From a virus: 64,000 nt of DNA. Positions within the stretch are counted from its first letter, which is position 1. Each line of letters starts with the position of its first letter. The position numbers were made by a program, and so were the translations under genes. Below, piece by piece: positions 1 to 64,000 of the stretch. The notes beneath the pieces were generated by a model. It did not search any database, was not told the DNA's origin, and worked only from the letters and a program-made list of their open reading frames with translations. The stretch is taken from IMG/VR virus record IMGVR_UViG_3300028029_000178, positions 412 to 64,411 of that record, one strand, 5' to 3'.

Positions 1-54
1 TAGAAGAGTATGATAGACTAAAGGACAAATAAAAAAATTTAACATATATTTAGT

Positions 55-86
55 AAAAGCCTTATGAGAAATCTTAAGGCTTTTTT
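55..86 (+). terminator. Intrinsic terminator
   Basis: AAAAGCCTTA (55-64) pairs with TAAGGCTTTT (75-84), followed by a T run. Confidence 0.75.
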
Positions 87-87
87 G

Positions 88-95
88 TATTTTTG
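88..95 (+). promoter_or_regulatory. Bacteroidota-type -7 promoter element
   Basis: TATTTTTG matches TAnnTTTG. It directly follows the terminator and lies 19 nt before the ATG at 115. Confidence 0.55.
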
Positions 96-114
96 TAGAA
101 GATAGATAGAGACT

Positions 115-714
115 ATGAAAAAATTATTATTTATATTGATGATATTGTTAGTAGGGTGCAGTAAGGAAGAACTGAAACCTCTATTCTATACCTATGATGC
201 AAACCAACCTACTGTAGTAGATGCAGATGTTTTTATCATGGAGCATGCAATAGTAACTTTTGAAAGTATGGAAAAAGAAGTTAATGCAGATTATTTTCAT
301 AGATATGGTATTCATATAAATATAGAGTTAGACAGTAACAGAATAAGCCTTCCTGATAAAGTGAAATTTGGAACCACAATATTTTTTCCTGAGAAAAAAG
401 AAACATTGTCTATATACATTATTCCACATGAATATATGAATGTTATAGGTGCAGCAGGGTATGCAATGTTAGGTAGAAATTGTATAGTTATCTCTGAAAG
501 AAGTATAAGGAAAAGTACTTTAGCGCACGAAATAGGTCATATATTTGGTCTTGGCCATATGGAAGAGAGAAAAAATGTCATGCATCCAGTATCAGGAGCA
601 AATAAAAATGAACAACCAGATTATTTTCTGGAACAACAAATAGATACTATGTTAAGGAATATAAATCCTTTGATAGAGGTGAAATTAAAAACTAATAACA
701 TTATAATAGATTAG
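115..714 (+). CDS. Lipoprotein zinc metallopeptidase (metzincin/matrixin-like)
   Basis: Signal peptide with lipobox LLVGC; HExxHxxGxxH motif (HEIGHIFGLGH); Met-turn NVMHP. Confidence 0.8.
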   Translation: MKKLLFILMILLVGCSKEELKPLFYTYDANQPTVVDADVFIMEHAIVTFESMEKEVNADYFHRYGIHINIELDSNRISLPDKVKFGTTIFFPEKKETLSIYIIPHEYMNVIGAAGYAMLGRNCIVISERSIRKSTLAHEIGHIFGLGHMEERKNVMHPVSGANKNEQPDYFLEQQIDTMLRNINPLIEVKLKTNNIIID

Positions 715-716
715 GT

Positions 717-1868
717 ATGAATAAAGCGATAAGAAATTTAGATTTGGAGAAAATACTTTTCTTCGATATTGAGACAGTAAGAAGAAACAAAGTATTAGAT
801 GTAGATTCAAAAGAATTTGAGTTGTATGCTTGGAGTTTAAGAGATAAAGCAACAGGATTTATTCCTCCTTCAATTGAAGTTATGAGGCATTATGAAAATA
901 ATGGAGCCTTAAGTCCAGTATTTAATAAAATAGTTGTTATAAGTGTTGGTTTTATCCAGGATAAAATACTATATTACAAATCTATTGTAGGTACACAAAA
1001 AGAAGTTATTGAGGAGTTTTACAAAGTAGTGGCTTCCTCTGGTTTTAGAGTTTGTGGCCACAATATAATAGGATTTGACTTACCAGTAATAAGAATTAAA
1101 GCTTTAGAGGAAGGAGTAGATTTAAATCTTATTCCAGAGGATATTAACGACTCAGGAAAAAGACCTTGGAATCTTACTAAAGTGTTAGATACAATGGATA
1201 TTTCTAAGGGTACTTTGTATTCTAACTTATCTTTAGATGCCTTATGTATGTTAAAAGGGATTAATAGTAGTAAAGATGATATTTCAGGGGCTTACGTAAG
1301 CCAAGTATACTACTCAGAAGGTGTAGAGAGAGTTGCAAAATACTGTAATAAAGATGTTATTGCAACAGCCGAGGTATTGTGTGCTTTAATAGGCAAATCT
1401 GATTATATAAAAGAGTATGTATGCCGAGAGGAAAAAACACTTAAAGAAAAAACAGATGTAAATATCTTTGAGCATATTTTGGCTTCAGGGCAGCTAAATC
1501 CAGAGATAATTAAAGTTATCTGCGAGAAAGTAGAAAAAGAGGGGATAGATAAAGAAGCTACTTTAAAATTAGTTAAAACTGCCTTATCCAATTCTAAACT
1601 CTACAATAAAGTTGAAGAAGAGGACTATTCGGAATTAAAAACAGCATTAGGATTAGATGTAGATTACTCTCTTATTCAAGAGGTAGTGAATAAGGGGAAT
1701 TTAGGGAAAAAGCAAGCAGACCAATTAATAATTAAATATATTAAAGAGGGTCAAGAAATCAGACTTAAAGTAATAGAGCTTACAGAAAAATTTCTCTATG
1801 AAAAAGAAAAAATGGGTCAAAAAGTAGCTCAAAAATCATTTGCCCTACTAAAAGAAAAATTAAGTTAA
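717..1868 (+). CDS. Stand-alone 3'-5' exonuclease (PolB-exo-like DEDD) with C-terminal helical extension
   Basis: ExoI FFDIET, ExoII GHNIIGFDLP, ExoIII YCNKDV. Confidence 0.8.
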   Translation: MNKAIRNLDLEKILFFDIETVRRNKVLDVDSKEFELYAWSLRDKATGFIPPSIEVMRHYENNGALSPVFNKIVVISVGFIQDKILYYKSIVGTQKEVIEEFYKVVASSGFRVCGHNIIGFDLPVIRIKALEEGVDLNLIPEDINDSGKRPWNLTKVLDTMDISKGTLYSNLSLDALCMLKGINSSKDDISGAYVSQVYYSEGVERVAKYCNKDVIATAEVLCALIGKSDYIKEYVCREEKTLKEKTDVNIFEHILASGQLNPEIIKVICEKVEKEGIDKEATLKLVKTALSNSKLYNKVEEEDYSELKTALGLDVDYSLIQEVVNKGNLGKKQADQLIIKYIKEGQEIRLKVIELTEKFLYEKEKMGQKVAQKSFALLKEKLS

Positions 1869-1916
1869 TTTGGCATTTTAAGTAAAAAGATTCAAAAACA
1901 ATTTGATAAAATGTGC

Positions 1917-2045
1917 TCTACAGGCATACTTTACATAACTCTGTAGAAAGTTAAAGCTACGTGGAAGCAATCCAGATAAAGGCAAGGTAGCACCTCTGGA
2001 TGAGTAGGAGACCTGATGCTTGATGCCGATTTAAACGTATTGGCA
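1917..2045 (+). ncRNA. Candidate structured intergenic RNA
   Basis: Three 7-bp stems in a 254-nt gap: 1917-23/1941-47, 1970-76/1995-2001, 2024-30/2039-45. No known family recognised. Confidence 0.3.
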
Positions 2046-2122
2046 AAAATAGATAGACCCGAATTTACAGAGTTTTTAAGAGTAAAAGAGTAACCGTTAT
2101 GCGGAACTTATAAAAACAAAAA

Positions 2123-2920
2123 ATGGAAACACATAATAATATAAAAATAATGACTGAGAAAAAACAATTAAATTTACCAAGAGTATATAAAGCAAAAGAT
2201 AAAAAATTTGAAAAGCATAATGGGAAACCAAAGCTTAGTTACTCACAATACACATCTTACATAGATCCACAATACAATACAGGTTATATTTTAGGCTATA
2301 TATTTGGATTAGGACAGGACTCTAATTTTTGGGCAGGTTTTGGAACATATTGTGGAACATCTATAGAATATAGAATGGATCCAGGTAAAGCCCAAGGAAA
2401 AGATGCAGTTACGCTTAAAGAGGCCTTCTCTTATTTTAATGAGAAAGATATAGAAACTTTAGGTAAAGCAGATAAAATGTTTCCAGATAACACAGTGTAT
2501 GAAAGAGAGATTGTTCTTGATAGAGGACACTATGTAACTCAGGGCTTTATAGATGTTAACTATAGCAAAGACAAAAAAGAAGATGTTATTGATGTGAAAA
2601 CAGGAGGTAAAAGTAGTAAAACTAAAGGTACATCTTTTTACGGCTCTGATAAATATGGTCAGACTAGATTATATGCAAGAGCTCTTGAGGAAGAGGGAGA
2701 AGAGATTGGTTATTGTGGAGTAGTTTTCTTAGATAGAACATATGAAGGAACATTTGAAGACCCCATCTTACACCTTTCAGGAGATATTATTCAGGTTACA
2801 ACACCATATACAAAGAAAGAGACAGATGCTCTTTTAGTTAAAATGGATAAGGTGGCCGAAGAGATATCCTCTTTAAAAACAACATACGATTTATTAAAAG
2901 ACTTAACTATAAAAATGTAA
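2123..2920 (+). CDS. PD-(D/E)XK nuclease (RecB/Cas4-like exonuclease)
   Basis: LSYSQY N-terminus, GFID...IDVKTG catalytic motif, QxxxY (QTRLY). Confidence 0.75.
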   Translation: METHNNIKIMTEKKQLNLPRVYKAKDKKFEKHNGKPKLSYSQYTSYIDPQYNTGYILGYIFGLGQDSNFWAGFGTYCGTSIEYRMDPGKAQGKDAVTLKEAFSYFNEKDIETLGKADKMFPDNTVYEREIVLDRGHYVTQGFIDVNYSKDKKEDVIDVKTGGKSSKTKGTSFYGSDKYGQTRLYARALEEEGEEIGYCGVVFLDRTYEGTFEDPILHLSGDIIQVTTPYTKKETDALLVKMDKVAEEISSLKTTYDLLKDLTIKM

Positions 2921-2925
2921 CTAGT

Positions 2926-3810
2926 ATGAAAGTAGCAGTTATTGTAGGGAGATTCCAAGCTCCATATTTACATAGTGGGCACCAAAAATTAATTTACACT
3001 GCGTTTCAACAATGTGAAAGAGTTATTATTTTTATAGGATCCTCTATAGTAAGAGGAGATAGAAATCCTCTTCCATATGAACTAATACGAAGAGGTGTAC
3101 AAAATTTACATGGTAGTGTAGAAGTGCATCAACTTCGAGATGAAAAAATTGACAATGTATGGCTAGATAGTCTTTTTGGGAAAGTAAAAGATTTAACAGA
3201 CAGTGCAGATGAAATACTGTATTATGGCTCCAGGGATTCTTTTTTAACAAGCTTACCTGAAGACAAAAATACTGTAAATGTAGAGGCAGTTGAAGGTGAC
3301 TTATCTGCTACTAAATTAAGAAATAGCGTACACTACAGAGATAATCGTTGGTTTTTTGAAGGTTATATCAAAGCTGTACAAGATGAGTTTCCAGCACACT
3401 ATGCTGTAGTAGATGCAGTTATAACAGATGGTGTAAATGTTTTGTTAGGACATAAAAAATCAGGATATTGTATTATAGGAGGTTTCGCAGATAGCTGCGA
3501 TAAATCTTTAGAGGATGCAATTATAAGAGAGGTAAAAGAGGAAACAAATTTAGATGTTTCTAATCCTGAATATCTAATGTCTGCTCAATTAAAAGATTGG
3601 AGATATAAAAATGCAAGGCAGCCATTTACTTCAGTTTTTGTGCTAAAGGTAGAAAATTTTGAAAATGTTAAGGCACAAGACGATATAGATGAAATAAAAA
3701 TTGTACCTTTGACTGAGGCAGAAAACTATCTTCCTGTAAATGGAACTCATATAACTATAATTAAAAAATACTTAGATGTCCGCAATAAACGCTTTCAAGA
3801 ACGCAAATAA
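2926..3810 (+). CDS. nadM: Bifunctional NMN adenylyltransferase / Nudix (ADP-ribose) hydrolase (NadM-Nudix, NatV-like)
   Basis: VGRFQ..LHSGH (HxGH), SAT motif (LSATKLR), Nudix box GGFADSCDKSLEDAIIREVKEETNL. Confidence 0.88.
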   Translation: MKVAVIVGRFQAPYLHSGHQKLIYTAFQQCERVIIFIGSSIVRGDRNPLPYELIRRGVQNLHGSVEVHQLRDEKIDNVWLDSLFGKVKDLTDSADEILYYGSRDSFLTSLPEDKNTVNVEAVEGDLSATKLRNSVHYRDNRWFFEGYIKAVQDEFPAHYAVVDAVITDGVNVLLGHKKSGYCIIGGFADSCDKSLEDAIIREVKEETNLDVSNPEYLMSAQLKDWRYKNARQPFTSVFVLKVENFENVKAQDDIDEIKIVPLTEAENYLPVNGTHITIIKKYLDVRNKRFQERK

Positions 3811-4657
3811 AAGAAAACATGATAGAGGTTGGGATACTCTTTATATCTTATTAGATATTCATGGGACAGTAATGAAGAATAATTGGGATGGTATAGCACA
3901 CGAATTTTATCCTTTGGCTATTGAAACTCTTCAAGAAATAAGCAAAGATCCAACATATAAAATAATTATGTGGACTTGCTCTAAAGAAGAAGATAGAAAA
4001 GTCTATAAAAAATTATTAGAAGATAGAGGTATAAATATCTATGCTGTAAATGAGAATCCAGATACAGAGGGAACTTTAGATTGGGGAGATTATAGTCAAA
4101 AATTGTATTGTAATGTACTTTTAGATGATAAAGCAGGATTTGATCCCGATAAAGAATGGCAAGAAATTCTAGACTACTTAACTTACGAAGAAAGAAATAA
4201 AAATATGAATAGACTTGAACTTAAAAACATTGAAACTCCAACAGACCTATTTGTATTTGGTGCAGATTTTGACAGTGTGCCAAAACTATTTAGTATTTCA
4301 GATGATTATTCGTATATAGGGTTAAAATTTAAAGATAGTACTTCTTATTTACATACGGTGGGTTTCGTATTTGTGTATACTTTAGAGGAATTAAGAAAAG
4401 TTTGGAGTAGATTAGAAGAGGACTCAAAATATATTTTCCCTGAGTACTATTGTATTCATATTAAAAACTACTCAGGGAAAATATCTTTGACATCAGAAGA
4501 GGATATAGATTTGTCTGACATCGATTTAAAAGAATATTTACAAGATCAAACAAATTCAGATGATTGGGTAGATTTTTTATTAGAGTTAGACTGTAATAAA
4601 ATAGAAGCTAAGAATTTAGCTTATGAAGAAGTTAATAAAATGGTAGAAAATGTTTAA
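3776..4657 (+). CDS. HAD-superfamily hydrolase-like domain fused to an unknown C-terminal domain
   Basis: LLDIHGT (motif I variant), MWTC (motif II), LLDDKAG (motif IV) in the first ~140 aa. An in-frame ATG at 4205 after an A-rich stretch suggests a fused second gene. Confidence 0.6.
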   Translation: MSAINAFKNANKRKHDRGWDTLYILLDIHGTVMKNNWDGIAHEFYPLAIETLQEISKDPTYKIIMWTCSKEEDRKVYKKLLEDRGINIYAVNENPDTEGTLDWGDYSQKLYCNVLLDDKAGFDPDKEWQEILDYLTYEERNKNMNRLELKNIETPTDLFVFGADFDSVPKLFSISDDYSYIGLKFKDSTSYLHTVGFVFVYTLEELRKVWSRLEEDSKYIFPEYYCIHIKNYSGKISLTSEEDIDLSDIDLKEYLQDQTNSDDWVDFLLELDCNKIEAKNLAYEEVNKMVENV

Positions 4658-7007
4658 AAGAAACGAAATACTAGACAGAGATTTATATAAAATAGGGCAC
4701 TGGCTTCAATTGAGAAAAGCCTATGAATGGTTTTCTTCTTATATGGAGGCTAGAAATGGGGCAAAACACCCTTATGTTTATTGTATAGGGTTAAGCTATT
4801 TAATCCAAAAACATTATTCAGAAGTGCCATCTCTTGAGGATATAAAAATTGCTGAAAAAGTTACAAAAAAAGCTGTAGGTTTTGATATATTGAATACAGA
4901 GGTGTGGGAAAAAGTAAATAAATTAGGATATTACCCTATGCTTATTAAAGGTATTCCTGAGGGGACAAAAACTCCAATAGGAGTGCCTCAATTTATAATT
5001 GAACCAACAGAAGCTTGGTTCGCTTCTTCTTTAAATGGGGAAGAAACTAAATTAATGCGTTCTTGGTATATATCTGCGGTTACAACCAGATTGATGATTT
5101 TAAAAGAAAGGTTAAAACCTATGTTTGAAATAGCTGGATGTTTAGAGGCTCTTGATTTTAGTGTAAATGGTTTTGAAGCTAGAAGTGCAACCAGTGGAGA
5201 GACCTCTGATATCGCAGGTATGTTTAGTCTATTTACCTCTAGAGGCTCTGATAATATACATGGCCAACATATGCTTAATTACTATTACCAAGGTGGAGAA
5301 GATAGATTAAAATCTGTATGGGCATGTTATGATGATGAAACTGAGGTTTTAACTGAAAACGGGTTTAAACTATTTAAAGACTCAAAAGAAGATGAAAAAG
5401 TAGCTCAGTATAATGATGATGGTTCAATAGATTTTGTTATACCTACTTTTAGATACGCTGATAAGTATAAAGGAGATTTGATAAATTTTTCTGATGAAAA
5501 AGGAAATATTTTAAATCTGACAGTTACACCTAATCATAAAATGGTATTACTAGGATCAGATGGAAAATTATTACCTTTAAGAGAAGCTAGTGAAGAGTTA
5601 AAGGAAATAGAAGGTATACCTTTAAGTGGAGTAGTGAAAGGTGAGTTAGAGGATTTATCTTTTATAGATAAATTGCGAATAGCTTTCCAAGCTGATGGGT
5701 CTTTTTCTTCTAGAAAAGAAAGCTACACAGGGGAGAAAACTGGAAGCATACCTATAGGATTCAGTTTAAAGAGGGAGGATAAAGTTAAAAACTTAGATTA
5801 TATTTTAAGTAACTTAGACTTAGATTTTTCAAAAAATAAATACGAAAATGGATACTACTCTTATAGAATAGCTATACCAACGAGTATTGAATTCAAAAAA
5901 GATTTCAGTTGGATAGATATAACTAAATTATCTAGAAAATGGATTTTAAGTTTTTTCTTAGAGTTATGTGAATGGGACGGAACTCATAATAAAACTAGAA
6001 CAAACAATATGAGTTACTTATCTATAGACAAAAATTGTGTTGAAAAAGTACAAACCCTTGCCCACTTATGTGGAGGAAAAGCTACTTTTTATGAGTATAT
6101 AGATAAAAGAGAAGATTGTGATAGAAAAGTTCAATATAGAACTAGTATAAATTTTGCTATTGACAGTATAAAATGTTATAAGCTGAAAAGGACTTCAAAA
6201 ACCTATGATGGAATTGTGTATTGTGTAGGTGTTCCCTCAAAAAAACTAGTAGTGAGAAAAAAAGGAGCTATTAGCATTTGTGGTAACACTGAACATTCTT
6301 GTGCCTTATCTTTTGGACCAGGTGAGGGAGAGTATGATTATGTTAAAGCTCAATTATCAACTCACACAGATCAGATTAAATCTATTGTAATTGATACATA
6401 TAGTACAAAGAATTTTATTAATCTTGTGATGACAAGAGAGGATATTAGAGCTTTAGTTGTTGCACATAAAGGTAAAATAGTTCTTCGTAATGACTCAGGA
6501 GATATAATAACAATGATACAATATATTCTTGATTCTTTAGCTAATTTTTATGGAACGCATATTAATAATAAAGGATTTACTGTTCTTAATGAGAATTTAG
6601 GAGTAATGCAAGCAGACGGAGTTAATCCTGAAAGTGTCGTAGATCTTTACGAATATATACTTGATTGTAACTGGTCTCCAGAAAATCTAGTAGTAGGTGG
6701 AGGAACTGGGCTTATGTTTGATGAACTTACAAGAGATTTTAACAGAAATGCAATTAAACCATCTGTAAATAGGATTGATGGAGAACTAATCAATGTAAAT
6801 AAAGTTGTAGCTAGTGATCCAACTAAAGGCTCTAAACCAGGTATATTAAAAGTAGATAAAAATTTAACAACCCATTCTAGTGTAGATTACTCAGAGGAGG
6901 AATTTGCTAAAATAGAATGTATAATGGTACCCTATTATAATAATGGAGAAATCCTTATTAATTCTTTTGATAGAGTATTTAATAACCTTAATAAAAAAGG
7001 GATTTAA
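4650..7007 (+). CDS. nadV: Nicotinamide phosphoribosyltransferase (NAMPT/NadV) precursor containing an intein
   Basis: DLYKIGH, GFEAR, GSDN, SVWA|TEHS, SIVIDTY, VLRNDSGD, MQADG, VVGGG motifs. Removing the intein leaves 464 aa, a typical NAMPT size. Confidence 0.9.
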   Translation: MFKRNEILDRDLYKIGHWLQLRKAYEWFSSYMEARNGAKHPYVYCIGLSYLIQKHYSEVPSLEDIKIAEKVTKKAVGFDILNTEVWEKVNKLGYYPMLIKGIPEGTKTPIGVPQFIIEPTEAWFASSLNGEETKLMRSWYISAVTTRLMILKERLKPMFEIAGCLEALDFSVNGFEARSATSGETSDIAGMFSLFTSRGSDNIHGQHMLNYYYQGGEDRLKSVWACYDDETEVLTENGFKLFKDSKEDEKVAQYNDDGSIDFVIPTFRYADKYKGDLINFSDEKGNILNLTVTPNHKMVLLGSDGKLLPLREASEELKEIEGIPLSGVVKGELEDLSFIDKLRIAFQADGSFSSRKESYTGEKTGSIPIGFSLKREDKVKNLDYILSNLDLDFSKNKYENGYYSYRIAIPTSIEFKKDFSWIDITKLSRKWILSFFLELCEWDGTHNKTRTNNMSYLSIDKNCVEKVQTLAHLCGGKATFYEYIDKREDCDRKVQYRTSINFAIDSIKCYKLKRTSKTYDGIVYCVGVPSKKLVVRKKGAISICGNTEHSCALSFGPGEGEYDYVKAQLSTHTDQIKSIVIDTYSTKNFINLVMTREDIRALVVAHKGKIVLRNDSGDIITMIQYILDSLANFYGTHINNKGFTVLNENLGVMQADGVNPESVVDLYEYILDCNWSPENLVVGGGTGLMFDELTRDFNRNAIKPSVNRIDGELINVNKVVASDPTKGSKPGILKVDKNLTTHSSVDYSEEEFAKIECIMVPYYNNGEILINSFDRVFNNLNKKGI
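5325..6287 (+). mobile_element. Intein (321 aa, LAGLIDADG-type) in NAMPT
   Basis: Starts CYDDETEVLT (block A); LTVTPNH (block B); AFQADGS and LCEWDG endonuclease blocks; ends VYCVGVPSKKLVVRKKGAISICGN; +1 residue is Thr. Confidence 0.9.
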
Positions 7008-7036
7008 AGAATTTTAATGTATTTGTAACAAATGTT

Positions 7037-7068
7037 TTTGCCTACGTAGAAGTTTTTATTTACATTTG
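7037..7068 (+). promoter_or_regulatory. Bacteroidota sigma-A promoter upstream of nrdB
   Basis: TTTG (7037-40), a 20-nt spacer and TACATTTG (7061-68) match the full TTTG-N19-21-TAnnTTTG consensus. Confidence 0.75.
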
Positions 7069-7072
7069 CTGT

Positions 7073-7190
7073 GTAGAATCCAAGACAATAATTCCTCGTT
7101 AGGGTGAGTCTTTAAGTAGGGTTCTACTTTCCAAATACATATAAATAACTAAAGCCCGATAGAAAACAGGAGGTAATCTATCGGGTTTCT
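7073..7190 (+). ncRNA. Structured 5' leader of nrdB or small RNA with a terminator-like stem
   Basis: Nested stems 7073-81/7119-27 and 7082-86/7108-12, then a 12-bp stem 7152-63/7177-88 followed by TCTTGTCT. Confidence 0.4.
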
Positions 7191-7218
7191 TGTCTAACAT
7201 AACTAATTTTTAAAATAA

Positions 7219-8193
7219 ATGAATAACATATTTGAACCTTCAGATAGCCTGAATGAAGTATACCCCCACCTCTTACAATATGATGCTGCCATTAGGGCAA
7301 GTTTTTGGATACCGCAACATTTTACCTACGATGGAGATGTAAGAGATTTTAAAACAAATTTAACTAAACCTCAACAAGAAATTATAAAACGTTGTATGCT
7401 TGCCATAGGCGTTGTAGAGAATAAAGTAAAAACTTTTTGGGCAAGAATAGACATGAGAATGCCAAAGACTGAAATTTCAGATGTGGGACATACTTTTGCA
7501 GCTAATGAGGTAATTCATAAGCAAACTTATAAAATGCTTCTAAATTATTTAGGTTTAGATAAAGAATTTGAAAATATTTTTGATACTCCTTGTATGGATG
7601 GCAGGTCTAAATACCTAACTAAGTACTTAAAAGGTATAAGTTCCCGTTCTAATAAAGAGTTTACAAAATCTCTTATACTTTTCACATTATTAGTAGAAAA
7701 TTGCAGTCTTTTTACCCAATTTCTTATTATCTCTTCTTTTAATAAATATGAGAATGTAATGGCAAATTTTAGTACTGTAGTAACTGCTACTGCCAAAGAG
7801 GAGAATCTTCATGGTCAATTTGGTGCTGAACTTATCAAAATCATAAAGGAAGAAAATCCAGAGTGGTTTGATGATGATATGGAACAAAAAATTAGAAGAA
7901 GTGTGAGAAAAGCTTACAAAGCTGAATTAGAAGTTTTAGATTGGATTTTCGAAAAAGGAGAATTAGATTTCATGCCTAAGGAAAATATAATAGAGTACTT
8001 AAAATTTAGATTTAACTACAGCCTTGACCAACTTGGGTATACTCCAGAATACGAAGTTGATTCTAACCTTTTGGCACCAACTAAATATTTTGAGAGAGTA
8101 ACAAAAAGTTCTGTAGCTTTTGATTTCTTTGCAGAAAAGAGTACAGAGTATTCAAAAACTAATATGATAACAGATGATGATTGGGGAGATTGA
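7219..8193 (+). CDS. nrdB: Ribonucleotide reductase class Ia beta subunit
   Basis: FWIP, ENKV, NEVIHKQTY (ExxH plus radical Tyr), LVEN, EENLHG, DFF C-terminus. Confidence 0.93.
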   Translation: MNNIFEPSDSLNEVYPHLLQYDAAIRASFWIPQHFTYDGDVRDFKTNLTKPQQEIIKRCMLAIGVVENKVKTFWARIDMRMPKTEISDVGHTFAANEVIHKQTYKMLLNYLGLDKEFENIFDTPCMDGRSKYLTKYLKGISSRSNKEFTKSLILFTLLVENCSLFTQFLIISSFNKYENVMANFSTVVTATAKEENLHGQFGAELIKIIKEENPEWFDDDMEQKIRRSVRKAYKAELEVLDWIFEKGELDFMPKENIIEYLKFRFNYSLDQLGYTPEYEVDSNLLAPTKYFERVTKSSVAFDFFAEKSTEYSKTNMITDDDWGD

Positions 8194-8323
8194 AAAACAT
8201 AGTACAAGAAAATTAAATACTACAAGTTTTATAGAACGTGCTAAAAAAGTGCATGGTGTAGTTCACAGTGAATTAAGAGAAATAAACAAGCAATTTAAAA
8301 AATTAAAATATGTTAAAACTTAG
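8174..8323 (+). pseudogene. Relic of homing-endonuclease N-terminal repeat (FIxxAKKVHG type), 49-aa mini-ORF
   Basis: Translates MMIGEIEKHSTRKLNTTSFIERAKKVHGVVHSELREINKQFKKLKYVKT. Overlaps the nrdB stop and the nrdA start. Confidence 0.6.
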
Positions 8324-11300
8324 TTGGCTCAAAAATGACCAAAGAAAAGTATTAAGAAGAGGATATTTAGAAAAAGGAGAGACACCAGAAGAACGTTACC
8401 AAACAATATGTGACACTGTACAAAAGTATAGCTCAAAGATAACACCCTTAGATACAAGCAAAATGTTTGGGTATACTACTATAGGAATAAAAGAGAGATT
8501 TGAAGAGTATTTTACAAATAATTGGGTAAGTTTAGCGACTCCAGTTCTAAGTAGTTTTGGTAGAAAGTATAACTTGCCTATTTCCTGCAATCATTCTATT
8601 TTAGAAGATTCTTTAGATAATATATATAAAGGTCTTCATGAAATAGGAATGTTAGCCAAACATGGGGCTGGAACTGCTGTGAATTTTTCTGATTTACGTC
8701 CTATAGGTTCTAAAATATCTACAGGTGGAAAGTCTAATTCTATAATGGATTTTATCGAACTTTACGCTGATATGATGAGCAAAACTGCTCAAAACTGTTA
8801 TAAAGATGATGTAGAAGTACTTACAACTGAGGGATGGCAATTATTTAAGAATTTGACTCCTACTTCTTATGTAGCATCAGTATTAGATAATGACTCTATC
8901 GAATTTGTAATACCTACTGAACATTTTAAATATGATTTTGAAGGAGATTTAATAAACTTTAAAGATTCTAAAAATGTGGATATCTCAGTAACAGATAATC
9001 ATAATATGGTTTTTAAACGTAGAAATAGAGTTAGTGGTACTAAGAGTATTGAAGGTAAATATATTTCTAATGTAAAAGAGATAAAGAATGAGTTTTATCT
9101 CAAAGAAGCTAAAGATGTTCCTACACATAGAGAGATTTTTATGTATAAGGCATCTATGAAAACAGGTAATTCTGTGTTAACTTTTAAAGAAAAACTATTA
9201 ATAGCCTATCAAGCAGATGGTTCTATATCCTCTAAAAACTGTATAAGATTTCATTTCTCTAAACAAAGGAAAATAAGGGAACTAAGGTCTATTTTAAATA
9301 AATTAGATTATAAATTTTCAGAGACTATTACTAAAGAAGGTACAACTAAATTTCATGTAAATTGTAGAGAAGAGTTTTCTAAGTATTTTAATTGGATAGA
9401 CTTAAATATTATTGATAGTAATTGGGGGAAAGAGTTTCTTTTAGAGATTTCTAAATGGGATTCTTCTACAATAAATAATTCTTACAATAGTTTTCAATAT
9501 TTTTCTGTAGAAGAAACTAATATAAATACAGTACAGGCTATTTGTGCTTTAACTGGATATTCGTCTACTAAAACAGTTTCTACACCTACTAATAATATAC
9601 AACCACTTTTTGCTTTGTATATAAGTGAGAAAAGACATTTTGGATTGGAGAAAATGAAACCTACTAAAGAATATTATAAAGGTAGTGTGTATTGTGTAGA
9701 AGTACCATCTAATAAACTGATAGTTAGAAGTAATGGTAGGACTTTAATTTGTGGAAATTCTCAGAGAAGAGGGTTTTTAACTGCATATTTATCATTAGAC
9801 CACCCTGAAATAATGGATTTTTTAGACATTGGAACAGAGGCAATTCCTGTAGAAAAGCAAAGATTTTTTCAAACGATTACAACAGGAGTTATAATTCCTG
9901 ATGGTTGGAGAGAAGAACTAAAAAACGGAGATAGGGCTAAAAGAAAGATTTTTCAAAAAGTTTTAAACACCAGAAAAGAAATTGGATATCCTTATATATT
10001 AGATGAAGAAAATTCTAACAAAGGTATTTGTCAGGCTTACATAGATAAAGGAATGAAAATTAAAGGTAGCAATATTTGTGTTACTCCTGATACTAAAATA
10101 CTTACTGATAAAGGTTATATTGAAATAGGTACTTTAGTTAACAAAACTATTAAAGTGTGGAATGGAGAAGAATTTTCTAAAACTGTTGTTAAAAAAACAG
10201 GAGAAAATCAACCTATTTTAAAAATAACTGTTGACTCAGGACAAAGTATTAAAAATACTTACCAACATCACTATTATAAAATGGTAGAAGAAAGTAATAA
10301 AAAATATATAAGAGTAGCTGCTGAAGATTTAGTTATTGGAGATAGATTGATAAAATTTAATTTACCTGTTATAGAAGGAGTTAAAGAACTATCTTATTCT
10401 TATACCCAAGGATTTTATAGTGGAGATGGTACATGTAATAAAGAAGGTAAAGCCTTGATTTCCTTATATGATAAAAAAATGTTATTAGTAGATAAAATAA
10501 GTGTAAGAAATAAATTTACACAAAAAGGCTTGGCTTCTAAAGAAACAAATATTAAGGCTGTATACTATAGAAAAGAAGGTAATAGAATAGATTGCACTCT
10601 TCCTAAAGATATTAATAAAAATAAACTATTTATTCCAAATACTATTTATAGCATAGAGAGTAGATTAAAATGGTTAGCTGGCTTATTAGATGCAGATGGA
10701 TGTATAGATAAAAATAAAAAAGCACAAGGCATTCAACTAGTTTCTGTCAACAAAGATTTTTTATTAGAATTACAACTAATGTTACAAACATTGGGTTGCA
10801 ATTCCTCTATAAAAAGTTTTAAAGAAGAAGGGAATAAGTTATTACCTAAGAATGATGGAAGTGGAGAATTAGCTGAATTTTTATGTAAAAAAACATATAG
10901 AATGTTAATATCTCCTACTTATGTAACTCATTTATATAAAATTGGATTAACAACATATAGACTCATATACAATAGTATTCCACTTAATAGAAATAGTGAA
11001 CATTTTATAAAAATAAAAAAAATTACAAAAGATAAAAATTCAGATACTTTTTGTTTCACAGAACCTAAGAGAAATATGGGGATGTTTAATGGAATTCTTA
11101 CAGGGCAATGTATTGAAGCAATGGAATACTGTGATTATGAAAAAACATTTGCCTGTTGTTTATCTGCTGTAAACTTGTATTACTTTGATGATTTTAAAGA
11201 CCACCCTTATTTTATTAAGGATATGAATATATTGTTGGATTGTGTTATAGAAGAATACATAGAAAAAGGTAGTAAGTTATCAGGATTAGAAAAAGCTGTT

Positions 11301-12026
11301 AAGTTTGCTAAGGAGCATAGGGCTATAGGGTTAGGAACTACCGCATTCCACAGTTACTTGCAGAAAAATAGTATTGCTTTTGATTCTTTACAGTCTTATC
11401 AAGCTAATTTTAAGATATTCTCTCTGCTTAGAAAAGAATCAGATGAGGCCTCTAAATGGATGGCTGCTAATTGGGGAGAGCCTAAGATTCTTAAAGGGTA
11501 TGGAGAAAGAAATACTAGTAGAATGGCACAGGCACCTAAAAAATCAACTACATTTATAGATGGTGGAATTCATTTAGCTTTATCTGAGGGGATAGAGCCT
11601 CATAAATTTAATTATGGTGAAAAGAAAGTAGCCAAGATCCAGGTAGAGTTTAAAAATAGAGAATTAGAACAGACTCTTATAAAGTATGATAAAAATACTG
11701 AGGAAATTTGGGATAGTATGCTAGATAACAATGGCAGTATTCAACATCTTAATTTTCTATCTGACCATGAGAAAGAAGTGTTTAAAACTTTTTCTGAAAT
11801 CTCCCAAGCTGCTGTTATTAAATTAGCAGGACAGAGACAACAATTTATAGATATGGGGCAATCTATAAACATAATGATTCATCCCGATACATCTGCAAAA
11901 GATATTATAAAATTACACTTAATGGCATTTGATGAGGGATTAAAATCTCTTTATTATCAAAATAGTATCAATGCCTCTCAAATGTTAGCTACCTCTCTTT
12001 TAGAGTGTAGTGCATGTGAAGGATAA
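8310..12026 (+). CDS. nrdA: Ribonucleotide reductase class Ia alpha subunit precursor with two inteins
   Basis: SLATPV, ISCN, GAGTA, spliced GSNI-CIE (thiyl Cys), ACCLSAVNL, AIGLG, AQAPKKST, KSLYY, C-terminal CSAC. Exteins total 573 aa. Confidence 0.95.
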   Translation: MLKLSWLKNDQRKVLRRGYLEKGETPEERYQTICDTVQKYSSKITPLDTSKMFGYTTIGIKERFEEYFTNNWVSLATPVLSSFGRKYNLPISCNHSILEDSLDNIYKGLHEIGMLAKHGAGTAVNFSDLRPIGSKISTGGKSNSIMDFIELYADMMSKTAQNCYKDDVEVLTTEGWQLFKNLTPTSYVASVLDNDSIEFVIPTEHFKYDFEGDLINFKDSKNVDISVTDNHNMVFKRRNRVSGTKSIEGKYISNVKEIKNEFYLKEAKDVPTHREIFMYKASMKTGNSVLTFKEKLLIAYQADGSISSKNCIRFHFSKQRKIRELRSILNKLDYKFSETITKEGTTKFHVNCREEFSKYFNWIDLNIIDSNWGKEFLLEISKWDSSTINNSYNSFQYFSVEETNINTVQAICALTGYSSTKTVSTPTNNIQPLFALYISEKRHFGLEKMKPTKEYYKGSVYCVEVPSNKLIVRSNGRTLICGNSQRRGFLTAYLSLDHPEIMDFLDIGTEAIPVEKQRFFQTITTGVIIPDGWREELKNGDRAKRKIFQKVLNTRKEIGYPYILDEENSNKGICQAYIDKGMKIKGSNICVTPDTKILTDKGYIEIGTLVNKTIKVWNGEEFSKTVVKKTGENQPILKITVDSGQSIKNTYQHHYYKMVEESNKKYIRVAAEDLVIGDRLIKFNLPVIEGVKELSYSYTQGFYSGDGTCNKEGKALISLYDKKMLLVDKISVRNKFTQKGLASKETNIKAVYYRKEGNRIDCTLPKDINKNKLFIPNTIYSIESRLKWLAGLLDADGCIDKNKKAQGIQLVSVNKDFLLELQLMLQTLGCNSSIKSFKEEGNKLLPKNDGSGELAEFLCKKTYRMLISPTYVTHLYKIGLTTYRLIYNSIPLNRNSEHFIKIKKITKDKNSDTFCFTEPKRNMGMFNGILTGQCIEAMEYCDYEKTFACCLSAVNLYYFDDFKDHPYFIKDMNILLDCVIEEYIEKGSKLSGLEKAVKFAKEHRAIGLGTTAFHSYLQKNSIAFDSLQSYQANFKIFSLLRKESDEASKWMAANWGEPKILKGYGERNTSRMAQAPKKSTTFIDGGIHLALSEGIEPHKFNYGEKKVAKIQVEFKNRELEQTLIKYDKNTEEIWDSMLDNNGSIQHLNFLSDHEKEVFKTFSEISQAAVIKLAGQRQQFIDMGQSINIMIHPDTSAKDIIKLHLMAFDEGLKSLYYQNSINASQMLATSLLECSACEG
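8796..9758 (+). mobile_element. Intein 1 of NrdA (321 aa, LAGLIDADG-type)
   Basis: CYKDDVEVLT ... SVTDNH ... AYQADGS ... ISKWDS ... VYCVEVPSNKLIVRSNGRTLICGN; +1 Ser; host site KTAQN|SQRRG. Confidence 0.9.
10077..11108 (+). mobile_element. Intein 2 of NrdA (344 aa, LAGLIDADG, C-terminal Gln)
   Basis: CVTPDTKILT ... GFYSGDG ... WLAGLLDADG ... TFCFTEPKRNMGMFNGILTGQ. The +1 Cys is the catalytic Cys of NxCxE. Confidence 0.92.
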
Positions 12027-12116
12027 CATTGTTTCTTGCTGTATTATTTGTAATAGAGCAAAATCTACTATGGAATACAAAAGTTTGTAGATTGGACTCT
12101 TAAGTTTTGTAAATAA
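12022..12116 (+). pseudogene. C-terminal relic of an HNH endonuclease
   Basis: Reads DNIVSCCIICNRAKSTMEYK, then after a shift in an A run KFVDWTLKFCK*. Resembles the HNH N..CC..CN..K ending. Confidence 0.6.
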
Positions 12117-12134
12117 AAGAGTTAAATGTAAGTT

Positions 12135-12170
12135 AAAAAACCCTCTGGATTAAATTCTAGGGGGTTTTTT
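12135..12170 (+). terminator. Intrinsic terminator after the nrd operon
   Basis: AAAAAACCCTCTGGA pairs with TCTAGGGGGTTTTTT using G-U pairs. Confidence 0.8.
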
Positions 12171-12227
12171 TGTATATTTACAGTATAATTAAAACAGTAT
12201 GGAAAAATTTAACCAAGGTAACACAAT

Positions 12228-13031
12228 ATGGTAAAATACGATTTTAATAAAGGAGATATAGTAGTTTGTATAGTAGAAAATGGATTCGGATCTTGGATAA
12301 AGCAAGGAGAAATTGTTGAGTTGGGGGGACTTTTTTGGACAGAAAGTCTAAATAGAAAAGGTTTAGATAGAAGAGAAGCTATAGCAGCTATTTCTGCTAT
12401 AGATCCAACAGGAAATGCAGGAGAAAGTTCTAGAGGAGATAAAATATTTAGAAAATCCACTGAAAGAGAAAAACTACATTATAAAAGTAAAGGCAAAGGT
12501 GCTAATATAAGCGACTTTATAGTCTACGGAAAGGGTATTACAAACAATGAAAATCACCTTGTAAAAGAAGATTGTTACTTTGTAGAAGATAAATTTTTCT
12601 CTAAAGAAGAAGTTTTAAAAATTTTAAGAAGAGAAGAAAATTTCCCAAAAGAAGGCTGGTGTAAAAATCCATCAAAAGAAGTGTTAAAATATATAGATGC
12701 CCATTTTAATTTTCAAGGAAACATTACTAAGTCAGGAGATAAAGGTGTAGCATGGAATAAAAACAGTGTATGGCCTATTCAAGTAAGTAGCATTTACTTT
12801 TTAGAAGAAAATAGCAAATTAGAAGAGATACTAGAGATAGATTCAAAAGTTCCTCTATGGAAACCGCAAGTTAAATTTTCTGATTTTATGGGGAAACAAA
12901 GTATTGGCAGAAGACTTAGACCTTATTACCCAAGAAGAACAGGCAGTAGTGTGGGTATTAAAAATGAGTATGCACAGCAAGAAGCAGTATTATTAAAAAA
13001 TAGAAAAGTTAGAAAAAAGTTAAAAAATTAG
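12228..13031 (+). CDS. Hypothetical protein
   Basis: 267-aa ORF on the coding strand; no motif recognised. Confidence 0.6.
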   Translation: MVKYDFNKGDIVVCIVENGFGSWIKQGEIVELGGLFWTESLNRKGLDRREAIAAISAIDPTGNAGESSRGDKIFRKSTEREKLHYKSKGKGANISDFIVYGKGITNNENHLVKEDCYFVEDKFFSKEEVLKILRREENFPKEGWCKNPSKEVLKYIDAHFNFQGNITKSGDKGVAWNKNSVWPIQVSSIYFLEENSKLEEILEIDSKVPLWKPQVKFSDFMGKQSIGRRLRPYYPRRTGSSVGIKNEYAQQEAVLLKNRKVRKKLKN

Positions 13032-13051
13032 GGGATTTATAATAAAAAGAC

Positions 13052-13059
13052 TAAATTTG
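13052..13059 (+). promoter_or_regulatory. -7 promoter element
   Basis: TAAATTTG in the gap 32 nt before the ATG at 13092. Confidence 0.45.
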
Positions 13060-13091
13060 TCCTGTTAAGTAATAGTCATAAATAATTAAAT

Positions 13092-13430
13092 ATGGAAGTA
13101 AAATCATTTGTTAAAGAGGTAATCGCAAGATTAGAAGGAGACGACACAAAAGTAGTCGCAGAAAAAAATTACAGATTAGCTAATGCTGCTGTAAAAGGTC
13201 AACTATCTACTTTAGAAGGAGATAAAGTAAAGGCAGAAATAAAAGTAGAAAATGCCGAGGATGAATTGAAAAGATGTAAGTATCCTACAGAGATTATCCA
13301 AGAGGGTTCTAACTACATCCGTAGAATAGCTGCTAATTTTGAAACATTAGAAAGCAGAAAAGAAGATTTAGAACAAATAGAGGATTCTATCAAATTTTAC
13401 ACAGAGCTGTTAAAGGAGATTAACGCCTAA
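13092..13430 (+). CDS. Hypothetical coiled-coil protein
   Basis: 112 aa, charged and helical, with an A-rich start region. Confidence 0.7.
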   Translation: MEVKSFVKEVIARLEGDDTKVVAEKNYRLANAAVKGQLSTLEGDKVKAEIKVENAEDELKRCKYPTEIIQEGSNYIRRIAANFETLESRKEDLEQIEDSIKFYTELLKEINA

Positions 13431-13439
13431 AATACTAAT

Positions 13440-13694
13440 CCTATATACTTACCTTACTAAGGGTGGACAAGGTGGAAGCACTGTATATAGGTAATAAAAG
13501 TCTCCTAAACTATAAAGGGGTGAGGGAATTGGACACATAAAACTAAATTGAAACTCTTGTAGTAGCGTTATTTTAACAAGAGAGCCATAGAAGCATTGTA
13601 AAAACTACTTTGTGGAGGAGAATAGATATTTAGAAGACAAAAAGAGGCCATGGAGACTTTATTTACAATACATGTGGGATGGACAATATATCCC
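13440..13694 (+). ncRNA. Candidate large structured RNA
   Basis: Perfect stems 13440-48/13483-91 (9 bp), 13497-505/13652-60 (9 bp, long range), 13554-60/13576-82 (7 bp), 13676-80/13690-94. G-rich relative to flanks; no ORF in the track. Confidence 0.4.
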
Positions 13695-13708
13695 TGCAAA
13701 TTAATATT

Positions 13709-13822
13709 ATGGAAAATAATTTACAACCACCAGAGGAAAAAGAAAATAATTGCCTATATTGCGGAGAGCCCTGTGATAAGATGTATTGTAGTATAGCACA
13801 CAAAAATGAAGATTTAAATTAA
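13709..13822 (+). CDS. Small zinc-finger-like protein (37 aa, below ORF-track cutoff)
   Basis: MENNLQPPEEKENNCLYCGEPCDKMYCSIAHKNEDLN carries CxxC...CxxxH and ends 4 nt before the next gene. Confidence 0.6.
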   Translation: MENNLQPPEEKENNCLYCGEPCDKMYCSIAHKNEDLN

Positions 13823-13826
13823 AATT

Positions 13827-14024
13827 ATGAACGATATATTTAAAATAATCTTACTAATAATAATATTGCCACTTTTAATGATAGATGTATTTTTCCCTGT
13901 AATAGTATCATTTTATACAGATAATTTTTTATTCTTATTTTTATATATCGTTTGGGGAATACCTATAACTTTAGGGTGGATGCTTACAGTATTTATAACT
14001 AGTATGGTGCTTGAAGATTGGTAA
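13827..14024 (+). CDS. Small membrane protein
   Basis: 65 aa with two hydrophobic helices. Confidence 0.6.
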   Translation: MNDIFKIILLIIILPLLMIDVFFPVIVSFYTDNFLFLFLYIVWGIPITLGWMLTVFITSMVLEDW

Positions 14025-14025
14025 T

Positions 14026-14412
14026 ATGGGATTAGATTATAGCCATACCTGCCCTGAGATAGATAAAGAGATAGAAAATTTTAAAGACTCTATAGACAGT
14101 GTTTTATCTAATATGTTAGATGAGACTAACCCTTTACTAGAGGGCAAACAAAAGCAAGATATTATTGATAATTACGTAGAAGATTTGTACAATAGTATAG
14201 ATGACCCCTTTGAATCTGTAAGAAGATGTAATGAAGATATGCGAACTGAAGCAGACGATCAAATTGAAACTTTAGAGGAAAGAGTAGATGAACTATCCTC
14301 TGAATTAGATGATAGAGTAGATGAGATAGAAGATTTAACAAATAATCTAGGTGTCTCTGAAGAGAGAGTAAGAGAACTAGAGGCAGAAAATTTAGAATTG
14401 TCAAATGAGTAA
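14026..14412 (+). CDS. Acidic coiled-coil hypothetical protein
   Basis: Track ORF 14011..14412; the ATG at 14026 (MGLDYSHTCP) is preferred because it follows the upstream stop. Confidence 0.65.
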   Translation: MGLDYSHTCPEIDKEIENFKDSIDSVLSNMLDETNPLLEGKQKQDIIDNYVEDLYNSIDDPFESVRRCNEDMRTEADDQIETLEERVDELSSELDDRVDEIEDLTNNLGVSEERVRELEAENLELSNE

Positions 14413-14650
14413 TTTTAAAGAGGGAGAAAAAATAGTATGCATTCGTCCAGGAGAAGCTAGTTTAGGTTTAGAGAAGGATAAGTTGTATACTTGTCTTGCC
14501 TCATTCAATAGTAATATGGAAGAGAGTGTAGTAGAGGTTTTGGAAGCAATGCCTCCTGAACCTTACCATGGCTATCAAGCAAGCAGATTTAGGAAAGCTA
14601 TTCCTAAAGATATGAAAAAATTAGAAGAGACAGAAGCACTTACAATATGA
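14405..14650 (+). CDS. Hypothetical protein (SH3/KOW-like small domain)
   Basis: FKEGEKIVCI...GLEKDKLYT pattern; overlaps both neighbours. Confidence 0.6.
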   Translation: MSNFKEGEKIVCIRPGEASLGLEKDKLYTCLASFNSNMEESVVEVLEAMPPEPYHGYQASRFRKAIPKDMKKLEETEALTI

Positions 14651-15570
14651 AAAAAGAACCAAGAATTTTAGTCAATAAAATTATCACGCCAGATGGCACA
14701 GAATTAATATCTCACCATAGGCATGATTATAGAAGTTATGTAGATGAAAGTAGACTGTCTTTTTCTGTGGATGGTGGAAGTTCTTATTTAAGAAGAAGTG
14801 TTGGTTTTGATCCAATTTTTTCTCTATTTACAGACAAAGAAGAAAGACTAATAAAGGAAAAAGAAATTACTTATAATCCCATGTCAGGAAGATTCACAGA
14901 TGCAAAAAGTAATTATAGAGACACTACAATAGGCGCAGATGGTTACAGAACTATTAGTATTGGTGGAAAAACATACAAAGCTCATAGATTAATTTTTTTA
15001 TTGTCAGGGCAGAATATAAGTGAAAAAGAAGTAGACCACATAGACAATATAAGAAGTAATAATACATGGATAAATTTAAGAATTGTATCTAAAAAACAGA
15101 GTCAAGCTAATGCTCTTTTAAGAACTGATAGTTCAACAAAAATAAAAGGGCTTACATTTCATAAGAGTAAAAAACTGTGGGTTGGTAGAGTTCAACATAA
15201 TAAAAAAAGATATGAGGTATCTAGTAAAACTAAAGAGATAGCAATTGAAAAACTTGAAAAATTAAGAATTAGAGTACATGGAATATATGCAAATAGTGGG
15301 CACTCTTCTGTAACTTTTACTGATTTTTACACAGAGGCCTCTTTATATAGTACTTCCCCTTTTGAAGAGATAAGAAAAGGATTACACAGAGGAGACAGAG
15401 GTATTGATGGAACTGAATCTCTATCATATGTATTATTGAAAGATATGTCAAACGAGTGGTTAAAAAATGTAATAATATATGAAAAAGATTTTAGACCAAA
15501 TAATATATATATGGAATACTATTTAAAAGAGATAGAATACAGAATAAAAAATAACATTTATATTAAGTAA
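14647..15570 (+). CDS. Small phage protein (TPDG..SxHRHDY..VDGG..YLRR type) with an in-frame HNH-AP2 insertion
   Basis: aa 1-51 and aa ~224-307 look like two halves of one small protein; aa ~55-218 between them are an HNH and AP2-like segment. Confidence 0.7.
   Translation: MKKEPRILVNKIITPDGTELISHHRHDYRSYVDESRLSFSVDGGSSYLRRSVGFDPIFSLFTDKEERLIKEKEITYNPMSGRFTDAKSNYRDTTIGADGYRTISIGGKTYKAHRLIFLLSGQNISEKEVDHIDNIRSNNTWINLRIVSKKQSQANALLRTDSSTKIKGLTFHKSKKLWVGRVQHNKKRYEVSSKTKEIAIEKLEKLRIRVHGIYANSGHSSVTFTDFYTEASLYSTSPFEEIRKGLHRGDRGIDGTESLSYVLLKDMSNEWLKNVIIYEKDFRPNNIYMEYYLKEIEYRIKNNIYIK
14809..15300 (+). mobile_element. In-frame HNH/AP2 homing endonuclease domain (boundaries approximate)
   Basis: GYRTISIGGKTYKAHRLIF, VDHIDNIRSNNTWINLR, AP2-like SSTKIKGLTFHKSKKLWVGRV, and HG.YAN ending. 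Confidence 0.8.
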
Positions 15571-15573
15571 ATT

Positions 15574-16092
15574 ATGAATAAAACAACAATTGAAAATTAC
15601 CAAGAGAGAGCTTTAAGAACTATGGTTTCATTAGGAAGTAAAGCAATAGACGGAGCTCATATGGCTCTAGGGCTTACAACTGAGTATATAGAGTTAGAAG
15701 ATGGTATAAATAAAGATGACCTACCTAATATAAGAGAGGAACATGGAGATATCCTTTGGTATGTAGCCAATGAGTGCACTATCTATAAATTAAGTTTTAA
15801 AAGTATTTGTAAAAAAGCTATTAATTCAGGTGGAGTGTTTAAACTTGGAGATATAGTAGACTTACACAAAAGAGAACTTGCCTATGGAAAAGAGATAGAT
15901 GCAAATGTATTAGAAGAACTTATAATAGAGGCAGTAGCTTGGTTAATATTTGTTGCAGAGTCCTATAACTTTACATTTGAAAGCAGCTTAGAAAGAAACA
16001 TAGACAAATTAATTCAAAGATTCCCAGATAAATTTACTCAAGAGGCAGCTTTGACTAGGGACTTAGATAAAGAAAGAAAAATACTAGAATAG
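15574..16092 (+). CDS. MazG-like nucleotide pyrophosphohydrolase
   Basis: LGLTTEYIEL...EEHGDILWYVA (ExxE...ExxD) and NIDKLIQRFP. Confidence 0.8.
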   Translation: MNKTTIENYQERALRTMVSLGSKAIDGAHMALGLTTEYIELEDGINKDDLPNIREEHGDILWYVANECTIYKLSFKSICKKAINSGGVFKLGDIVDLHKRELAYGKEIDANVLEELIIEAVAWLIFVAESYNFTFESSLERNIDKLIQRFPDKFTQEAALTRDLDKERKILE

Positions 16093-16093
16093 T

Positions 16094-16675
16094 ATGTATA
16101 TAAATATACAAAATCTTTTTAAGCTTCCCCACCCTAACTCTTTAGCTCTTTTATTAGTTTTAAAACAGGCGGGGGAAAAAGACTTATCTAAGGAAATAAG
16201 TCTCTTAGCTTTGGAAGATATGGACTTACATGCCCTAAAAGAAAATGGGTATATTAAATACATAAAAGGCAAGGCATCTCAAAATGTAAATCAAAAAATG
16301 CGTCTAGATAAAAAAGGAACTAAATTTCTTAATGACTTAGATACCCCTGAAGTTTTAGAGGAGGATAAAAAGATTTTTGACTGGTTAGCAGAGATGTATA
16401 AAGGCCAAGATAAAATAGTAGGAAATGGTAAAGCAACTCAAAGACACATAGCCTCATTTAGAGAGAAAACTGGAATTGAAAAGAATTGTTTAGCTTTTTT
16501 ATGTGATGCATTTATTAAAGATGACGAAGAGCAAGAGTGGAGTTTTAAACTGGAATTTGTATTCTGGAAACCTACTAATATGTTTCAAACTAAATTTAAC
16601 TTAGAACAAAGCAGATTGTACCAATACTATTTAAAAAGACAAGACTACTTTGAAGAACAATTTAAAACATTATAA
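16094..16675 (+). CDS. Hypothetical protein (possible winged-helix replication factor)
   Basis: 193-aa ORF in the replication cluster; function inferred only from position. Confidence 0.55.
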   Translation: MYINIQNLFKLPHPNSLALLLVLKQAGEKDLSKEISLLALEDMDLHALKENGYIKYIKGKASQNVNQKMRLDKKGTKFLNDLDTPEVLEEDKKIFDWLAEMYKGQDKIVGNGKATQRHIASFREKTGIEKNCLAFLCDAFIKDDEEQEWSFKLEFVFWKPTNMFQTKFNLEQSRLYQYYLKRQDYFEEQFKTL

Positions 16676-16678
16676 ATT

Positions 16679-17689
16679 ATGGAATTTAAAGCATATCATA
16701 AAATAAGACAGTTTAAAGATATCGTAAGAGATATCCAACTCAATGCTAATTTTAAAGGTATGGGTGACGATGGAGAACCTATATACCAAGATTCTAGGAA
16801 ACCTATTTTAATGTTCTCAGGGACTGTGAAGTTACACGGAACTAATGCAGGTGTATGTTATACTTTAGCAAAAGGGGTAGTAGCTCAAAAAAGAAGCTCA
16901 TTAATACCTGCTGACCAACTACAAGCTCATTTCAGTTTTAATCAGTTTGTCCAGGTAGAGAAAAAAGATTTCTTTGAAACCCTAATGGCAAAACTATGGG
17001 CAGAAAATTGTAGGGATAATCAGCAAATAACAATTCATGGAGAATGGGCAGGTTTAGGAATACAAAAATCTGTAGGGATATCTGAACTACCTAAGAATTT
17101 TTATATTTTTGGAGTTGAGATGTATGACCCTGAGACAGACACTAAGATTTGGCTAGACCTTCCAAATCTAGAATCAGATGATAAAGTACATTTAATAACT
17201 GATTTTAAAACTTGGAGACTAGAAATAGATTTTAATTCTCCAGCTTTATCTCAAGATATTTTAGTAGAGATAACTGAATCGGTTGAGCAAAAATGCCCTG
17301 TGGCAAATAGACGAGGAATCGAAGGAATCGGAGAGGGTGTTGTATGGACTTGTTTTTGGAAAGGAGTTAAGTATATCTTTAAAGTAAAAGGTGAAAAACA
17401 TTCTGTATCTAAAGTTAAAAAATCAGCATCAGTAGATCCAGAGATAATTAAATCTATTTATGAATTTGTAGATTATGCTTGTACTCCTAATAGAATAGAG
17501 CAAGGAATTCAAGAGGTACAAGCTACAGAGAAGAGACACACCCCAGACTTACTTAGATGGGTAGCGAATGACATTATAACAGAAGAAACAGATACTTTAG
17601 TAGCTAATAACTTAGAATGGAAACAAGTTGCTAGAGAGGTATCTAATAGGATTAGACAATACTTTTTTACAAAAATAGATAAATTATGA
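16679..17689 (+). CDS. RNA ligase, Rnl2-like
   Basis: Nucleotidyltransferase motifs I KLHGTNA, III IHGEWAG, IIIa FYIFGV, IV EGVVW, V FKVK. Confidence 0.82.
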   Translation: MEFKAYHKIRQFKDIVRDIQLNANFKGMGDDGEPIYQDSRKPILMFSGTVKLHGTNAGVCYTLAKGVVAQKRSSLIPADQLQAHFSFNQFVQVEKKDFFETLMAKLWAENCRDNQQITIHGEWAGLGIQKSVGISELPKNFYIFGVEMYDPETDTKIWLDLPNLESDDKVHLITDFKTWRLEIDFNSPALSQDILVEITESVEQKCPVANRRGIEGIGEGVVWTCFWKGVKYIFKVKGEKHSVSKVKKSASVDPEIIKSIYEFVDYACTPNRIEQGIQEVQATEKRHTPDLLRWVANDIITEETDTLVANNLEWKQVAREVSNRIRQYFFTKIDKL

Positions 17690-18231
17690 AATACATCAGT
17701 ATTGACACAGAAACGACAGGTTTAAATCCAAAAACATGCCAAATACTCTCTTTTGCTGCTGTATTAGAAGATACTAGCAAGCTAGGAGTGCCAGTAGAGG
17801 AATTACCATCTATGCATATTATTTTAAACTTAGAGTTTATAAAAGGAGAACCCTTCGCTTTAAATATGAATAAGGATTTAATAGAGATTATAAAAGAGGG
17901 AAAGGATGACAGGCTTATTCCAGAGTTTAATTTGGTTACAGCTTTTAATGAATTCCTTATGAAAAATGATATAGATTTAAAGAAGATAAAAGTAGCGGGT
18001 AAAAATTTCGCTTCTTTCGATAAATTATTTATTGATAATGTAGCTTTAGATACTCCAAATTTTAGCCATAGAGTATTAGATGTTGGACCTCTTTTTCTTG
18101 ACTTTAAAAATGATAATTGGATTCCAGGATTGGATGAATGTAAAAAACGAGCAGGTATTAGTGGAGCAGTTACTCACGATGCCTTAGAAGATGCCAGAGA
18201 TGTTATTCGAGTACTAAGAACTAAATACTAA
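17686..18231 (+). CDS. DEDDh 3'-5' exonuclease (DnaQ-like)
   Basis: IDTETTG, KNFASFD, THDALEDA. Confidence 0.88.
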   Translation: MKYISIDTETTGLNPKTCQILSFAAVLEDTSKLGVPVEELPSMHIILNLEFIKGEPFALNMNKDLIEIIKEGKDDRLIPEFNLVTAFNEFLMKNDIDLKKIKVAGKNFASFDKLFIDNVALDTPNFSHRVLDVGPLFLDFKNDNWIPGLDECKKRAGISGAVTHDALEDARDVIRVLRTKY

Positions 18232-18355
18232 TGAGTACAGCCTGCTTAGTTGTATCTGAGCAAGGGGATTGGGATGACTATGTGTGGAATATACTGAATT
18301 AAAGTTTCACACTATAAAAATAGAAGAGAGAAATCTACTTCAAAACTTATAATAG

Positions 18356-19519
18356 ATGGCGATAAAAAAAATGTCAGAGGTTGTAATAGAGGCCTTTAAT
18401 GAAATAAAACTTCTACAAACAGGTAAAAAACTTTTAGTAAAAACAGGAGATCCGCTTATAGATGATCATATAGGAGGTCTTTTACCAGGAGATGCAGTTG
18501 TTATCTCTGGTCTTTCAGGTCATGGTAAAAGTGAATGGCTTTTTAGAAAAAGAGAAGATATTCTTAATATAAAAGTTAATCCCAATGCAGATAAATTTGT
18601 ATGGCTTAATTATAATCTAGAGGTAAAAATACTTAATGTTGTTTTAAGAGGCCTTAATAGAAAACTTAAAAAGAAAAAGAGAGATATACTTTTCCAAGAA
18701 TTTACACAGGAGGAAAAAAATATGGCTAATGATTATTTTGAGATGATGCAAGATGACAGGCAGTTTATTGAACAAGACCAAACCACCTCTGAAGACTTCT
18801 ATAATAGAACAAAAGCTTTTTTAGAGGAACATAAAGATAAAGATGCAGTACATATCTCTTTTGACCATGCAGCTCTAAATGCAGATAAAGATACTCAAAA
18901 AGGTATTGAAGAAATTGTAAAAGGGATAAACAGACTTAAATTAGAATTTGATAATGCATATTTTTGGATTGTAAGTCAATTAAATAGAGGTCTGCTTGGA
19001 AGAGTTGCTGAGAAGAATAATTTATCAGCCCCTAATGCAGGAGATTTGTATGCAAGTTCAACAATGGATTTTGTATCAGCCTACAATATAGTAGTATTTA
19101 ATGCTAATAAAGTTGGTATAAGTCAGTTTATGAAGGTATCTAAAAATAGATATGATTACTTATCAGACCATTTCGGAGATGAAGATAGTAAACAAAGAGT
19201 ATCTTTTAACACCTTGGGTAAGCTGTTTTTTAAAGTTCTTAAGACAAGAGAGAGTGATGTTATTTGGAAGGATTTATACATAATTGACATGGATTTATCT
19301 GATGAAGAGAGAGGGAAGCTTTCCGAGATTAAAAGAGAAAGAGAAGCACCAAAAGCCAAAGAAAAAGTAGCTAAACCTTATTTTACTCCAAAAAAATTAA
19401 AAGAAGAGGTAGTTACTTTTGTATCTCCAAATGATGCTTTTACAGAGGGAGAGGGGTCTAAAATAATTACTAGGCCTTTTAGTGAGCCTATGCCAGAGGA
19501 TAAGAGCAAACCTTTTTAA
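18356..19519 (+). CDS. DnaB-like replicative helicase
   Basis: Walker A GLSGHGKS, NLE, SFDH, VSQLNR, KTRE. Confidence 0.85.
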   Translation: MAIKKMSEVVIEAFNEIKLLQTGKKLLVKTGDPLIDDHIGGLLPGDAVVISGLSGHGKSEWLFRKREDILNIKVNPNADKFVWLNYNLEVKILNVVLRGLNRKLKKKKRDILFQEFTQEEKNMANDYFEMMQDDRQFIEQDQTTSEDFYNRTKAFLEEHKDKDAVHISFDHAALNADKDTQKGIEEIVKGINRLKLEFDNAYFWIVSQLNRGLLGRVAEKNNLSAPNAGDLYASSTMDFVSAYNIVVFNANKVGISQFMKVSKNRYDYLSDHFGDEDSKQRVSFNTLGKLFFKVLKTRESDVIWKDLYIIDMDLSDEERGKLSEIKREREAPKAKEKVAKPYFTPKKLKEEVVTFVSPNDAFTEGEGSKIITRPFSEPMPEDKSKPF

Positions 19520-19538
19520 AGTTAATATTTTGTTAAAC

Positions 19539-19567
19539 AAAAGCCAAGGATAATTTCTTTGGCTTTT
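19539..19567 (+). terminator. Intrinsic terminator
   Basis: AAAAGCCAAGGA pairs with TCTTTGGCTTTT, followed by TT. Confidence 0.75.
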
Positions 19568-19572
19568 TTGTC

Positions 19573-19580
19573 TATCTTTG
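19573..19580 (+). promoter_or_regulatory. -7 promoter element
   Basis: TATCTTTG directly after the terminator. Confidence 0.55.
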
Positions 19581-19620
19581 CTATACAATATAAAGACTTT
19601 TTTGATTATATAGAAGAACT

Positions 19621-19758
19621 ATGATTTTTATAATACTTATTATATATGGGCTGTGGTTGTATCTAAAACCATTTATAGATTTTGACTATGAGAATAGCCA
19701 AGTGTTAATTCACTACTCTTGGAGGGGAAAAAGAATGTTAAAAGTACTAAAATATTAA
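19621..19758 (+). CDS. Small membrane protein (45 aa, below ORF-track cutoff)
   Basis: MIFIILIIYGLWLYLKPFIDFDYENSQVLIHYSWRGKRMLKVLKY ends 2 nt before the next ATG. Confidence 0.55.
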   Translation: MIFIILIIYGLWLYLKPFIDFDYENSQVLIHYSWRGKRMLKVLKY

Positions 19759-19760
19759 AT

Positions 19761-20189
19761 ATGAATTTTAATAACAGTGAGGCAAAGCAAAAAATTTATA
19801 AAGTAACTGGAACCTACTTTGATGGTCCATATGTTTTAGACTCAACAGTAGATTTTGCCAATAAAGCAGATTTCGTAATATTCCAAACAGAAGATGGAGC
19901 AACTCTTACAAGTGACTCAGATTTTTGGGTTGTTTGTCTAAAAAGAATAAGCTTAGTAAGCACTAAGGCATTCTCTTACCCTAGTTTTAGTAAGAATAAA
20001 AGTAAATATCTAAGATTTTCATCTTTAGAACATGCTCAGGGTTACATTAATCTCAATAAAAAATTGTTGTGTGTAAAGGACATAAAAGATTGTCTTTCTT
20101 TAGGAGATATGACTTCTGTATATCACCATCTATTTAATTTAGCAGAAAAAAGAGCAAAAGAAGGAAGATTTTTAAATTTAAACTTATGA
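19761..20189 (+). CDS. Hypothetical protein
   Basis: Track ORF 19719..20189; the in-frame ATG at 19761 is preferred. Confidence 0.55.
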   Translation: MNFNNSEAKQKIYKVTGTYFDGPYVLDSTVDFANKADFVIFQTEDGATLTSDSDFWVVCLKRISLVSTKAFSYPSFSKNKSKYLRFSSLEHAQGYINLNKKLLCVKDIKDCLSLGDMTSVYHHLFNLAEKRAKEGRFLNLNL

Positions 20190-20545
20190 GTAAATCAAAC
20201 AAAAGTGTGTCTTTAGGTATAGAGCATGAAGATAAGGCATTAGAGAATTTAGCAGCATGTGGTAGATTACTATGTATATCAAAAAGTTATTATAGGGACT
20301 TATACACAAACAGAGAGCCCATATTTAATTCTAATATTTTTACATCCCAAGGTAAAATTTGGTTTGGAGATATAGATTTAGTCTTAGATAAAAACTCTTT
20401 GCAAAAATTAGCAAATGATATTCAAGAGAATATCTACATCTTAAATGAGATGGATGGAAGATTTGGAGCTGAAGATAGATCTTTAAAAAGTATAATAAAA
20501 GATGCTAAAGCTACCATATCTCCAGAATTTAAACTAGATTTGTAA
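20186..20545 (+). CDS. Hypothetical protein
   Basis: 119 aa; ATGA overlap with the upstream gene. Confidence 0.65.
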   Translation: MSKSNKSVSLGIEHEDKALENLAACGRLLCISKSYYRDLYTNREPIFNSNIFTSQGKIWFGDIDLVLDKNSLQKLANDIQENIYILNEMDGRFGAEDRSLKSIIKDAKATISPEFKLDL

Positions 20546-20597
20546 TATTGGAATGTACACAATATTAAAAAAGTATGCAGACGAAAATCACTAAATT

Positions 20598-22622
20598 ATG
20601 AATTTAAATAATGTATTTGTTGCCGATATAGAGACTAAGGGTCTTTTAGACGAAATTCACACAGAGGAAGATTTTCATGTACTCTCTATAGGATACCAAG
20701 ATGATAATGACCAATGGAAAATAATGTCCACAAACAAAAAAGAGGATATACTAGCTGTTTTTGAAAATCCAGATAATATAATTGTAGGACACTATTTTAT
20801 ACCCTATGATGCTGTAGCTTTAGAAAAACTATACAATTTCAAAATAAAAGCTACTATTATAGATACACTATCTATTAGTTGGTATCTTTTTAATAATGAA
20901 AGATTACATGGTTTGGCTGAATGGGGCGAGAAGTTCGGAGTTCCAAAAGTAGCAATTGATCCTGAAGAGTGGAAAACTCTTTCCTACGAAAAAGCAACAG
21001 AAAGATGTGAGCAAGATGTAAAAATCAATGTAAATCTCTGGATAAAATTTTTAACCTACCTAAGAGAATTATATGATTCAGATGAAGAGGTGTGTCGCAT
21101 TATAAAATACCTTAATTTCATAATGCAATGTAATAGAGAACAACAAAAACAAAAGATTCAGGTAGATATAGATAAAGTAAATACTAGTTTGGCTAATTTT
21201 GAAGCTTTGAAAGAGGAGAAGTATTTGGCCTTACAAAAAGTGATGCCTAAAGTGCCTAAAATTGCTACTAAGAAAAAACCTAAAATCCTCTTTAAAAAAG
21301 ATGGAAATATGTCAGCAGGTCATGTAAAATGGCTTGAATTCCTTAAAAGTATAGACCTCTCTGAAGACACAGAAGGTCCAATCGACTATGTAAAAGAACA
21401 TGTAGAATCGAACCCCAACTCTGTAAAACAGAAAAAAGAATGGCTATATGGACTTGGATGGGAGCCAGAGACTTTTGTATACAATAGAGACAAAGAAACA
21501 GGAGAGGTAGATAAAGTAGAACAAATCCTTACTCCAGATAAAGACCTATGTCCTAGTATAGTAAAACTTTTAGTTAGGGAGCCAGCTATATCTCATCTAG
21601 AGGGGATGAGCATTCTTACTCATAGAATAGGAATATTTAAAGGACTATTAAAAAATTCTGATGAAGACGGGTTTGTCATCCAAGGTGTATACCAACTAGC
21701 GAACAGTTTAAGGTGGCAGCACTCTGTTATAGTCAATTTCCCAAGGGTTACAGGAAAAGGTGATATATCTGATGGAAAATGGATTAGAGAGTGCCTAATC
21801 GCAGGAGAGGGAAATAAATTTGTACAGAGTGATTTAAGTGGTATTGAATCTAGAACTTCTGACCATTATACTTTTCACCTAAACCCTGAACTTATTAAGG
21901 AGACCTCAGAAAAATATTTCGACCCACATACTAAAATTGCTGTTGTAAGTAATCTTATGACTAAAGATGAAGAAATCTGGTTTAAATGGAAAAAAGAAAA
22001 ATCAGATAGAGCTAAAAAAGAACTAGAACCTCTTCCACCTGAGACTTTTGGAGAGATTTCAGAGGACTTTGAAAAAATAAGGAACTTAGATAAAGATGAT
22101 TCTAAGAAACTTATGGATGATTTAAAAGAAAGCAGGGCTAAAGGCAAGACAACTAATTATGCTAGTCTATATTTGGTAGGAGCTGCCACTTTAGGAAGAA
22201 ACTTAGGTATTTCTAAAAGACAAGGACAGGAGCTTATTGATGCCTATTGGAAAATTCATTGGGCTGTTAAAACAGTGTCTGAGACTTTTAAAATGAAAAC
22301 AGTAGAGGGTCAAAAATGGATTTTTTGTCCCATATCAAAATTCTGGCATCCCATACGTAATTCAAAAGATGCATTTTCAGTTGTAAATCAAAGTTCTGCT
22401 GTGTATTGTTTTAATATGTGGTTGTGGAATATTACTAATCAAGGGGTTTGGCCTATACTTCAAACACATGATGACCAGTTGCTTAGATGTAAAGAAGAGG
22501 ACACTAAAAAATATGTAGACATAACCAATAATGCTATGATTAGTGTAAATGAACAGCTTCAGCTTAATGTACCTCTTGCATGTGAGACTCAAATAGGAGA
22601 TAATTTTGCCGAGACACATTAA
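20598..22622 (+). CDS. polA: Family A DNA polymerase (T7-like) with 3'-5' exonuclease domain
   Basis: ADIETKG exo I; motif A QSDLSGIESR; motif B RAKGKTTNYASLY; motif C QTHDDQ. Confidence 0.93.
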   Translation: MNLNNVFVADIETKGLLDEIHTEEDFHVLSIGYQDDNDQWKIMSTNKKEDILAVFENPDNIIVGHYFIPYDAVALEKLYNFKIKATIIDTLSISWYLFNNERLHGLAEWGEKFGVPKVAIDPEEWKTLSYEKATERCEQDVKINVNLWIKFLTYLRELYDSDEEVCRIIKYLNFIMQCNREQQKQKIQVDIDKVNTSLANFEALKEEKYLALQKVMPKVPKIATKKKPKILFKKDGNMSAGHVKWLEFLKSIDLSEDTEGPIDYVKEHVESNPNSVKQKKEWLYGLGWEPETFVYNRDKETGEVDKVEQILTPDKDLCPSIVKLLVREPAISHLEGMSILTHRIGIFKGLLKNSDEDGFVIQGVYQLANSLRWQHSVIVNFPRVTGKGDISDGKWIRECLIAGEGNKFVQSDLSGIESRTSDHYTFHLNPELIKETSEKYFDPHTKIAVVSNLMTKDEEIWFKWKKEKSDRAKKELEPLPPETFGEISEDFEKIRNLDKDDSKKLMDDLKESRAKGKTTNYASLYLVGAATLGRNLGISKRQGQELIDAYWKIHWAVKTVSETFKMKTVEGQKWIFCPISKFWHPIRNSKDAFSVVNQSSAVYCFNMWLWNITNQGVWPILQTHDDQLLRCKEEDTKKYVDITNNAMISVNEQLQLNVPLACETQIGDNFAETH

Positions 22623-22655
22623 CTTATTTTTAACAAAAATTTAATTTATCTATTT

Positions 22656-22663
22656 TATATTTG
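22656..22663 (+). promoter_or_regulatory. -7 promoter element 3 nt before an ATG
   Basis: TATATTTG-CAT-ATG. Confidence 0.6.
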
Positions 22664-22666
22664 CAT

Positions 22667-23083
22667 ATGAGTTGGAATAAACACCCAGACTACACTAACG
22701 TTTTTATCTATGAAAAAATATTTAATAAATATACATATAGAATAGAAGTACAAGTGGAACAATATGCCAAAACTGTTCGTTTTTGGATATCTTTATCCTC
22801 TGGTAAAAAGAGAAAAGAACTAAGTGTATTTGAAGATAAACCGAATAAAAGTTTAGGTGGAATAAAGGCTTTAATATGGGCTAAAAAAGAAATTTTAAAT
22901 TTCCCCTATTGGTATACAAGAAGTTACATAACAGAAGATAAAAAATGTTTTATTTGTATTGGTTGGGAGGATAGTCGAAGAAGAAATATTTATGAGAGGC
23001 TAAAAAAAGAAGGTTTTTATTTTATGAATATAGATAAATGCAAAACATTAATAAAAGAGATAGAATATGTGGATAGTAATTAA
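22667..23083 (+). CDS. Hypothetical protein
   Basis: Track ORF 22661..23083 starts at TTG; the ATG at 22667 is preferred. Confidence 0.6.
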   Translation: MSWNKHPDYTNVFIYEKIFNKYTYRIEVQVEQYAKTVRFWISLSSGKKRKELSVFEDKPNKSLGGIKALIWAKKEILNFPYWYTRSYITEDKKCFICIGWEDSRRRNIYERLKKEGFYFMNIDKCKTLIKEIEYVDSN

Positions 23084-23225
23084 AGAGGTATTTGTACCCA
23101 CTCCCCCTATGATTGTAGGAGGTAAAAAGCATGGAGTAAACAAAATGGTTATTGATAGAGTAGTAGAAACCTTAGATGATGTTAAGTCAGGAGAAACATT
23201 TTTTAAATGTAATGTAAAAGCATGA
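23067..23225 (+). CDS. Small hypothetical protein (52 aa)
   Basis: MWIVIKEVFVPTPPMIVGGKKHG...CNVKA; overlaps the upstream stop region. Confidence 0.45.
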   Translation: MWIVIKEVFVPTPPMIVGGKKHGVNKMVIDRVVETLDDVKSGETFFKCNVKA

Positions 23226-23290
23226 CACTAAAATTAGATTTTAAAGACGTTGAATCTTTAGATGAATTAAACAAAGTAATAGAATAGATT

Positions 23291-23542
23291 ATGAAAATAT
23301 TAGTATATAACACTAAACACTGTATTGAGTATTTTAAATATGAGACTAAAGGAGAAAAACTAGCAGCCACTAAAAGTATTTTTGATGAGAATATTGGGTG
23401 GTATAGTTACCCCAAAGAAGATGATGCAATGTCTAAGACTTTAGTATAGTCTCAAGACTTAATAAAAATACATAAATTTGTTTGGATGAGATCCAATTTA
23501 GGGCATGAATACGAAGAATTAGAAATTGAAACACTTCAATAA
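23291..23542 (+). pseudogene. Hypothetical gene with an in-frame TAG at 23447-23449
   Basis: 52 codons, TAG, then 30 more open codons to a TAA 11 nt before the next gene. Confidence 0.4.
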
Positions 23543-23553
23543 ATAAAAAAGAT

Positions 23554-23889
23554 ATGAAACCTTATAAATATACTGTAGGAAAGAATGGTAAGATAACTTA
23601 TCATTACACTTTTTCAGAGTTGAGAGAATTTTTATCTTACGGCTTTAAAAATGGGAATAATGCATGGATTCTTACCAGTCAGGAAGGAGTTTTTTATAAA
23701 TATAGAGGATTTGGAACTATTGAGAGTCCAATTTATTCTTTAAGAACTATAAATATAGAGAACGATTCATTTTATAGTGGAGAGATGGCTGACCCAGAAA
23801 AAGTAGTTAATCCTCCAGGAAAAACAGACTCCCTTACTAAATCTTATAGAATGGTAATTTGGGATGTCAGAGAGTATATACAAAAATAA
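23554..23889 (+). CDS. Hypothetical protein
   Basis: 111-aa ORF with an A-rich start region. Confidence 0.6.
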   Translation: MKPYKYTVGKNGKITYHYTFSELREFLSYGFKNGNNAWILTSQEGVFYKYRGFGTIESPIYSLRTINIENDSFYSGEMADPEKVVNPPGKTDSLTKSYRMVIWDVREYIQK

Positions 23890-23901
23890 AATATAGAAAT
23901 T

Positions 23902-24258
23902 ATGTTTAATCGTAAAAAAAGTATAAGTGCTCTAAAAATAGAGTTAAAACAAAAAAAGATATTGGAACTTTTAGATGGAATGCTTATGTCAAATACTGAT
24001 ATTCATTTCTCTCCTACCTCTGATGAGTATTTTATTTTAGATAGGGACAAGCAAGTTTTTTTACTATTAAGTGGCTCTTCGATAAAAATATGCAATCATA
24101 AGTATAGATATGAAATAGCTTTATCTGGAAGAGAGGTAATAATTTTTACAAATAGAATTAGAAAATCTATATCTAGTAGGTGCACTAATATTAAAAAAGA
24201 ATTATTTAGTAATGAAATAAGTCTAATTGACCAAATAAAAGATTTATACAATGAGTAG
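23902..24258 (+). CDS. Hypothetical protein
   Basis: 118-aa ORF overlapping the thyX start. Confidence 0.6.
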   Translation: MFNRKKSISALKIELKQKKILELLDGMLMSNTDIHFSPTSDEYFILDRDKQVFLLLSGSSIKICNHKYRYEIALSGREVIIFTNRIRKSISSRCTNIKKELFSNEISLIDQIKDLYNE

Positions 24259-25210
24259 AAGTAGACATATTACATCAGAGATAGTAGCAGATTCAATTGG
24301 GCCAGAGGGAAATAGAATTACAAGTTTTGTAGTCCAAATTCCTAGGATAGTTTTAGCTGAATTCAATACCCATAGAATGCTTAGTCGTAACTCAGCCAGT
24401 TCTAGGGCAATACCTTTTAAAACAAAAATAGAGTCTATGTTTGAAGGTGCTAATGCCTCTTTATTTATGCCCTTGGCTTGGCAAAAAGACCACAAAGGAA
24501 TGCAAGGGTCTGAGTATTTTGCAGGAATAGATGTAGAAACTTTAGACAATAAATGGATAGAGTTAGGAGAGATACTTAGAGAGTATGCAGAATGGTTTAG
24601 TGCCTTTGGTGTCACAAAACAAATATGTAACAGAGTTCTTGAATTACACTCTCATCAAACTATTATTGTAACTGCTTCAGAATGGCAAAACTTTTTTGCT
24701 CTTCGGGCACATAATGCAGCAGAGATACACATACAAAAACTAGCATATAAGATGCTTGAGTCTTACAATAGTAGTACACCTAAAATTCTTAAAGAGGGAG
24801 AATGGCATATTCCTTTTGGAGACCAATTAGACGAAAACAGGTTAATTGAGTATTTACAAAAAGAAAGTGTAGCCTCAGATGAAGGTATTCAAGAACTTAA
24901 AATTAAAATAGCAACAGCTAGATGTGCAAGAGTATCTTACCTTAATTATGAAGGTACTGATGACTATGAAAAAGATGTGAAATTACATGACCAATTGATA
25001 GGTCCTCCATTCCATGCAAGTCCTTTTGAGCACTGTGCTAGAACAATGACATATTCTGAGTATTTAGGACACCATTTATCACAAGGGAAAAATGACCCTT
25101 TTGATGGAGATGTAAAACATTATTTTGGAGTCTGTGGTAATTTCAAAGGTTTTATCCAATATCGTAAAATGTTTAAAGAAGAAAATGCTACAGATAATAG
25201 AGTTATTTAA
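24251..25210 (+). CDS. thyX: Flavin-dependent thymidylate synthase
   Basis: ThyX signature AEFNTHRMLSRNSASSRAI; WQNFFALR; AQ-EI-like AAEI. Confidence 0.9.
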   Translation: MSRSRHITSEIVADSIGPEGNRITSFVVQIPRIVLAEFNTHRMLSRNSASSRAIPFKTKIESMFEGANASLFMPLAWQKDHKGMQGSEYFAGIDVETLDNKWIELGEILREYAEWFSAFGVTKQICNRVLELHSHQTIIVTASEWQNFFALRAHNAAEIHIQKLAYKMLESYNSSTPKILKEGEWHIPFGDQLDENRLIEYLQKESVASDEGIQELKIKIATARCARVSYLNYEGTDDYEKDVKLHDQLIGPPFHASPFEHCARTMTYSEYLGHHLSQGKNDPFDGDVKHYFGVCGNFKGFIQYRKMFKEENATDNRVI

Positions 25211-25283
25211 ACCTTATAATGTACCAGGGTTTAAAAATGTAATAGGAGTTTCTAATTTAGGAAATATACATCTATTAAGATAA
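25185..25283 (+). pseudogene. NUMOD4-like relic (N-terminus of an HNH homing endonuclease), 32-aa mini-ORF
   Basis: MLQIIELFKPYNVPGFKNVIGVSNLGNIHLLR resembles the NUMOD4 pattern WKxIPGY...VSNLGxV. Confidence 0.5.
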
Positions 25284-25296
25284 GAGTATAATAAAA

Positions 25297-25818
25297 ATGG
25301 GTAAAAAAATAATATTAGTAGGAAAAGCTGGGTCAGGAAAAGATTTCTTTAGAGACTTCTTGTCCAGTAAAGGAGAAAAAATAGATGTAAGTTATACCTC
25401 TAGGCCTCCAAGAGAGGGAGAAGAAGGTGGGTATACCTATAATTATATATCTAAGTTGGACTTTATTATTATGGATAGAAAAGGAGAATTCTTTGAATCT
25501 GTTGAGTTTAACACTTGGAAGTATGGTACCCATATAGACAGTTGGAAAAATAATAAAATCTTTATTATGACTCCTTCAGGCATAAAACATATACCTGAAG
25601 AGCAGTTGAGAGATTGTCTAATAGTATACTTTGATATTTCTGAAAGGGTTAGAAGAGACAGGCTTTCTAAAAGATTTGATAGCGATTCAGTTGAAAGAAG
25701 AATAGGGTCGGATGAAAAGGATTTTTCAAATTTCCTAAATTTTAATTTAAGGATAACAAATTCTTTATTCAGTTGTTCTTCTTTAAATAGTATTATACAA
25801 AAATTAGAGAAATTATGA
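25297..25818 (+). CDS. gmk: Guanylate kinase-like nucleotide kinase
   Basis: P-loop GKAGSGKD, SYTSRPPREGE..G.TY, YGT, MTPSG. Confidence 0.85.
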   Translation: MGKKIILVGKAGSGKDFFRDFLSSKGEKIDVSYTSRPPREGEEGGYTYNYISKLDFIIMDRKGEFFESVEFNTWKYGTHIDSWKNNKIFIMTPSGIKHIPEEQLRDCLIVYFDISERVRRDRLSKRFDSDSVERRIGSDEKDFSNFLNFNLRITNSLFSCSSLNSIIQKLEKL

Positions 25819-25925
25819 TAGAGGCAATAATAGGAGTACCTAACTATAATATTTCCAGGGTATGTAGAGGTAAAAGAAACTCCGCAGGAGGATATATTTG
25901 GAAATATAATAATAATAATGTATGA
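25815..25925 (+). pseudogene. NUMOD1-like relic (C-terminal DNA-binding motif of a homing endonuclease), 36-aa mini-ORF
   Basis: MIEAIIGVPNYNISRVCRGKRNSAGGYIWKYNNNNV; ATGA overlaps with both gmk and the primase gene. Confidence 0.7.
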
Positions 25926-26911
25926 GTGATTTCAGAGATGTTGCAAAACAGTATATAGAAAAAGGATTTTGGGTTATACCTATAACTCGTGAAAAAAAAC
26001 CTTCAATTTCGAATTGGAGAGAATTGCAAACTAGGCCTATGACAGGAAAAGAAATTGATAAAAGTTTCAAAAGATGTTTTGGGATAGCTTTATTAATGGG
26101 TGGTGTCCCTAGTCTTTTTGCAGCAGATTTTGATTTGAAGTATTCTTTGAATCCAAATCTATATGAGGAAATTAAAGCTAAGGTGCCTTTAAGTATTTTA
26201 GAAAAAACATATGTTCAAAAAACTAGGAATGGAGGATTTCATTGGATATACAAAGTTCCCCCACATTGTCTACATGGAAATGAAAAGTTTGCCAACAGAT
26301 ATACTACTGCCTTTGAAAAACATGAAATATATTTAGAGTATTATGCAGATCCTAAAACAAGGGACAATGCTATGAAAACAGCTTATAATCATAAATCTTT
26401 AGTTTTACTAGAGTCTAGGTCAGGCTCTATAGAACGTTGTGGAGGGTATGTTTTAATGCCTCCAACACCTAATTATGAGTATGTATATGGGAAAATATCT
26501 GAGCTAACTGAAGATGAGTACAACCTATTAGTAGAAGTTTTTAGAAGCTTTAATGAGGTAAAAGAGTTAGGAAAAATACCAAAAAACTATGATAATGTTA
26601 AGTGGACTTTAAGTCCGTGGGACGATTTTCATGAAAGAGGAGATGTAATTGAGTTATTAGAGGGTAGTGGTTGGACTGTTATTGATGAGAATATTAAAAC
26701 TATTAGATTTAAACGACCAGGGGCCACAAGTGGTTCTAGTGCTTTATTTGACAAAGAGACTAAAGTATTTAACTGTTTTTCTACTTCTACATCATTATCA
26801 GTAGATAAAGGTTATAATCCATCAGGACTTTATATAGAATTGGAAACAGATGGAAATGCTAAATTAGCATATAGTAATTTAATAAATTTAGGATTCGGTG
26901 TAAAAAATTAA
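25922..26911 (+). CDS. Primase (Prim-Pol / AEP-type)
   Basis: GFWVIPI..KKP..W, FAADFDLK, QKTRNGGFHW, YVLMPPT. Confidence 0.82.
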   Translation: MSDFRDVAKQYIEKGFWVIPITREKKPSISNWRELQTRPMTGKEIDKSFKRCFGIALLMGGVPSLFAADFDLKYSLNPNLYEEIKAKVPLSILEKTYVQKTRNGGFHWIYKVPPHCLHGNEKFANRYTTAFEKHEIYLEYYADPKTRDNAMKTAYNHKSLVLLESRSGSIERCGGYVLMPPTPNYEYVYGKISELTEDEYNLLVEVFRSFNEVKELGKIPKNYDNVKWTLSPWDDFHERGDVIELLEGSGWTVIDENIKTIRFKRPGATSGSSALFDKETKVFNCFSTSTSLSVDKGYNPSGLYIELETDGNAKLAYSNLINLGFGVKN

Positions 26912-26916
26912 CACTT

Positions 26917-26947
26917 TTTGTAGTTAATCTGTTTATTGTTATATTTG
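26917..26947 (+). promoter_or_regulatory. Bacteroidota sigma-A promoter
   Basis: TTTG (26917-20), a 19-nt spacer and TATATTTG (26940-47). Confidence 0.7.
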
Positions 26948-27071
26948 TACTATTGAAAAGACGGCTTTACAACATCTAAAACTTGTTACAGATAACATCA
27001 ATAAAAACTATGACAAGGTATATAAAACCTATTCAAGTGCTGCTGGTAAATTTAAAAAATGTTGCGTAAAT

Positions 27072-27105
27072 CCCACTCATCACGAAGTGTGGGTGCGTAG
27101 TTCAC
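27072..27105 (+). mobile_element. Orphan IS200/IS605 right-end-like sequence
   Basis: CCCAC...GTGGG hairpin followed by GTAGTTCAC, the same terminus as the right end of the IS at 34137. Confidence 0.5.
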
Positions 27106-27151
27106 ATTAGAACAAAAAGAAAATATTATTAATTATTTAAATAAGTAAACA

Positions 27152-27676
27152 ATGTCATATATATGTGTAGACATAGAATCAGATGGACCATTATTAGGAG
27201 TTAACTCTATGGTTTGTTTAGGAGCAGTTTTAATAGACAAAGATTTAAAATTAGATAAAACTTTTTATGCAGAGACAGCACCAATATCTAATGCTTTTAA
27301 TATTGATGCACTAGCTATATCTGGTTTTTCTAGAAAGGAACACGAATTATTTCGTCATCCTAAGTATGCTATATGGGAATTTGAAATGTGGATAGAGGAA
27401 AATTCTAAAGGAAAGCCCATCTTACTTTCAGATAATAATCAGTATGATGGCTCTTGGATAAATTGGTACTTCCATACATACTCTAAGAAAAACCCTTTTG
27501 GATATTCTAGTAGGAGAATAGGAGATATGTTTGCTGGCTTCATGAATAATCCATACTATAGCTGGAAAAAACATAGGAAGACAGTGGCTGATCATAATCC
27601 AGTAAATGATGCCAAAGGGAATGCAGAGGCATTAATATGGTTACAAAAAGAAGGATTTAACATAAAATTTAAGTAA
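27152..27676 (+). CDS. DEDDh 3'-5' exo(ribo)nuclease
   Basis: VDIESDGP, DNNQYD, DHNPVNDA. Confidence 0.82.
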   Translation: MSYICVDIESDGPLLGVNSMVCLGAVLIDKDLKLDKTFYAETAPISNAFNIDALAISGFSRKEHELFRHPKYAIWEFEMWIEENSKGKPILLSDNNQYDGSWINWYFHTYSKKNPFGYSSRRIGDMFAGFMNNPYYSWKKHRKTVADHNPVNDAKGNAEALIWLQKEGFNIKFK

Positions 27677-28032
27677 TGAACGAAAAGCTTTTATTTTTTA
27701 TACTAGTAATGCACTTCTTTGCAGATTTTGCCTTACAAACACATGAGCAAGCTATAAATAAGTATAAATGTAGAGAGCACTTATTTTTTCATGTTATGAC
27801 ATACAGTTTAACGTGGATGTGTGCATCTATGTTCTTTTTAGACAGTGTGTTTCAAATAGGTGCATTTTTCATTATTACATTTATATGTCATTGGGTAACT
27901 GATGCCATTACCTCTAACATGTCTAAGCCTTTTTTCGATAAGAAAGACTTTCATAATGGTTTTGTAGTTGTTGGATTTGACCAAGTGTTGCACTATGTGC
28001 AACTATATTTAACTTTTAAACTATTATTATAA
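27676..28032 (+). CDS. DUF3307-like membrane protein
   Basis: HFFADFALQT, H..TY, HWVTD, GFDQVLH in hydrophobic helices. Confidence 0.75.
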   Translation: MNEKLLFFILVMHFFADFALQTHEQAINKYKCREHLFFHVMTYSLTWMCASMFFLDSVFQIGAFFIITFICHWVTDAITSNMSKPFFDKKDFHNGFVVVGFDQVLHYVQLYLTFKLLL

Positions 28033-28211
28033 TGGATAACAATTTAGAAAAACAGCATAGGAATACAAAACATGACTCCATAGAAAAAATTCAGGAGGTC
28101 CGATCCAGGTATGCAGAGATATTTACTTTTCCTCCTGCAACAGACCAAATGTTTAATGAAATGTGTGGTGCAATTATGAATTTAAGAATTAGAAAACCAA
28201 AAAAAATATGA
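28032..28211 (+). CDS. Small hypothetical protein (59 aa)
   Basis: Starts on the upstream stop and has an ATGA overlap with the next gene. Confidence 0.5.
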   Translation: MDNNLEKQHRNTKHDSIEKIQEVRSRYAEIFTFPPATDQMFNEMCGAIMNLRIRKPKKI

Positions 28212-28441
28212 GTAAACTAATACGACAAAGAGATAATCTTGTAAAAGAGGGGCTGATAGAGTTTGTAGAATTTGATAAAAATGGTAGAGGAAAAAATATT
28301 CATACGAAACCTAAAGTAGGCTATATTTGTATAGTTGATGGAAGAAGATTAATATATACTTGGATGACAACTCTTATTACAAAGATTATTTCAGATACAG
28401 AATTCCTAACTGAAAATTCACATTATCTAATAAAAAACTAA
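28208..28441 (+). CDS. Hypothetical protein
   Basis: 77-aa ORF tightly packed between neighbours. Confidence 0.6.
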   Translation: MSKLIRQRDNLVKEGLIEFVEFDKNGRGKNIHTKPKVGYICIVDGRRLIYTWMTTLITKIISDTEFLTENSHYLIKN

Positions 28442-28444
28442 CAT

Positions 28445-30037
28445 ATGAAATTTAAAGAGTTAAAAGACGTAGACATAGAATACCTAAAATATGTTTACTA
28501 TGAAGATATGAAACATAAAGAGAAAATGGAAATTCTCGTTAAAAAATTTAAAACTACAGAGAGAACTATTAGACGTTGGTGGAAAGAAGAGCTTAAATTA
28601 TCTGAGCGTACATCTACTCTTCCCCATCAAATGCAAGTCGCTCAAAAAAGAGAGATAAGTAAAAAAACTGATATACTGTTAGTGACCTCAGCTCAAAATA
28701 AAACAGGGATTAATAACAAATTTTTAGATAATTTAGAGGCTTACAAAGAGTATTTAGAGGCTTTAGGATTTAATACTGAGATAGTTATTGCTCCTCAACG
28801 CTATAGAAATCCAACCAACCCAACTGAGGATTCTAAGAAAGCAACTGAGCTATGGTGGGTAGATGAAGTTATACCTTATTTACACTACGGGAAAATACAA
28901 TTCGGAGATGTAAAAATATCTACGGATAGTAGAATTATACCTACAGCTAAAGAGCCTTTAACAGGTTACGAAGTTTTAGCTAAGGATAACAGCTTAGTAT
29001 TACCGCACTCTAAAATTCATTTTAAAACTCTCCCAAGATTCAAGAACGATCCTTTAAGAGCTATGTGTACCACAGGCTATATCTCTAACAAAAATTATAG
29101 TGACTCCAAGGCAGGTGAAACGGCCTGGGAACACCATGCATATGGTTTTGTAATAGTAGAAAAGAAAAAAGATGGAGTTTGTCATATACCTAGAAATGTA
29201 AAAGTTAAAAGTGATGGGTCTTTTATAGATATAATTTATAGTGTAAAAGATAAAAAGGTGTCTACAATAGACTCTAGTGAAGGTATTGTTTTAGGAGACA
29301 TTCATGCATCTGAGGTTAATACAGATATTTTACATGAAACTTTTGTGTTAATGGCGGAATTGAATCCTAAGAAAACTATTTTACATGATTTATTTGATGG
29401 GTCTACAGTTAATCCTCATGAAATTAAAGATATGTATATTCAAAAAAAGAAGATACGAGAAAATAAATTTTTAATAGATGAAGAGATAAAAAATTCTTTT
29501 GAGGTTGTTAGATCTCTACAAGCATATACTGATGAAATATATGTATCTTTATCAAACCATGATGTGTTTTTAGATAGGCTTATTAACGATGGTAATTGGA
29601 AAAGAGACTTACATAATAGTCATAACTATCTAAAATATGCCTTAATTCAACAAACAGAAAATGTTGAAGAGTATGGAACTATCTATGGCTTTTTATTATC
29701 TAAAGAGTTTACTGAGGGTGTTAAATACCTTAATTATGGAGACTCTTTAAAGATTAAAGGTTATGAGTGTGCTTTACATGGAGATAATGGCACAAACGGC
29801 TCCAGAGGAAGTTACAAGCAATTTTCTAGGCTTAACACTAAAATGATTCATGGGCACCAACATAGCCCTGTCTTACATAATAATGTAACATGTGTAGGTG
29901 TCACATGTAATATAAGCCAGTATTATACTAGGAGGGGATTGTCCTCATGGGCGTATGCTCATAGTGTTATTCACAATAATGGTAAAAACCAATTACTTGT
30001 ATTTGGAGATGATTTAAAAGTATCGAGTATCTTTTAA
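28445..30037 (+). CDS. Calcineurin-like metallophosphoesterase with N-terminal HTH
   Basis: TTERTIRRW HTH; GDIHA, HDLFDG, SNHD, HGD, HGHQH metal-binding motifs. Confidence 0.78.
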   Translation: MKFKELKDVDIEYLKYVYYEDMKHKEKMEILVKKFKTTERTIRRWWKEELKLSERTSTLPHQMQVAQKREISKKTDILLVTSAQNKTGINNKFLDNLEAYKEYLEALGFNTEIVIAPQRYRNPTNPTEDSKKATELWWVDEVIPYLHYGKIQFGDVKISTDSRIIPTAKEPLTGYEVLAKDNSLVLPHSKIHFKTLPRFKNDPLRAMCTTGYISNKNYSDSKAGETAWEHHAYGFVIVEKKKDGVCHIPRNVKVKSDGSFIDIIYSVKDKKVSTIDSSEGIVLGDIHASEVNTDILHETFVLMAELNPKKTILHDLFDGSTVNPHEIKDMYIQKKKIRENKFLIDEEIKNSFEVVRSLQAYTDEIYVSLSNHDVFLDRLINDGNWKRDLHNSHNYLKYALIQQTENVEEYGTIYGFLLSKEFTEGVKYLNYGDSLKIKGYECALHGDNGTNGSRGSYKQFSRLNTKMIHGHQHSPVLHNNVTCVGVTCNISQYYTRRGLSSWAYAHSVIHNNGKNQLLVFGDDLKVSSIF

Positions 30038-30059
30038 TCTTAAAACTTTGTTAAAATCT

Positions 30060-30086
30060 AACCCACTTTTTATAGGTGGGTTTTTT
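30060..30086 (+). terminator. Intrinsic terminator
   Basis: AACCCACT pairs with GGTGGGTT, followed by a T run. Confidence 0.75.
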
Positions 30087-30092
30087 ATTTCC

Positions 30093-30100
30093 TATATTTG
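30093..30100 (+). promoter_or_regulatory. -7 promoter element 4 nt before an ATG
   Basis: TATATTTG-CCTT-ATG. Confidence 0.6.
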
Positions 30101-30104
30101 CCTT

Positions 30105-30608
30105 ATGGATGAACAACACATATTATTTAAAACAGCAAAATTAGCTAAAGCAAAAAATTGGGACAGTATAACTACTAAAGCCTATATAGGAAGAAAAGAA
30201 AATAGTTTTTACGATCAAAGAAAAGGTGAAGATTTTATTTTTGAGGCTTTTGACAAAGTTTTACTCCTTACTACAAGCAGTTTTGATGAGCACATGTATC
30301 TTCAATATTACGCTCCTACACAAGATCAATTAAATAAGTGGATTAGAGAAACTAGAAGAGTTCATATTATAATTAATAGAAATGCCTCTGGATGGTTTTG
30401 GGAGATGATGATGGCAGATGGGGGTACCGACTTAGGGTATTCTGATTACTCTGGACCTAATCATGGAGGAGTTTGGGATAGCTATGAAGATGCTTTAGAA
30501 AACGCTTTTATGGTGCAACTGACTACAGATTTACCTAAAAATACAAGAAGTATTAAACATTGGGGAAATTATTCTGCAATAGCTATAAAAAATTTCAATA
30601 ACAAATAA
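30105..30608 (+). CDS. Hypothetical protein
   Basis: Track ORF 30048..30608 begins inside the terminator; the ATG at 30105 (MDEQH) is preferred. Confidence 0.65.
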   Translation: MDEQHILFKTAKLAKAKNWDSITTKAYIGRKENSFYDQRKGEDFIFEAFDKVLLLTTSSFDEHMYLQYYAPTQDQLNKWIRETRRVHIIINRNASGWFWEMMMADGGTDLGYSDYSGPNHGGVWDSYEDALENAFMVQLTTDLPKNTRSIKHWGNYSAIAIKNFNNK

Positions 30609-30609
30609 T

Positions 30610-30966
30610 ATGACAGAGGGTATTAAATTATATGTGACAGTTAAATACGCTTTTAACTATGAATTAACTCTTTGGGACCATTTAGTACAATTTGATATTC
30701 TTACTCAATTTTTTGAAAAAAGAAATAATCTACAAGGATTTATATCTGATGAAGAAGGGGACAGAATTGAAGAAAATAGTGAGGTAGCTATTTTAGTAGA
30801 TTGCCTATATGATTCTTTTAGAACTAAAAATGTATATGAGGTAGTAGAGCAACTTCTACTAGATTATGAAATGTATGAAATATTAGCAGAGTTTACTTCA
30901 GAATTATGTGAAAAGGCAAAAACATATAAACAACAATTATTAAAAGTAAGACAAGATGAAAATTAA
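30610..30966 (+). CDS. Hypothetical protein
   Basis: 118-aa acidic ORF. Confidence 0.6.
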   Translation: MTEGIKLYVTVKYAFNYELTLWDHLVQFDILTQFFEKRNNLQGFISDEEGDRIEENSEVAILVDCLYDSFRTKNVYEVVEQLLLDYEMYEILAEFTSELCEKAKTYKQQLLKVRQDEN

Positions 30967-32368
30967 AGAAATTTTAGAAAAATTAACTGCTGAAGGAGGC
31001 TCAAATGCAAAAATGGATATTCTTAGAAGTTATAAAGATAATGCACTGCTTAGAAGTGTTTTATACCAAGCTAACTCTCGTAGAGTTAAATTTTACATAA
31101 AACGAATTCCTGAATATACTCATGATTCAGATTTCAATATAATTCCATTAGAATATGCTATTAAAAGATTAGAAATACTTTCTACTAGAGAAATTACTGG
31201 ACATAGGGCAATAGCTTTTCTTAAAAGCCTTTTAGAAAGATGTCATCCAGATGATGCCTATGTGCTAGAGAGGGTAATTGAAAAAGACTTGAAAATCGGG
31301 ATGGGAGCTACTAACATCAATAAAATTATTCCTGATATCATCCCAAAAACTCCTTATATGGGTGCCAAGGCATACTCAGATAAATTGGTAGACAATCTTT
31401 TTAAAAATAATGCGGTAGTAATATCTGACATTAAAATGGATGGAAGGTATTGTAATGCTTTGATTAGAAACGGAGATGTAGAGTTAGAGTCTAGACAAGG
31501 TGAGACTACTTTCGTTGGAGATGCTTTTTTCTTAAAACAATTAGCAATACTTCCTAACTGCGTTTTAAATGGAGAACTTACCATTAAAGATATGGATCGT
31601 TATGAAGCAAATGGAGTAATAGCCTCAATTGTAGATATAGAAAAGAAGAAAGAATCCAGAACAGAAAAGGAAACAGCTAAAAAATTAGAAAATTTCGTTA
31701 AGAAGCATGGAGACTACCAAGATGTTTTAGATAGAATTATATATACTGTTTGGGATACTATTACTATAGAGGAATATTTTGATAAAAAATCTAAAAAAGG
31801 GTATGCAAGCAGAGTAATAAATTTGTATGAGTATGTAAAAAGTATTTTCATATTTTTTGAAGGAAATCAAAGAGTAGAAATGATTGAATCTAAAATTGTT
31901 CTAACTAAAGAAGCTGCTGCCAAACATTTTCAAGAAGCCTTGGCTCGTGGATTAGAAGGGACTATTTTAAAATCAGGAATTGGGGAATGGAAAAATGGTA
32001 AACCTACTTGGCAAGTTAAAATGAAATTAGAAATTAACTTAGACCTAAAAATAGTAGGGTTTAACTATGGTTCTAAAGGAACTAAAAATGAGAATGTTAT
32101 ATCTACTTTAGTCTGTGAATCTTCTTGTGGCCTACTTAATACTAATCCCTCTGGAATGAATGAGGAGATGATGGATTTTGTTACTGAGAACCAAGATGAA
32201 TTAATGGGAACCATAGTAGAAATCAGATGTTGTGGGTTATCTACAGATTCAGATGGTAATTGGTCCACCCTGCACCCCTCTGTGGTTAAACTAAGAGACG
32301 ACAAGGATACTTATGATTCTTTAAAATCAGCTCAGGAAATAGAGAATGCAGCTAAGTCATTATCTTAA
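30956..32368 (+). CDS. lig: ATP-dependent DNA ligase
   Basis: IKMDGRY (KxDG), LNGEL, VWD, EGTILK, VKMK, C-terminal OB fold with VVKLRDDK. Confidence 0.92.
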   Translation: MKIKEILEKLTAEGGSNAKMDILRSYKDNALLRSVLYQANSRRVKFYIKRIPEYTHDSDFNIIPLEYAIKRLEILSTREITGHRAIAFLKSLLERCHPDDAYVLERVIEKDLKIGMGATNINKIIPDIIPKTPYMGAKAYSDKLVDNLFKNNAVVISDIKMDGRYCNALIRNGDVELESRQGETTFVGDAFFLKQLAILPNCVLNGELTIKDMDRYEANGVIASIVDIEKKKESRTEKETAKKLENFVKKHGDYQDVLDRIIYTVWDTITIEEYFDKKSKKGYASRVINLYEYVKSIFIFFEGNQRVEMIESKIVLTKEAAAKHFQEALARGLEGTILKSGIGEWKNGKPTWQVKMKLEINLDLKIVGFNYGSKGTKNENVISTLVCESSCGLLNTNPSGMNEEMMDFVTENQDELMGTIVEIRCCGLSTDSDGNWSTLHPSVVKLRDDKDTYDSLKSAQEIENAAKSLS

Positions 32369-32420
32369 TATGGAAAAAATATAAAACAGAAAAGACACTA
32401 TGATAAAAATGAAAAACAAA

Positions 32421-33722
32421 ATGAACCCACTTGATAAGTCACCAAAAATATATTGGATTGACTTGTTTTGTGGGTTCGGATAAGGAGGAGTTAGTACAGG
32501 TATTCACTTGGCAGGTCAAACTGTTATTGCATGTGTAAATCATGATGCAGAAGCAATTCGTTGTCATCAATTGAACCACCCAGACTGTTTACATCTCACA
32601 GAGGATGTAACAGATTGGAAAGTTATTGTAAAACTTAAAAAACTAGTAGAGGAGCTTCGTAAAAAAGAACCTAACTGCATTATAAATATTTGGAGCTCTG
32701 CCGATTGCACACACTTTAGTAAGGCTAAAGGTGGTTTATCTAGAGATGCAGATAGTAGAACTCTCTCAGAACACCTATTAATATACCAAGAACACCTTAA
32801 TCCCAATGCAATTTTTATAGAGAATGTAGAGGAATTTTTAACTTGGGGTCCTTTAGATGAGAAAGGAAAACCTATAAAAAATCTTAAAGGTATTTTCTAC
32901 GATAAATGGAGAGATGATTTTATCTCTAGAGGTTTTCATTATGATTACAAACTTTTAAACTCCGCTGATTTTGGTGCAAATACATCCAGATTAAGGTATT
33001 TTGGAATATTTACCAGGGATTTCCAAACAATACAATGGCCTAAACAAACGCATATTAAAAGAAGTAAGTCTAATCCAAACAGTCTTCCTTTATGGAAACC
33101 AGTTAGAAATATTTTAGACTTAGAAGAGGAGGGAGTATCTATTTTTGGACTTAATGGTAAAAACCAACCTTGGGCAACTAAGACAATGATTAGGGTGTAT
33201 AAAGGTATGAAGAAATTTCATAATGATGAGAAAAACTTCTTGACCTCCTACTATGGAAATGGTACACACCACAGTATAGATGACCCCTGTAATACTTTAA
33301 CCACTAAGGAGAGATATGCCAAAGTTACAATTAAGAAAAATTGGTTAGTTGATACACAATTTGATAATAGAGGAAGATCTATAGAAGAGCCTTGTCAAAC
33401 ACTTATTGCTAGAATGGATAAGAAGCCTGTCTATATGATTTCTTCTAGTTCTGAGGCAGAGGTAAATTACTCTTTGGAAAAACATGGTGTAAGATCCATT
33501 GAAAGGCTTATGCGATACTTTATGAGAAAGCATGGTATCTCTGATGTTAAGATTAGAATGTTATTTTTAGATGAACTTATGCGAATTCAAGGATTCCCAG
33601 AGAGTTATATACTTACAGGGAGAAAAGAAGATAAATTAAAATTTATAGGGAATTCAGTTGTACCTTTGATGGCGCAAAAACTAGTAGAACTAAATTATTT
33701 GGAATATGAAAGAGTCAGTTAA
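32421..33722 (+). pseudogene. dcm: C5 cytosine DNA methyltransferase interrupted by an in-frame TAA in motif I
   Basis: IDLFCGFG*GGVSTG (stop 32481-83), motif IV SADCTHFS, motif VI IENVEEF, motif VIII TSRLRYF, QGFP, IGNSV. Confidence 0.8.
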
Positions 33723-34140
33723 AGAAGATTTACTAGGTTTTGAATTAAGAACAGGAAGCCCTACTGATGGAGGAAGTGGAATAACAGTATACCTATATCA
33801 TAAAGAATACAGATTTTCAATATCTGTAACAGGGGAGTATTTAAAAGAGTTTGGGTATTATGTTGCAGGACCATGTTTAGGTATTATTGGAATGGGAGAT
33901 GAGTACACTGGCACTTATGAAGATAGAATAAAAGCAACAATCTCTATTTTATCTAAAAAGTATAGCATATCTAGAAAAGAAGTAAATTATCACGTAATTA
34001 AAGACTTTATTAACTCCAAAGAACTACCTACAAAAAGGTTAAAAGATGCCTTTAAGTTTTCTTTTAAATATCTCTTAGAGGAATATCAGGACCTTTGGAA
34101 ATTTGCAGAGAAACAAGCAATAGAGGATGAATTTAAGTGA
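33706..34140 (+). CDS. Hypothetical protein; stop codon supplied by the IS right end
   Basis: 144-aa ORF whose TGA (34138-40) lies inside the IS terminus GTGAAC. Confidence 0.65.
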   Translation: MKESVKEDLLGFELRTGSPTDGGSGITVYLYHKEYRFSISVTGEYLKEFGYYVAGPCLGIIGMGDEYTGTYEDRIKATISILSKKYSISRKEVNYHVIKDFINSKELPTKRLKDAFKFSFKYLLEEYQDLWKFAEKQAIEDEFK

Positions 34141-34300
34141 ACTACCCACACACGGCAGAGCCGATGTGATGGGCTTCGGGTTTCACAGAAACGTGCTTCC
34201 CTAAAGAAGTCTTATTTGGTTTCTCCACCTTTGTATTAGACAGTTCCTGCCTAAATATTTTTAATCCCTCATTTAGAATATTTATACTTGCGTTCAAATC
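34117..34300 (-). ncRNA. Predicted omega RNA of TnpB (boundaries approximate)
   Basis: By established TnpB biology it overlaps the tnpB 3' end and right end, with the guide taken from the flank (TTAAATTCATCCTCTATTGC). Only the terminal hairpin is seen directly. Confidence 0.45.
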
Positions 34301-35340
34301 ACGGTCTAATTTATGTCCGTTTTTACAAGTCCATTCTCTAATTGAAAGGTTTAAATCTTGATTAATATATCCACAAACGCTACAAGTCTTTGAACTCGGA
34401 TACCAACGATTAATTTTAACAATAGTTTTATTGTTCCAATTTGCTTTATATTCAACAAACCTAACAAACGTACCCCAACTTGCATCCGCAATATGTTTAG
34501 ATAGTTTTCTGTTTTTAATCATTCCTTTTACATTCAAATCTTCAAGGCAAATTATATCAAAATTAGATACAATTTCATTACTAACTTTATGTAATACATC
34601 TTGTCTTGTGTTTGCTATTTTCTCGTGTATCAATGCAACTTTACGTTTTTGTTTTTCAAACATATTGCTACCTTTTGTTTTACGAGAAAGATGTTGTTGT
34701 GCTTTTTTTAATTGTCTTTCATATCTTTTTGTATATCTATTATTTTTGTATTTAATCCCATCAGAAGTAATGGCAAAATCTTTCAAACCTAAGTCTATTC
34801 CGATTGATTTTCCTGTTTTTTTACTTGGTACATATTCTTGTTCAGTTAATATTGACACAAAATATTTACCAGTAGGTGTTTTAGATATTGTAAACTTTCC
34901 TATCTTACCTTTAATTTCTCTATGGATATTTATCTTAATACCGCCTTTGAATTTAGGGATATATATTCTACCATCAAGTACTTTCGTATGTTGTGGTACT
35001 GTAAATGTATTCTTTTTACGTTTTGACTTAAATCTTGGGAACATTGCATTTCCACGAAAGAAATTCACATAAGCAGTATCTAAACTTCTCAAAGCAAATT
35101 GTAACGTTTGAGAATTAACTTCCTTTAACCAAATAGTATCTTCTTTTTTCTTTAATTCGGTAAGTGTTTTGCTTGTGCGTAATAATTATCAGAAGTTTTA
35201 TCTGCTTGATATTGTTCTTTTCTCTCGTTTAAAAAATGATTATAGATATATCTAACACTACCGAAATGCTTATTCAGTAAGGTTTCCTGCTCTTTATTAG
35301 GCAGTAATTGAAACTTGTATGTTCTATGTATTACTTTCAT
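34142..35340 (-). pseudogene. tnpB: TnpB RNA-guided nuclease, frameshifted
   Basis: HTH start MKVIHRTYKFQLLPN; RuvC residues GIDLG, LEDL, DRDLNAS; CSVCG zinc ribbon. Adding one A to the run at 35167-70 joins both ORFs into 399 aa. Confidence 0.88.
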
Positions 35341-35431
35341 TCTGCGCAAATATACAACTTTTTATACAATAATACCGTATTTTGTAAATATTTCCGTCTT
35401 TGGTTGTAAAACATTCACAAAATACTACATT

Positions 35432-35836
35432 ATGCAATCAAATTACATTTCTACAAACCACTCAAAACATTACTTAAAAGCACATATTATTTTAGTTACA
35501 AAGTATCGTAAATCGTTATTAGTCAATCAACTTAAACAAGATATGTACTCAATATTCAATAATATCATAGATAATTCAGATTTTAGCGTAGAAGTCTTTG
35601 AGTCAGATATTAATCATATACATTTTCTAATCCGTTACATTCCTCGCTTATCTATATCTCAAATAGTTCGTAGGTTAAAACAACAATCTACTCGTCAAAT
35701 ATGGTTACTACATCCAATACAACTTCGTAGAGAGTATTGGTACAAAAATATGTTCTGGAGTTCTGGTTACTTCGTTTGTTCTATTGGTGAAGCAAGTCCA
35801 GATACAATTCGTCAATATATTTTAAGTCAAGGTTAA
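35432..35836 (+). CDS. tnpA: IS200/IS605 Y1 transposase
   Basis: HIILVTKYRK, HUH motif HIHFL, FWSSGYF, YILSQ. The ATG at 35432 is preferred over the track start 35315. Confidence 0.92.
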   Translation: MQSNYISTNHSKHYLKAHIILVTKYRKSLLVNQLKQDMYSIFNNIIDNSDFSVEVFESDINHIHFLIRYIPRLSISQIVRRLKQQSTRQIWLLHPIQLRREYWYKNMFWSSGYFVCSIGEASPDTIRQYILSQG

Positions 35837-35892
35837 TGTTTCGCTTACATCCCACAGGCGAAAACGACCTGTGAGTTTTAGGCTCGATTTAT

Positions 35893-35921
35893 AAAAAACC
35901 CTAGAAATTAATCTAAGGTTT
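35893..35921 (-). terminator. Terminator of the virion-gene arm
   Basis: On the - strand AAACCTTAGA pairs with TCTAGGGTTT, followed by a T run; lies 41 nt after the 35963 stop. Confidence 0.7.
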
Positions 35922-35962
35922 GTATTAATCTAAGCTGCTATTTATAGTGGCTTTTACTTTAC

Positions 35963-38900
35963 CTAATCTTTGTATGCACTTTGGTATAGACTATTTAGGC
36001 CTAAGGTAGCTCTATTTATATTTTCTTCATTATAAAGTCTATAAGTTTTCTCACTTTCTCTAATATTATCTGCTCCCCATACATCATAAACTCCTTTGAA
36101 TCCAAGTACATTTTTTGTAACCCATCTTTGTCTGACAGACAATCCTTTATACTTACCTCTTCTAATCTCTTCTCCATCAAAAAGTTTATAGGCTTGCATA
36201 AATTGCTTTCCTGTATCATAAGCCACAATAGGACTTTCAATCACACTGCTTAAATCTGTTAAAATAGATGGTGTAAAAGCAGTAGATGACTCATTAAGAA
36301 GTCTAGTTGTCAAATAAGAACTCATTTGCAAAGCATAAATATCTTCATTATCTGGGTCGCTTGCTGCTGCAAAAATTAAAGCTCCTAAAGTAACTAATAT
36401 TCCCATTGCTGCCATTTCTTTTGCAATTCTTTTCATATTTCTAACCTTCAATTCGTACTCTAGCCATTCACTATCACTAGCTCCTGGAGCAGGTGGTTTC
36501 AAAGATTTTTTTAAATTGTCTATTTTTTCAGACATATTTCCTTTTGTATTAAAGAAATCTGCCATTAGTCCAGATAATGTTCTGTAAGAACCTTCTTCTA
36601 GTAATCCAGAGTCAATATTCACATGTCTGCTTTTTAACCTGTTTTGTAAAAATATAGATAGGAATCCTCTGTGAAGAAGCATCATTGATCCAATAGCATC
36701 CCTTTGTGCTGCCAGCTTCATTTCCTGAGGTATAGTTGCATCAATATTACTTACCTGCATTCTAATATCCTTCATCATAAAAAGTTTTCTATTTTCCAAA
36801 TACTGTCTATCAGAAATAAGACTTTCTACTTTTGGGTCCCAATTGAAGCCAGTTTTTGTAAAATTCATATAATTATAAATAGCCTTGTCCTCAGAATTTT
36901 TCCATACAGTTTCTATTTCTGTTTTTGGTACCCCTTTTCTAGTTTGCTCTTGGAAATATTGAGTTTTTTTAAATATTTGTCCATCAATAATTCTATTATC
37001 AAACATTATAGATAGTGCAATTTTAGGAATAATAGGGTAGTTGGCCATTGTATGTAATCCCATAGCAGATTTTGAAAAAGCTCTTTGAAACTTATTATAC
37101 TTTGCATTTCTAGCTTTAGCACTAATATCATAGATACCAAAAGCTTGTCCTATAAGAAAAAGTTTAGAGTTGTCATTAAAATTCAAAGCTTGAGAACCCC
37201 CATCTTTAAAAAGTTTTTTATACTCTGCATTTGCTAATTTAGAAGAATCTCTATTTATTTTTTCTCCAATAATTTCTTCTACTTTTTTAGAAACCATTCC
37301 CGACAATAATCCAGTTAAAGGTACTGTAGTGTTGAATCCTAAATTCTTTAAACTTACATACTTTGTAAAAACTCTAGATAGTTTAGCCATATCCATACTG
37401 TAGTCAGTCCCTGGAACTTTTACTTCGTAAGCTCTATTTTCAATCTTACCATATATACTACTCTCTATATAAGAGTCAGCCATTTTTATAGTATTCTCAA
37501 GAGACTTACTTTTTGAATGACGTTTAGTTCTAAGAAGTATGTCGTATAAAGCATCTATATCAGAGATAACATTCTTTTTTGCTTTATACTCGTTTGCTCT
37601 AGATACAAATTGAGCTAGAGAAGAAATATAATCTGTAGATACATCTGAGGCATTTTCTAAGTCTCTTGTGTAGTATTTAGGTAGTTGTTTATTGTTTTCA
37701 AATCCTTTTTCTCCATAGGCTAAATCATCTACTCTATATTGAAAAGTCTCTTTAAGAAGTTCTTTAGCTGTATCTAGTTTATTTTTATTTCCTACTAAAG
37801 CTCTAATTTGCTCTGTAGTACTTTTTGATACTTGAATAGTTTTATAAGGATTAGCTCCTTTTTCTCCCATTTTTGCTAATCCTTTTTTACGAGCTTCTAT
37901 ATAAAGCCTCCTTGCTTCAAAAAGGCTTTTATTTTTAGTAGCATTCCCATTAGAATCTATGCCAAACTTGCTTATAAAATCTTTATTTACAAAAGTTCCT
38001 TTTTTAGGTTGTTGGAATCCCCCATCATACTTATCGTTATAATTAGGATTTTGAAATGGATTCCCCTCCTCTTCAAAAGAGTTGTCTATACGTACATCTA
38101 AATACTCATTATTGAAAATACTGTTAAGAATTTCTAAAATATTTTTTCCTTCATCGAGTTGTTCTTTCATTGATTTATAGCCCTCTGGTGCAAATCTGGT
38201 GTAATAAGGCATCAAATTGCTTTTAGCATAATTTAATTGTGTCTCCATCAGGTTTTTCCCTTGATACTTATTAAGTATCTTAGAGTCTGTCTCTGATAAA
38301 AGAAGGCCTGACTGATTTTTATAAAAGGCATTTTTTAGCTTATTTATTTGAGGTATATTAGTATGTTGGAATTCTATAACAAATTTTAATTCCTCTTCTG
38401 TACCTTGCTCTATACCCCTACGTTTTAACTCTTCAGTATATGCTATATTTGGAGCTTTTTCTCCTGCGGATTCTGATAATTCTGCTTTTGGTAATTTTAA
38501 ACCTTGTAGAGAATCTGAAATTTGATTTGATAAACTTTTAATAGACTCTTGGTCACTAATTGTCATTCTATCTATTTCAAAAGCTGAGGATGCATTTCTA
38601 TACATAGCCAAAAGAGAGTTTCTCTTGGCATATAATTCTTTTACTGCCTCTACTACTAATAACTTATCAGGATTCAACTCATTAAGAGTATTGCCTTTTA
38701 AGAAACTATCTCCATTTAAAGTGTCATAAAATTTTTGTGAAAGAGATACATCTAAATTAGATATAATCGTGTCTATCAATTCTTGGCTATTTAAAGAAGA
38801 GCTAACTGATTGAATATAATTTGCAAAATTTTCTTTAGACCTGGACTCTGAAGTCTTAGTCTTTGGATTATCTTTCAAATCCTCCATGTATTTATTATCT

Positions 38901-41479
38901 AAAACATGTAGGTCGAAAGATATATTTGCAAAATCTTTTTCACCTTGACTCATCTCTTGCGAAATACTTAGGGATAAAAATTGACCTGTTGGAAGAAGTA
39001 CACTTTTTTCTCCTTGAGGCTTATCTATTGATAGAGATAGTCCTTTTTTTAATAGTGATGTCTCTGAATATATATTTTTTCTAGCTTTTCTTATCTTAGA
39101 AATAGAATTAAGAGAATCTTTGTTCTCTGGAGATAAAACAACTCTTCTCTTTTCTACTCCTTCTTCATCTACAAAAGTTTCAGTAGCCTTAGCTTTTATT
39201 TCTCCCCTACTGGCAGAATTCTGTTTTAAGAAAGATTGAGTAGCACCAGAAATATCTAAAGTTTTATACTTTTCAAATTGTTTTTTGTAGTAATCTTCAT
39301 TCATTAAAGTTTCAAGAAGTGGCAATTGGTTTTTTTGCACTTGAGTTCTATACTCCCCATAAAGCTGCTCATTAAGAGGTTTTAATGTTATTTTAGAATC
39401 ATCGCTTTTACTCTCTTCCTCTGTAGTATTTTTTGCTTTTTTATATGCTTGTATATCTTTAAATTTCTGCCCTGATATTTTAGAAAAAGCCTCCATCTCT
39501 GCTTTAAGTAAAGCCTCTTCAAATCCTTTATGGTCTACTATATCTTCAAAATAACCATCTTTTACTAAAGACCCAAAATCTTTTATTAAATTTTGGTTTT
39601 CATCCATATAATTTAAGAAATCTGCTAGGTCTTCTTTTTTCTCTTGGTTAGCTTTCATATTCATCTCCCAAATCTTGCTACCAATCATATTTAAAATAGG
39701 ATTAGAAGCATGATGCAATTGACCAAAAAATGAAAATAGTTTATTTGTATCACTTACCTCGCCTTTTAAAACTTTTCTTACTTCCTCTCTGAAAAATTCA
39801 CTTTCTCCCTCTCCCATTTGGGCAGTAACCTCTTCTACCATTTGGTCTATATGTTCATCAGTGGTTTGGTCATTTAAAGCTCTTAATTCAGATATTCTTG
39901 AAGAGTTTTCTTTTAATTTTTGTCTAAGTTTAACTCTTTCTTGGCCATCTATGCCAGTTATAGGCGTATCTAACTCCACCGCTAAAGAATCTAAATGAGA
40001 TGCAATTTCTCCATCTAAATCTCTTAAAATAGCTGCGTTTTGTCCACTTAAAGATTTCCTCTTAGATTTAGAAGTTTTTATAGCTGATTCTGTAGTCTCA
40101 ATAAGTTTTGAAGACATCTCAATAAATCTACTAACAGCAACTGCTAATTCTCTTCCTTTTAAATTCTCAAAAGAAATATTTTTAAGTTCTCTTTTATAAG
40201 AGTTAAACTGTCTAAAATCAGTAATACTTTTAAAGGTCTTTGCAAAGACTCCTTGAGTTTCTAATACCTGGTCTGACAAAGAGTACATTAAGGCAATTTC
40301 CCTAGAGTTAGATAAACTATCCTCAGAAAAACTATGCCCATCTTGCTCTATAACAAATCTTTCTACAAGGCCATTTAATTGTTTTAGTTGGTCTTTATGT
40401 GCCTGAGTTGTATTTAAGTTTTTAAAGAATTTTCCAATAATAGATAAAATCCTACTAATAAAAGATTCATTTTTTTCTCCTACTTTATTAAGAGTTACAT
40501 TTTTAAGAATTTTACCTAAAATCTCTTTTTCTAATAGTTTTTGGTCTCCTTTAAATTGCTTATTATATTGTTCGTAATGGTCCTGATATTCTTGACTTTC
40601 TTTAATAAAGCTTGATAATTCTTGTATTTCTTCCTCAGATAAAGTTTCTACAATAAAATGCATAACCTCTTCAGTAAGATTATCTATAGTTAGGTTTCCA
40701 TCTTTAAAAGCTATCACTCTATTTGCAATATCAGCCAAAGCTTCAGCCGATGGAGGTATGCCTCCAGATTTTTCTTTAAATCTATCTTGGTATTGTTTTA
40801 AAGATATCACAGATACTCCCATATCTGAGAGAATCCTCATTAGGTTTAATTTTAGATTTTTCTCATCTATTTTAGATTTTTTATTTACTACTGTTCCAGC
40901 AGAAAAATAAGTTAGAAGTTTATCTGAAATCACTTTATGTAGAGAGCTTTCTGAAGAAGTCTTCCTAACTTTTTTCTCTATTTTTATTAAACCTTTCTTT
41001 ACACTATACTGATCTTTATCTAAAGATTCTTTAGCAGATTCTTTAAAAAACTCTAGTGAAATTTGTCTATCGTAATAGGTTTCTCCTACTGGGCTAAAAA
41101 AACTTTCTCCTTTATATACTACTTTTTCATCTGTAATAACTTTATTTATAATAAAAGAGTTTATTGTACCCTCAGTAGTCCTTTCATCAAGTGTAGAAGG
41201 AAGACTGGCAATTACTTTACCATTAGATACAATATCTATTGTTTTAGCCTCTGTTTGCTCTAAGGCCTCTTTAAAAGAATTATATGTAACACCATCTGCA
41301 ACTAATGTAAAAGAGCTCTCAGTATTTTTTAAAATCTCGTCATATATAGCTACGGCATCTTCTAAATTTGCTACATGTGGAAGTTGAGTTATTTTATTAA
41401 AAACTTTAGACTCCTTACCTTGGGAGTCTAAAACTTTAATTATCTTGCCTTCTGAATTTCTTTTTACTTTACAACTCAT
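35963..41479 (-). CDS. Very large virion-associated (probably ejected/cargo) protein, 1838 aa
   Basis: Helical, charged ORF with a hydrophobic segment near the C-terminus; last gene of the giant-ORF block. Function inferred from position. Confidence 0.6.
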   Translation of the reverse strand: MSCKVKRNSEGKIIKVLDSQGKESKVFNKITQLPHVANLEDAVAIYDEILKNTESSFTLVADGVTYNSFKEALEQTEAKTIDIVSNGKVIASLPSTLDERTTEGTINSFIINKVITDEKVVYKGESFFSPVGETYYDRQISLEFFKESAKESLDKDQYSVKKGLIKIEKKVRKTSSESSLHKVISDKLLTYFSAGTVVNKKSKIDEKNLKLNLMRILSDMGVSVISLKQYQDRFKEKSGGIPPSAEALADIANRVIAFKDGNLTIDNLTEEVMHFIVETLSEEEIQELSSFIKESQEYQDHYEQYNKQFKGDQKLLEKEILGKILKNVTLNKVGEKNESFISRILSIIGKFFKNLNTTQAHKDQLKQLNGLVERFVIEQDGHSFSEDSLSNSREIALMYSLSDQVLETQGVFAKTFKSITDFRQFNSYKRELKNISFENLKGRELAVAVSRFIEMSSKLIETTESAIKTSKSKRKSLSGQNAAILRDLDGEIASHLDSLAVELDTPITGIDGQERVKLRQKLKENSSRISELRALNDQTTDEHIDQMVEEVTAQMGEGESEFFREEVRKVLKGEVSDTNKLFSFFGQLHHASNPILNMIGSKIWEMNMKANQEKKEDLADFLNYMDENQNLIKDFGSLVKDGYFEDIVDHKGFEEALLKAEMEAFSKISGQKFKDIQAYKKAKNTTEEESKSDDSKITLKPLNEQLYGEYRTQVQKNQLPLLETLMNEDYYKKQFEKYKTLDISGATQSFLKQNSASRGEIKAKATETFVDEEGVEKRRVVLSPENKDSLNSISKIRKARKNIYSETSLLKKGLSLSIDKPQGEKSVLLPTGQFLSLSISQEMSQGEKDFANISFDLHVLDNKYMEDLKDNPKTKTSESRSKENFANYIQSVSSSLNSQELIDTIISNLDVSLSQKFYDTLNGDSFLKGNTLNELNPDKLLVVEAVKELYAKRNSLLAMYRNASSAFEIDRMTISDQESIKSLSNQISDSLQGLKLPKAELSESAGEKAPNIAYTEELKRRGIEQGTEEELKFVIEFQHTNIPQINKLKNAFYKNQSGLLLSETDSKILNKYQGKNLMETQLNYAKSNLMPYYTRFAPEGYKSMKEQLDEGKNILEILNSIFNNEYLDVRIDNSFEEEGNPFQNPNYNDKYDGGFQQPKKGTFVNKDFISKFGIDSNGNATKNKSLFEARRLYIEARKKGLAKMGEKGANPYKTIQVSKSTTEQIRALVGNKNKLDTAKELLKETFQYRVDDLAYGEKGFENNKQLPKYYTRDLENASDVSTDYISSLAQFVSRANEYKAKKNVISDIDALYDILLRTKRHSKSKSLENTIKMADSYIESSIYGKIENRAYEVKVPGTDYSMDMAKLSRVFTKYVSLKNLGFNTTVPLTGLLSGMVSKKVEEIIGEKINRDSSKLANAEYKKLFKDGGSQALNFNDNSKLFLIGQAFGIYDISAKARNAKYNKFQRAFSKSAMGLHTMANYPIIPKIALSIMFDNRIIDGQIFKKTQYFQEQTRKGVPKTEIETVWKNSEDKAIYNYMNFTKTGFNWDPKVESLISDRQYLENRKLFMMKDIRMQVSNIDATIPQEMKLAAQRDAIGSMMLLHRGFLSIFLQNRLKSRHVNIDSGLLEEGSYRTLSGLMADFFNTKGNMSEKIDNLKKSLKPPAPGASDSEWLEYELKVRNMKRIAKEMAAMGILVTLGALIFAAASDPDNEDIYALQMSSYLTTRLLNESSTAFTPSILTDLSSVIESPIVAYDTGKQFMQAYKLFDGEEIRRGKYKGLSVRQRWVTKNVLGFKGVYDVWGADNIRESEKTYRLYNEENINRATLGLNSLYQSAYKD

Positions 41480-41831
41480 TTTTAATGGGTAAATTTAATT
41501 TTATTATTCTAGCTCTATCTTGTGCTAATCTTTTTCCTACTGTTATATCTAATTTTTCTAATAATTTTTGATGACCTACTCCTTCATACTCTTCTACACT
41601 ACTAGGAAACTTTAAATTTTTTGGAAGACTACTTTTATATTTATCTTTATATTCTGTTAATGCCTCCATTATTATTGCACACTCTTCATATTGTTCTGAA
41701 TACTCATAATCTTTTAAAACCATAAGAGTGGAGTATACAGGGTACCTTTCTAGGAAAGATATATATCTTTTCCTTCTAGCAATCTGTTTTGCTTCCCTTA
41801 GTTGTGTTGATGTTTGTGCTTGTTCTGTCAA
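41469..41831 (-). CDS. Hypothetical protein (start uncertain)
   Basis: 120-aa ORF bridging two giant genes; TTG start. Confidence 0.5.
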   Translation of the reverse strand: MTEQAQTSTQLREAKQIARRKRYISFLERYPVYSTLMVLKDYEYSEQYEECAIIMEALTEYKDKYKSSLPKNLKFPSSVEEYEGVGHQKLLEKLDITVGKRLAQDRARIIKLNLPIKNEL

Positions 41832-44800
41832 TCTCTTTTTCTGATTTATGTGTATTAGTATTGAAAGGTGCTTGTACTTCTGTAATAATAAAGTTAGGAT
41901 CTATATTAGCAATGTGTTGGTAAACATAGCCACCTTGTTTATCAGAAAATACTTGTTCGTATACACTTTGTTCACGCCTAATAAAAGGCTTATTAATTTT
42001 AGTGAAAGATATTGTTTTATCATCTATTATTTTTGCTTGTGCCTTTGGCTCTATTAAGTTAGGATTATTTACAGCTTCCAAACGGGCACCCTCTTCTACA
42101 AAGATAGTTGTTTGAGCAGTCTCCTGCAAGTCTATATGTTTATTTATTAGAGAGTAGCTTATTAAATTTGGTAAAACATCTCCTAGTTCTTTTTCAAATT
42201 GCCCTATCTTCTCTCTAGTGAGGATATTATTTTTTAAAATGCCTTTATCTGTAATTTTAAAATGTTTTAATATTTTTTTATACAATACACTTCCTTTAGC
42301 TTTTTCCTCTGAAATAAATTGTGCAAAATCTCCTTTGAACTCCTCTCTTAAATATTGACTATTCACTACTTGGGGGATACTTTTTATTATAACTTCTTTA
42401 GGTTGAGTATTATAATATTTTTTAAGAATATCGATAGATGTTTTTGGCATTTTTTCCAAGAAATCCTCTAATGAAGAATACTGTTCTTGCATATGAGATG
42501 GAAGTGTACCCTTTTTATACTTTTCGTATAACCCCTCTAATAATTCAAGTACCGAACTACTTTTATCTATTTTTTTATAAAAATCGCCTATTACTCTTAT
42601 ATAGCCTAATTTAAACATTTGTTTCTCTGTTTCTGAAGTAGGGATATGGTATAAAGACTCTGTATCCATAGAACTGCTAACTAACTCATAAGAATTATTT
42701 AAACTGTTTTTAACTTTTTTAGCTAGATTTTTTATCTTAGCTTGAGTGGGAGAAGCTTTTAAATCAGCTACTTCCTCTGCAAAACTTTGATTTGTATCTA
42801 GAGGAATTTCCTCATTATTTTCATCAATTACATCTTGTAATAGATTTTCTATAGATGAGTCTGTGTGAATACTAGGTACTGGAGAGTTAGCCAATGCTGC
42901 TACCTCTACTTGATTTTTAAATTTAGTATTTTCATAATACTCTTGAATAAATACTTCGTCCCCAGTTGCTCTTACTTGAGCCTCTACATCTTTTAGTTCT
43001 TTGGCAAAAGATAGTTCTTTTAAGTATGAAATAATTAAATCTTGTTTTTCATTTTCCGTTAATTTTTTAGAGGCTGTAGACTCTCCAGAGTTCTTCTCTA
43101 TTAATTTTTTACTAAGGCTTATTTTTACTTTAGGAGATACAAATGCATCTTTATCTAAATTTATTACAATTTCTACTTTTTCTAAAAATTCCTCTTGTGA
43201 CATTTTACCTAGTTCAATTTCTGAAAAACTTCTAGTTGCTCCACTAAGAGATTTCAAAATTTTATCTATCTCTTTTGAGTTATCTTTAAGATTGTCTAAG
43301 TTAAATTGAGCAGGTTCCACTCCATTTTGTTTTAATAAATTTATTATGTTTGTAATCTTATCTTGCTCTCTTGCATCTGAATCTACTATGTCAATTACTT
43401 GTTCTCCTAAAGTAGAATTAGTTGGCGTTAACCCTACTGGGAATGCTATTTCAGTTTCTCCATGCTTTATAACTACATAAGGGGTGTTTGTATTTTTAGG
43501 AATAAAAGTCATTCTAACACCTTTATTTTCTCCTGACAATTTCCCTTTTTTAGCATATCCAAAACCTGTGATAATTTTGGCTTGTTTTTTAGTTATTTTG
43601 AAAATTTTAGCCGATCCATCAGAATTTAATTCTATATTTGGAGTACCTACAAAAGTCTTTTCTACTTCCACTTCATAAGGCAGAGAGATAACTGAGTTAA
43701 ACTCATCTTCCATTAGGCTTTCTATAGTAAGTTCTTTACTTTTTAAACTTTCTTGAAGTGAGATAAAAGCTGAATCACGAACTTTATTAAAATTTGAACC
43801 TTCTTCTTTTACCCCTGATTTTAAAAATCCTAAAACTGCGCCATTTCTATCTACTATATAAATAGACATTAATTTTTTGGCCTCCTCCATTTTTCCAGCT
43901 TCTACTAAAGATAGAATTTCCTCTACATTAAAAGTGTCTCTTAAATTTAACATGAAAGATACTTTATCTCCTGGCTTCAATTCATATATTTTTTGAGGTG
44001 CTAAAATACTAACTTCTGGGTTATTTACAAGATTGATTCCAAAATCACTTTTCATAGGAACCCCATCTTTAAATACATATCCCCATCCTGTTTTAGTGTT
44101 GTATTTTACAGTTTGCATACCCATACCTTTTAAGAAAGCTTTAGTATCCCCTTTAGATATAATAGTTCTATGGTGGTCTTTAGTGTATTGAATATCGAAT
44201 GTTTTTCCATCTTTTTCTAAAGAATATACATCTACAATTTCTGGTTCACTCTCTGTTCCTTTATTAACATTTTCTTCTTTTAATGAAACGTTAAAATCGC
44301 TATCTATTAAAGTTTCGAGACCTAGATGAGATATAGTTGTCTCTATACTATCTCGCCTAATGTTAACTTTGTCCATAGAGTTGACATAATCTGGATTGTT
44401 AGAATCTACAGAAAATTCTTTTTGGCCCTCTTCAGACATTTCTAAGTACTGTCCTACAGGCAATTGGACTCCCTCCTCTTGCAATTCTTGTTCATATGCC
44501 TCTATTTGGTCCAATAAGTCTTGTATAGAAACACCATTAGCATTAGTTCCAGTTACAATTCTCCAATTTAACATTTTTTGAGACAATTCTTGGTATCTTA
44601 GAATTTGTTCATCTGAAAAACCACTTCTCTCTTTCGTTCTAGCTCCTATTTTATCTAAAGTTCTTCCAATTAAAAGATTTATATCTCCTGCTTTGAAGTC
44701 ATCTCTTAATTTTTGATACTCATCAAGCTCCTCCTGAGTTGGTGCCTTATCTTGTACTAAATTTTTTGTATTGTTTGTGAAATTATCTAAGACGTGACTA

Positions 44801-47800
44801 TTTTCACCTACAAGTTTTTTTAAAGTTTCTTTTAATTTTTTTATTTTATCTTGTACTATATTTTTTGTAACTTCTTTTTCCTGAGTTGGGTCTACTCCTG
44901 AATCTTGGTCTGCCTCTTCCTGCTCATTTACAGCATCACTTGCAGCATCACTTGCAGCATCACTTGCAGCATCACTTTGATTAGTGTTCATTAATTTTTC
45001 TATTTTAGTAGAAAACTCTTTTTCCTCTTCTTGGGTTTTCTTTAATCTCTCTAAGAATTTTAAAGTAGTTTCTCCAGCAGTTTTCTTTTTCTGCATCATG
45101 GTCCCAACTCTTTTTAGTCCTAATTCTGGGTCTGTAATATCTTGTAATGTATCTGCATTTCGTTGCCACATTTCTAGACCGCTCTTGTACTCCTGCCCAA
45201 GTTTTGATACCCTTTTTACAAGTACAGGATTAGTTTTACCTAGATTTTTTAGAGTTTCATCTAGTTCTTTTAGACTATTTTGCATTTCTTCTAAGGTAGA
45301 TTGCTTGACTAATCCATCTCCCTCTAAAGGGTCTATTATGTCTAATCTAGCTGCTAAGGCTTTAGTAGCTGAATCTAAGTTATCTATTTCTGATTGCTTT
45401 GCTACTAGTTTTCCCTCTTTTTTAGCTACATCTAATTCTAACTCTTGTACTAGTTCTTTTACTCTAGTTATTTTATTAACTAAGGAATTATATTTGTCAG
45501 CATCTTTTTGGTTTCCCTTTGTTGAAGCTTTAGCTTTCTCTTGGTCAACTTTAAGAAGCTGTTTATTTAACTTTTTAAGCTGACGTTGTTTTGCTGATAG
45601 TCTGTTTTCTGACTTACCAAGAGCTTCTACATCTGATTTTTTTGATTTATTTATTTGGTGAAGTCTATCTAAAGCCTGTTTATGTTTAGCTGCAATTTGA
45701 GGAGATAGCTCAGAAAGAGCTTCTGTTATAGCTTTGTGAGCTCCGTCCATATTTTTCTCCATAACCTCTGTCATAACCATTTGGTAAGCTATGGCAGTTC
45801 TAACTACTCTGGGATCAATAGATTCTCCATTAATATCTAATTCTTTAGGATTATCAGAAACAATATAATCAGCAAATTCTTTTGCTGAATTATAGCTTTT
45901 TCCTAAATTTTCATACTCTGTTACAAGTTCGTCTATTTTTCCTTTTACTTCATTTTCTTCAATACCAAAATGGTCTGATATTTTAGAGGTATCTTGCATT
46001 TCAAGCCCCGCTCTAAAATCCTTTATTTGGCTATCTAAATAATCAAAATCTATAGCATTTTTAATAGATGTAAGCATTATTTTTCCTTGGGCATTAGCCA
46101 TACCCATTACATTACCTGCATCTTCAGCTTCACTAAGTTCTGTTTGGGCATTTTGAATTTCAGTAGCATGTGCTAAGTTCTCTTCAAATTTAGTAGCAAA
46201 AATTCTATCTGTTACCTTAGTCCCTAAATTATCATTAAGATTTTCAGCTTTTGCCACACTTGAAGCATCTTGGTCTTTTACAGACTCTCTAGCTTCTCTA
46301 AACAACCCTTGACCTGAAGCAACATTTGAACCTTCTCCTCCTAAAAGACCTATTAAAGCTCCTAATCCTACTTCTTTCCATCCTTCTTTTGTGCCATAGG
46401 TATGAGCCATTCCATCATATATGCTTTCAGCTATGCCCATAGCATCTTCACTAGGATTATATCTTGAAGTTAGATACTTTTCCATAGCAGAAGAAGAAGC
46501 AGCTTGACCGCCCTCTTCTACAACACCTTCATAAAAAGGGTTCTTTAAAATAGCTTTACTAAATCCTAAAGTTTTTTGAAGTTTATTTCTTTTAATTGCA
46601 GCACTTGCTAATCTTTGTCCATTTTTACCAAATTTAGTAGATTCTCCTATTCCAAAAAGAGTTTTATTAAGTTTTGCTCCTGGAAGTTTAAAAGGTGAAG
46701 ATACACCAAATGTTTTACCTAATATAGCAAAATTAGATGTTCCTACTAAAGCCATATTGGTTGCCCATAATGCATTTGTAGTTTTCCCTAAATTATCTTC
46801 AAAACCTGCGATCTCTTCGGCTGATGGCTCTCTTCCATTAAGGTGTTCGAAATCTCTATTAAAGGCATCTCTTTGTTCTTTTTGAAACATTCTTGCCTCC
46901 ATACCAGATTCAAATCCTGCTCCTGTATATGTAAATCGAGCTAAATTTAAAGTTTCACCTGCTTTCCCAAATTTATTTGCTAAGGCAGTACTATTTTTTA
47001 CAGCATTTAACCTACTGTAGGCTCTAGCTGTTTTCTGTGCATCTTTTACACCCTTTGTAAGAGCTTTTGCTGTATTAAAATATTTAGAGGCTCTTAGGCC
47101 TACTCTTGCTGCTGTAGTAGTAAGAGATGAACCTCCTGTACCTGCTGCCCATAAAGATTCAGAAATTACAGTACCTACCATAAATGACATTCCACCTAAA
47201 AAATCATCCGCCCAAAAATTAGCTGTACCCATAGATGAGAAAAATCCCATATCTCTCTCTTCTTGAGTTCTGTAGTTTGCTGCAAAAGTATCCATCTTAG
47301 TGTTTTGGTCATCTAAGAAATCATAAAATTCATTATCATATATATTTTCCCAATTACCCTCTGCAATTGCTGAGATAGCTCCATAGGCAGTTCCTAAAAC
47401 TCCTCCTATTACATTATCTGTTGTTTTACCTACAAATTTATTTACTCCATTAATCCACTTTGAAGAAGTACTTTGTCTTTCAGCATATAATTGTTCATTA
47501 TCAGCTCCCTTTATAAAACCTTCATCATACCTAGTTATATAACTTCCGTCACTTAACTTAGTGTAGGCCTCCTCCACATTTATTCTTTCCTCATTAAAAG
47601 ATATTTTATTATCTGAGGGCTTAAACATGTTAGAAAAATACCCAGCTTTTTCTTGTTCTGCATCCATTTCTTGTAAAAGAGATGGTGTTGCAGCTTTTGC
47701 TTTAATACTGTTGTGTATATAATCTACAGGGGAGAACTCTGGTTGCCCTGTTCCTGTATCTCCTGCTATTTGTTCTGTAAGTTGTGGAAAGTTATTATCT

Positions 47801-47808
47801 TCTGCCAT
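41776..47808 (-). CDS. Very large virion cargo protein, 2010 aa
   Basis: Gly/Ala-rich hydrophobic N-terminal region (aa ~180-500), coiled coils and a globular C-half, a layout typical of podovirus ejection proteins. Confidence 0.6.
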   Translation of the reverse strand: MAEDNNFPQLTEQIAGDTGTGQPEFSPVDYIHNSIKAKAATPSLLQEMDAEQEKAGYFSNMFKPSDNKISFNEERINVEEAYTKLSDGSYITRYDEGFIKGADNEQLYAERQSTSSKWINGVNKFVGKTTDNVIGGVLGTAYGAISAIAEGNWENIYDNEFYDFLDDQNTKMDTFAANYRTQEERDMGFFSSMGTANFWADDFLGGMSFMVGTVISESLWAAGTGGSSLTTTAARVGLRASKYFNTAKALTKGVKDAQKTARAYSRLNAVKNSTALANKFGKAGETLNLARFTYTGAGFESGMEARMFQKEQRDAFNRDFEHLNGREPSAEEIAGFEDNLGKTTNALWATNMALVGTSNFAILGKTFGVSSPFKLPGAKLNKTLFGIGESTKFGKNGQRLASAAIKRNKLQKTLGFSKAILKNPFYEGVVEEGGQAASSSAMEKYLTSRYNPSEDAMGIAESIYDGMAHTYGTKEGWKEVGLGALIGLLGGEGSNVASGQGLFREARESVKDQDASSVAKAENLNDNLGTKVTDRIFATKFEENLAHATEIQNAQTELSEAEDAGNVMGMANAQGKIMLTSIKNAIDFDYLDSQIKDFRAGLEMQDTSKISDHFGIEENEVKGKIDELVTEYENLGKSYNSAKEFADYIVSDNPKELDINGESIDPRVVRTAIAYQMVMTEVMEKNMDGAHKAITEALSELSPQIAAKHKQALDRLHQINKSKKSDVEALGKSENRLSAKQRQLKKLNKQLLKVDQEKAKASTKGNQKDADKYNSLVNKITRVKELVQELELDVAKKEGKLVAKQSEIDNLDSATKALAARLDIIDPLEGDGLVKQSTLEEMQNSLKELDETLKNLGKTNPVLVKRVSKLGQEYKSGLEMWQRNADTLQDITDPELGLKRVGTMMQKKKTAGETTLKFLERLKKTQEEEKEFSTKIEKLMNTNQSDAASDAASDAASDAVNEQEEADQDSGVDPTQEKEVTKNIVQDKIKKLKETLKKLVGENSHVLDNFTNNTKNLVQDKAPTQEELDEYQKLRDDFKAGDINLLIGRTLDKIGARTKERSGFSDEQILRYQELSQKMLNWRIVTGTNANGVSIQDLLDQIEAYEQELQEEGVQLPVGQYLEMSEEGQKEFSVDSNNPDYVNSMDKVNIRRDSIETTISHLGLETLIDSDFNVSLKEENVNKGTESEPEIVDVYSLEKDGKTFDIQYTKDHHRTIISKGDTKAFLKGMGMQTVKYNTKTGWGYVFKDGVPMKSDFGINLVNNPEVSILAPQKIYELKPGDKVSFMLNLRDTFNVEEILSLVEAGKMEEAKKLMSIYIVDRNGAVLGFLKSGVKEEGSNFNKVRDSAFISLQESLKSKELTIESLMEDEFNSVISLPYEVEVEKTFVGTPNIELNSDGSAKIFKITKKQAKIITGFGYAKKGKLSGENKGVRMTFIPKNTNTPYVVIKHGETEIAFPVGLTPTNSTLGEQVIDIVDSDAREQDKITNIINLLKQNGVEPAQFNLDNLKDNSKEIDKILKSLSGATRSFSEIELGKMSQEEFLEKVEIVINLDKDAFVSPKVKISLSKKLIEKNSGESTASKKLTENEKQDLIISYLKELSFAKELKDVEAQVRATGDEVFIQEYYENTKFKNQVEVAALANSPVPSIHTDSSIENLLQDVIDENNEEIPLDTNQSFAEEVADLKASPTQAKIKNLAKKVKNSLNNSYELVSSSMDTESLYHIPTSETEKQMFKLGYIRVIGDFYKKIDKSSSVLELLEGLYEKYKKGTLPSHMQEQYSSLEDFLEKMPKTSIDILKKYYNTQPKEVIIKSIPQVVNSQYLREEFKGDFAQFISEEKAKGSVLYKKILKHFKITDKGILKNNILTREKIGQFEKELGDVLPNLISYSLINKHIDLQETAQTTIFVEEGARLEAVNNPNLIEPKAQAKIIDDKTISFTKINKPFIRREQSVYEQVFSDKQGGYVYQHIANIDPNFIITEVQAPFNTNTHKSEKEIDRTSTNINTTKGSKTDC
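44931..44977. repeat. 12-nt tandem repeat (~3.9 copies) encoding SDAA
   Basis: CAGCATCACTTG x3 plus an 11-nt partial copy. Confidence 0.9.
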
Positions 47809-50674
47809 TTATCATATTTTTCATAAATTCATCTACTTGGGATTTTGAGTACATAGAAAGAAAAACCTGTGGAGTTCCTTGATATGCTTTTTCAAAAGCC
47901 TCTACTGAAATACCCTTTTCAAGAGGTATCTTCCCTACTATATCTTTACCATTATTTGTTTTTATCAAAACTTGATAATCAGTAGCTACTCCTTTTGTGA
48001 AGTCTAGTGAGTATTTATGTGTATTAGTTACAAAATCTTCGAACTGTTGTTTTATTTTTTGTCCTTCTTGAGACTTCATTAAATAAAAATCGTTTTCAGA
48101 GTTAAAGATCATTTTTCTAGCTGATGCTTCATCTGATAAAAGCCTAAATCCATTTTCAATTGGATTACTCTTATTATACAACCTATTTAAACCATCTACT
48201 TGCTCTTTATTATTACCTATAAAATTCATATTTTTAACCTCTCCGACAATATTATCTAAGGTTTTAAAAGATGCTTCTTTTTGTAAAAGGGTGATTTGAT
48301 TATTAAAACTATCCATCTTTTTTACATCATTAGCTTGAATAGTAGCTGTAAGATATTGTGTTTCTTGAGACACATCGCCATCTTTATCTGTAGTTTGGTC
48401 TTTTTTTATTTGAGATATAAAAAGACTTCCATCCTCTTTTTTATATATATCGATAGGCCTTTTTAAATTCCAAGTGATATTGCTTGCATGCTTCATTACC
48501 TCTCTATAAATAGGGTCTATCATTTGTTTTGGGTGCCCTTGAATTCTTATAGAATTATTTCCTGCTACTGTTTTATCTAAAAATTGTAAATTGTTAGAGG
48601 CAAAATCTCTAAATTTACTATCTTTAAAAAGATCCCTAACTGCACTTTCATTTCTGATTGTTCTATCAGTATCTCCTGCACTTAAATAGCTTATTTTTGA
48701 TATAGACCTACCTTCTTGATAAAGTGAGTTAGTTCTACTTACAATTTTAGAAAAATTAGTGTTTTCATCTTTTAAGGATAAAGTATAATCTTCACCATCT
48801 TTTTTTACAGAGTATGTCTCATCTAAAGGCTCTCCTGTTAAATCATGAGCTGCCTGTCTCATCATTAGATACTCACTTCTTGTCAAATCTATTTTATTAG
48901 TTGTACCCACTCCTGCATTTACATTTATAGTGGTTAAAGCAGCTAAAGGTCCTAAAAGGCCTTCTAAAATACCAACTGAGGTTCTTTTTTCATTAGTTAC
49001 ATCATCAAAAGATAAGTTATTTGTAAGAGACATAGATTGTAGAGCTAAAGTAGCTCTAAATTGTTTTGCCTCTTTTGAATCACTTCCTACAAAAGATTTA
49101 TAAGTACTGAAATTAGACACACCATTTTCCTTTAGAAAATCTTGCATAGTGGTTTCTCCTTTAGGAGTAATCATTGTAAGATTTGTCTCTTCAAAAAAAG
49201 TTTGGTCAAAAGTTTCCTGTTGTAGAGCTTGTGTTTTAATAAACTTGTCTGTAGTTTTTAAAACACCCTCTTGAATATTTTTTGTCTCTGATATTTTAGA
49301 TTTTAATTCATTTGCTATATCTGGTGGGAAGAAATTTGCTCCAAGTCTATTTATTGTCTCCATCTGTAAAGCTTCATTACTTAATGTTTGCCCTTTATAC
49401 AATGCAATAATTTGAGGATCATTTTTTATATCCTCCATAGTCTTATTTATCAGCTTTTTCTGGTCATCTCCTAAATCATTAAAAATATTTTGTAGATATG
49501 TACTATTATCTGTTAAAGCTTTATCCATTCTGTTAAGACCTTCTTGAAGAGGGTCTACATCACCCTTTAAATTTTTAGGAGCAGTTATAGTAGAAATATT
49601 TGAGTTGCCTACTGGACTATTTGCATTAATATTAGCTAAAGAATTAGCATCACGCATTCTTTTTAAAAATCCACTATCATACTTAATAGACTCTGGTCCA
49701 TTTTTAGTATATAATTTAGAAAATAATTGTATTTTATCTTCTATTAATTGTTGACCTCCTATAACCTCTGCTGTTTTTTGGCCTATCAATCTAGACTCAT
49801 AAGAAGCTCTCTCAGCTCCTAAAGTTTCAATTTGTTCATTTATCTCTGCTATTTGTCCTGGAGTTTTATTCCCATTATCTCTAAAATTTTCAAGAAGAGA
49901 TACATTTTCTATATTCTGCTTTTTATTATTTGCTATAAGAGTGTCTCTATATGCTACAGCTTTATTGTCATCTATCCCATACAACATTGAACCATCTATC
50001 TCTAATTGTTTTAAATCATTAGCATTTAATTGAATCCTAAGGTACCCTCTCATTTCTTCAGGAGTAACCATAGATACTTTCTTACTTACAGTTTTTCCTG
50101 TAAGAGGGTTTTGTATACTAACTAACTCATTAGGATTAGCTGATTTTAATTTTCTAGCAACTTCATCTAATTTAGCATCTACATCAATATACTCTGAATA
50201 CTTAAAATCATTTACAGAGTCAGAGCCTCCTCCTATATAGGCATCAATTCCACTTTTTCTATAAGCATACTGAAAATTTTGTTGATTTATATCTCCTTTT
50301 TTTTCTCTATCTTTATAAAATTGTTGGACCTGGCGAATTTTTTTCGTATTTCCTATTTGTTTAAGAATCTCTGGATCTTTAGCTGCTTCATTTAAAGAAT
50401 CTTGGATAGTAGATCTAGTTTTTTTACTATCGAAATGAATTTCATCTGTTCTATCTAAAGTATTTAAAACTCCTCTAACTTTATCTTTTAGGTACTCTCT
50501 ATCTTTATCTCTAATCAAATCTTGGCCAAGAGTTGCATCAACAGTTTGTTGTAACAAGCCGAAGTTTGTATCAATTGTGCCCTGTTTATCTTTAAGAGTT
50601 TTATCTATATAAGCATGATTAATGCTACTTGTAGGCCTATTAAACCTACGTGGAATACTTTGGTAGTTTGCCAT
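47795..50674 (-). CDS. Large virion cargo protein, 959 aa
   Basis: Helical ORF coupled to its neighbours in the virion arm. Confidence 0.6.
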   Translation of the reverse strand: MANYQSIPRRFNRPTSSINHAYIDKTLKDKQGTIDTNFGLLQQTVDATLGQDLIRDKDREYLKDKVRGVLNTLDRTDEIHFDSKKTRSTIQDSLNEAAKDPEILKQIGNTKKIRQVQQFYKDREKKGDINQQNFQYAYRKSGIDAYIGGGSDSVNDFKYSEYIDVDAKLDEVARKLKSANPNELVSIQNPLTGKTVSKKVSMVTPEEMRGYLRIQLNANDLKQLEIDGSMLYGIDDNKAVAYRDTLIANNKKQNIENVSLLENFRDNGNKTPGQIAEINEQIETLGAERASYESRLIGQKTAEVIGGQQLIEDKIQLFSKLYTKNGPESIKYDSGFLKRMRDANSLANINANSPVGNSNISTITAPKNLKGDVDPLQEGLNRMDKALTDNSTYLQNIFNDLGDDQKKLINKTMEDIKNDPQIIALYKGQTLSNEALQMETINRLGANFFPPDIANELKSKISETKNIQEGVLKTTDKFIKTQALQQETFDQTFFEETNLTMITPKGETTMQDFLKENGVSNFSTYKSFVGSDSKEAKQFRATLALQSMSLTNNLSFDDVTNEKRTSVGILEGLLGPLAALTTINVNAGVGTTNKIDLTRSEYLMMRQAAHDLTGEPLDETYSVKKDGEDYTLSLKDENTNFSKIVSRTNSLYQEGRSISKISYLSAGDTDRTIRNESAVRDLFKDSKFRDFASNNLQFLDKTVAGNNSIRIQGHPKQMIDPIYREVMKHASNITWNLKRPIDIYKKEDGSLFISQIKKDQTTDKDGDVSQETQYLTATIQANDVKKMDSFNNQITLLQKEASFKTLDNIVGEVKNMNFIGNNKEQVDGLNRLYNKSNPIENGFRLLSDEASARKMIFNSENDFYLMKSQEGQKIKQQFEDFVTNTHKYSLDFTKGVATDYQVLIKTNNGKDIVGKIPLEKGISVEAFEKAYQGTPQVFLSMYSKSQVDEFMKNMINGRR

Positions 50675-50711
50675 ATTGCAAATTTACTATTTATTTATTA
50701 TATATTCTAAT

Positions 50712-53700
50712 TTATCCTTGGCTAATTTTACTTAAAATTTCCCTATCTGTAGTTTTTCTTTTAAAACTTTGTCCATCAAAATAGACATCCTCATTTGTGG
50801 CATTAACTAAGTTAAGGTTATGTATATCCATAAATTTTTGCTTATTATTTGCTTGAAGGTGATTATAATACTCATTAAGATCATAGTCAGTAAGAGCTTG
50901 TGCCCTATACTGTCTTTGCTCATACTTTAGCCTATCAACTGCTGAAGCGTTTTCTTCTCTAGCTTGAATTTGTGCATTTGTATACTCTGCTTTTTCAACA
51001 CTTTGTAGATTTTGAGTATCTATTTGATTTCTTATATTAGACTCTTGTTTTTGAGCATTAGCCCTCATATTTGCTAAAGCTGCTGCTCTCACATTTGGAG
51101 AAAGTCCCTCTAAATTTTGAACTTGTGCATTATCTCTATCCCTAGAATCTTGTAAATAAGGTTCAATATTAATTTCATTAGGACTTACTCTATCATATCT
51201 TCTTTCAGGTTTTATAGTGCCTTGTAATGCAGTAGGTGCTAAAGTGTGGTCTCCTGGAAATAAGTAAGTTCCCAATCCAGAACTCTGTCTAGGGTCTTCT
51301 GGTAAATACTCTTCTACTTTAGGTACATGTTGTCTTTGCGCCATCCCTCCAACTACTATATCCATAGAAGGTTGAACTATCCCTTGTGTTGGAGCTGTTA
51401 ATGTACTAGGCTCTGTATAGAAATGTTTATCGGGAGTTCCTGGAATATTTTGAGTTGTTCCTTTATTCCAATCAGGGTTATTTTTTTTCCATTCCTCTGC
51501 TGCCTGTACATATTCTTCAAATTTAGGAAATTTATTTTTATCCCAAGTCTGTCTGTAGCTATTAAAGTCTTGTTGTGATACACTAGAAGAACCTTCTATA
51601 CCTCTATCTATATATTGGTTTGTTCCTATTCTTTCCCACTCTCCTGAGGCTACTTTTTCCTTAGCTTGTGCTGCTGTTACTTTTTTACCAGTTACAGGAT
51701 CTATATCTCCTATTTTTATACCTTCTCCATACTTAGGTACCATTTTTCCTCCATTGGCAAACTCTTGAATTACTTGTTTTGCTCTATCTAAAGGTATATT
51801 AAACTCTTTAGCTAAAGCTTCAAAATCTCCTCCAAATTCTAACTGTCCTGTTTTAGGAGCTTCTTTTTTCATAGATTTAGCATCCTCTTGAATATTAAAA
51901 AGTTCATCAAAAATAAATTTTCTTTCTTCTTCAATAGGGTGTTTTTTCTCAACAATTTCCTGCTGTTTTTTAGTTAAAACATCTAAGTTAAAAGACCTTG
52001 TAGTAGCATCTCCTACTTTATCTTGCTCGCCTATTTTCTTTAAAATCTCTGCCTCCTCTTCAATTATTTTATCTAATTTTGATTTCTTTTTAAACTTATC
52101 TAAGACATCAGAATAAGTGTGTTTAGCTTTAAGTTTTAAGTCATACTTTTCAGATAGTTCTTTTGCTACTTTTCCTCCCAATTTAGATTTATCAGACAAA
52201 ACTCTATCATCTTTTTCCATTTGAATTTTCTCGCCTCCTTGGGAATGCTTATCTCCAACTACCTCTGCAATATCTCCTTCGCTAGATTGAAAGTACTCCC
52301 CTTTTTCAATCTCTGCATTTACCTCTTCTGTATTCTCGTTAGAAACACCATGCATAAATTCACCTGTGGCTAACTCTTCATCTTTTTTGCCTCCATATGC
52401 AAAAGACTCTAAATAGCCTCCTTCAGCTCTATTTACAGGAACATGTCTTTTATTTTTTTGTTCTTTATAGAAATCACCCATCACTTGACTTCCTCTATTT
52501 GCATGCCCAAGACCTGACATAATATTTCTACCAAGACCTGCTCCAAGTTTTACACTTGAACCTACAATACCTAAAGTATTTTTATCTTTTATGCTATGTC
52601 CTAAAGTGTACGCTGCTGTAGGGATATCTACTCCTGCATAAGGGTTAAATAAGTTGAAATTTTTATCTTCTTGGCTTTTTTTCAATGTGCTTTCTACACC
52701 TGTCTTTATCTCTTCAGTATTAGGACTATCTATACTGTCTTTAGCTTCTACTTCTGTTCCTACAACTCCTGCCTGTGTCCCTTCGACTCCTGCCTGTGTC
52801 CCTTCGACTCCTGCCTGTGTCCCTTCGACTCCTTTTTGAGCATCTATAAAGTCTTGTCTAGATTTAACCATTTCATCTTCAGATGCGATGGAAGTTGAGA
52901 CATTTGGGTTACTTGTTTGTGTAAATGGGTCTATCTTAGTCCCATCAAAATCAGAAGGGTCATAGAAAGGACTATTTTTAGCATTAGCTTCGTTACCTGC
53001 ATCTAATAAAAATTGGTATCTATTTTTTTGCATACCTAATTGGCTACCACCATATCCGCTTATAGAAGAGTTACTTTGCTGTCTTTGTAAACATTCGGTA
53101 TCACCTGGATCACACTCTTCGCCTCCAAAAGCATATTGGGTGATTTCTCCCCCATACTCTAATCTTTCATTAAAAGCTAAATACCCATTTTTATTATCTT
53201 TTGTGTTTACTCTAACATCTGGATTTTGTTCTTGTAAATACTTTAAGTACTCCCTGTGCTTAGAGTAGTTACCTGGATTCCTTTTTGTAGGTGATACAGT
53301 AAATTCATCATTAGCATAATTTACGTTAAAATAGTTTACATCTTTGTATCTTCCTAGATTGAAATCTGGAACTTGTATAGGCTGTGGTGGGTCTATAGTT
53401 TCAAATAGTCTATTAGCCGTTTCTGCATCCCAAGCTAGTCCAGTAGCCTCTCTAACCTCTTTAGTTTCAGTATTAGTAAGTTTTTTCTTACCTTTATCTC
53501 CACCTTCAGATAAGGATGTGATATACCCCCCAAATTCTAATCTTTTATTGAAATTAAGGTACCCATTTTTATTAGGTTTAGTATTTATTTTTACATCTGG
53601 GTTTTGTTTTTGTAGGTATTTTAAATACTCTTTATGTTTAGAGTAGTTACCTGGATTCCTTTTTGTAGGAGCTATAGTAAATTCATCATTAGCATAGTTT

Positions 53701-53975
53701 ACATTAAAATAATCCACATCTTTATATCTCCCTAAGTTGAAATCAGGTATTTCTATAGGTTGTGGAGGGTCTATAGTTTCAAATAATCTGTTAGCTGTCT
53801 CTGCATCCCAATCTAAACCAGTAGTCTCTCTAACCTCTTTAGTTTCAGTATTAGTAAGTTTTTTCTTACCTTTTCCTCCCCCCATAAATTTTTCAATATC
53901 AATTTCTACAGATTTACCTGTTTTGACATCTTTAATTTTATGTTTTCCTGCGTATTTAGTTATTTTATAAGCCAT
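50712..53975 (-). CDS. Virion cargo protein with internal duplication and repeated xxxGG motifs, 1087 aa
   Basis: Two ~120-aa copies at the N-terminus, GVEGTQA repeats, a VNAEIEKGEY..HSQGG segment and a Q-rich C-terminus. Confidence 0.65.
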   Translation of the reverse strand: MAYKITKYAGKHKIKDVKTGKSVEIDIEKFMGGGKGKKKLTNTETKEVRETTGLDWDAETANRLFETIDPPQPIEIPDFNLGRYKDVDYFNVNYANDEFTIAPTKRNPGNYSKHKEYLKYLQKQNPDVKINTKPNKNGYLNFNKRLEFGGYITSLSEGGDKGKKKLTNTETKEVREATGLAWDAETANRLFETIDPPQPIQVPDFNLGRYKDVNYFNVNYANDEFTVSPTKRNPGNYSKHREYLKYLQEQNPDVRVNTKDNKNGYLAFNERLEYGGEITQYAFGGEECDPGDTECLQRQQSNSSISGYGGSQLGMQKNRYQFLLDAGNEANAKNSPFYDPSDFDGTKIDPFTQTSNPNVSTSIASEDEMVKSRQDFIDAQKGVEGTQAGVEGTQAGVEGTQAGVVGTEVEAKDSIDSPNTEEIKTGVESTLKKSQEDKNFNLFNPYAGVDIPTAAYTLGHSIKDKNTLGIVGSSVKLGAGLGRNIMSGLGHANRGSQVMGDFYKEQKNKRHVPVNRAEGGYLESFAYGGKKDEELATGEFMHGVSNENTEEVNAEIEKGEYFQSSEGDIAEVVGDKHSQGGEKIQMEKDDRVLSDKSKLGGKVAKELSEKYDLKLKAKHTYSDVLDKFKKKSKLDKIIEEEAEILKKIGEQDKVGDATTRSFNLDVLTKKQQEIVEKKHPIEEERKFIFDELFNIQEDAKSMKKEAPKTGQLEFGGDFEALAKEFNIPLDRAKQVIQEFANGGKMVPKYGEGIKIGDIDPVTGKKVTAAQAKEKVASGEWERIGTNQYIDRGIEGSSSVSQQDFNSYRQTWDKNKFPKFEEYVQAAEEWKKNNPDWNKGTTQNIPGTPDKHFYTEPSTLTAPTQGIVQPSMDIVVGGMAQRQHVPKVEEYLPEDPRQSSGLGTYLFPGDHTLAPTALQGTIKPERRYDRVSPNEINIEPYLQDSRDRDNAQVQNLEGLSPNVRAAALANMRANAQKQESNIRNQIDTQNLQSVEKAEYTNAQIQAREENASAVDRLKYEQRQYRAQALTDYDLNEYYNHLQANNKQKFMDIHNLNLVNATNEDVYFDGQSFKRKTTDREILSKISQG
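52765..52833. repeat. 21-nt tandem repeat (~3.3 copies) encoding GVEGTQA
   Basis: ACTCCTGCCTGTGTCCCTTCG x3 plus ACTCCT. Confidence 0.9.
53143..53878. repeat. Tandem domain duplication, 378-nt period
   Basis: TTAGTTTCAGTATTAGTAAGTTTTTTCTTACC occurs at 53461 and 53839; the two protein copies are near-identical. Confidence 0.9.
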
Positions 53976-54056
53976 TTTATTTAAATATTATTTTTATGTG
54001 GTAATTTAGAGTTATCAGCGGTAAAATTCAACAAGTTTAATAAATTTTTATCTGTT

Positions 54057-55001
54057 TTAGTCATGTTTATCAGAAATTTTTCTATTCTTATACCAATTAT
54101 TTAGCCAAATAGTTTGTTCTTCTAAATCTTCACAAGAGGGTTTGCCAGGACAGTCACATTGGCAATCTTCTTTTTTTTTACCTCCATCTTCATAAGTATC
54201 TATATCTATATAGTCGTATAAAGAAGAGTCTTCTTGTTGTGGTAAATAGCTAGGCTTTTCAACCTGTTTTTGTTGAAAGGCTTGTATAAACCTATCTTCA
54301 GTAGATTGTCTTTCTTTTGCCAATAGCTCTTTAATCTTTTCAATACTTACCTGCTCTTTGCCTTCTTCTTTATCTAAATCTGGTAGAGTTGCGTATGTAG
54401 CGTTCTTTACTAAAGTGTTATCTCTTTGTGCTTCTCTTGCTCTAATATCTTCTTTTGAGTGCACTACTGAGGGTTCTTTAACCTCTTCTTGTGCTTCGTT
54501 TGGGTTAATAGTCTCATTATTAAACTTTTTAGCAGACCAATTATAAACCTCGTAGGCTTTTTTAGCGGTGCCATCTTTATTATAAAAAACGTTTTTATTC
54601 GCTTTTAAAGCTCCTGGAGAAACAAAATCTGTTACTAACTTATTAGGTGATGTCTTTACAGTATCTAATAGTTTTCTAGCCCCTCCCATACCTGAAAAAT
54701 GAGCTAAATATAACTCCGCTTGATTTGGATCTCTTCCTAATTTATTTTTTAAATATTTTTCATTCCTTTTAGTAAACTCCTGTACTATTTTTCTAGATTT
54801 AGTAGGGTCAAATCTATCTTCTAAAGAATAGTCTAATCCTAACTCACCTGTTAACTGACTCCAAGTACCTTTTGTAAATTGGTATAGTCCTGCTGCACTA
54901 GATGTTTTTGCTTTTGCCAGAGGATTATTATTAGACTCTATTTGAGCCAATCTAGTGTAATAATCCTCTGGAGGATCTGCGAACATTCTTCTTAACTTCA
55001 T
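54057..55001 (-). CDS. Virion-associated lytic transglycosylase (SLT/lysozyme-like)
   Basis: LAQIESNNNP (catalytic Glu), SSAAGLYQFTKGTW, YLAHFSG. Confidence 0.85.
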   Translation of the reverse strand: MKLRRMFADPPEDYYTRLAQIESNNNPLAKAKTSSAAGLYQFTKGTWSQLTGELGLDYSLEDRFDPTKSRKIVQEFTKRNEKYLKNKLGRDPNQAELYLAHFSGMGGARKLLDTVKTSPNKLVTDFVSPGALKANKNVFYNKDGTAKKAYEVYNWSAKKFNNETINPNEAQEEVKEPSVVHSKEDIRAREAQRDNTLVKNATYATLPDLDKEEGKEQVSIEKIKELLAKERQSTEDRFIQAFQQKQVEKPSYLPQQEDSSLYDYIDIDTYEDGGKKKEDCQCDCPGKPSCEDLEEQTIWLNNWYKNRKISDKHD

Positions 55002-58000
55002 TATATAATAGGATTAGTAGTCTGCTCAGACCATCTAAAGTCTAAATCATAATTTGTGTTTCCGTCTCTCTCTAATCTCACCATAAAAAAGTTTCCTTTT
55101 AATCTTTCTAAAGTACTTTTGCCGTAAAAAGATACTGCTTTTGAGTTTATTTTTTTGTCTATTTGATTTTCATCCCACAACCATATTGGTTGATTATTAC
55201 GATTACTTTTAGTTCGGTTGTAAAAATAACTTAAATTATATCTATAGTTATCATAAGATATTAGTACTTCTTGCTCTTTATCTTTTTTTGTTATAGGATA
55301 TTTAGATAGTTGTGAAACGGTACCATTATTTAATACTGGAATCAGATTACCTGAATTTTCATAATTATTATAAATAGTCACTGCTGTAAAAGGATTTGCC
55401 TCTATAACTGCGAAATCATAACTGCTATGATGTCTTCTTAATTGAGCATTCCAACTAAAAGATTCTAAACGTTTGCTAATATACTGATTTTTCACAGGAT
55501 ACTCAAATATATAAGAATATTTCTGACCATAAAACACTCTGTATGATTTATTGGTTAATAGATGGCTCCATAACCCGTTATCTGATGAATTAGAGTTAAT
55601 TCCACTTTGAAAATAGTTTGTATGATTTATATAGTAGTTAGGAGTATAACTCATATAACTTTCCCAACTTCCTGTTTCTGGTTTATAAGTAATTGTCCAA
55701 GACACTTCTTTTAAATTTCCAGCCTCTATTTGTTCTTGAAAAGTTAACCCATCAAAAAGATTTTCTTCTATGTCATATGTAAAAGAAACTCCTTTTGCTA
55801 AGACATAATCTTTTTTAGTAAGAATAACTCTTCTATACTTACTATCATATCCCCAATGTATTCCTACTCCATTGTACGGATTGTCTAAATTTATAAATTC
55901 AGGAAACTGTTTTGCAAATTTCAAAGGTAGGTGTTCTTTAAACCACACATCCATACCATTAGGTTTACCATTAGAATACCTAGATACTTCTTGCATACCA
56001 GTGCTTCCTGTGTAATTAAATATTTGCCCCCTCTTCATATCTGCATGAAAATGTCCAAATTCACAAGATAAAGTTTGTTTAGTTTGGGTACCACCATAGC
56101 CTATATCTGTAGATCTAAGTGTTACTGCTCTTTTTGCAAACATTCCTCCATTACCTAAATCTGCTGTATAACTAGTGGAACCATCTGTGTATTGGTTAAC
56201 TTCATTTTGTAATTGTAATGCATCTTCAAAATACATTAAAATTTGGTCTGACTCAATACCTTTCATATTTATCAAATTACCATATCTAGAAGTAAGAGTA
56301 AACTTATCGTTAGGTCTGTAAAGAAGCCAAGGCTCTGTTATACTATTTTCATTTGCATCTGGTAATGAGTATATTCCACTGTTTTTATTGTATGCTTTTT
56401 TAGCTTCATTTTCTTTAGAATAGTACTCTGGTAAAAGAAAAGTTGTATTTTGTATATTTGTTTGTAAGTACGCCTTATTGTAAAAAAACTTCTCAGGCCT
56501 TGTCAATTTTACTATTGAAGGCTGAGTAATACTTTCATAATCAGAATTTTGAGGATAAAATTGATTCCAAGGCTCTTTCCTTGCATTTCTAAAGTTAGTG
56601 TTAATTCTAGTTTCGCATAAAAAATTTGTAAAAGCTATACTGTATAAGTAAAATTTTCCAGGTGGTTTTACATAAAATACATTACTGTTTCCTTGACAAT
56701 CAAAATGCACATCAAAATGTATATTTGGAAACAATTGGCTTCCTGTTCTCTCTTCTAAAGTAACTTTATAATCTATATAGTATTTAGCATCTCCGTAGTT
56801 ACTATTAAATTTGTAAGGAAAAGGAGTTAAATCTGCGGAACCTAGTAAGTCAGTTTCAAATATTCTAACTTTTCTTTTTTTACTATGTCTTGAGATAAAA
56901 GTATCTCCTCCTAGTACTCCTTCACAAAGTCCTGTCTCCTCAATAGGGATACAAAAAGTTGTATCTATCCATTTAATACTAGTAATAGTGCCAAATTGAT
57001 TTGGTATGTAATTTTTAAATGCTACATAAGGTGAAGCTACATTTCTTATATGTTCAGGACTTTTACCAGAAGTGCAACCTGTTTCGGAACTCAGTATTTG
57101 AGAAGAAAAACTAGCTGCCAAAGATGAATTATCAAAAGATACATACTCAGGATTTATATTATCTATAGGAAAATCACCTAAACTAAAGAAAGGTAAATGC
57201 TCTCTATCTATATTATTTAATTTAGTTATTTTACCTGATGTTGTATCAGAGATATTTAACATTCCTCCTGTTAGATATTTTCTAACAGAGAGGCCCCTTA
57301 ATCTATCTCCATCAGTTTGTAAAGTTTTTAAATAGTTATAATTAGATCCTGCTGCTGTGTAGTACCCAAAATTATAAGGAGTGCCCAAGTTTTCAAAAGT
57401 TCTTAGCCACTCTAGTCTATACTTACCTACTTTTTGAGTCACTGAGTCTATAGCTCCTAAAGATGCTGCTATTATACCTAACACTGTACCTGTTGGGTTA
57501 ACAGAGTTGGCAAGACCTATTTGTACTCTATAAACCTCTGCTGAGTTAGCTATTTGTATTGCTAACTCTGCTGTTGCTTCTAAAGAAGCTAATACAGTGG
57601 CAAGAGTTTTTGCTTTCTTACCAAGTATTACCATTTTTGCATGATCCTCTACTGGAAGAATTCTAGAATTAGACTTCCCAAACATAAAACCTTGAATAGA
57701 CATTTCATTAGGTAGTGAAGGTTTAAAATAATCGAATTCAGGAGATACTACTTGCATTTTATCAAAGCTGTTGTCATCTCCTGCTTCACTATTTGGAAAA
57801 TATTTATCTTCACCTAATGAGTTAAAAGGATAATTAAAATAATTTATTTCTTCTCCTTCAATTTCATATTTTTTTGTATTAAAAACTAAACCACTTGCTA
57901 CAACACTTCTATCTAAAGTTAAGTCAGATCTATATAATTTATAATTTACGATATTATCTTTTTGTTCTTGTGTAATAAGATTGTTATCTACTGCTACATC

Positions 58001-61000
58001 TAATAAGTTGCTAATCACTTCTCCATCAATAGTAAAACCTAGTGGAGAGATAATAGTCTCTGCATTAGATCCTATTTCTTGTGTTCTAATAAAAGGACTT
58101 ACTTTGTTGTCAGGCATTTTATAAAGCCTAATTTTTTTACATCTAAAATCTGCTGCTTCTGATAAAGTAATAGTAGAAGCTGTTTCACTATCTTTATATA
58201 AATCTAATTTTGTTAGTAAATCTGCATTTGTTATCTTATCCTTATTTATAGTAAGAGTAGAAGAGTTAAAAAGCTCTTCATTATCTGGGTACAAACTTGT
58301 ACTTTCATAAAAACCCATTTCTCCATACTTATATGGGACTGGCTCACAATCTTTTAAAACAGGAATTTCGAAATCACAAGAGGTTAGATATTTTTGAGTC
58401 TTCTCTAATTTTATTTCGTCCCATGAGATAGTTGCTGATTCAGGTTCTTCATTTCTATCTACTATGTTCCATGCTCCACAAGGAAGATTGGCTATATAAG
58501 TTGTTACAAAAGTTGCCCCATTTTGTGATTGAGGGTTATACTCATTGTCATCATTTACCCAATCGTTACTGTTCCATAAAGGACCTAAACCTGTAGCTTC
58601 TTTTATTGAAGTTTCTACAGATATATACATGCTAGTATTTGTTAATGCGCTTATAATAGTAGAGCTTATTTCAATAAAAGTATGTTGATCTAAATCTACT
58701 AACTCAGAATGTATAGGTGCTAAAGCAGCACACTTATCAAAAACTGAAACCCTAACTAAAGAAGTTTTATTCCTACCAAGTTTTAAATCTGCTCCATTTA
58801 CTTTTATTGTCTCTCTATCACAAGAAGTATTCTCACTTATATTTATATAAAATTTCTCCCTATCAAAAACTGAGGTTTTAAACCATAGTGCATTTTTATG
58901 AAATTTATTTGTAAACACTCCATCAACAGAGTTCACAGAGCCACTAACTGTTGAAGCTGGCATATTTATAGCGGAATTCTGTAGTAATGCTATAGATAAA
59001 GCTCCTTCATTTTGATGAAAAAATGAACTGTAAACAGATTGTACATTTCCATCAGTTATTCTTTGTAAATCTTGTGCTTGAAAACATGTTTTATTGTATG
59101 TAGATGCTTGTCTTTTTCTTGTAAAAGCTAGTATATCTGTTCCTATAAAAGGTGCAGAGGTGTAAGCAAAAGAAAAATTCCAATCTATTTCTGATTTATT
59201 TGTTTCAGAATCTATAGTGTACAAAATTGGAGTGACAGGTGGTGCTATACTAGCATACTGACTTGCATCATTTGGATATATATATTCTATTTTCTCATTG
59301 GTAGTTTCTCCAATATTAATTATTTCTTCTGGGTCTAAGACAAAAGGTTCGCAAAAACCACCTGGTAATGCTGGTACATTGTTATAGCCTGTTAAATTAG
59401 AAATATCTACATAAGGAGCTATGACTCCTAAAGTTGAAGGGTCATTTATATTATCTTCTATAAAAGATTTTAAATCTGATATCTCTTCTACAATAGATAA
59501 ATCTATATCTATGAGAACTCCCGTAGGTACAGGAGGCACCTCTATTTTTGTATAAGTTGTAATAGACTCTGTTTGAGTTACAGTTTCTATTACACTATTA
59601 GTTGGACAGGTTCCTAAATCTGTAGCAGTATTATAAAATTGCCATTTTTTATCTCTTAAATTGCCATCACAATCTCCTACAATATCTGTTATAGAGTCGT
59701 AATCATCTCCTGTTACAAACTCGGATAGTTCGTCTTCTGTGGCAGGTCTAGGTATAAATATAAAATTATTAGTTCTAGACCCATCTGTAAATCCAAAATC
59801 AAGAGAGAATGCTAAATTTTCATCTCTGTTGTACCCTACATACTTGTAAGAATCTGCATTAGCATATAAATTTTCTTTTGCTCTGTAAGACATCCACTGA
59901 ATTCCTAATCCTGCCAAATTAATTACAGGTTGTAAATTAATAGGTTCTTTTTCTTTTACTCCATTAAGGACTAAAACATTATTAGATACAGTGGCTCCAT
60001 CAACAGATTCTACAAAAGGTCTCCTAACTGCAAGCCTAGTGTTGTTAATTGGTTGCCCATTATTATTAGATAAAACTATGACTCTATCTGAGGTTCCGTG
60101 AATACCCTCTACAAAAGTGGTAAATACACCTCTTGAGGTATAGTATCTTACAGCTATTTTATAGAAATCGAATTTTATATCTATATTAGCTAATTCTACT
60201 TTGATAGCAAAGTTTGTCTCTGCATTATTATCTAATTGCTCATGAATAACATTAGCCTCATCAAAAATAGGAATTATTGGTGTAAGAGATGTGTAAGAAG
60301 AATACTCATTTCCTACTTGGTCCGAATACGCACCTAATATTTCGTAACCTCCTTTTTTAAGATTTCCTCCTAATACCCTTTCATATTTTTCAATTTTTAA
60401 TTCTGAGAAAAATTTAAACACTCTTAATTTATCACAGTCTAAACATGTGGAAGTAGGCACTGCGCCACAATTATCATCTCCTGTAACTCTATATTGTTCT
60501 AAATCATCTAACTCTAAATATCTAAATTCCTTATCTCCTGGAGTAGATGTCCAAAAAAGTTTAGTTCCTATATTTTGTTCCTTAATTAAAATATTTATTA
60601 TAGGAAAATCTATATCGAAACCTAAACATAAATTACAACTGTCTTCTAAAAGAGTTTCATACACTTGGTGAGGTACTTGTGTTTGCTCCTCCAGAGGAAT
60701 AGCTTCTTTATTATTTTTATCACACTCAGTGCACCCTGGAATTTCTGTATCAAGAACTTCGGTAAATTCAGTAGTATTTACTATACAGCCTATTTCACTT
60801 ACTTTTGTTTCTGGATTAGTAAGAAAAACATATGTTTTATCACGTACTACATGATTTTTCCCACCTATAAATTTAAAACCCTCGGCAAATTTTACAGCTA
60901 AAATATTTGAATGTTCGTCTGTAAGATTAAATTTCTCTCCTCCTTCATCATACGAGTTTCCATTTAACTGAAAAGCAAATTCCCCTTCACTTAATAAATG

Positions 61001-61060
61001 AGGGGATAAGGCACGGTTCATTCCTACTTTAGGGATAGATATCTCTTTTTGTTTTGCCAT
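55001..61060 (-). CDS. Large tail protein (nozzle / tail-stabilisation-like), 2019 aa
   Basis: N-terminal GMNR..SP, beta-rich and Cys-containing, YGGTQ and W.SY.SY.P C-terminal segments; follows ring-like genes as in podovirus tail modules. Inferred. Confidence 0.6.
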   Translation of the reverse strand: MAKQKEISIPKVGMNRALSPHLLSEGEFAFQLNGNSYDEGGEKFNLTDEHSNILAVKFAEGFKFIGGKNHVVRDKTYVFLTNPETKVSEIGCIVNTTEFTEVLDTEIPGCTECDKNNKEAIPLEEQTQVPHQVYETLLEDSCNLCLGFDIDFPIINILIKEQNIGTKLFWTSTPGDKEFRYLELDDLEQYRVTGDDNCGAVPTSTCLDCDKLRVFKFFSELKIEKYERVLGGNLKKGGYEILGAYSDQVGNEYSSYTSLTPIIPIFDEANVIHEQLDNNAETNFAIKVELANIDIKFDFYKIAVRYYTSRGVFTTFVEGIHGTSDRVIVLSNNNGQPINNTRLAVRRPFVESVDGATVSNNVLVLNGVKEKEPINLQPVINLAGLGIQWMSYRAKENLYANADSYKYVGYNRDENLAFSLDFGFTDGSRTNNFIFIPRPATEDELSEFVTGDDYDSITDIVGDCDGNLRDKKWQFYNTATDLGTCPTNSVIETVTQTESITTYTKIEVPPVPTGVLIDIDLSIVEEISDLKSFIEDNINDPSTLGVIAPYVDISNLTGYNNVPALPGGFCEPFVLDPEEIINIGETTNEKIEYIYPNDASQYASIAPPVTPILYTIDSETNKSEIDWNFSFAYTSAPFIGTDILAFTRKRQASTYNKTCFQAQDLQRITDGNVQSVYSSFFHQNEGALSIALLQNSAINMPASTVSGSVNSVDGVFTNKFHKNALWFKTSVFDREKFYINISENTSCDRETIKVNGADLKLGRNKTSLVRVSVFDKCAALAPIHSELVDLDQHTFIEISSTIISALTNTSMYISVETSIKEATGLGPLWNSNDWVNDDNEYNPQSQNGATFVTTYIANLPCGAWNIVDRNEEPESATISWDEIKLEKTQKYLTSCDFEIPVLKDCEPVPYKYGEMGFYESTSLYPDNEELFNSSTLTINKDKITNADLLTKLDLYKDSETASTITLSEAADFRCKKIRLYKMPDNKVSPFIRTQEIGSNAETIISPLGFTIDGEVISNLLDVAVDNNLITQEQKDNIVNYKLYRSDLTLDRSVVASGLVFNTKKYEIEGEEINYFNYPFNSLGEDKYFPNSEAGDDNSFDKMQVVSPEFDYFKPSLPNEMSIQGFMFGKSNSRILPVEDHAKMVILGKKAKTLATVLASLEATAELAIQIANSAEVYRVQIGLANSVNPTGTVLGIIAASLGAIDSVTQKVGKYRLEWLRTFENLGTPYNFGYYTAAGSNYNYLKTLQTDGDRLRGLSVRKYLTGGMLNISDTTSGKITKLNNIDREHLPFFSLGDFPIDNINPEYVSFDNSSLAASFSSQILSSETGCTSGKSPEHIRNVASPYVAFKNYIPNQFGTITSIKWIDTTFCIPIEETGLCEGVLGGDTFISRHSKKRKVRIFETDLLGSADLTPFPYKFNSNYGDAKYYIDYKVTLEERTGSQLFPNIHFDVHFDCQGNSNVFYVKPPGKFYLYSIAFTNFLCETRINTNFRNARKEPWNQFYPQNSDYESITQPSIVKLTRPEKFFYNKAYLQTNIQNTTFLLPEYYSKENEAKKAYNKNSGIYSLPDANENSITEPWLLYRPNDKFTLTSRYGNLINMKGIESDQILMYFEDALQLQNEVNQYTDGSTSYTADLGNGGMFAKRAVTLRSTDIGYGGTQTKQTLSCEFGHFHADMKRGQIFNYTGSTGMQEVSRYSNGKPNGMDVWFKEHLPLKFAKQFPEFINLDNPYNGVGIHWGYDSKYRRVILTKKDYVLAKGVSFTYDIEENLFDGLTFQEQIEAGNLKEVSWTITYKPETGSWESYMSYTPNYYINHTNYFQSGINSNSSDNGLWSHLLTNKSYRVFYGQKYSYIFEYPVKNQYISKRLESFSWNAQLRRHHSSYDFAVIEANPFTAVTIYNNYENSGNLIPVLNNGTVSQLSKYPITKKDKEQEVLISYDNYRYNLSYFYNRTKSNRNNQPIWLWDENQIDKKINSKAVSFYGKSTLERLKGNFFMVRLERDGNTNYDLDFRWSEQTTNPII

Positions 61061-61065
61061 TTATA

Positions 61066-61935
61066 TTATAGATTTCGAAACATTGTTTCGTATTTATTTG
61101 TATTTCTTCTGTTATTGTTTATTAATTTAGTACTCCACCCAGCAAGGCCTTTAGCTATACTTTCTGATTTTGCCTCGTAATAGTATTGGTCAGCTAAGGG
61201 TTGGAATACTTGTAATTTATTAAACACATTTGGGTCATCTTCTGACAATAACAAATCTTGTAAAGTTCTTACAATAGCAAAGTATATAATATAATTTTTT
61301 AATTTATCTCTAGAAGTCTCTGGAATAATTAAATCTCCTGTTTCATCACAAGGTAAGCCTTTATACCAAAGCCATATAAAACCTTCATTAAAATTAGTTG
61401 TAAGGTAATTATGTTGTTCATCAATAGAGATGTCGAAAGGACTTGAAGAAATAAGGTTTGGACAGTTAGTTTCACACCTTACCTTATGTACATGAGGTTT
61501 TAAATTTAATAAAGTAGGCATATTATAATAAAATGTATATGCTTTTTTAGGCACCTCAAAATAAAGAGTTTCAGTTATGTATCTTGCATCTCCTTCTGAA
61601 GTACAAGGCTTACCCTCAAGGTAATTATAATAGTCTCCTATATCTGTCCACTCTAAGTAAGAAGTTCTTCTTTGTGCATGTTTTTCTACTTTAGCATCTA
61701 CATATCCTACTTGTTCGCATTTTACTGCTGCTTTTAAAGACCAAAAATTATCTGGCAATTTGACTTTTCCCTTTTCAACTCTAAGAGTTATTTGGTACTC
61801 ATTCATAATATTCCCTCCGAACTCTTTTATATTTTGTACTACACCGTTTTTTATAGCAATTTCATCTAATAGCCCTTGTTGGTCATATACTTTCAATTTA
61901 TTACGAATCTCAGCTAATATTTGTTTATATGTCAT
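61066..61935 (-). CDS. Putative tail ring/adaptor protein
   Basis: 289 aa; LPDNF, TNFNEGFIWLWYKGLPCDETGDLIIPE pattern; position just upstream of the large tail gene. Confidence 0.5.
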   Translation of the reverse strand: MTYKQILAEIRNKLKVYDQQGLLDEIAIKNGVVQNIKEFGGNIMNEYQITLRVEKGKVKLPDNFWSLKAAVKCEQVGYVDAKVEKHAQRRTSYLEWTDIGDYYNYLEGKPCTSEGDARYITETLYFEVPKKAYTFYYNMPTLLNLKPHVHKVRCETNCPNLISSSPFDISIDEQHNYLTTNFNEGFIWLWYKGLPCDETGDLIIPETSRDKLKNYIIYFAIVRTLQDLLLSEDDPNVFNKLQVFQPLADQYYYEAKSESIAKGLAGWSTKLINNNRRNTNKYETMFRNL

Positions 61936-61941
61936 ATTTTT

Positions 61942-62093
61942 CTATTTTGTGAACCCACACTCTTTACATCCATTTCCTTTTAAATGAGAATTAGCTTCTT
62001 GCTCAAACTTACCGTGTAACTTGCATATAAATGTCACCATGCACCTCTTTACATCTACTTATGAACCACTCTAATGATTTTCTTGTGGCCGTC
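61942..62093 (-). pseudogene. Relic of homing-endonuclease repeat (FIxRxKxVHG...CxxHG.F.Q...HL.G.GCxxC)
   Basis: ACG-ATRKSLEWFISRCKEVHGDIY, a frameshift, then ICKLHGKFEQEANSHLKGNGCKECGFTK*. Confidence 0.7.
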
Positions 62094-62564
62094 TTAAAAT
62101 TTATTTTTAATTAATGTAGGAAGAATAAAGTAGTATTTTGGAACTTCTTTATTTATTTTATCTGCCAATTTTTGTAAGTACGTTGTTGAAAAACTGCCAT
62201 CTAAGGACCAACAAAAATTATTGGCTTTTTTAAATAGATTGCAAAATATCATTGTATAGATATCTCCGTCTGTATGGCTATTAGTTTTTATCTTGCCATT
62301 TTGTAAAATTATAAATGGTTTATTATCTATTACTTGTGGGACAAGATATAAAAAATCTTTTTCATATACACCACTTTCATATTCTATAGAAGCCTCTGCT
62401 ATTTTTTTCCAAATTTTTCTAGATATCCTTCTATAATCAGAAAAATAATCGAATTTTTTAGGGTCTCTTATTTTAGAAGTAAGTCTATAGTCTTTGTAAG
62501 CTTCTTTTCCTACTATTGACACTCCTTTATGCACTGGTTTGCATTTTGAAATAAACCTGCTCAT
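62094..62564 (-). CDS. Basic hypothetical protein in the tail module
   Basis: 156 aa, Lys-rich. Possible nucleoid-type DNA-binding protein by position only. Confidence 0.55.
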   Translation of the reverse strand: MSRFISKCKPVHKGVSIVGKEAYKDYRLTSKIRDPKKFDYFSDYRRISRKIWKKIAEASIEYESGVYEKDFLYLVPQVIDNKPFIILQNGKIKTNSHTDGDIYTMIFCNLFKKANNFCWSLDGSFSTTYLQKLADKINKEVPKYYFILPTLIKNKF

Positions 62565-63232
62565 TATTTATCATTGCTATTTAAGTTAGGTTTTTCATCC
62601 TCAGGTATTTGTTTAGTTTGTAAGGCATTTTGAATAGTGTAAGAAATTACATCATCTAACATACTGTTAGGAGCTATAAATTCTTTATCCCAAGCACTTT
62701 CACAATCTTCTTTGCATCCACAAATATTATCTAATTCATACTGATCCATAGCTAAGATAAGTCCTGACAAAGCTGAAATTTCTTTAGGGACATAGATATG
62801 TCCGCCTAAAATGAAAAACTTATTATCATTTATTTCTCCTTGTCTTTCTGAATCAAGTCTGTATTGATATAATGTACTCTCAGAGTAAGTATTATTTCTA
62901 TCAATAGAGTATAACTCTTTTATACTAGAGCCGTACCTAGTAAAAACTATGTCTAAATCTTTAAGATTTTTTTTTGATTTTGATAATTTTTTACAAGACT
63001 TAAATTCTACATAATTACACTTAAATACATTTTCTGGTTCAAACTCAATACATTGAATTTCTTTATATAAAGACATATCTCTATTAATAGATTTCCTTTG
63101 GATTTTTTGTGTTATAAATTTTGTTGCAATAGTTACACCTATGTTTAGGATAAATCTATCGCTTATGTACGCATCCTTAGAGAGCATTCTAAGTTGATTT
63201 GATATTCGTGATACAAATTCTCTATTAGTCAT
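62564..63232 (-). CDS. Putative tail ring/adaptor protein
   Basis: 222 aa; MTNREFVSRI...ISDRFIL start and YFFILGGHIY-like segment (FFILGGHIYV); located in the tail module. Confidence 0.5.
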   Translation of the reverse strand: MTNREFVSRISNQLRMLSKDAYISDRFILNIGVTIATKFITQKIQRKSINRDMSLYKEIQCIEFEPENVFKCNYVEFKSCKKLSKSKKNLKDLDIVFTRYGSSIKELYSIDRNNTYSESTLYQYRLDSERQGEINDNKFFILGGHIYVPKEISALSGLILAMDQYELDNICGCKEDCESAWDKEFIAPNSMLDDVISYTIQNALQTKQIPEDEKPNLNSNDK

Positions 63233-63233
63233 T

Positions 63234-63288
63234 TTACAAAAATATACAATTATTTGTTATATTACAAAAGTATACAATTATTTGTTAT
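63234..63288 (-). promoter_or_regulatory. Tandem 27-nt duplication giving two -7 promoter elements
   Basis: 63234-60 and 63262-88 differ at one base. The - strand reads TACTTTTG (63272-65) and TATTTTTG (63244-37), the latter 4 nt before the ATG. Confidence 0.65.
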
Positions 63289-63289
63289 T

Positions 63290-63324
63290 AAAAAAGGAAG
63301 TACTTTTTAAGGCACCTCCTTTTT
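63290..63324 (-). terminator. Intrinsic terminator
   Basis: On the - strand AAAAAGGAGGTGC pairs with GTACTTCCTTTTT, followed by T. Confidence 0.75.
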
Positions 63325-63355
63325 AAAGAAAAACAACAAAATTATCTTTATATTA

Positions 63356-63946
63356 TTAACTGAAGTCTATTACTTCATATCTGACTTTTATAGTTATTTC
63401 TGCTACACCTCCTGTTAAAGAACCTGCCCCTCCATATGAACTTAGTACTACATCTAAACTTTTATTTATATTATTTCCACTATAAACATTTTGTATGGGT
63501 AATACATAAACAGTTTGTCCTACTATTTCATAGTCACCAAACCCTATACCAGCAGCTTCATTTACTGAGTTAGCATCCCAAGCTATTAATAGTGTTTCTC
63601 CAGCAATGTTAGTGTAAGCTGTAGTTATTTGTATCTTACTCACTATTGATATAGGAACAATCATTTTATTTGCCCCTGGTGCTGGTAGTAGATTATAAGC
63701 TGATGCTTGTGTTATATTAGTATCAGTAATTATTACTGTTGCTTCTTGAACACTAGCTGTTTGTAAATCTGTGTCAGCTAAGTTTCCTTGCGCTACTATA
63801 GATATACTTTCGTATGTGTTATTTGGTAGCCACCTGTAGAATGTATCTACTGAGTTACCTGTTATCATATACAAAAGATTAGAATTACCTTTTTTTGGTA
63901 ATTTGCCTACTCTTTTTATTGTATAGTGTCCTTCTTCTCTAGCCAT
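63356..63946 (-). CDS. Putative virion structural protein
   Basis: 196 aa; short LPKKGNSNLLYM..FYRW N-terminal module plus a beta-rich Gly/Thr/Ala domain. Confidence 0.5.
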   Translation of the reverse strand: MAREEGHYTIKRVGKLPKKGNSNLLYMITGNSVDTFYRWLPNNTYESISIVAQGNLADTDLQTASVQEATVIITDTNITQASAYNLLPAPGANKMIVPISIVSKIQITTAYTNIAGETLLIAWDANSVNEAAGIGFGDYEIVGQTVYVLPIQNVYSGNNINKSLDVVLSSYGGAGSLTGGVAEITIKVRYEVIDFS

Positions 63947-63982
63947 TTTATTTATTTTTATTGATTTTTATTGATTTTTTAT

Positions 63983-64000
63983 AAATTGAGCGTAAAACTC
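63983..64000 (+). mobile_element. Start of a second IS200/IS605 left end, truncated by the window edge
   Basis: TTTAT|AAATTGAGCGTAAAACTC versus TTTAT|AAATCGAGCCTAAAACTC at the 35890 end; 24 of 26 nt identical over 63975-64000 and 35873-35898. Confidence 0.7.

Follow-up and report, generated by a model that had tools for sequence, protein, structure and literature searches.

Within the NAMPT gene nadV of an uncultured phage, nucleotides 5325-6287 of the 64,000-nucleotide stretch analysed here (the window) are, on the evidence of sequence comparison and a structural model, a genuine intein that carries a putative homing endonuclease domain. We consider it highly probable, taking the account as a whole, that this is a selfish intein which is spliced out to leave a 464-aa NAMPT working in a NARP2-type pathway, and which spreads by LAGLIDADG homing. 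NAMPT emerges as a recurrent intein host, occupied at two active-site positions in cultured and uncultured phages alike, and the list of intein hosts thereby extends beyond the nucleic-acid-binding proteins that phage surveys have emphasised. As a practical consequence, the cloning and assay of phage NAMPT genes must reckon with splicing before activity.

The interrupted NAMPT gene

The open reading frame at 4650-7007 (plus strand) translates into a NAMPT of 785 aa, in which the Pfam domains NAMPT_N and NAPRTase flank the insert (Table 1). Human NAMPT structures match the host protein at E values of 1e-35 to 1e-38, the alignment being interrupted at the insert. In structure-based alignments the N-extein corresponds to human residues about 10-233 and keeps the equivalents of Tyr18, Phe193, Arg196 and Asp219, while the C-extein corresponds to residues 245-476 and keeps those of His247 (codon 6294-6296), Arg311, Asp313, D354, GGG and R392. 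The two domains, together with the catalytic residues among these (the equivalents of Tyr18, Phe193, Arg196, Asp219, His247, Arg311 and Asp313), identify the gene as NAMPT/NadV. TEHS aligns with human A245-E246-H247-S248, and the insert lies between the equivalents of Ala244 and Ala245, two residues upstream of the His247 equivalent; in the human enzyme His247 is the catalytic, autophosphorylated residue.

Excision of the insert leaves a contiguous NAMPT of 464 aa. Seven intein-free homologues (461-471 aa, 59-77% identity) read SVWA-TEH without a gap across the predicted junction, and in one intein-free allele, that of the related contig L005, 73 of 90 nucleotides around the insertion site are identical. 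The initial annotation had proposed a complete 321-aa intein splitting SVWA|TEHS within the PAxEHS motif, with a normal 464-aa enzyme after its removal. Junctions, fold and human alignment bear out the intein to the base, and the restored enzyme agrees with the intact domains and catalytic residues and with the intein-free homologues, whose alignment had itself been suggested as a check.

Table 1. Coordinates of the NAMPT intein, its host gene and related features in the window
Feature	Position	Strand	Details
NMN adenylyltransferase-Nudix gene, NAMPT pathway partner	2926..3810	+	Pfam NUDIX aa 160-275; PHROG cytidyltransferase aa 2-59, MutT/NUDIX aa 149-278
N-extein of NAMPT	4650..5324	+	aa 1-225, C-terminal SVWA; PF18127 NAMPT_N at aa 7-89
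Intein, 321 aa (Hint with inserted LAGLIDADG endonuclease domain)	5325..6287	+	Precursor aa 226-546; bounds from junctions and intein-free alleles
Hint N-lobe, intein aa 1-107	5325..5645	+	Cys1 at 5325-5327; block B T68-P-N-H71-K72-M73 at 5526-5543
LAGLIDADG domain, intein about aa 108-283	5646..6173	+	Motifs 1 and 2, I-DmoI fold match
Hint C-lobe, intein about aa 284-321	6174..6287	+	Block F VYC(300)VGVP; block G I-C319-G320-N321
C-extein of NAMPT	6288..7007	+	aa 547-785 and stop; Thr+1 first (6288-6290); PF04095 NAPRTase at aa 596-739
Same-family intein in nrdA, 321 aa	8796..9758	+	33% identical to the NAMPT intein over the full length, E 5e-45

Anatomy of the intein

The insert is bounded by SVWA|CYDDETEV and ICGN|TEHS and displays the features that mark an intein: Cys1, a block B TxxH motif, Asn321 immediately before Thr+1, the Hint fold and in-frame insertion. 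The threonine that had been named as the +1 nucleophile is present in the sequence (ACT), and we infer its role as nucleophile from this position. The penultimate His (G:6) is replaced by Gly320 and the block-F His (F:13) is likewise absent; both residues are common among inteins, though not obligatory. Their absence is usual among relatives of this intein and is shared by the AceL NrdHF and Bethlehem gp51 inteins, which both splice. The endonuclease domain has two helices, each with an acidic catalytic residue: motif 1, IAFQADGS, contributes Asp124 (5694-5696; model helix 113-124) and motif 2, LELCEWDG, contributes Asp218 (5976-5978; model helix 204-215), with Lys192 encoded at 5898-5900. The block-F cysteine, Cys300, is encoded at 6222-6224. 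This atypical set (block-F Cys300, the ending Cys319-Gly320-Asn321 and no penultimate His), along with its kinship to class 3 inteins, had been missed by the initial annotation.

An AF2 model of the intein (pLDDT 96.9) retrieved the inteins TliVMA, PI-PfuI and PI-SceI in Foldseek at E values of 5e-15 to 1e-9, and matched hedgehog Hint domains and I-DmoI as well. Pfam and NCBIfam intein models gave only sub-threshold matches on the intein, among them TIGR01445 intein_Nterm (intein aa 1-74, E 2e-4, under its cut-off) and PF14528 LAGLIDADG_3 (19.2 bits against a cut-off of 22.5). Since the curated models score the family to which this intein belongs below their cut-offs, it is probably under-annotated by automated pipelines. 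A single-sequence search of solved structures with the C-terminal 45 residues gave no match, and a profile of this segment did not recover 6zgq, an entry carrying the mutations C124A and N146A; in a weak block-F alignment the profile set Cys300 opposite the block-F Asp of PI-PkoII. The match to the nrdA intein (E 5e-45) and to thousands of other inteins places the insert far beyond chance. The residues at the junctions, the fold and the existence of intein-free alleles rule out the alternative of a fusion with a non-intein domain.

A large phage intein family

With over 8,000 clusters, the phage family of this intein is very large. In a set of 55 members, all have Cys1 and His71, and the endonuclease residues are also conserved (Asp124 in 50, Asp218 in 53 and Lys192 in 50). 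In a sample of 271 family inteins, Cys1 is found in 268, a Cys at F:4 (the position of Cys300) in 257, Gly320 in 260 and Asn321 in 262, and the +1 residue is Ser in 145, Thr in 67 and Cys in 58. The 14 members with Gly, Ser or Asp at F:4 all possess Cys1, one member with Pro at position 1 retains the F:4 Cys, and none of the 271 lacks both cysteines. The position of Cys319 is occupied by Ser or Thr in many members. Other hosts of the family include RNR, DNA polymerase, primase, helicase and portal genes, whose inteins bear the same residues. One such intein lies in nrdA of the window itself; descent of the NAMPT intein from it by recent copying was rejected, given the low identity of the two (33-37%) and their separation in the intein tree, where the partner of the NAMPT intein is one from another NAMPT, 66% identical to it.

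Probable mobility of the intein

Inteins and exteins tell discordant histories. Against the NAMPT denoted P0002, the window sequence is 65.4% identical in the intein and 48.9% in the extein; against that of Staphylococcus phage phiSNIID the corresponding values are 42.6% and 27.6%. In the extein tree, the window is the sole intein carrier in a strongly supported clade of eight, its seven nearest exteins being empty, whereas in the intein tree the inteins of the window and P0002 are paired with 100% support. Despite 96.7% identity, the exteins of Staphylococcus Kayvirus phages may be empty, occupied at the site used in the window (site a) or occupied at a second site (site b). Because the intein served as the seed of the protein searches, intein-bearing NAMPTs are over-sampled among the distant exteins. 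The greater conservation of the intein than of the extein and the seven empty nearest exteins indicate homing, as far as sequences can, and the intein is probably mobile. The same observations, with the three Kayvirus alleles, support the earlier proposal that the conserved site sustains homing.

Most likely, the window intein is an ordinary selfish element. Its nearest relative, that of P0002, is just 65% identical, and there is no sign of a very recent transfer; the endonuclease could be inactive despite its intact motifs. Contigs from the source sample that span the region showed neither an intein-skipping joint nor variants, and are uninformative on polymorphism.

Genomic context

A gene for an NMN adenylyltransferase-Nudix protein (NMNAT-Nudix) lies two genes upstream of NAMPT in the record, a fragment estimated to be 45% complete. 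L005 and L006, two related contigs, have both genes as well, which from their sequences appear to form a NARP2-type pair. NAMPT/Namat is the core enzyme of phage NAD+ reconstitution, which defeats NAD-depleting immunity such as Thoeris, DSR and SIR2-HerA. By consuming PRPP, NARP2 reportedly imposes a metabolic cost. The phage is uncultured and its nearest cultured relatives are Cellulophaga phages. A megablast search of cultured phages with 24 kb of the window returned no match. The only sequencing runs found to share words with the window were an epibiont metagenome, probably the source run, and one from a hydrothermal vent with a 9% share of words; no RNA runs were listed.

Proposed mechanism and alternatives

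In the scheme that we favour, nadV would be translated into a 785-aa precursor, inactive because the insert sits in the active site, two residues before the His247 equivalent. The Hint domain would then excise itself and join SVWA to TEHS, and the resulting NAMPT, with the neighbouring NMNAT-Nudix, would rebuild NAD+ in the NARP2 manner. The first chemical step is most likely formation of a thioester at Cys1, from which the N-extein would pass to Thr+1, possibly via the block-F Cys300; Asn321, with no penultimate His to assist it, would cyclise, and an O-N shift would complete the peptide bond. In favour of this scheme, two relatives, the AceL NrdHF and Bethlehem gp51 inteins, have been proven to splice. 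During co-infection, the LAGLIDADG domain may cut intein-free nadV at the conserved active-site codons, leading to copying of the intein into the break. The element would thus be primarily selfish, and tolerated because it splices.

The order of the chemical steps admits a different reading, in which Cys300 rather than Cys1 attacks the N-terminal junction and hands the N-extein from a branched thioester to Thr+1, with Cys1 dispensable or auxiliary. AceL NrdHF, the nearest solved relative and a proven class 3 intein, has in common with the window intein Arg/Lys at B:11, Met at B:12, Cys at F:4, a Pro kink after F:4, a [C/S/T]-Gly-Asn ending and the absence of both the F:13 and G:6 His. The near-universal F:4 Cys, its retention by the member with Pro1 and the dominance of Ser and Thr at +1, as in class 3 (PMC2807308), point the same way. 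Against this, presence of Cys1 in 268 of 271 inteins would be unexpected were it dispensable, and the 14 members with another residue at F:4 imply that Cys1 can suffice. Moreover, the Thr that TxxH places at B:7 is a hallmark of class 1, the intein of Bethlehem gp51, a relative, was treated as class 1 (PMC5050341), and the formal marks of class 3 are wanting: a nucleophile occupies position 1, and in place of the WCT triplet (Trp B:12, Cys F:4, Thr G:5) the window intein has Met73, Cys300 and Cys319, of which only the F:4 Cys matches. The triplet of AceL NrdHF is itself M-C-T. We regard the class 3-like route as rather unlikely, and retain a thioester at Cys1 as the preferred first step. The joint occurrence of Cys1 and a class 3-type block-F Cys makes the family a natural setting in which to study the origin of class 3 splicing from class 1.

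A regulatory role for the intein, which the initial annotation had put forward as a possible redox or metal gate on an anti-defence NAD pathway, is speculative and seems very improbable. A disulfide or a bound metal among Cys1, Cys300 and Cys319 might hold back splicing until a given redox or metal state is reached, and might thereby time the PRPP-consuming counter-defence pathway. Three cysteines do occupy catalytic positions, both NAMPT insertion sites fall within the active site, implying an inactive precursor, and NARP2 is reportedly costly in PRPP; mycobacterial DnaB inteins, for their part, are described as differing in their response to environmental stressors (PMC6195587). The same cysteines, however, recur in family inteins of RNR, DNA polymerase, primase, helicase and portal genes, which makes them a family trait rather than an adaptation to NAMPT, and Cys319 gives way to Ser or Thr in many members. 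The seven nearest NAMPT relatives do without an intein altogether, and selfish inteins generally insert in active sites. Equally hard to credit is the more elaborate proposal of a two-cysteine relay (Cys1 to Cys300 to Thr+1), intermediate between classes 1 and 3 and sensitive to redox state or zinc, that conditionally switches on NAMPT/Namat; were it true, a phage enzyme that consumes PRPP to rebuild NAD+ would be turned on post-translationally under particular conditions of infection. Least credible of all is decay, by which the intein would no longer splice and nadV would be a dead gene in this phage. The missing penultimate His and the sub-threshold scores with standard intein HMMs could be read in this way, whereas the frame stays open through all 785 codons, the family consensus is found at each catalytic position and the catalytic residues of the extein are intact. 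The Gly-Asn ending, besides, is the norm of the family (260 of 271), and in a relative it is the change from Gly to His that makes precursor accumulate (PMC5050341). A spliced selfish intein, with homing, remains the reading that we prefer.

Comparison with known systems

PI-SceI, PI-PfuI and TliVMA have the same two-domain architecture and fold as the window intein and presumably follow the same homing logic; they differ in having Asp at F:4 and a His-Asn ending, in their low identity (10-15%) and in their archaeal or yeast hosts. The best solved relative of the Hint domain is the AceL NrdHF-1-1 split intein (PDB 6zgq; Hoffmann et al. 2020, PMC7891396), recovered by the family profile at E 5.7e-12, with a TM score of 0.81 over the target and SPNHRM aligned with TPNHRM. 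Shared features are a block B of the form (S/T)PNH-R/K-M, the F:4 Cys, the Pro kink, the X-Gly-Asn ending and the lack of both His residues. AceL NrdHF has Ala1 and Thr at G:5, resides in nrdHF, occurs naturally in two parts with a free-standing GIY-YIG endonuclease gene between them and is proven to be class 3, whereas the window intein has Cys1 and Cys at G:5 and is contiguous with a LAGLIDADG domain. The intein of Bethlehem gp51, an RDF/metallophosphoesterase (Kelley et al. 2016, PMC5050341), aligns end to end with the window intein at 22% identity and shares Cys1, TxNH, the block-F Cys (VWCLRVP) and the LAGLIDADG domain. It ends in TGN and splices, its penultimate Gly-to-His mutant being the one that accumulates precursor; it differs in residing in another host protein, in an actinobacteriophage.

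Full-text searches found no description of a NAMPT/NadV intein in the literature covered, and the window intein adds one more case of an allele that already exists in phage genomes but has apparently gone undescribed. The initial annotation had suggested that NAMPT is not a standard host, a view that gives way to five same-site records, six sister-site records and at least 57 metagenomic NAMPT clusters with a site-a intein. It had also held that many such inteins at this site would take away the novelty of the find while sparing the call; most of the novelty is indeed gone, and the call stands.

The five site-a inteins in GenBank come from the Staphylococcus phages Stab23 (LR215720 g198, a record that annotates a Hint domain), phiSNIID, O1-102, B2-102 and T2-102. 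Like that of the window, they are inserted as ..PA|C...GN|TEHS; they are homologous to it (323 aa, 41-43% identity) and likewise combine Hint and LAGLIDADG domains with Cys1, TPNH, VHC..VP and SGN. Their phages are Herelleviridae of Firmicutes, in contrast to the Bacteroidota-type phage of the window, their host enzyme is only 27.6% identical to the window NAMPT, and their NAMPT gene adjoins a PRPP-synthetase-like gene, which fits the NARP1-type Adps/Namat pair rather than NARP2. Site-b inteins (RPD|SGD) occur in six phage records, those of Staphylococcus phages Stab20, Clo6, T-SE-G1/G2 and V1SA09 and of Citrobacter phage Tr1. They belong to the same family as the window intein (32-36% identity) and also interrupt a catalytic motif of NAMPT (human R311-P-D313), about 65 residues downstream of site a and with Ser at +1. 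Some metagenomic NAMPTs (P0011, P0083) carry inteins at both sites.

An intein at the active site of NAMPT

The NAMPT gene of the window, which encodes an NAD-rebuilding enzyme, is interrupted in frame by an insert that runs from CYDDETEV at residue 226 to the junction within ICGN/TEHS, residues 543-550 (located by script; slashes mark splice junctions). Its boundaries and length (see the table) reproduce exactly those proposed in the initial annotation, and the intein call was correct. Two Pfam domains, NAMPT_N (aa 7-89) and NAPRTase (aa 596-739), flank the insert, and phmmer against solved structures matched human and other NAMPTs (E ~1e-35 to 1e-38) in two segments whose break is the insert. 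In the same alignments TEHS falls on human A245-E246-H247-S248, so that the intein lies, as had been claimed, in the catalytic motif, two residues ahead of the catalytic, autophosphorylated histidine. Removal of the insert leaves 464 aa, and structure alignments identify equivalents of Tyr18, Phe193, Arg196, Asp219, Arg311, Asp313, Asp354, the GGG loop and Arg392; with these residues present, the spliced product should be a competent enzyme, in keeping with the normal 464-aa protein first envisaged.

A search of a large protein collection recovered seven intein-free homologues (461-471 aa, 59-77% identical to the window extein), every one of which runs gap-free through the predicted junction, as SVWA-TEH(S, A or N)CALS. 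One is carried by an 85-kb contig, L005, with the gene order of the window (NMNAT-Nudix, small ORF, NAMPT), and around its site 73 of 90 nt agree with the joined flanks of the window. Comparison with intein-free alleles thus upholds the junction.

Features of the window
Feature	Position	Strand	Length	Remarks
293-aa ORF	3776-4657	+	293 aa	between NMNAT-Nudix and NAMPT
NAMPT precursor ORF	4650-7007	+	785 aa	
NAMPT intein	5325-6287	+	321 aa	aa 226-546
C-extein parts identical to X2 contigs	6356-6506, 6633-6783		151 nt each	
nrdA	8310-12026			
nrdA intein 1	8796-9758			
nrdA intein 2	10077-11108	+	344 aa	at catalytic SN(I)/C-I-E motif
Block of virion-type ORFs	35963-61060	-	1838, 2010, 959, 1087, 2019 aa	very large ORFs

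Domains, fold and detection

Among 55 related inteins (alignment A2), Cys1, His71, Gly320 and Asn321 are invariant, and Thr68 (TxxH), Asp124, Lys192, Asp218 and Cys300 are at least 90% conserved; Asp124 and Asp218 are the acidic residues of two LAGLIDADG motifs, IAFQADGS and LELCEWDG. In Foldseek searches with an AlphaFold2 model built from A2 (pLDDT 96.9, pTM 0.93), both domains match TliVMA, PI-PfuI and PI-SceI (E 5e-15 to 1e-9), the splicing lobe matches the split intein AceL NrdHF and hedgehog Hint domains, and the endonuclease lobe matches I-DmoI. By these features the NAMPT insert is an intein that carries a homing-endonuclease domain.

On this intein LAGLIDADG_3 scores 19.2 bits (cut-off 22.5) and TIGR01445 scores 22.3 (cut-off 24.5). 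Pfam Intein_splicing and Hint, together with TIGR01443 and TIGR01445, fall below their cut-offs on the family to which the NAMPT intein and nrdA intein 1 belong, and the precomputed Pfam lists of all intein-bearing NAMPTs hold NAMPT domains only. Inteins of this family are left unannotated, probably because of such scores, and annotation pipelines probably under-count them.

NAMPT as a recurrent intein host

By tblastn, NAMPT occurs in 1,225 of 50,697 phage records and the intein family in 108, 11 of them within NAMPT. Five Staphylococcus Twortvirinae (Stab23, phiSNIID, O1-102, B2-102 and T2-102) share the site of the window (site a, IPA/C...SGN/TEHS); five further Staphylococcus phages (Stab20, Clo6, T-SE-G1, T-SE-G2 and V1SA09) and Citrobacter phage Tr1 carry a family intein at the human R311-P-D313 motif (site b, VIRPD/C...CGN/SGDP). 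The GenBank record of Stab23 notes a Hint domain. A first search found site-a inteins in 34 metagenomic protein clusters, and an exhaustive profile search added 23 site-a and 24 site-b clusters among its best 150 representatives. Two metagenomic NAMPTs, P0011 (1124 aa) and P0083 (1114 aa), contain two family inteins each, at PA/TEHS and RPD/SGD. The family comprises 8,239 clusters at 50% identity (profile search, E up to 1e-30), and its other hosts include RNR alpha and beta subunits, DNA polymerase I, primase, helicases and portal proteins.

The novelty of NAMPT as a host, raised initially, is therefore much reduced by these 11 phage records and dozens of clusters. The literature covered, among it the Stab phage paper, the NARP paper and two surveys of actinobacteriophage inteins, contained no description of a NAMPT intein. 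The window intein is a further instance of a NAMPT allele that is visible in databases but apparently unpublished, and it belongs to a very large family of phage inteins.

Mobility

The intein is more conserved than its host: the window and P0002, a metagenomic NAMPT, share 65.4% identity in the intein and 48.9% in the extein, and the window and phiSNIID 42.6% and 27.6%, respectively. In the extein tree the window belongs to a strongly supported eight-member clade, the other seven members of which lack the intein, with P0002 as its sister; the intein tree unites the window with P0002 at 100% support. Staphylococcus Kayvirus exteins (489 aa, 96.7% identical) occur in three states, empty (fRuSau02, PMC5618024) or with a site-a (phiSNIID, Stab23) or site-b (Stab20) intein, the inteins of the two sites being 40.9% identical; these alleles offer a culturable system for homing tests. 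Higher intein identity, sporadic occupancy and tree discordance lend indirect support to the homing at a conserved site that had been proposed, and the pattern is that expected of gain and loss by homing at such a target; it should be borne in mind that searches seeded with the intein over-sample distant NAMPTs bearing inteins.

Within the window, nrdA intein 1 is a family member too, 33-37% identical to the NAMPT intein; since it is not the closest relative of the latter, there is no sign of a recent intragenomic jump. In nrdA intein 2 the terminal Asn is replaced by Gln, preceded by Thr-Gly (ILTGQ/C), block F also has Cys (DTFCFTEP), and Intein_splicing and LAGLIDADG_3 are detected. Removal of both nrdA inteins leaves an RNR extein of 573 aa.

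Phage and pathway context

The source record is a 64.7-kb IMG/VR fragment (estimated 45% complete), probably from an epibiont metagenome; window GC is 30%, and among cultured phages the closest relatives are phi4:1 and phi17:2 of Cellulophaga. Their structural proteins are 31% identical to the 1087-aa virion-type ORF, the sole link to cultured phages. Two contigs from a hydrothermal-vent metagenome (run X2) are identical to C-extein parts; they hint at this phage, or one almost identical to it, in another habitat, but depth is low and coverage fragmentary.

An NMNAT-Nudix gene two genes upstream of NAMPT gives an arrangement of the type of NARP2, a pathway that counters NAD-depleting defences (Osterman et al.), and in the intein-bearing Staphylococcus phages a PRPP-synthetase-like gene adjoins NAMPT, which fits NARP1; intein-bearing enzymes are thus seen in both branches of this enzyme family. 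Only aa 20-148 of the 293-aa ORF match PHROG 1238 ('phosphoheptose isomerase'); as its counterparts in the related contigs L005 and L006 have 137-146 aa, its C-terminal half is an addition.

Splicing chemistry

The NAMPT intein has an atypical catalytic set, with T-P-N-H-K-M in block B, V-Y-C300-V-G-V-P in block F and C319-G320-N321 in block G, and with neither a penultimate nor a block-F His; in a profile alignment Cys300 falls on the canonical F:4 Asp of PI-PkoII. Of 271 family inteins, 268 have Cys1 and 257 have Cys at F:4. All 14 that carry Gly, Ser or Asp at F:4 retain Cys1, one member that begins with Pro retains the F:4 Cys, and every member has at least one of the two cysteines. Positions 1 and F:4 covary, for example in P0218, P0063, P0070 and P0081. 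The family appears to be intermediate between inteins of class 1 and class 3.

From these counts we lean towards a reaction that begins at Cys1, as in class 1, and in which Cys300 is a putative helper or relay. The main alternative, a class 3-like route, appears less likely. Formally, class 3 is defined by the WCT triplet and by the lack of an N-terminal nucleophile; the window intein has no such triplet and does have the nucleophile. That its cysteines might gate splicing by redox or metal, as also suggested initially, is of low probability: they are family traits, which recur in inteins whose host genes encode RNR, polymerase or primase, and the Cys319 position is often Ser or Thr. Moreover, the closest NAMPTs carry no intein, and insertion at active sites is the usual habit of selfish inteins.

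The best solved relative by sequence, AceL NrdHF (E 5.7e-12), belongs to class 3; it has Ala1, S-P-N-H-R-M, an obligate Cys124 at F:4, a Pro-Gly kink and a T-G-N/S end, and His in place of the Gly abolishes its activity (Hoffmann et al., PMC7891396). The Bethlehem gp51 intein can be aligned end to end with that of the window; it starts with Cys1, contains a block-F Cys and ends in TGN. It splices, and its Gly-to-His mutant accumulates precursor (PMC5050341). Together, these two systems provide a precedent for splicing without the histidines.

What the first reader, a model, noticed from the sequence alone, without database searches (positions are those of the whole stretch)
14647..15570. HNH-AP2 endonuclease fused in frame inside a small phage gene with no intein or intron signals
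Seen: host-like N-part (TPDGTELISHHRHDY...VDGGSSYLRRS) and C-part (YTEASLYSTSPFEEIRKGLHRG...YVLLKDMS) flank ~165 aa of HNH plus AP2. The junctions have no Cys/Ser1...His-Asn intein termini, the frame is unbroken, and no non-coding space exists for a group I/II core. From memory, the two flanks are contiguous in other phages. Inference: a homing element tolerated as a permanent domain insertion, or removed by an unknown route; possibly a mobile-element lifestyle distinct from inteins, introns and free-standing genes.
Basis: partly seen in the sequence, partly recalled or inferred. Interest (0 to 1): 0.75.

Follow-up and report, generated by a model that had tools for sequence, protein, structure and literature searches.

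The report
Unspliced homing endonuclease inside phage gene
A selfish DNA-cutting gene (an HNH homing endonuclease) sits in frame in a surface loop of a small, widespread phage protein with nothing to splice it out, and comparison with relatives shows it has both persisted there for a long time and moved between versions of the gene; this way of life is known in outline but hardly described for phages.

Summary
Window 14647-15570 (+) is one 307-aa ORF. Residues 1-57 and 228-307 together match one contiguous ~130-aa phage protein family (DUF7695; hhalign E 8e-31, with a single gap). Residues 58-227 are a complete I-HmuI-type HNH endonuclease with an AP2-like tail, equal in extent to a free-standing 174-aa phage HNH gene.

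There is no intein (no Hint blocks or junction residues), no intron (no Rfam hit, no non-coding space) and no conserved internal start.

Five more fused alleles exist in metagenomes, all at the same site and all in frame. The insert is under purifying selection (dN/dS about 0.25). About 82 of 88 aligned family members lack it.

The AF2 model keeps the host fold intact around the insert (TM 0.91 to an insertion-free homologue). The insertion point is a coil.

A mosaic in P0002 versus its insertion-free sister P0029 shows that about 26 upstream codons travel with the insert, which is a homing or co-conversion footprint.

The window's own copy has Ser where the metal-binding Asn of the HNH motif should be, so it may be inactive.

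Closest precedents are fungal mitochondrial rps3-LAGLIDADG fusions and the actinophage ShiLan element, whose HNH is out of frame. This scan has already found similar in-frame modules in phage ThyA and methylase genes on other DNA.

Verdict: a real feature, a new variant of a known kind, of moderate interest.

The parts
14647..15570 (+). Whole fused ORF, 307 aa (P0001). Its ATG overlaps the TGA of the upstream 81-aa gene (ATGA).
14647..14817 (+). Host N-part, residues 1-57: beta-rich DUF7695 domain.
   Evidence: tblastn hits to 128-141-aa phage proteins. Pfam DUF7695 on those homologues. phmmer found 468 family representatives. hhalign.
14737..14817 (+). Residues 31-57: the stretch of host sequence that shares ancestry with the insert in fused alleles. 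Read as a co-conversion tract, and possibly as the nuclease-resistant version of the target.
   Evidence: Segment identities. Maximum chi-square mosaic tests.
14818..15327 (+). Insert, residues 58-227: a complete HNH plus AP2-like homing-endonuclease module with no start or stop codon of its own.
   Evidence: Residues 65-218 align with residues 4-163 of the free-standing 174-aa HNH gp42 of Pseudomonas phage PS-1. PHROG_99. Shape matches to free-standing HNH clusters over residues 58-230. I-HmuI 1u3e.
14974..15102 (+). HNH_3 catalytic motif, residues 110-152 (D130, H131, N139, N143).
15100..15102 (+). Codon AGT = Ser152, at the position aligned with Asn96 of I-HmuI. The other five fused alleles, PS-1 gp42 and I-HmuI all have Asn here.
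15127..15300 (+). AP2-like DNA-binding module, residues 161-218 (three strands plus a helix).
   Evidence: Pfam AP2 below threshold. Fold matches 3igm and 7et4 at prob 0.6-0.66. Secondary structure.
15289..15318 (+). Low-confidence flexible linker, residues 215-224, leading back into the host protein.
15328..15570 (+). Host C-part, residues 228-307 plus the stop codon: the helical half of the DUF7695-family protein.
   Evidence: Alignment A2. hhalign. Shape match spanning residues 3-303.
14405..14650 (+). Upstream 81-aa gene, conserved next to the fused gene in two related phages.

Best explanation
A formerly free-standing I-HmuI-type HNH homing-endonuclease gene, with an AP2-like DNA-binding tail, has lost its own start and stop codons. 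It now lives as an in-frame insertion in an exposed coil of a small, very widespread phage protein of unknown function (DUF7695 family).

It is translated from the host gene's start codon as one 307-aa polypeptide. The two halves of the host protein still fold together around the insert, so the insertion is tolerated without RNA or protein splicing.

The element spreads, or spread, by ordinary intron-less homing. The nuclease cuts or nicks insertion-free alleles, probably within the roughly 26 codons upstream of the insertion point. Repair then copies the insert together with that upstream stretch.

Shown here:
- the architecture;
- that the flanks are contiguous elsewhere;
- absence of intein and intron features;
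- conservation of the open frame and purifying selection;
- a preserved host fold in the model;
- recombination mosaics.

Inferred:
- translation as a single protein;
- nuclease activity while embedded;
- where the target lies;
- that the window's own copy (Ser at the metal-binding Asn position) is weakened or dead.
For: The flanks form one protein elsewhere: hhalign E 8.3e-31 with a single gap, and alignment A2.

The insert equals a whole free-standing HEG, with HNH_3 above the Pfam cut-off and I-HmuI as the best solved match.

Six fused alleles come from separate samples, all at the same site and all in frame.
- Three of them lie in syntenic phages whose neighbouring genes are just as diverged, at 47-63 % identity.
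- dN/dS is about 0.25 in the insert and 0.08-0.46 in the C-part.

There is no conserved internal start or SD at either junction. There is no Rfam intron, no Hint or intein family in Pfam, and no flanking DNA repeats.

Structure:
- The AF2 model has pLDDT 90.2 and pTM 0.76.
- An insertion-free 130-aa family representative superposes on residues 3-303 with rmsd 1.5 and TM 0.91.
- The insertion point is a coil in the insertion-free model.
- The length of that loop varies across the family.

Mobility:
- Fused alleles are not one clade on the host-part tree. P0002 is sister to insertion-free P0029 with SH-aLRT 99.
- In P0002, residues 31-56 match the other fused alleles (0 of 11 informative sites like P0029), while elsewhere 46 of 52 are like P0029; 0 of 300 permutations reach this.
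- P0003 shows a similar pattern.
Against: - There is no RNA or protein evidence that the product stays unspliced.
- The host-part tree is a quick tree on 141 columns with mostly weak support.
- The mosaic triplets were chosen after seeing the data, and only the P0002/P0029 case is strong.
- The AF2 alignment contains insertion-free homologues, so a preserved host fold is partly expected.
- dS is near saturation, so dN/dS is rough.
- The window copy has Ser152 at the metal-ligand position, and P0002 has lost the AP2-like module. The element is therefore decaying in some lineages and may no longer be mobile in this phage.
- The ends of an extended I-HmuI-like nuclease must meet at one host loop, which could hinder DNA binding.
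Confidence: 0.72

Rival explanations
1. Domesticated domain. The HNH plus AP2-like module has been co-opted as a working part of the DUF7695 protein, for example as a DNA-binding or nicking function for the phage, and is no longer a selfish element.
For: Purifying selection on the insert is as strong as on the host N-part. It has persisted over the long term in three syntenic phages. The catalytic motif is kept in five of six alleles.
Against: Only 6 of 88 aligned members carry it, and none of the cultured-phage homologues do. The mosaic and non-monophyly point to transfer between alleles. Decay is seen in P0002 (AP2-like part deleted) and in the window copy (Ser152).
Confidence: 0.12
2. Stranded passenger. 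The nuclease is dead in this phage and the insert persists only because the loop tolerates it and precise in-frame deletion is rare. There is no present mobility and no function.
For: Ser152 replaces the Asn aligned with the I-HmuI metal ligand, in the window copy only. The insert's GC content matches its surroundings. The insertion loop varies in length and is permissive.
Against: The 170 insert codons (residues 58-227) stay open in a ~30 % GC genome, and dN/dS is about 0.25 against its nearest relatives, which argues for recent constraint. A single Asn-to-Ser change may lower activity rather than abolish it.
Confidence: 0.12
3. The insert is removed after all, by an undescribed RNA or protein splicing or processing route, or bypassed during translation.
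For: Nothing positive. It simply cannot be excluded without experiments. A flexible linker (residues 215-224) could be a protease site.
Against: No Hint blocks, no Cys/Ser/Thr...His-Asn junction residues, and the junction residues are not conserved among the six alleles. No intron model hit. Selection on the amino-acid sequence runs through both junctions. There is no stop codon or take-off/landing pair that would suggest a translational hop.
Confidence: 0.04

Closest known systems
LAGLIDADG homing-endonuclease genes fused in frame inside the fungal mitochondrial rps3 gene (Ophiostoma; Sethuraman et al. 2009, Mol Biol Evol 26:2299, as cited in PMC5626475)
   Same: A homing-endonuclease ORF inserted in frame within a protein-coding gene, with no intron or intein of its own, expressed from the host gene's signals.
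   Different: A different nuclease family (LAGLIDADG versus HNH) and an organellar rather than phage setting. The rps3 cases are described, from my memory of that paper, as involving duplication of displaced host sequence. No duplication was detectable here at the DNA level.
ShiLan domain of actinobacteriophage DNA methylases (PMC9957025, PMC11855218)
   Same: A phage gene carrying a non-splicing insertion that stays open in the host frame, is predicted to loop out of the host fold, has a patchy distribution, and moves between diverged alleles by recombination. An HNH endonuclease is involved.
   Different: In ShiLan the HNH is encoded out of frame, with its own GTG start and TAA stop, and the in-frame read-through peptide is not a nuclease. 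Here the HNH is in the host frame and can only be made as an internal domain of the host protein.
Free-standing HNH homing endonucleases of phages (I-HmuI type, PDB 1U3E; PS-1 gp42; T4 MobE)
   Same: The same nuclease family and size: HNH_3 motif, AP2-like or other DNA-binding tail, and homing with co-conversion of flanking markers.
   Different: Those have their own start and stop codons and sit between genes or in introns. When they land inside genes they split them into two polypeptides (Aeh1 nrdA, T4 gene 39/60, phage 25 gene 43; PMC2988022). Here the gene is not split.
Inteins with endonuclease domains
   Same: An in-frame selfish insertion in a conserved gene, translated with the host protein.
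   Different: There is no Hint splicing domain, no junction nucleophiles and no terminal His-Asn, and the insert is fully accounted for by the nuclease.

Membership tests
HNH_3 / I-HmuI-type HNH homing endonuclease | Sequence match to the HNH_3 beta-beta-alpha-metal motif above the curated threshold | tested here: met
   Pfam HNH_3 scores 36 bits against a cut-off of 24.8, over residues 110-152. PHROG_99 gives E 6.5e-39.
HNH_3 / I-HmuI-type HNH homing endonuclease | Complete catalytic set (Asp-His pair, structural Asn, metal-binding Asn) | tested here: inconclusive
   D130, H131, N139 and N143 are present. Ser152 aligns with Asn96 of I-HmuI, while the other five fused alleles have Asn there. 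The ligand role of Asn96 is taken from my memory of Shen et al. 2004.
HNH_3 / I-HmuI-type HNH homing endonuclease | Fold similar to I-HmuI | tested here: met
   Foldseek best hit 1u3e_M, E 1.9e-4, prob 1.00. Free-standing HNH clusters give TM 0.63-0.65 over residues 58-230.
HNH_3 / I-HmuI-type HNH homing endonuclease | Site-specific cleavage of the empty allele and gene conversion | not testable with these tools
   Only an indirect footprint is available: the mosaic with about 26 co-transferred upstream codons.
AP2 DNA-binding domain (PF00847) | Match above the Pfam gathering score | tested here: inconclusive
   14.1 bits against 33.3 (E 0.061) for residues 158-222. The free-standing relative PS-1 gp42 scores 21.2 bits. 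AP2 structures 3igm and 7et4 appear at prob 0.6-0.66.
Intein | Hint splicing blocks, a Cys/Ser/Thr at the first residue and at +1, and a terminal His-Asn | tested here: not met
   No Hint or intein family in Pfam. The junction residues are hydrophobic/aromatic and are not conserved among the six alleles. The nuclease module accounts for nearly the whole insert (residues 65-218 of 58-227), leaving only short tails at each end.
Group I / group II intron | Structured ribozyme core and non-coding space, with no need for frame continuity into the 3' exon | tested here: not met
   No Rfam intron hit even at E 10. The frame is continuous in six diverged alleles, with dN/dS about 0.25 across the insert.
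Free-standing homing endonuclease gene | Own start codon, ribosome-binding site and stop codon | tested here: not met
   No conserved ATG/GTG/TTG with an SD near the 5' junction and no stop at the 3' junction in any allele.
ShiLan-type hidden HNH insertion | HNH encoded in a frame other than the host's | tested here: not met
   The HNH_3 match is in the host frame. The ShiLan description is in PMC11855218.
DUF7695-family phage protein (host gene) | N-terminal DUF7695 domain plus the family's helical C-terminal half, collinear | tested here: met
   hhalign prob 99.85 %, E 8.3e-31. Pfam DUF7695 is found on homologues. The shape match gives TM 0.91 to a 130-aa cluster representative.

The most novel reading that the evidence does not exclude
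Phage homing endonucleases have a third, splicing-free way of occupying coding sequence. They are translated as an internal domain of the host protein, parked in a permissive loop, while remaining active enough to home with a short co-conversion tract. If so, many 'odd domain insertions' in phage proteins would be live selfish elements, and such a nuclease would work while tethered at both ends.
Probability: 0.45. Interest if true: 0.7.

Novelty: new variant of a known kind. Interest (0 to 1): 0.55.

Why it matters
The textbook view (for example PMC3943268) is that homing endonucleases need an intron or intein to live inside conserved coding sequence, and otherwise sit between genes or split them.

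Here a complete HNH nuclease is embedded in frame in a phage protein. Comparative evidence shows it has been kept under selection through deep divergence and has moved between alleles.

Together with the fungal rps3 cases, the out-of-frame ShiLan element, and the ThyA and methylase cases this scan met on other DNA, it suggests that tolerated insertion is a recurrent niche for selfish nucleases.

It also gives a compact test system: a 130-aa host protein, six natural filled alleles, a natural truncated allele (P0002), a natural active-site variant (the window copy), and a close empty allele (P0029). With these one could ask whether a nuclease tethered at both ends can still home, and how loops become permissive.

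Tried and rejected
1. **Word-index searches for empty alleles.** Searching with the C-part and with the N-part found nothing. The exhaustive phmmer search was needed.
2. **Close relatives in viral contigs.** The search for related loci found no close relative.
3. **Pairwise BLAST of the C-part against cultured-phage homologues.** This was only marginal (E 0.026). Profile and closer metagenomic alleles settled the question.
4. **Remnant hypothesis.** Seven family members carry an extra stretch of about 22 aa at the same loop, and I suspected they were deletion scars of the endonuclease. An HMM of the insert's N-terminus scored them no better than shuffled versions, so I rejected this for lack of support.
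5. **Junction duplication.** By eye, a few host residues seemed to be repeated on both sides of the insert. No DNA direct repeat at the junctions was found, and the apparent N-side copy is better explained as the nuclease's own N-terminal helix, which aligns with PS-1 gp42. This is left unresolved and is not claimed.
6. **Apparent extension of HNH hits into the N-part.** tblastn alignments starting at residues 5-15 are not real. PS-1 gp42 starts at its own ATG and aligns only from residue 65.
7. **Host protein function.** No solved fold matches the insertion-free model (Foldseek best E 0.5; best VIA Z 4.3).
8. **Synteny with GD virus 1 neighbours.** Not supported by BLAST.
9. **Compositional anomaly of the insert.** None was seen.

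Full report
**What is there**

Window 14647-15570 (+) is a single ORF of 307 codons with no internal stop. Its ATG overlaps the TGA of the upstream 81-aa gene. The record is a 64.7-kb IMG/VR phage contig, estimated 45 % complete, with about 30 % GC. Pfam places HNH_3 at residues 110-152 (36 bits, cut-off 24.8). PHROG_99 'HNH endonuclease' covers residues 74-220 (E 6.5e-39). The flanks alone hit no HNH family.

**Are the flanks one protein elsewhere?** Yes.

- The N-part finds 128-141-aa hypothetical proteins in cultured phages (Paraglaciecola GD virus 1 gp189, Limnohabitans DC31, Alishewanella Slickus01 and others). These carry Pfam DUF7695 at their N-terminus.
- An exhaustive phmmer search with residues 1-75 found 468 cluster representatives, most of them 125-145 aa long.
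- A profile of 82 insertion-free members aligns to the window protein at prob 99.85 %, E 8.3e-31. There are 133 aligned columns spanning residues 1-306, with one gap from about residue 56 to 226.
- MAFFT places the insert at residues 58-227. The breakpoints are therefore good to about two residues: window 14818-15327.
- In 88 aligned members, the loop between the two conserved arginines that bracket the site is 18-27 aa in 75 proteins, 39-45 aa in 7, and 145-193 aa in the 6 fused ones. The HNH is therefore not ancestral to the family.

**What is the insert?**

- Residues 65-218 align with residues 4-163 of the free-standing 174-aa HNH endonuclease gp42 of Pseudomonas phage PS-1 (34 % identity, E 2e-19). 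The insert is therefore a whole endonuclease gene minus its start and stop codons.
- The only solved relative by sequence, and the best by fold, is I-HmuI (1U3E).
- The C-terminal third (three strands and a helix) is AP2-like but below Pfam's threshold.
- In the I-HmuI alignment, D130/H131 match D74/H75, and N139 and N143 match the structural asparagines. Ser152 (AGT, 15100-15102) sits where I-HmuI has Asn96. All five other fused alleles and PS-1 gp42 have Asn there.
- From memory of Shen et al. 2004, Asn96 is a metal ligand. The window's copy may therefore be weakened or dead.

**Splicing elements**

- No Hint or intein family was found.
- The junction residues are not nucleophiles and are not conserved among alleles.
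- There is no Rfam intron hit even at E 10, and no non-coding space.
- There are no DNA direct repeats at the junctions.
- Promoter- and terminator-like sites do not exceed chance.
- There is no conserved in-frame start with an SD near either junction. Neither the nuclease nor the host C-part has an evident independent route to translation.

**Relatives with the same architecture**

Five further fused alleles exist in metagenome assemblies from different samples:

- P0152 (306 aa)
- P0153 (360 aa)
- P0003 (309 aa)
- P0004 (318 aa)
- P0002 (250 aa; the AP2-like part is deleted and the motif Asp is changed to Glu)

All have the insert at the same site and in frame.

Identity between alleles is 55-78 % in the N-part, 38-62 % in the insert and 31-54 % in the C-part. 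The insert is thus as old as the divergence of these genes. Nei-Gojobori estimates give dN/dS of about 0.25 for the insert and 0.08-0.46 for the C-part. dS is near saturation, so these values are rough.

The window, L010 (P0153) and L011/L012 (P0152) are syntenic. The upstream 81-aa gene (47-62 % identity) and the downstream 193-aa gene (57-63 %) are conserved to the same degree as the fused gene. That indicates vertical persistence of the fused state. L007, L008 and L009 share no neighbours with the window.

**Tolerance**

- AF2 with an 88-row alignment gives pLDDT 90.2 and pTM 0.76, with only residues 215-224 below 50.
- In the ESM-atlas shape search, a 130-aa DUF7695 cluster representative (1077 members, 99 % viral) superposes on 129 residues spread over model residues 3-303, with rmsd 1.5 and TM 0.91 by the smaller protein. 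Free-standing HNH clusters superpose on residues 58-230.
- In the model of insertion-free P0029 (pLDDT 96.7), the insertion point lies in a coil at residues 48-55.

The caveat is that the alignment contains insertion-free homologues, so this shows compatibility rather than proof.

**Mobility**

On a quick tree of host parts, the fused alleles are clustered but are not one clade. P0002 is sister to insertion-free P0029 (SH-aLRT 99), and P0003 groups with P0140.

Segment identities show why:

| Segment | P0002 vs P0029 | P0002 vs P0153 |
|---|---|---|
| Residues 1-31 | 86 % | 62 % |
| Residues 32-57 | 44 % | 85 % |
| C-part | 69-81 % | about 30 % |

A maximum chi-square scan puts the foreign segment at residues 31-56. 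There, 0 of 11 informative sites resemble P0029, against 46 of 52 outside the segment. None of 300 permutations reaches this, and the nucleotide level agrees. P0003 shows the same pattern against P0020, P0140 and P0144 (0-3 of 500 permutations).

The insert plus about 26 upstream codons therefore has a different history from the rest of the gene. This is what homing with a one-sided co-conversion tract produces. That stretch includes the family's most conserved motif, which makes it a plausible target. All six fused alleles share a distinct version of it, which could be the resistant form; that last point is inference.

**Comparison with what is known**

- Phage HEGs are described as free-standing, intron-borne or intein-borne. 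When they land in genes, they split them into separate polypeptides (PMC2988022). Self-splicing hosts are thought to be what lets them invade conserved coding sequence (PMC3943268).
- In-frame LAGLIDADG-rps3 fusions are known in fungal mitochondria (Sethuraman et al. 2009, as cited in PMC5626475).
- The actinophage ShiLan element is a non-splicing, homing insertion in a methylase, but its HNH is out of frame with its own start and stop (PMC9957025, PMC11855218).
- My text searches found no published phage case with the nuclease in the host frame, and nothing on DUF7695.
- Earlier notes of this scan report comparable in-frame modules in phage ThyA and C5-methylase genes on other DNA. These notes gave me the ShiLan references, but I did not re-test them.

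**Verdict**

This is a real feature. I rate it a new variant of a known kind, of moderate interest. The window's own copy may be an inactive representative.

Noticed in passing
proteins P0019, P0075, P0078, P0119, P0138, P0144, P0147 (relatives, not in the window): Seven insertion-free family members carry an extra stretch of about 22 aa, rich in Leu/Ile/Lys, at exactly the loop where the endonuclease sits. It is not significantly similar to the endonuclease and its origin is unknown. It shows the loop is a permissive, recurrently modified site.
   Followed up: yes
window 15574-16092: A MazG-like pyrophosphohydrolase gene lies between the fused gene and the conserved 193-aa gene. In the related contig L011 the 193-aa gene follows directly, and in L010 a different 143-aa gene (cREC_REC hit) occupies the slot. 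The position just downstream of the endonuclease-bearing gene is therefore variable.
   Followed up: partly
L008:1456-2208 (P0002): This fused allele has lost the whole AP2-like module by an in-frame deletion and has Glu instead of the motif Asp. It looks like a decaying copy of the element next to a very similar empty allele (P0029, L013:4001-4393).
   Followed up: partly
proteins P0016, P0050, P0140, P0035 (relatives): The DUF7695 N-domain or the whole small protein also occurs fused to unrelated C-terminal modules. By eye these are a hexapeptide-repeat acyltransferase-like part in P0016 and a metallophosphoesterase-like part in P0050. I did not check these with profile searches.
   Followed up: no
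proteins P0011 (726 aa) and P0025 (606 aa): Long proteins match residues ~16-48 of the N-part six to eight times each, so the DUF7695 core may be built from a short repeat that also forms long arrays.
   Followed up: no
window 16679-17689: An RNA ligase gene (Pfam RNA_ligase) lies three genes downstream. In Paraglaciecola GD virus 1 the DUF7695 gene also lies two genes upstream of an RNA ligase, though the genes in between are not detectably similar.
   Followed up: partly
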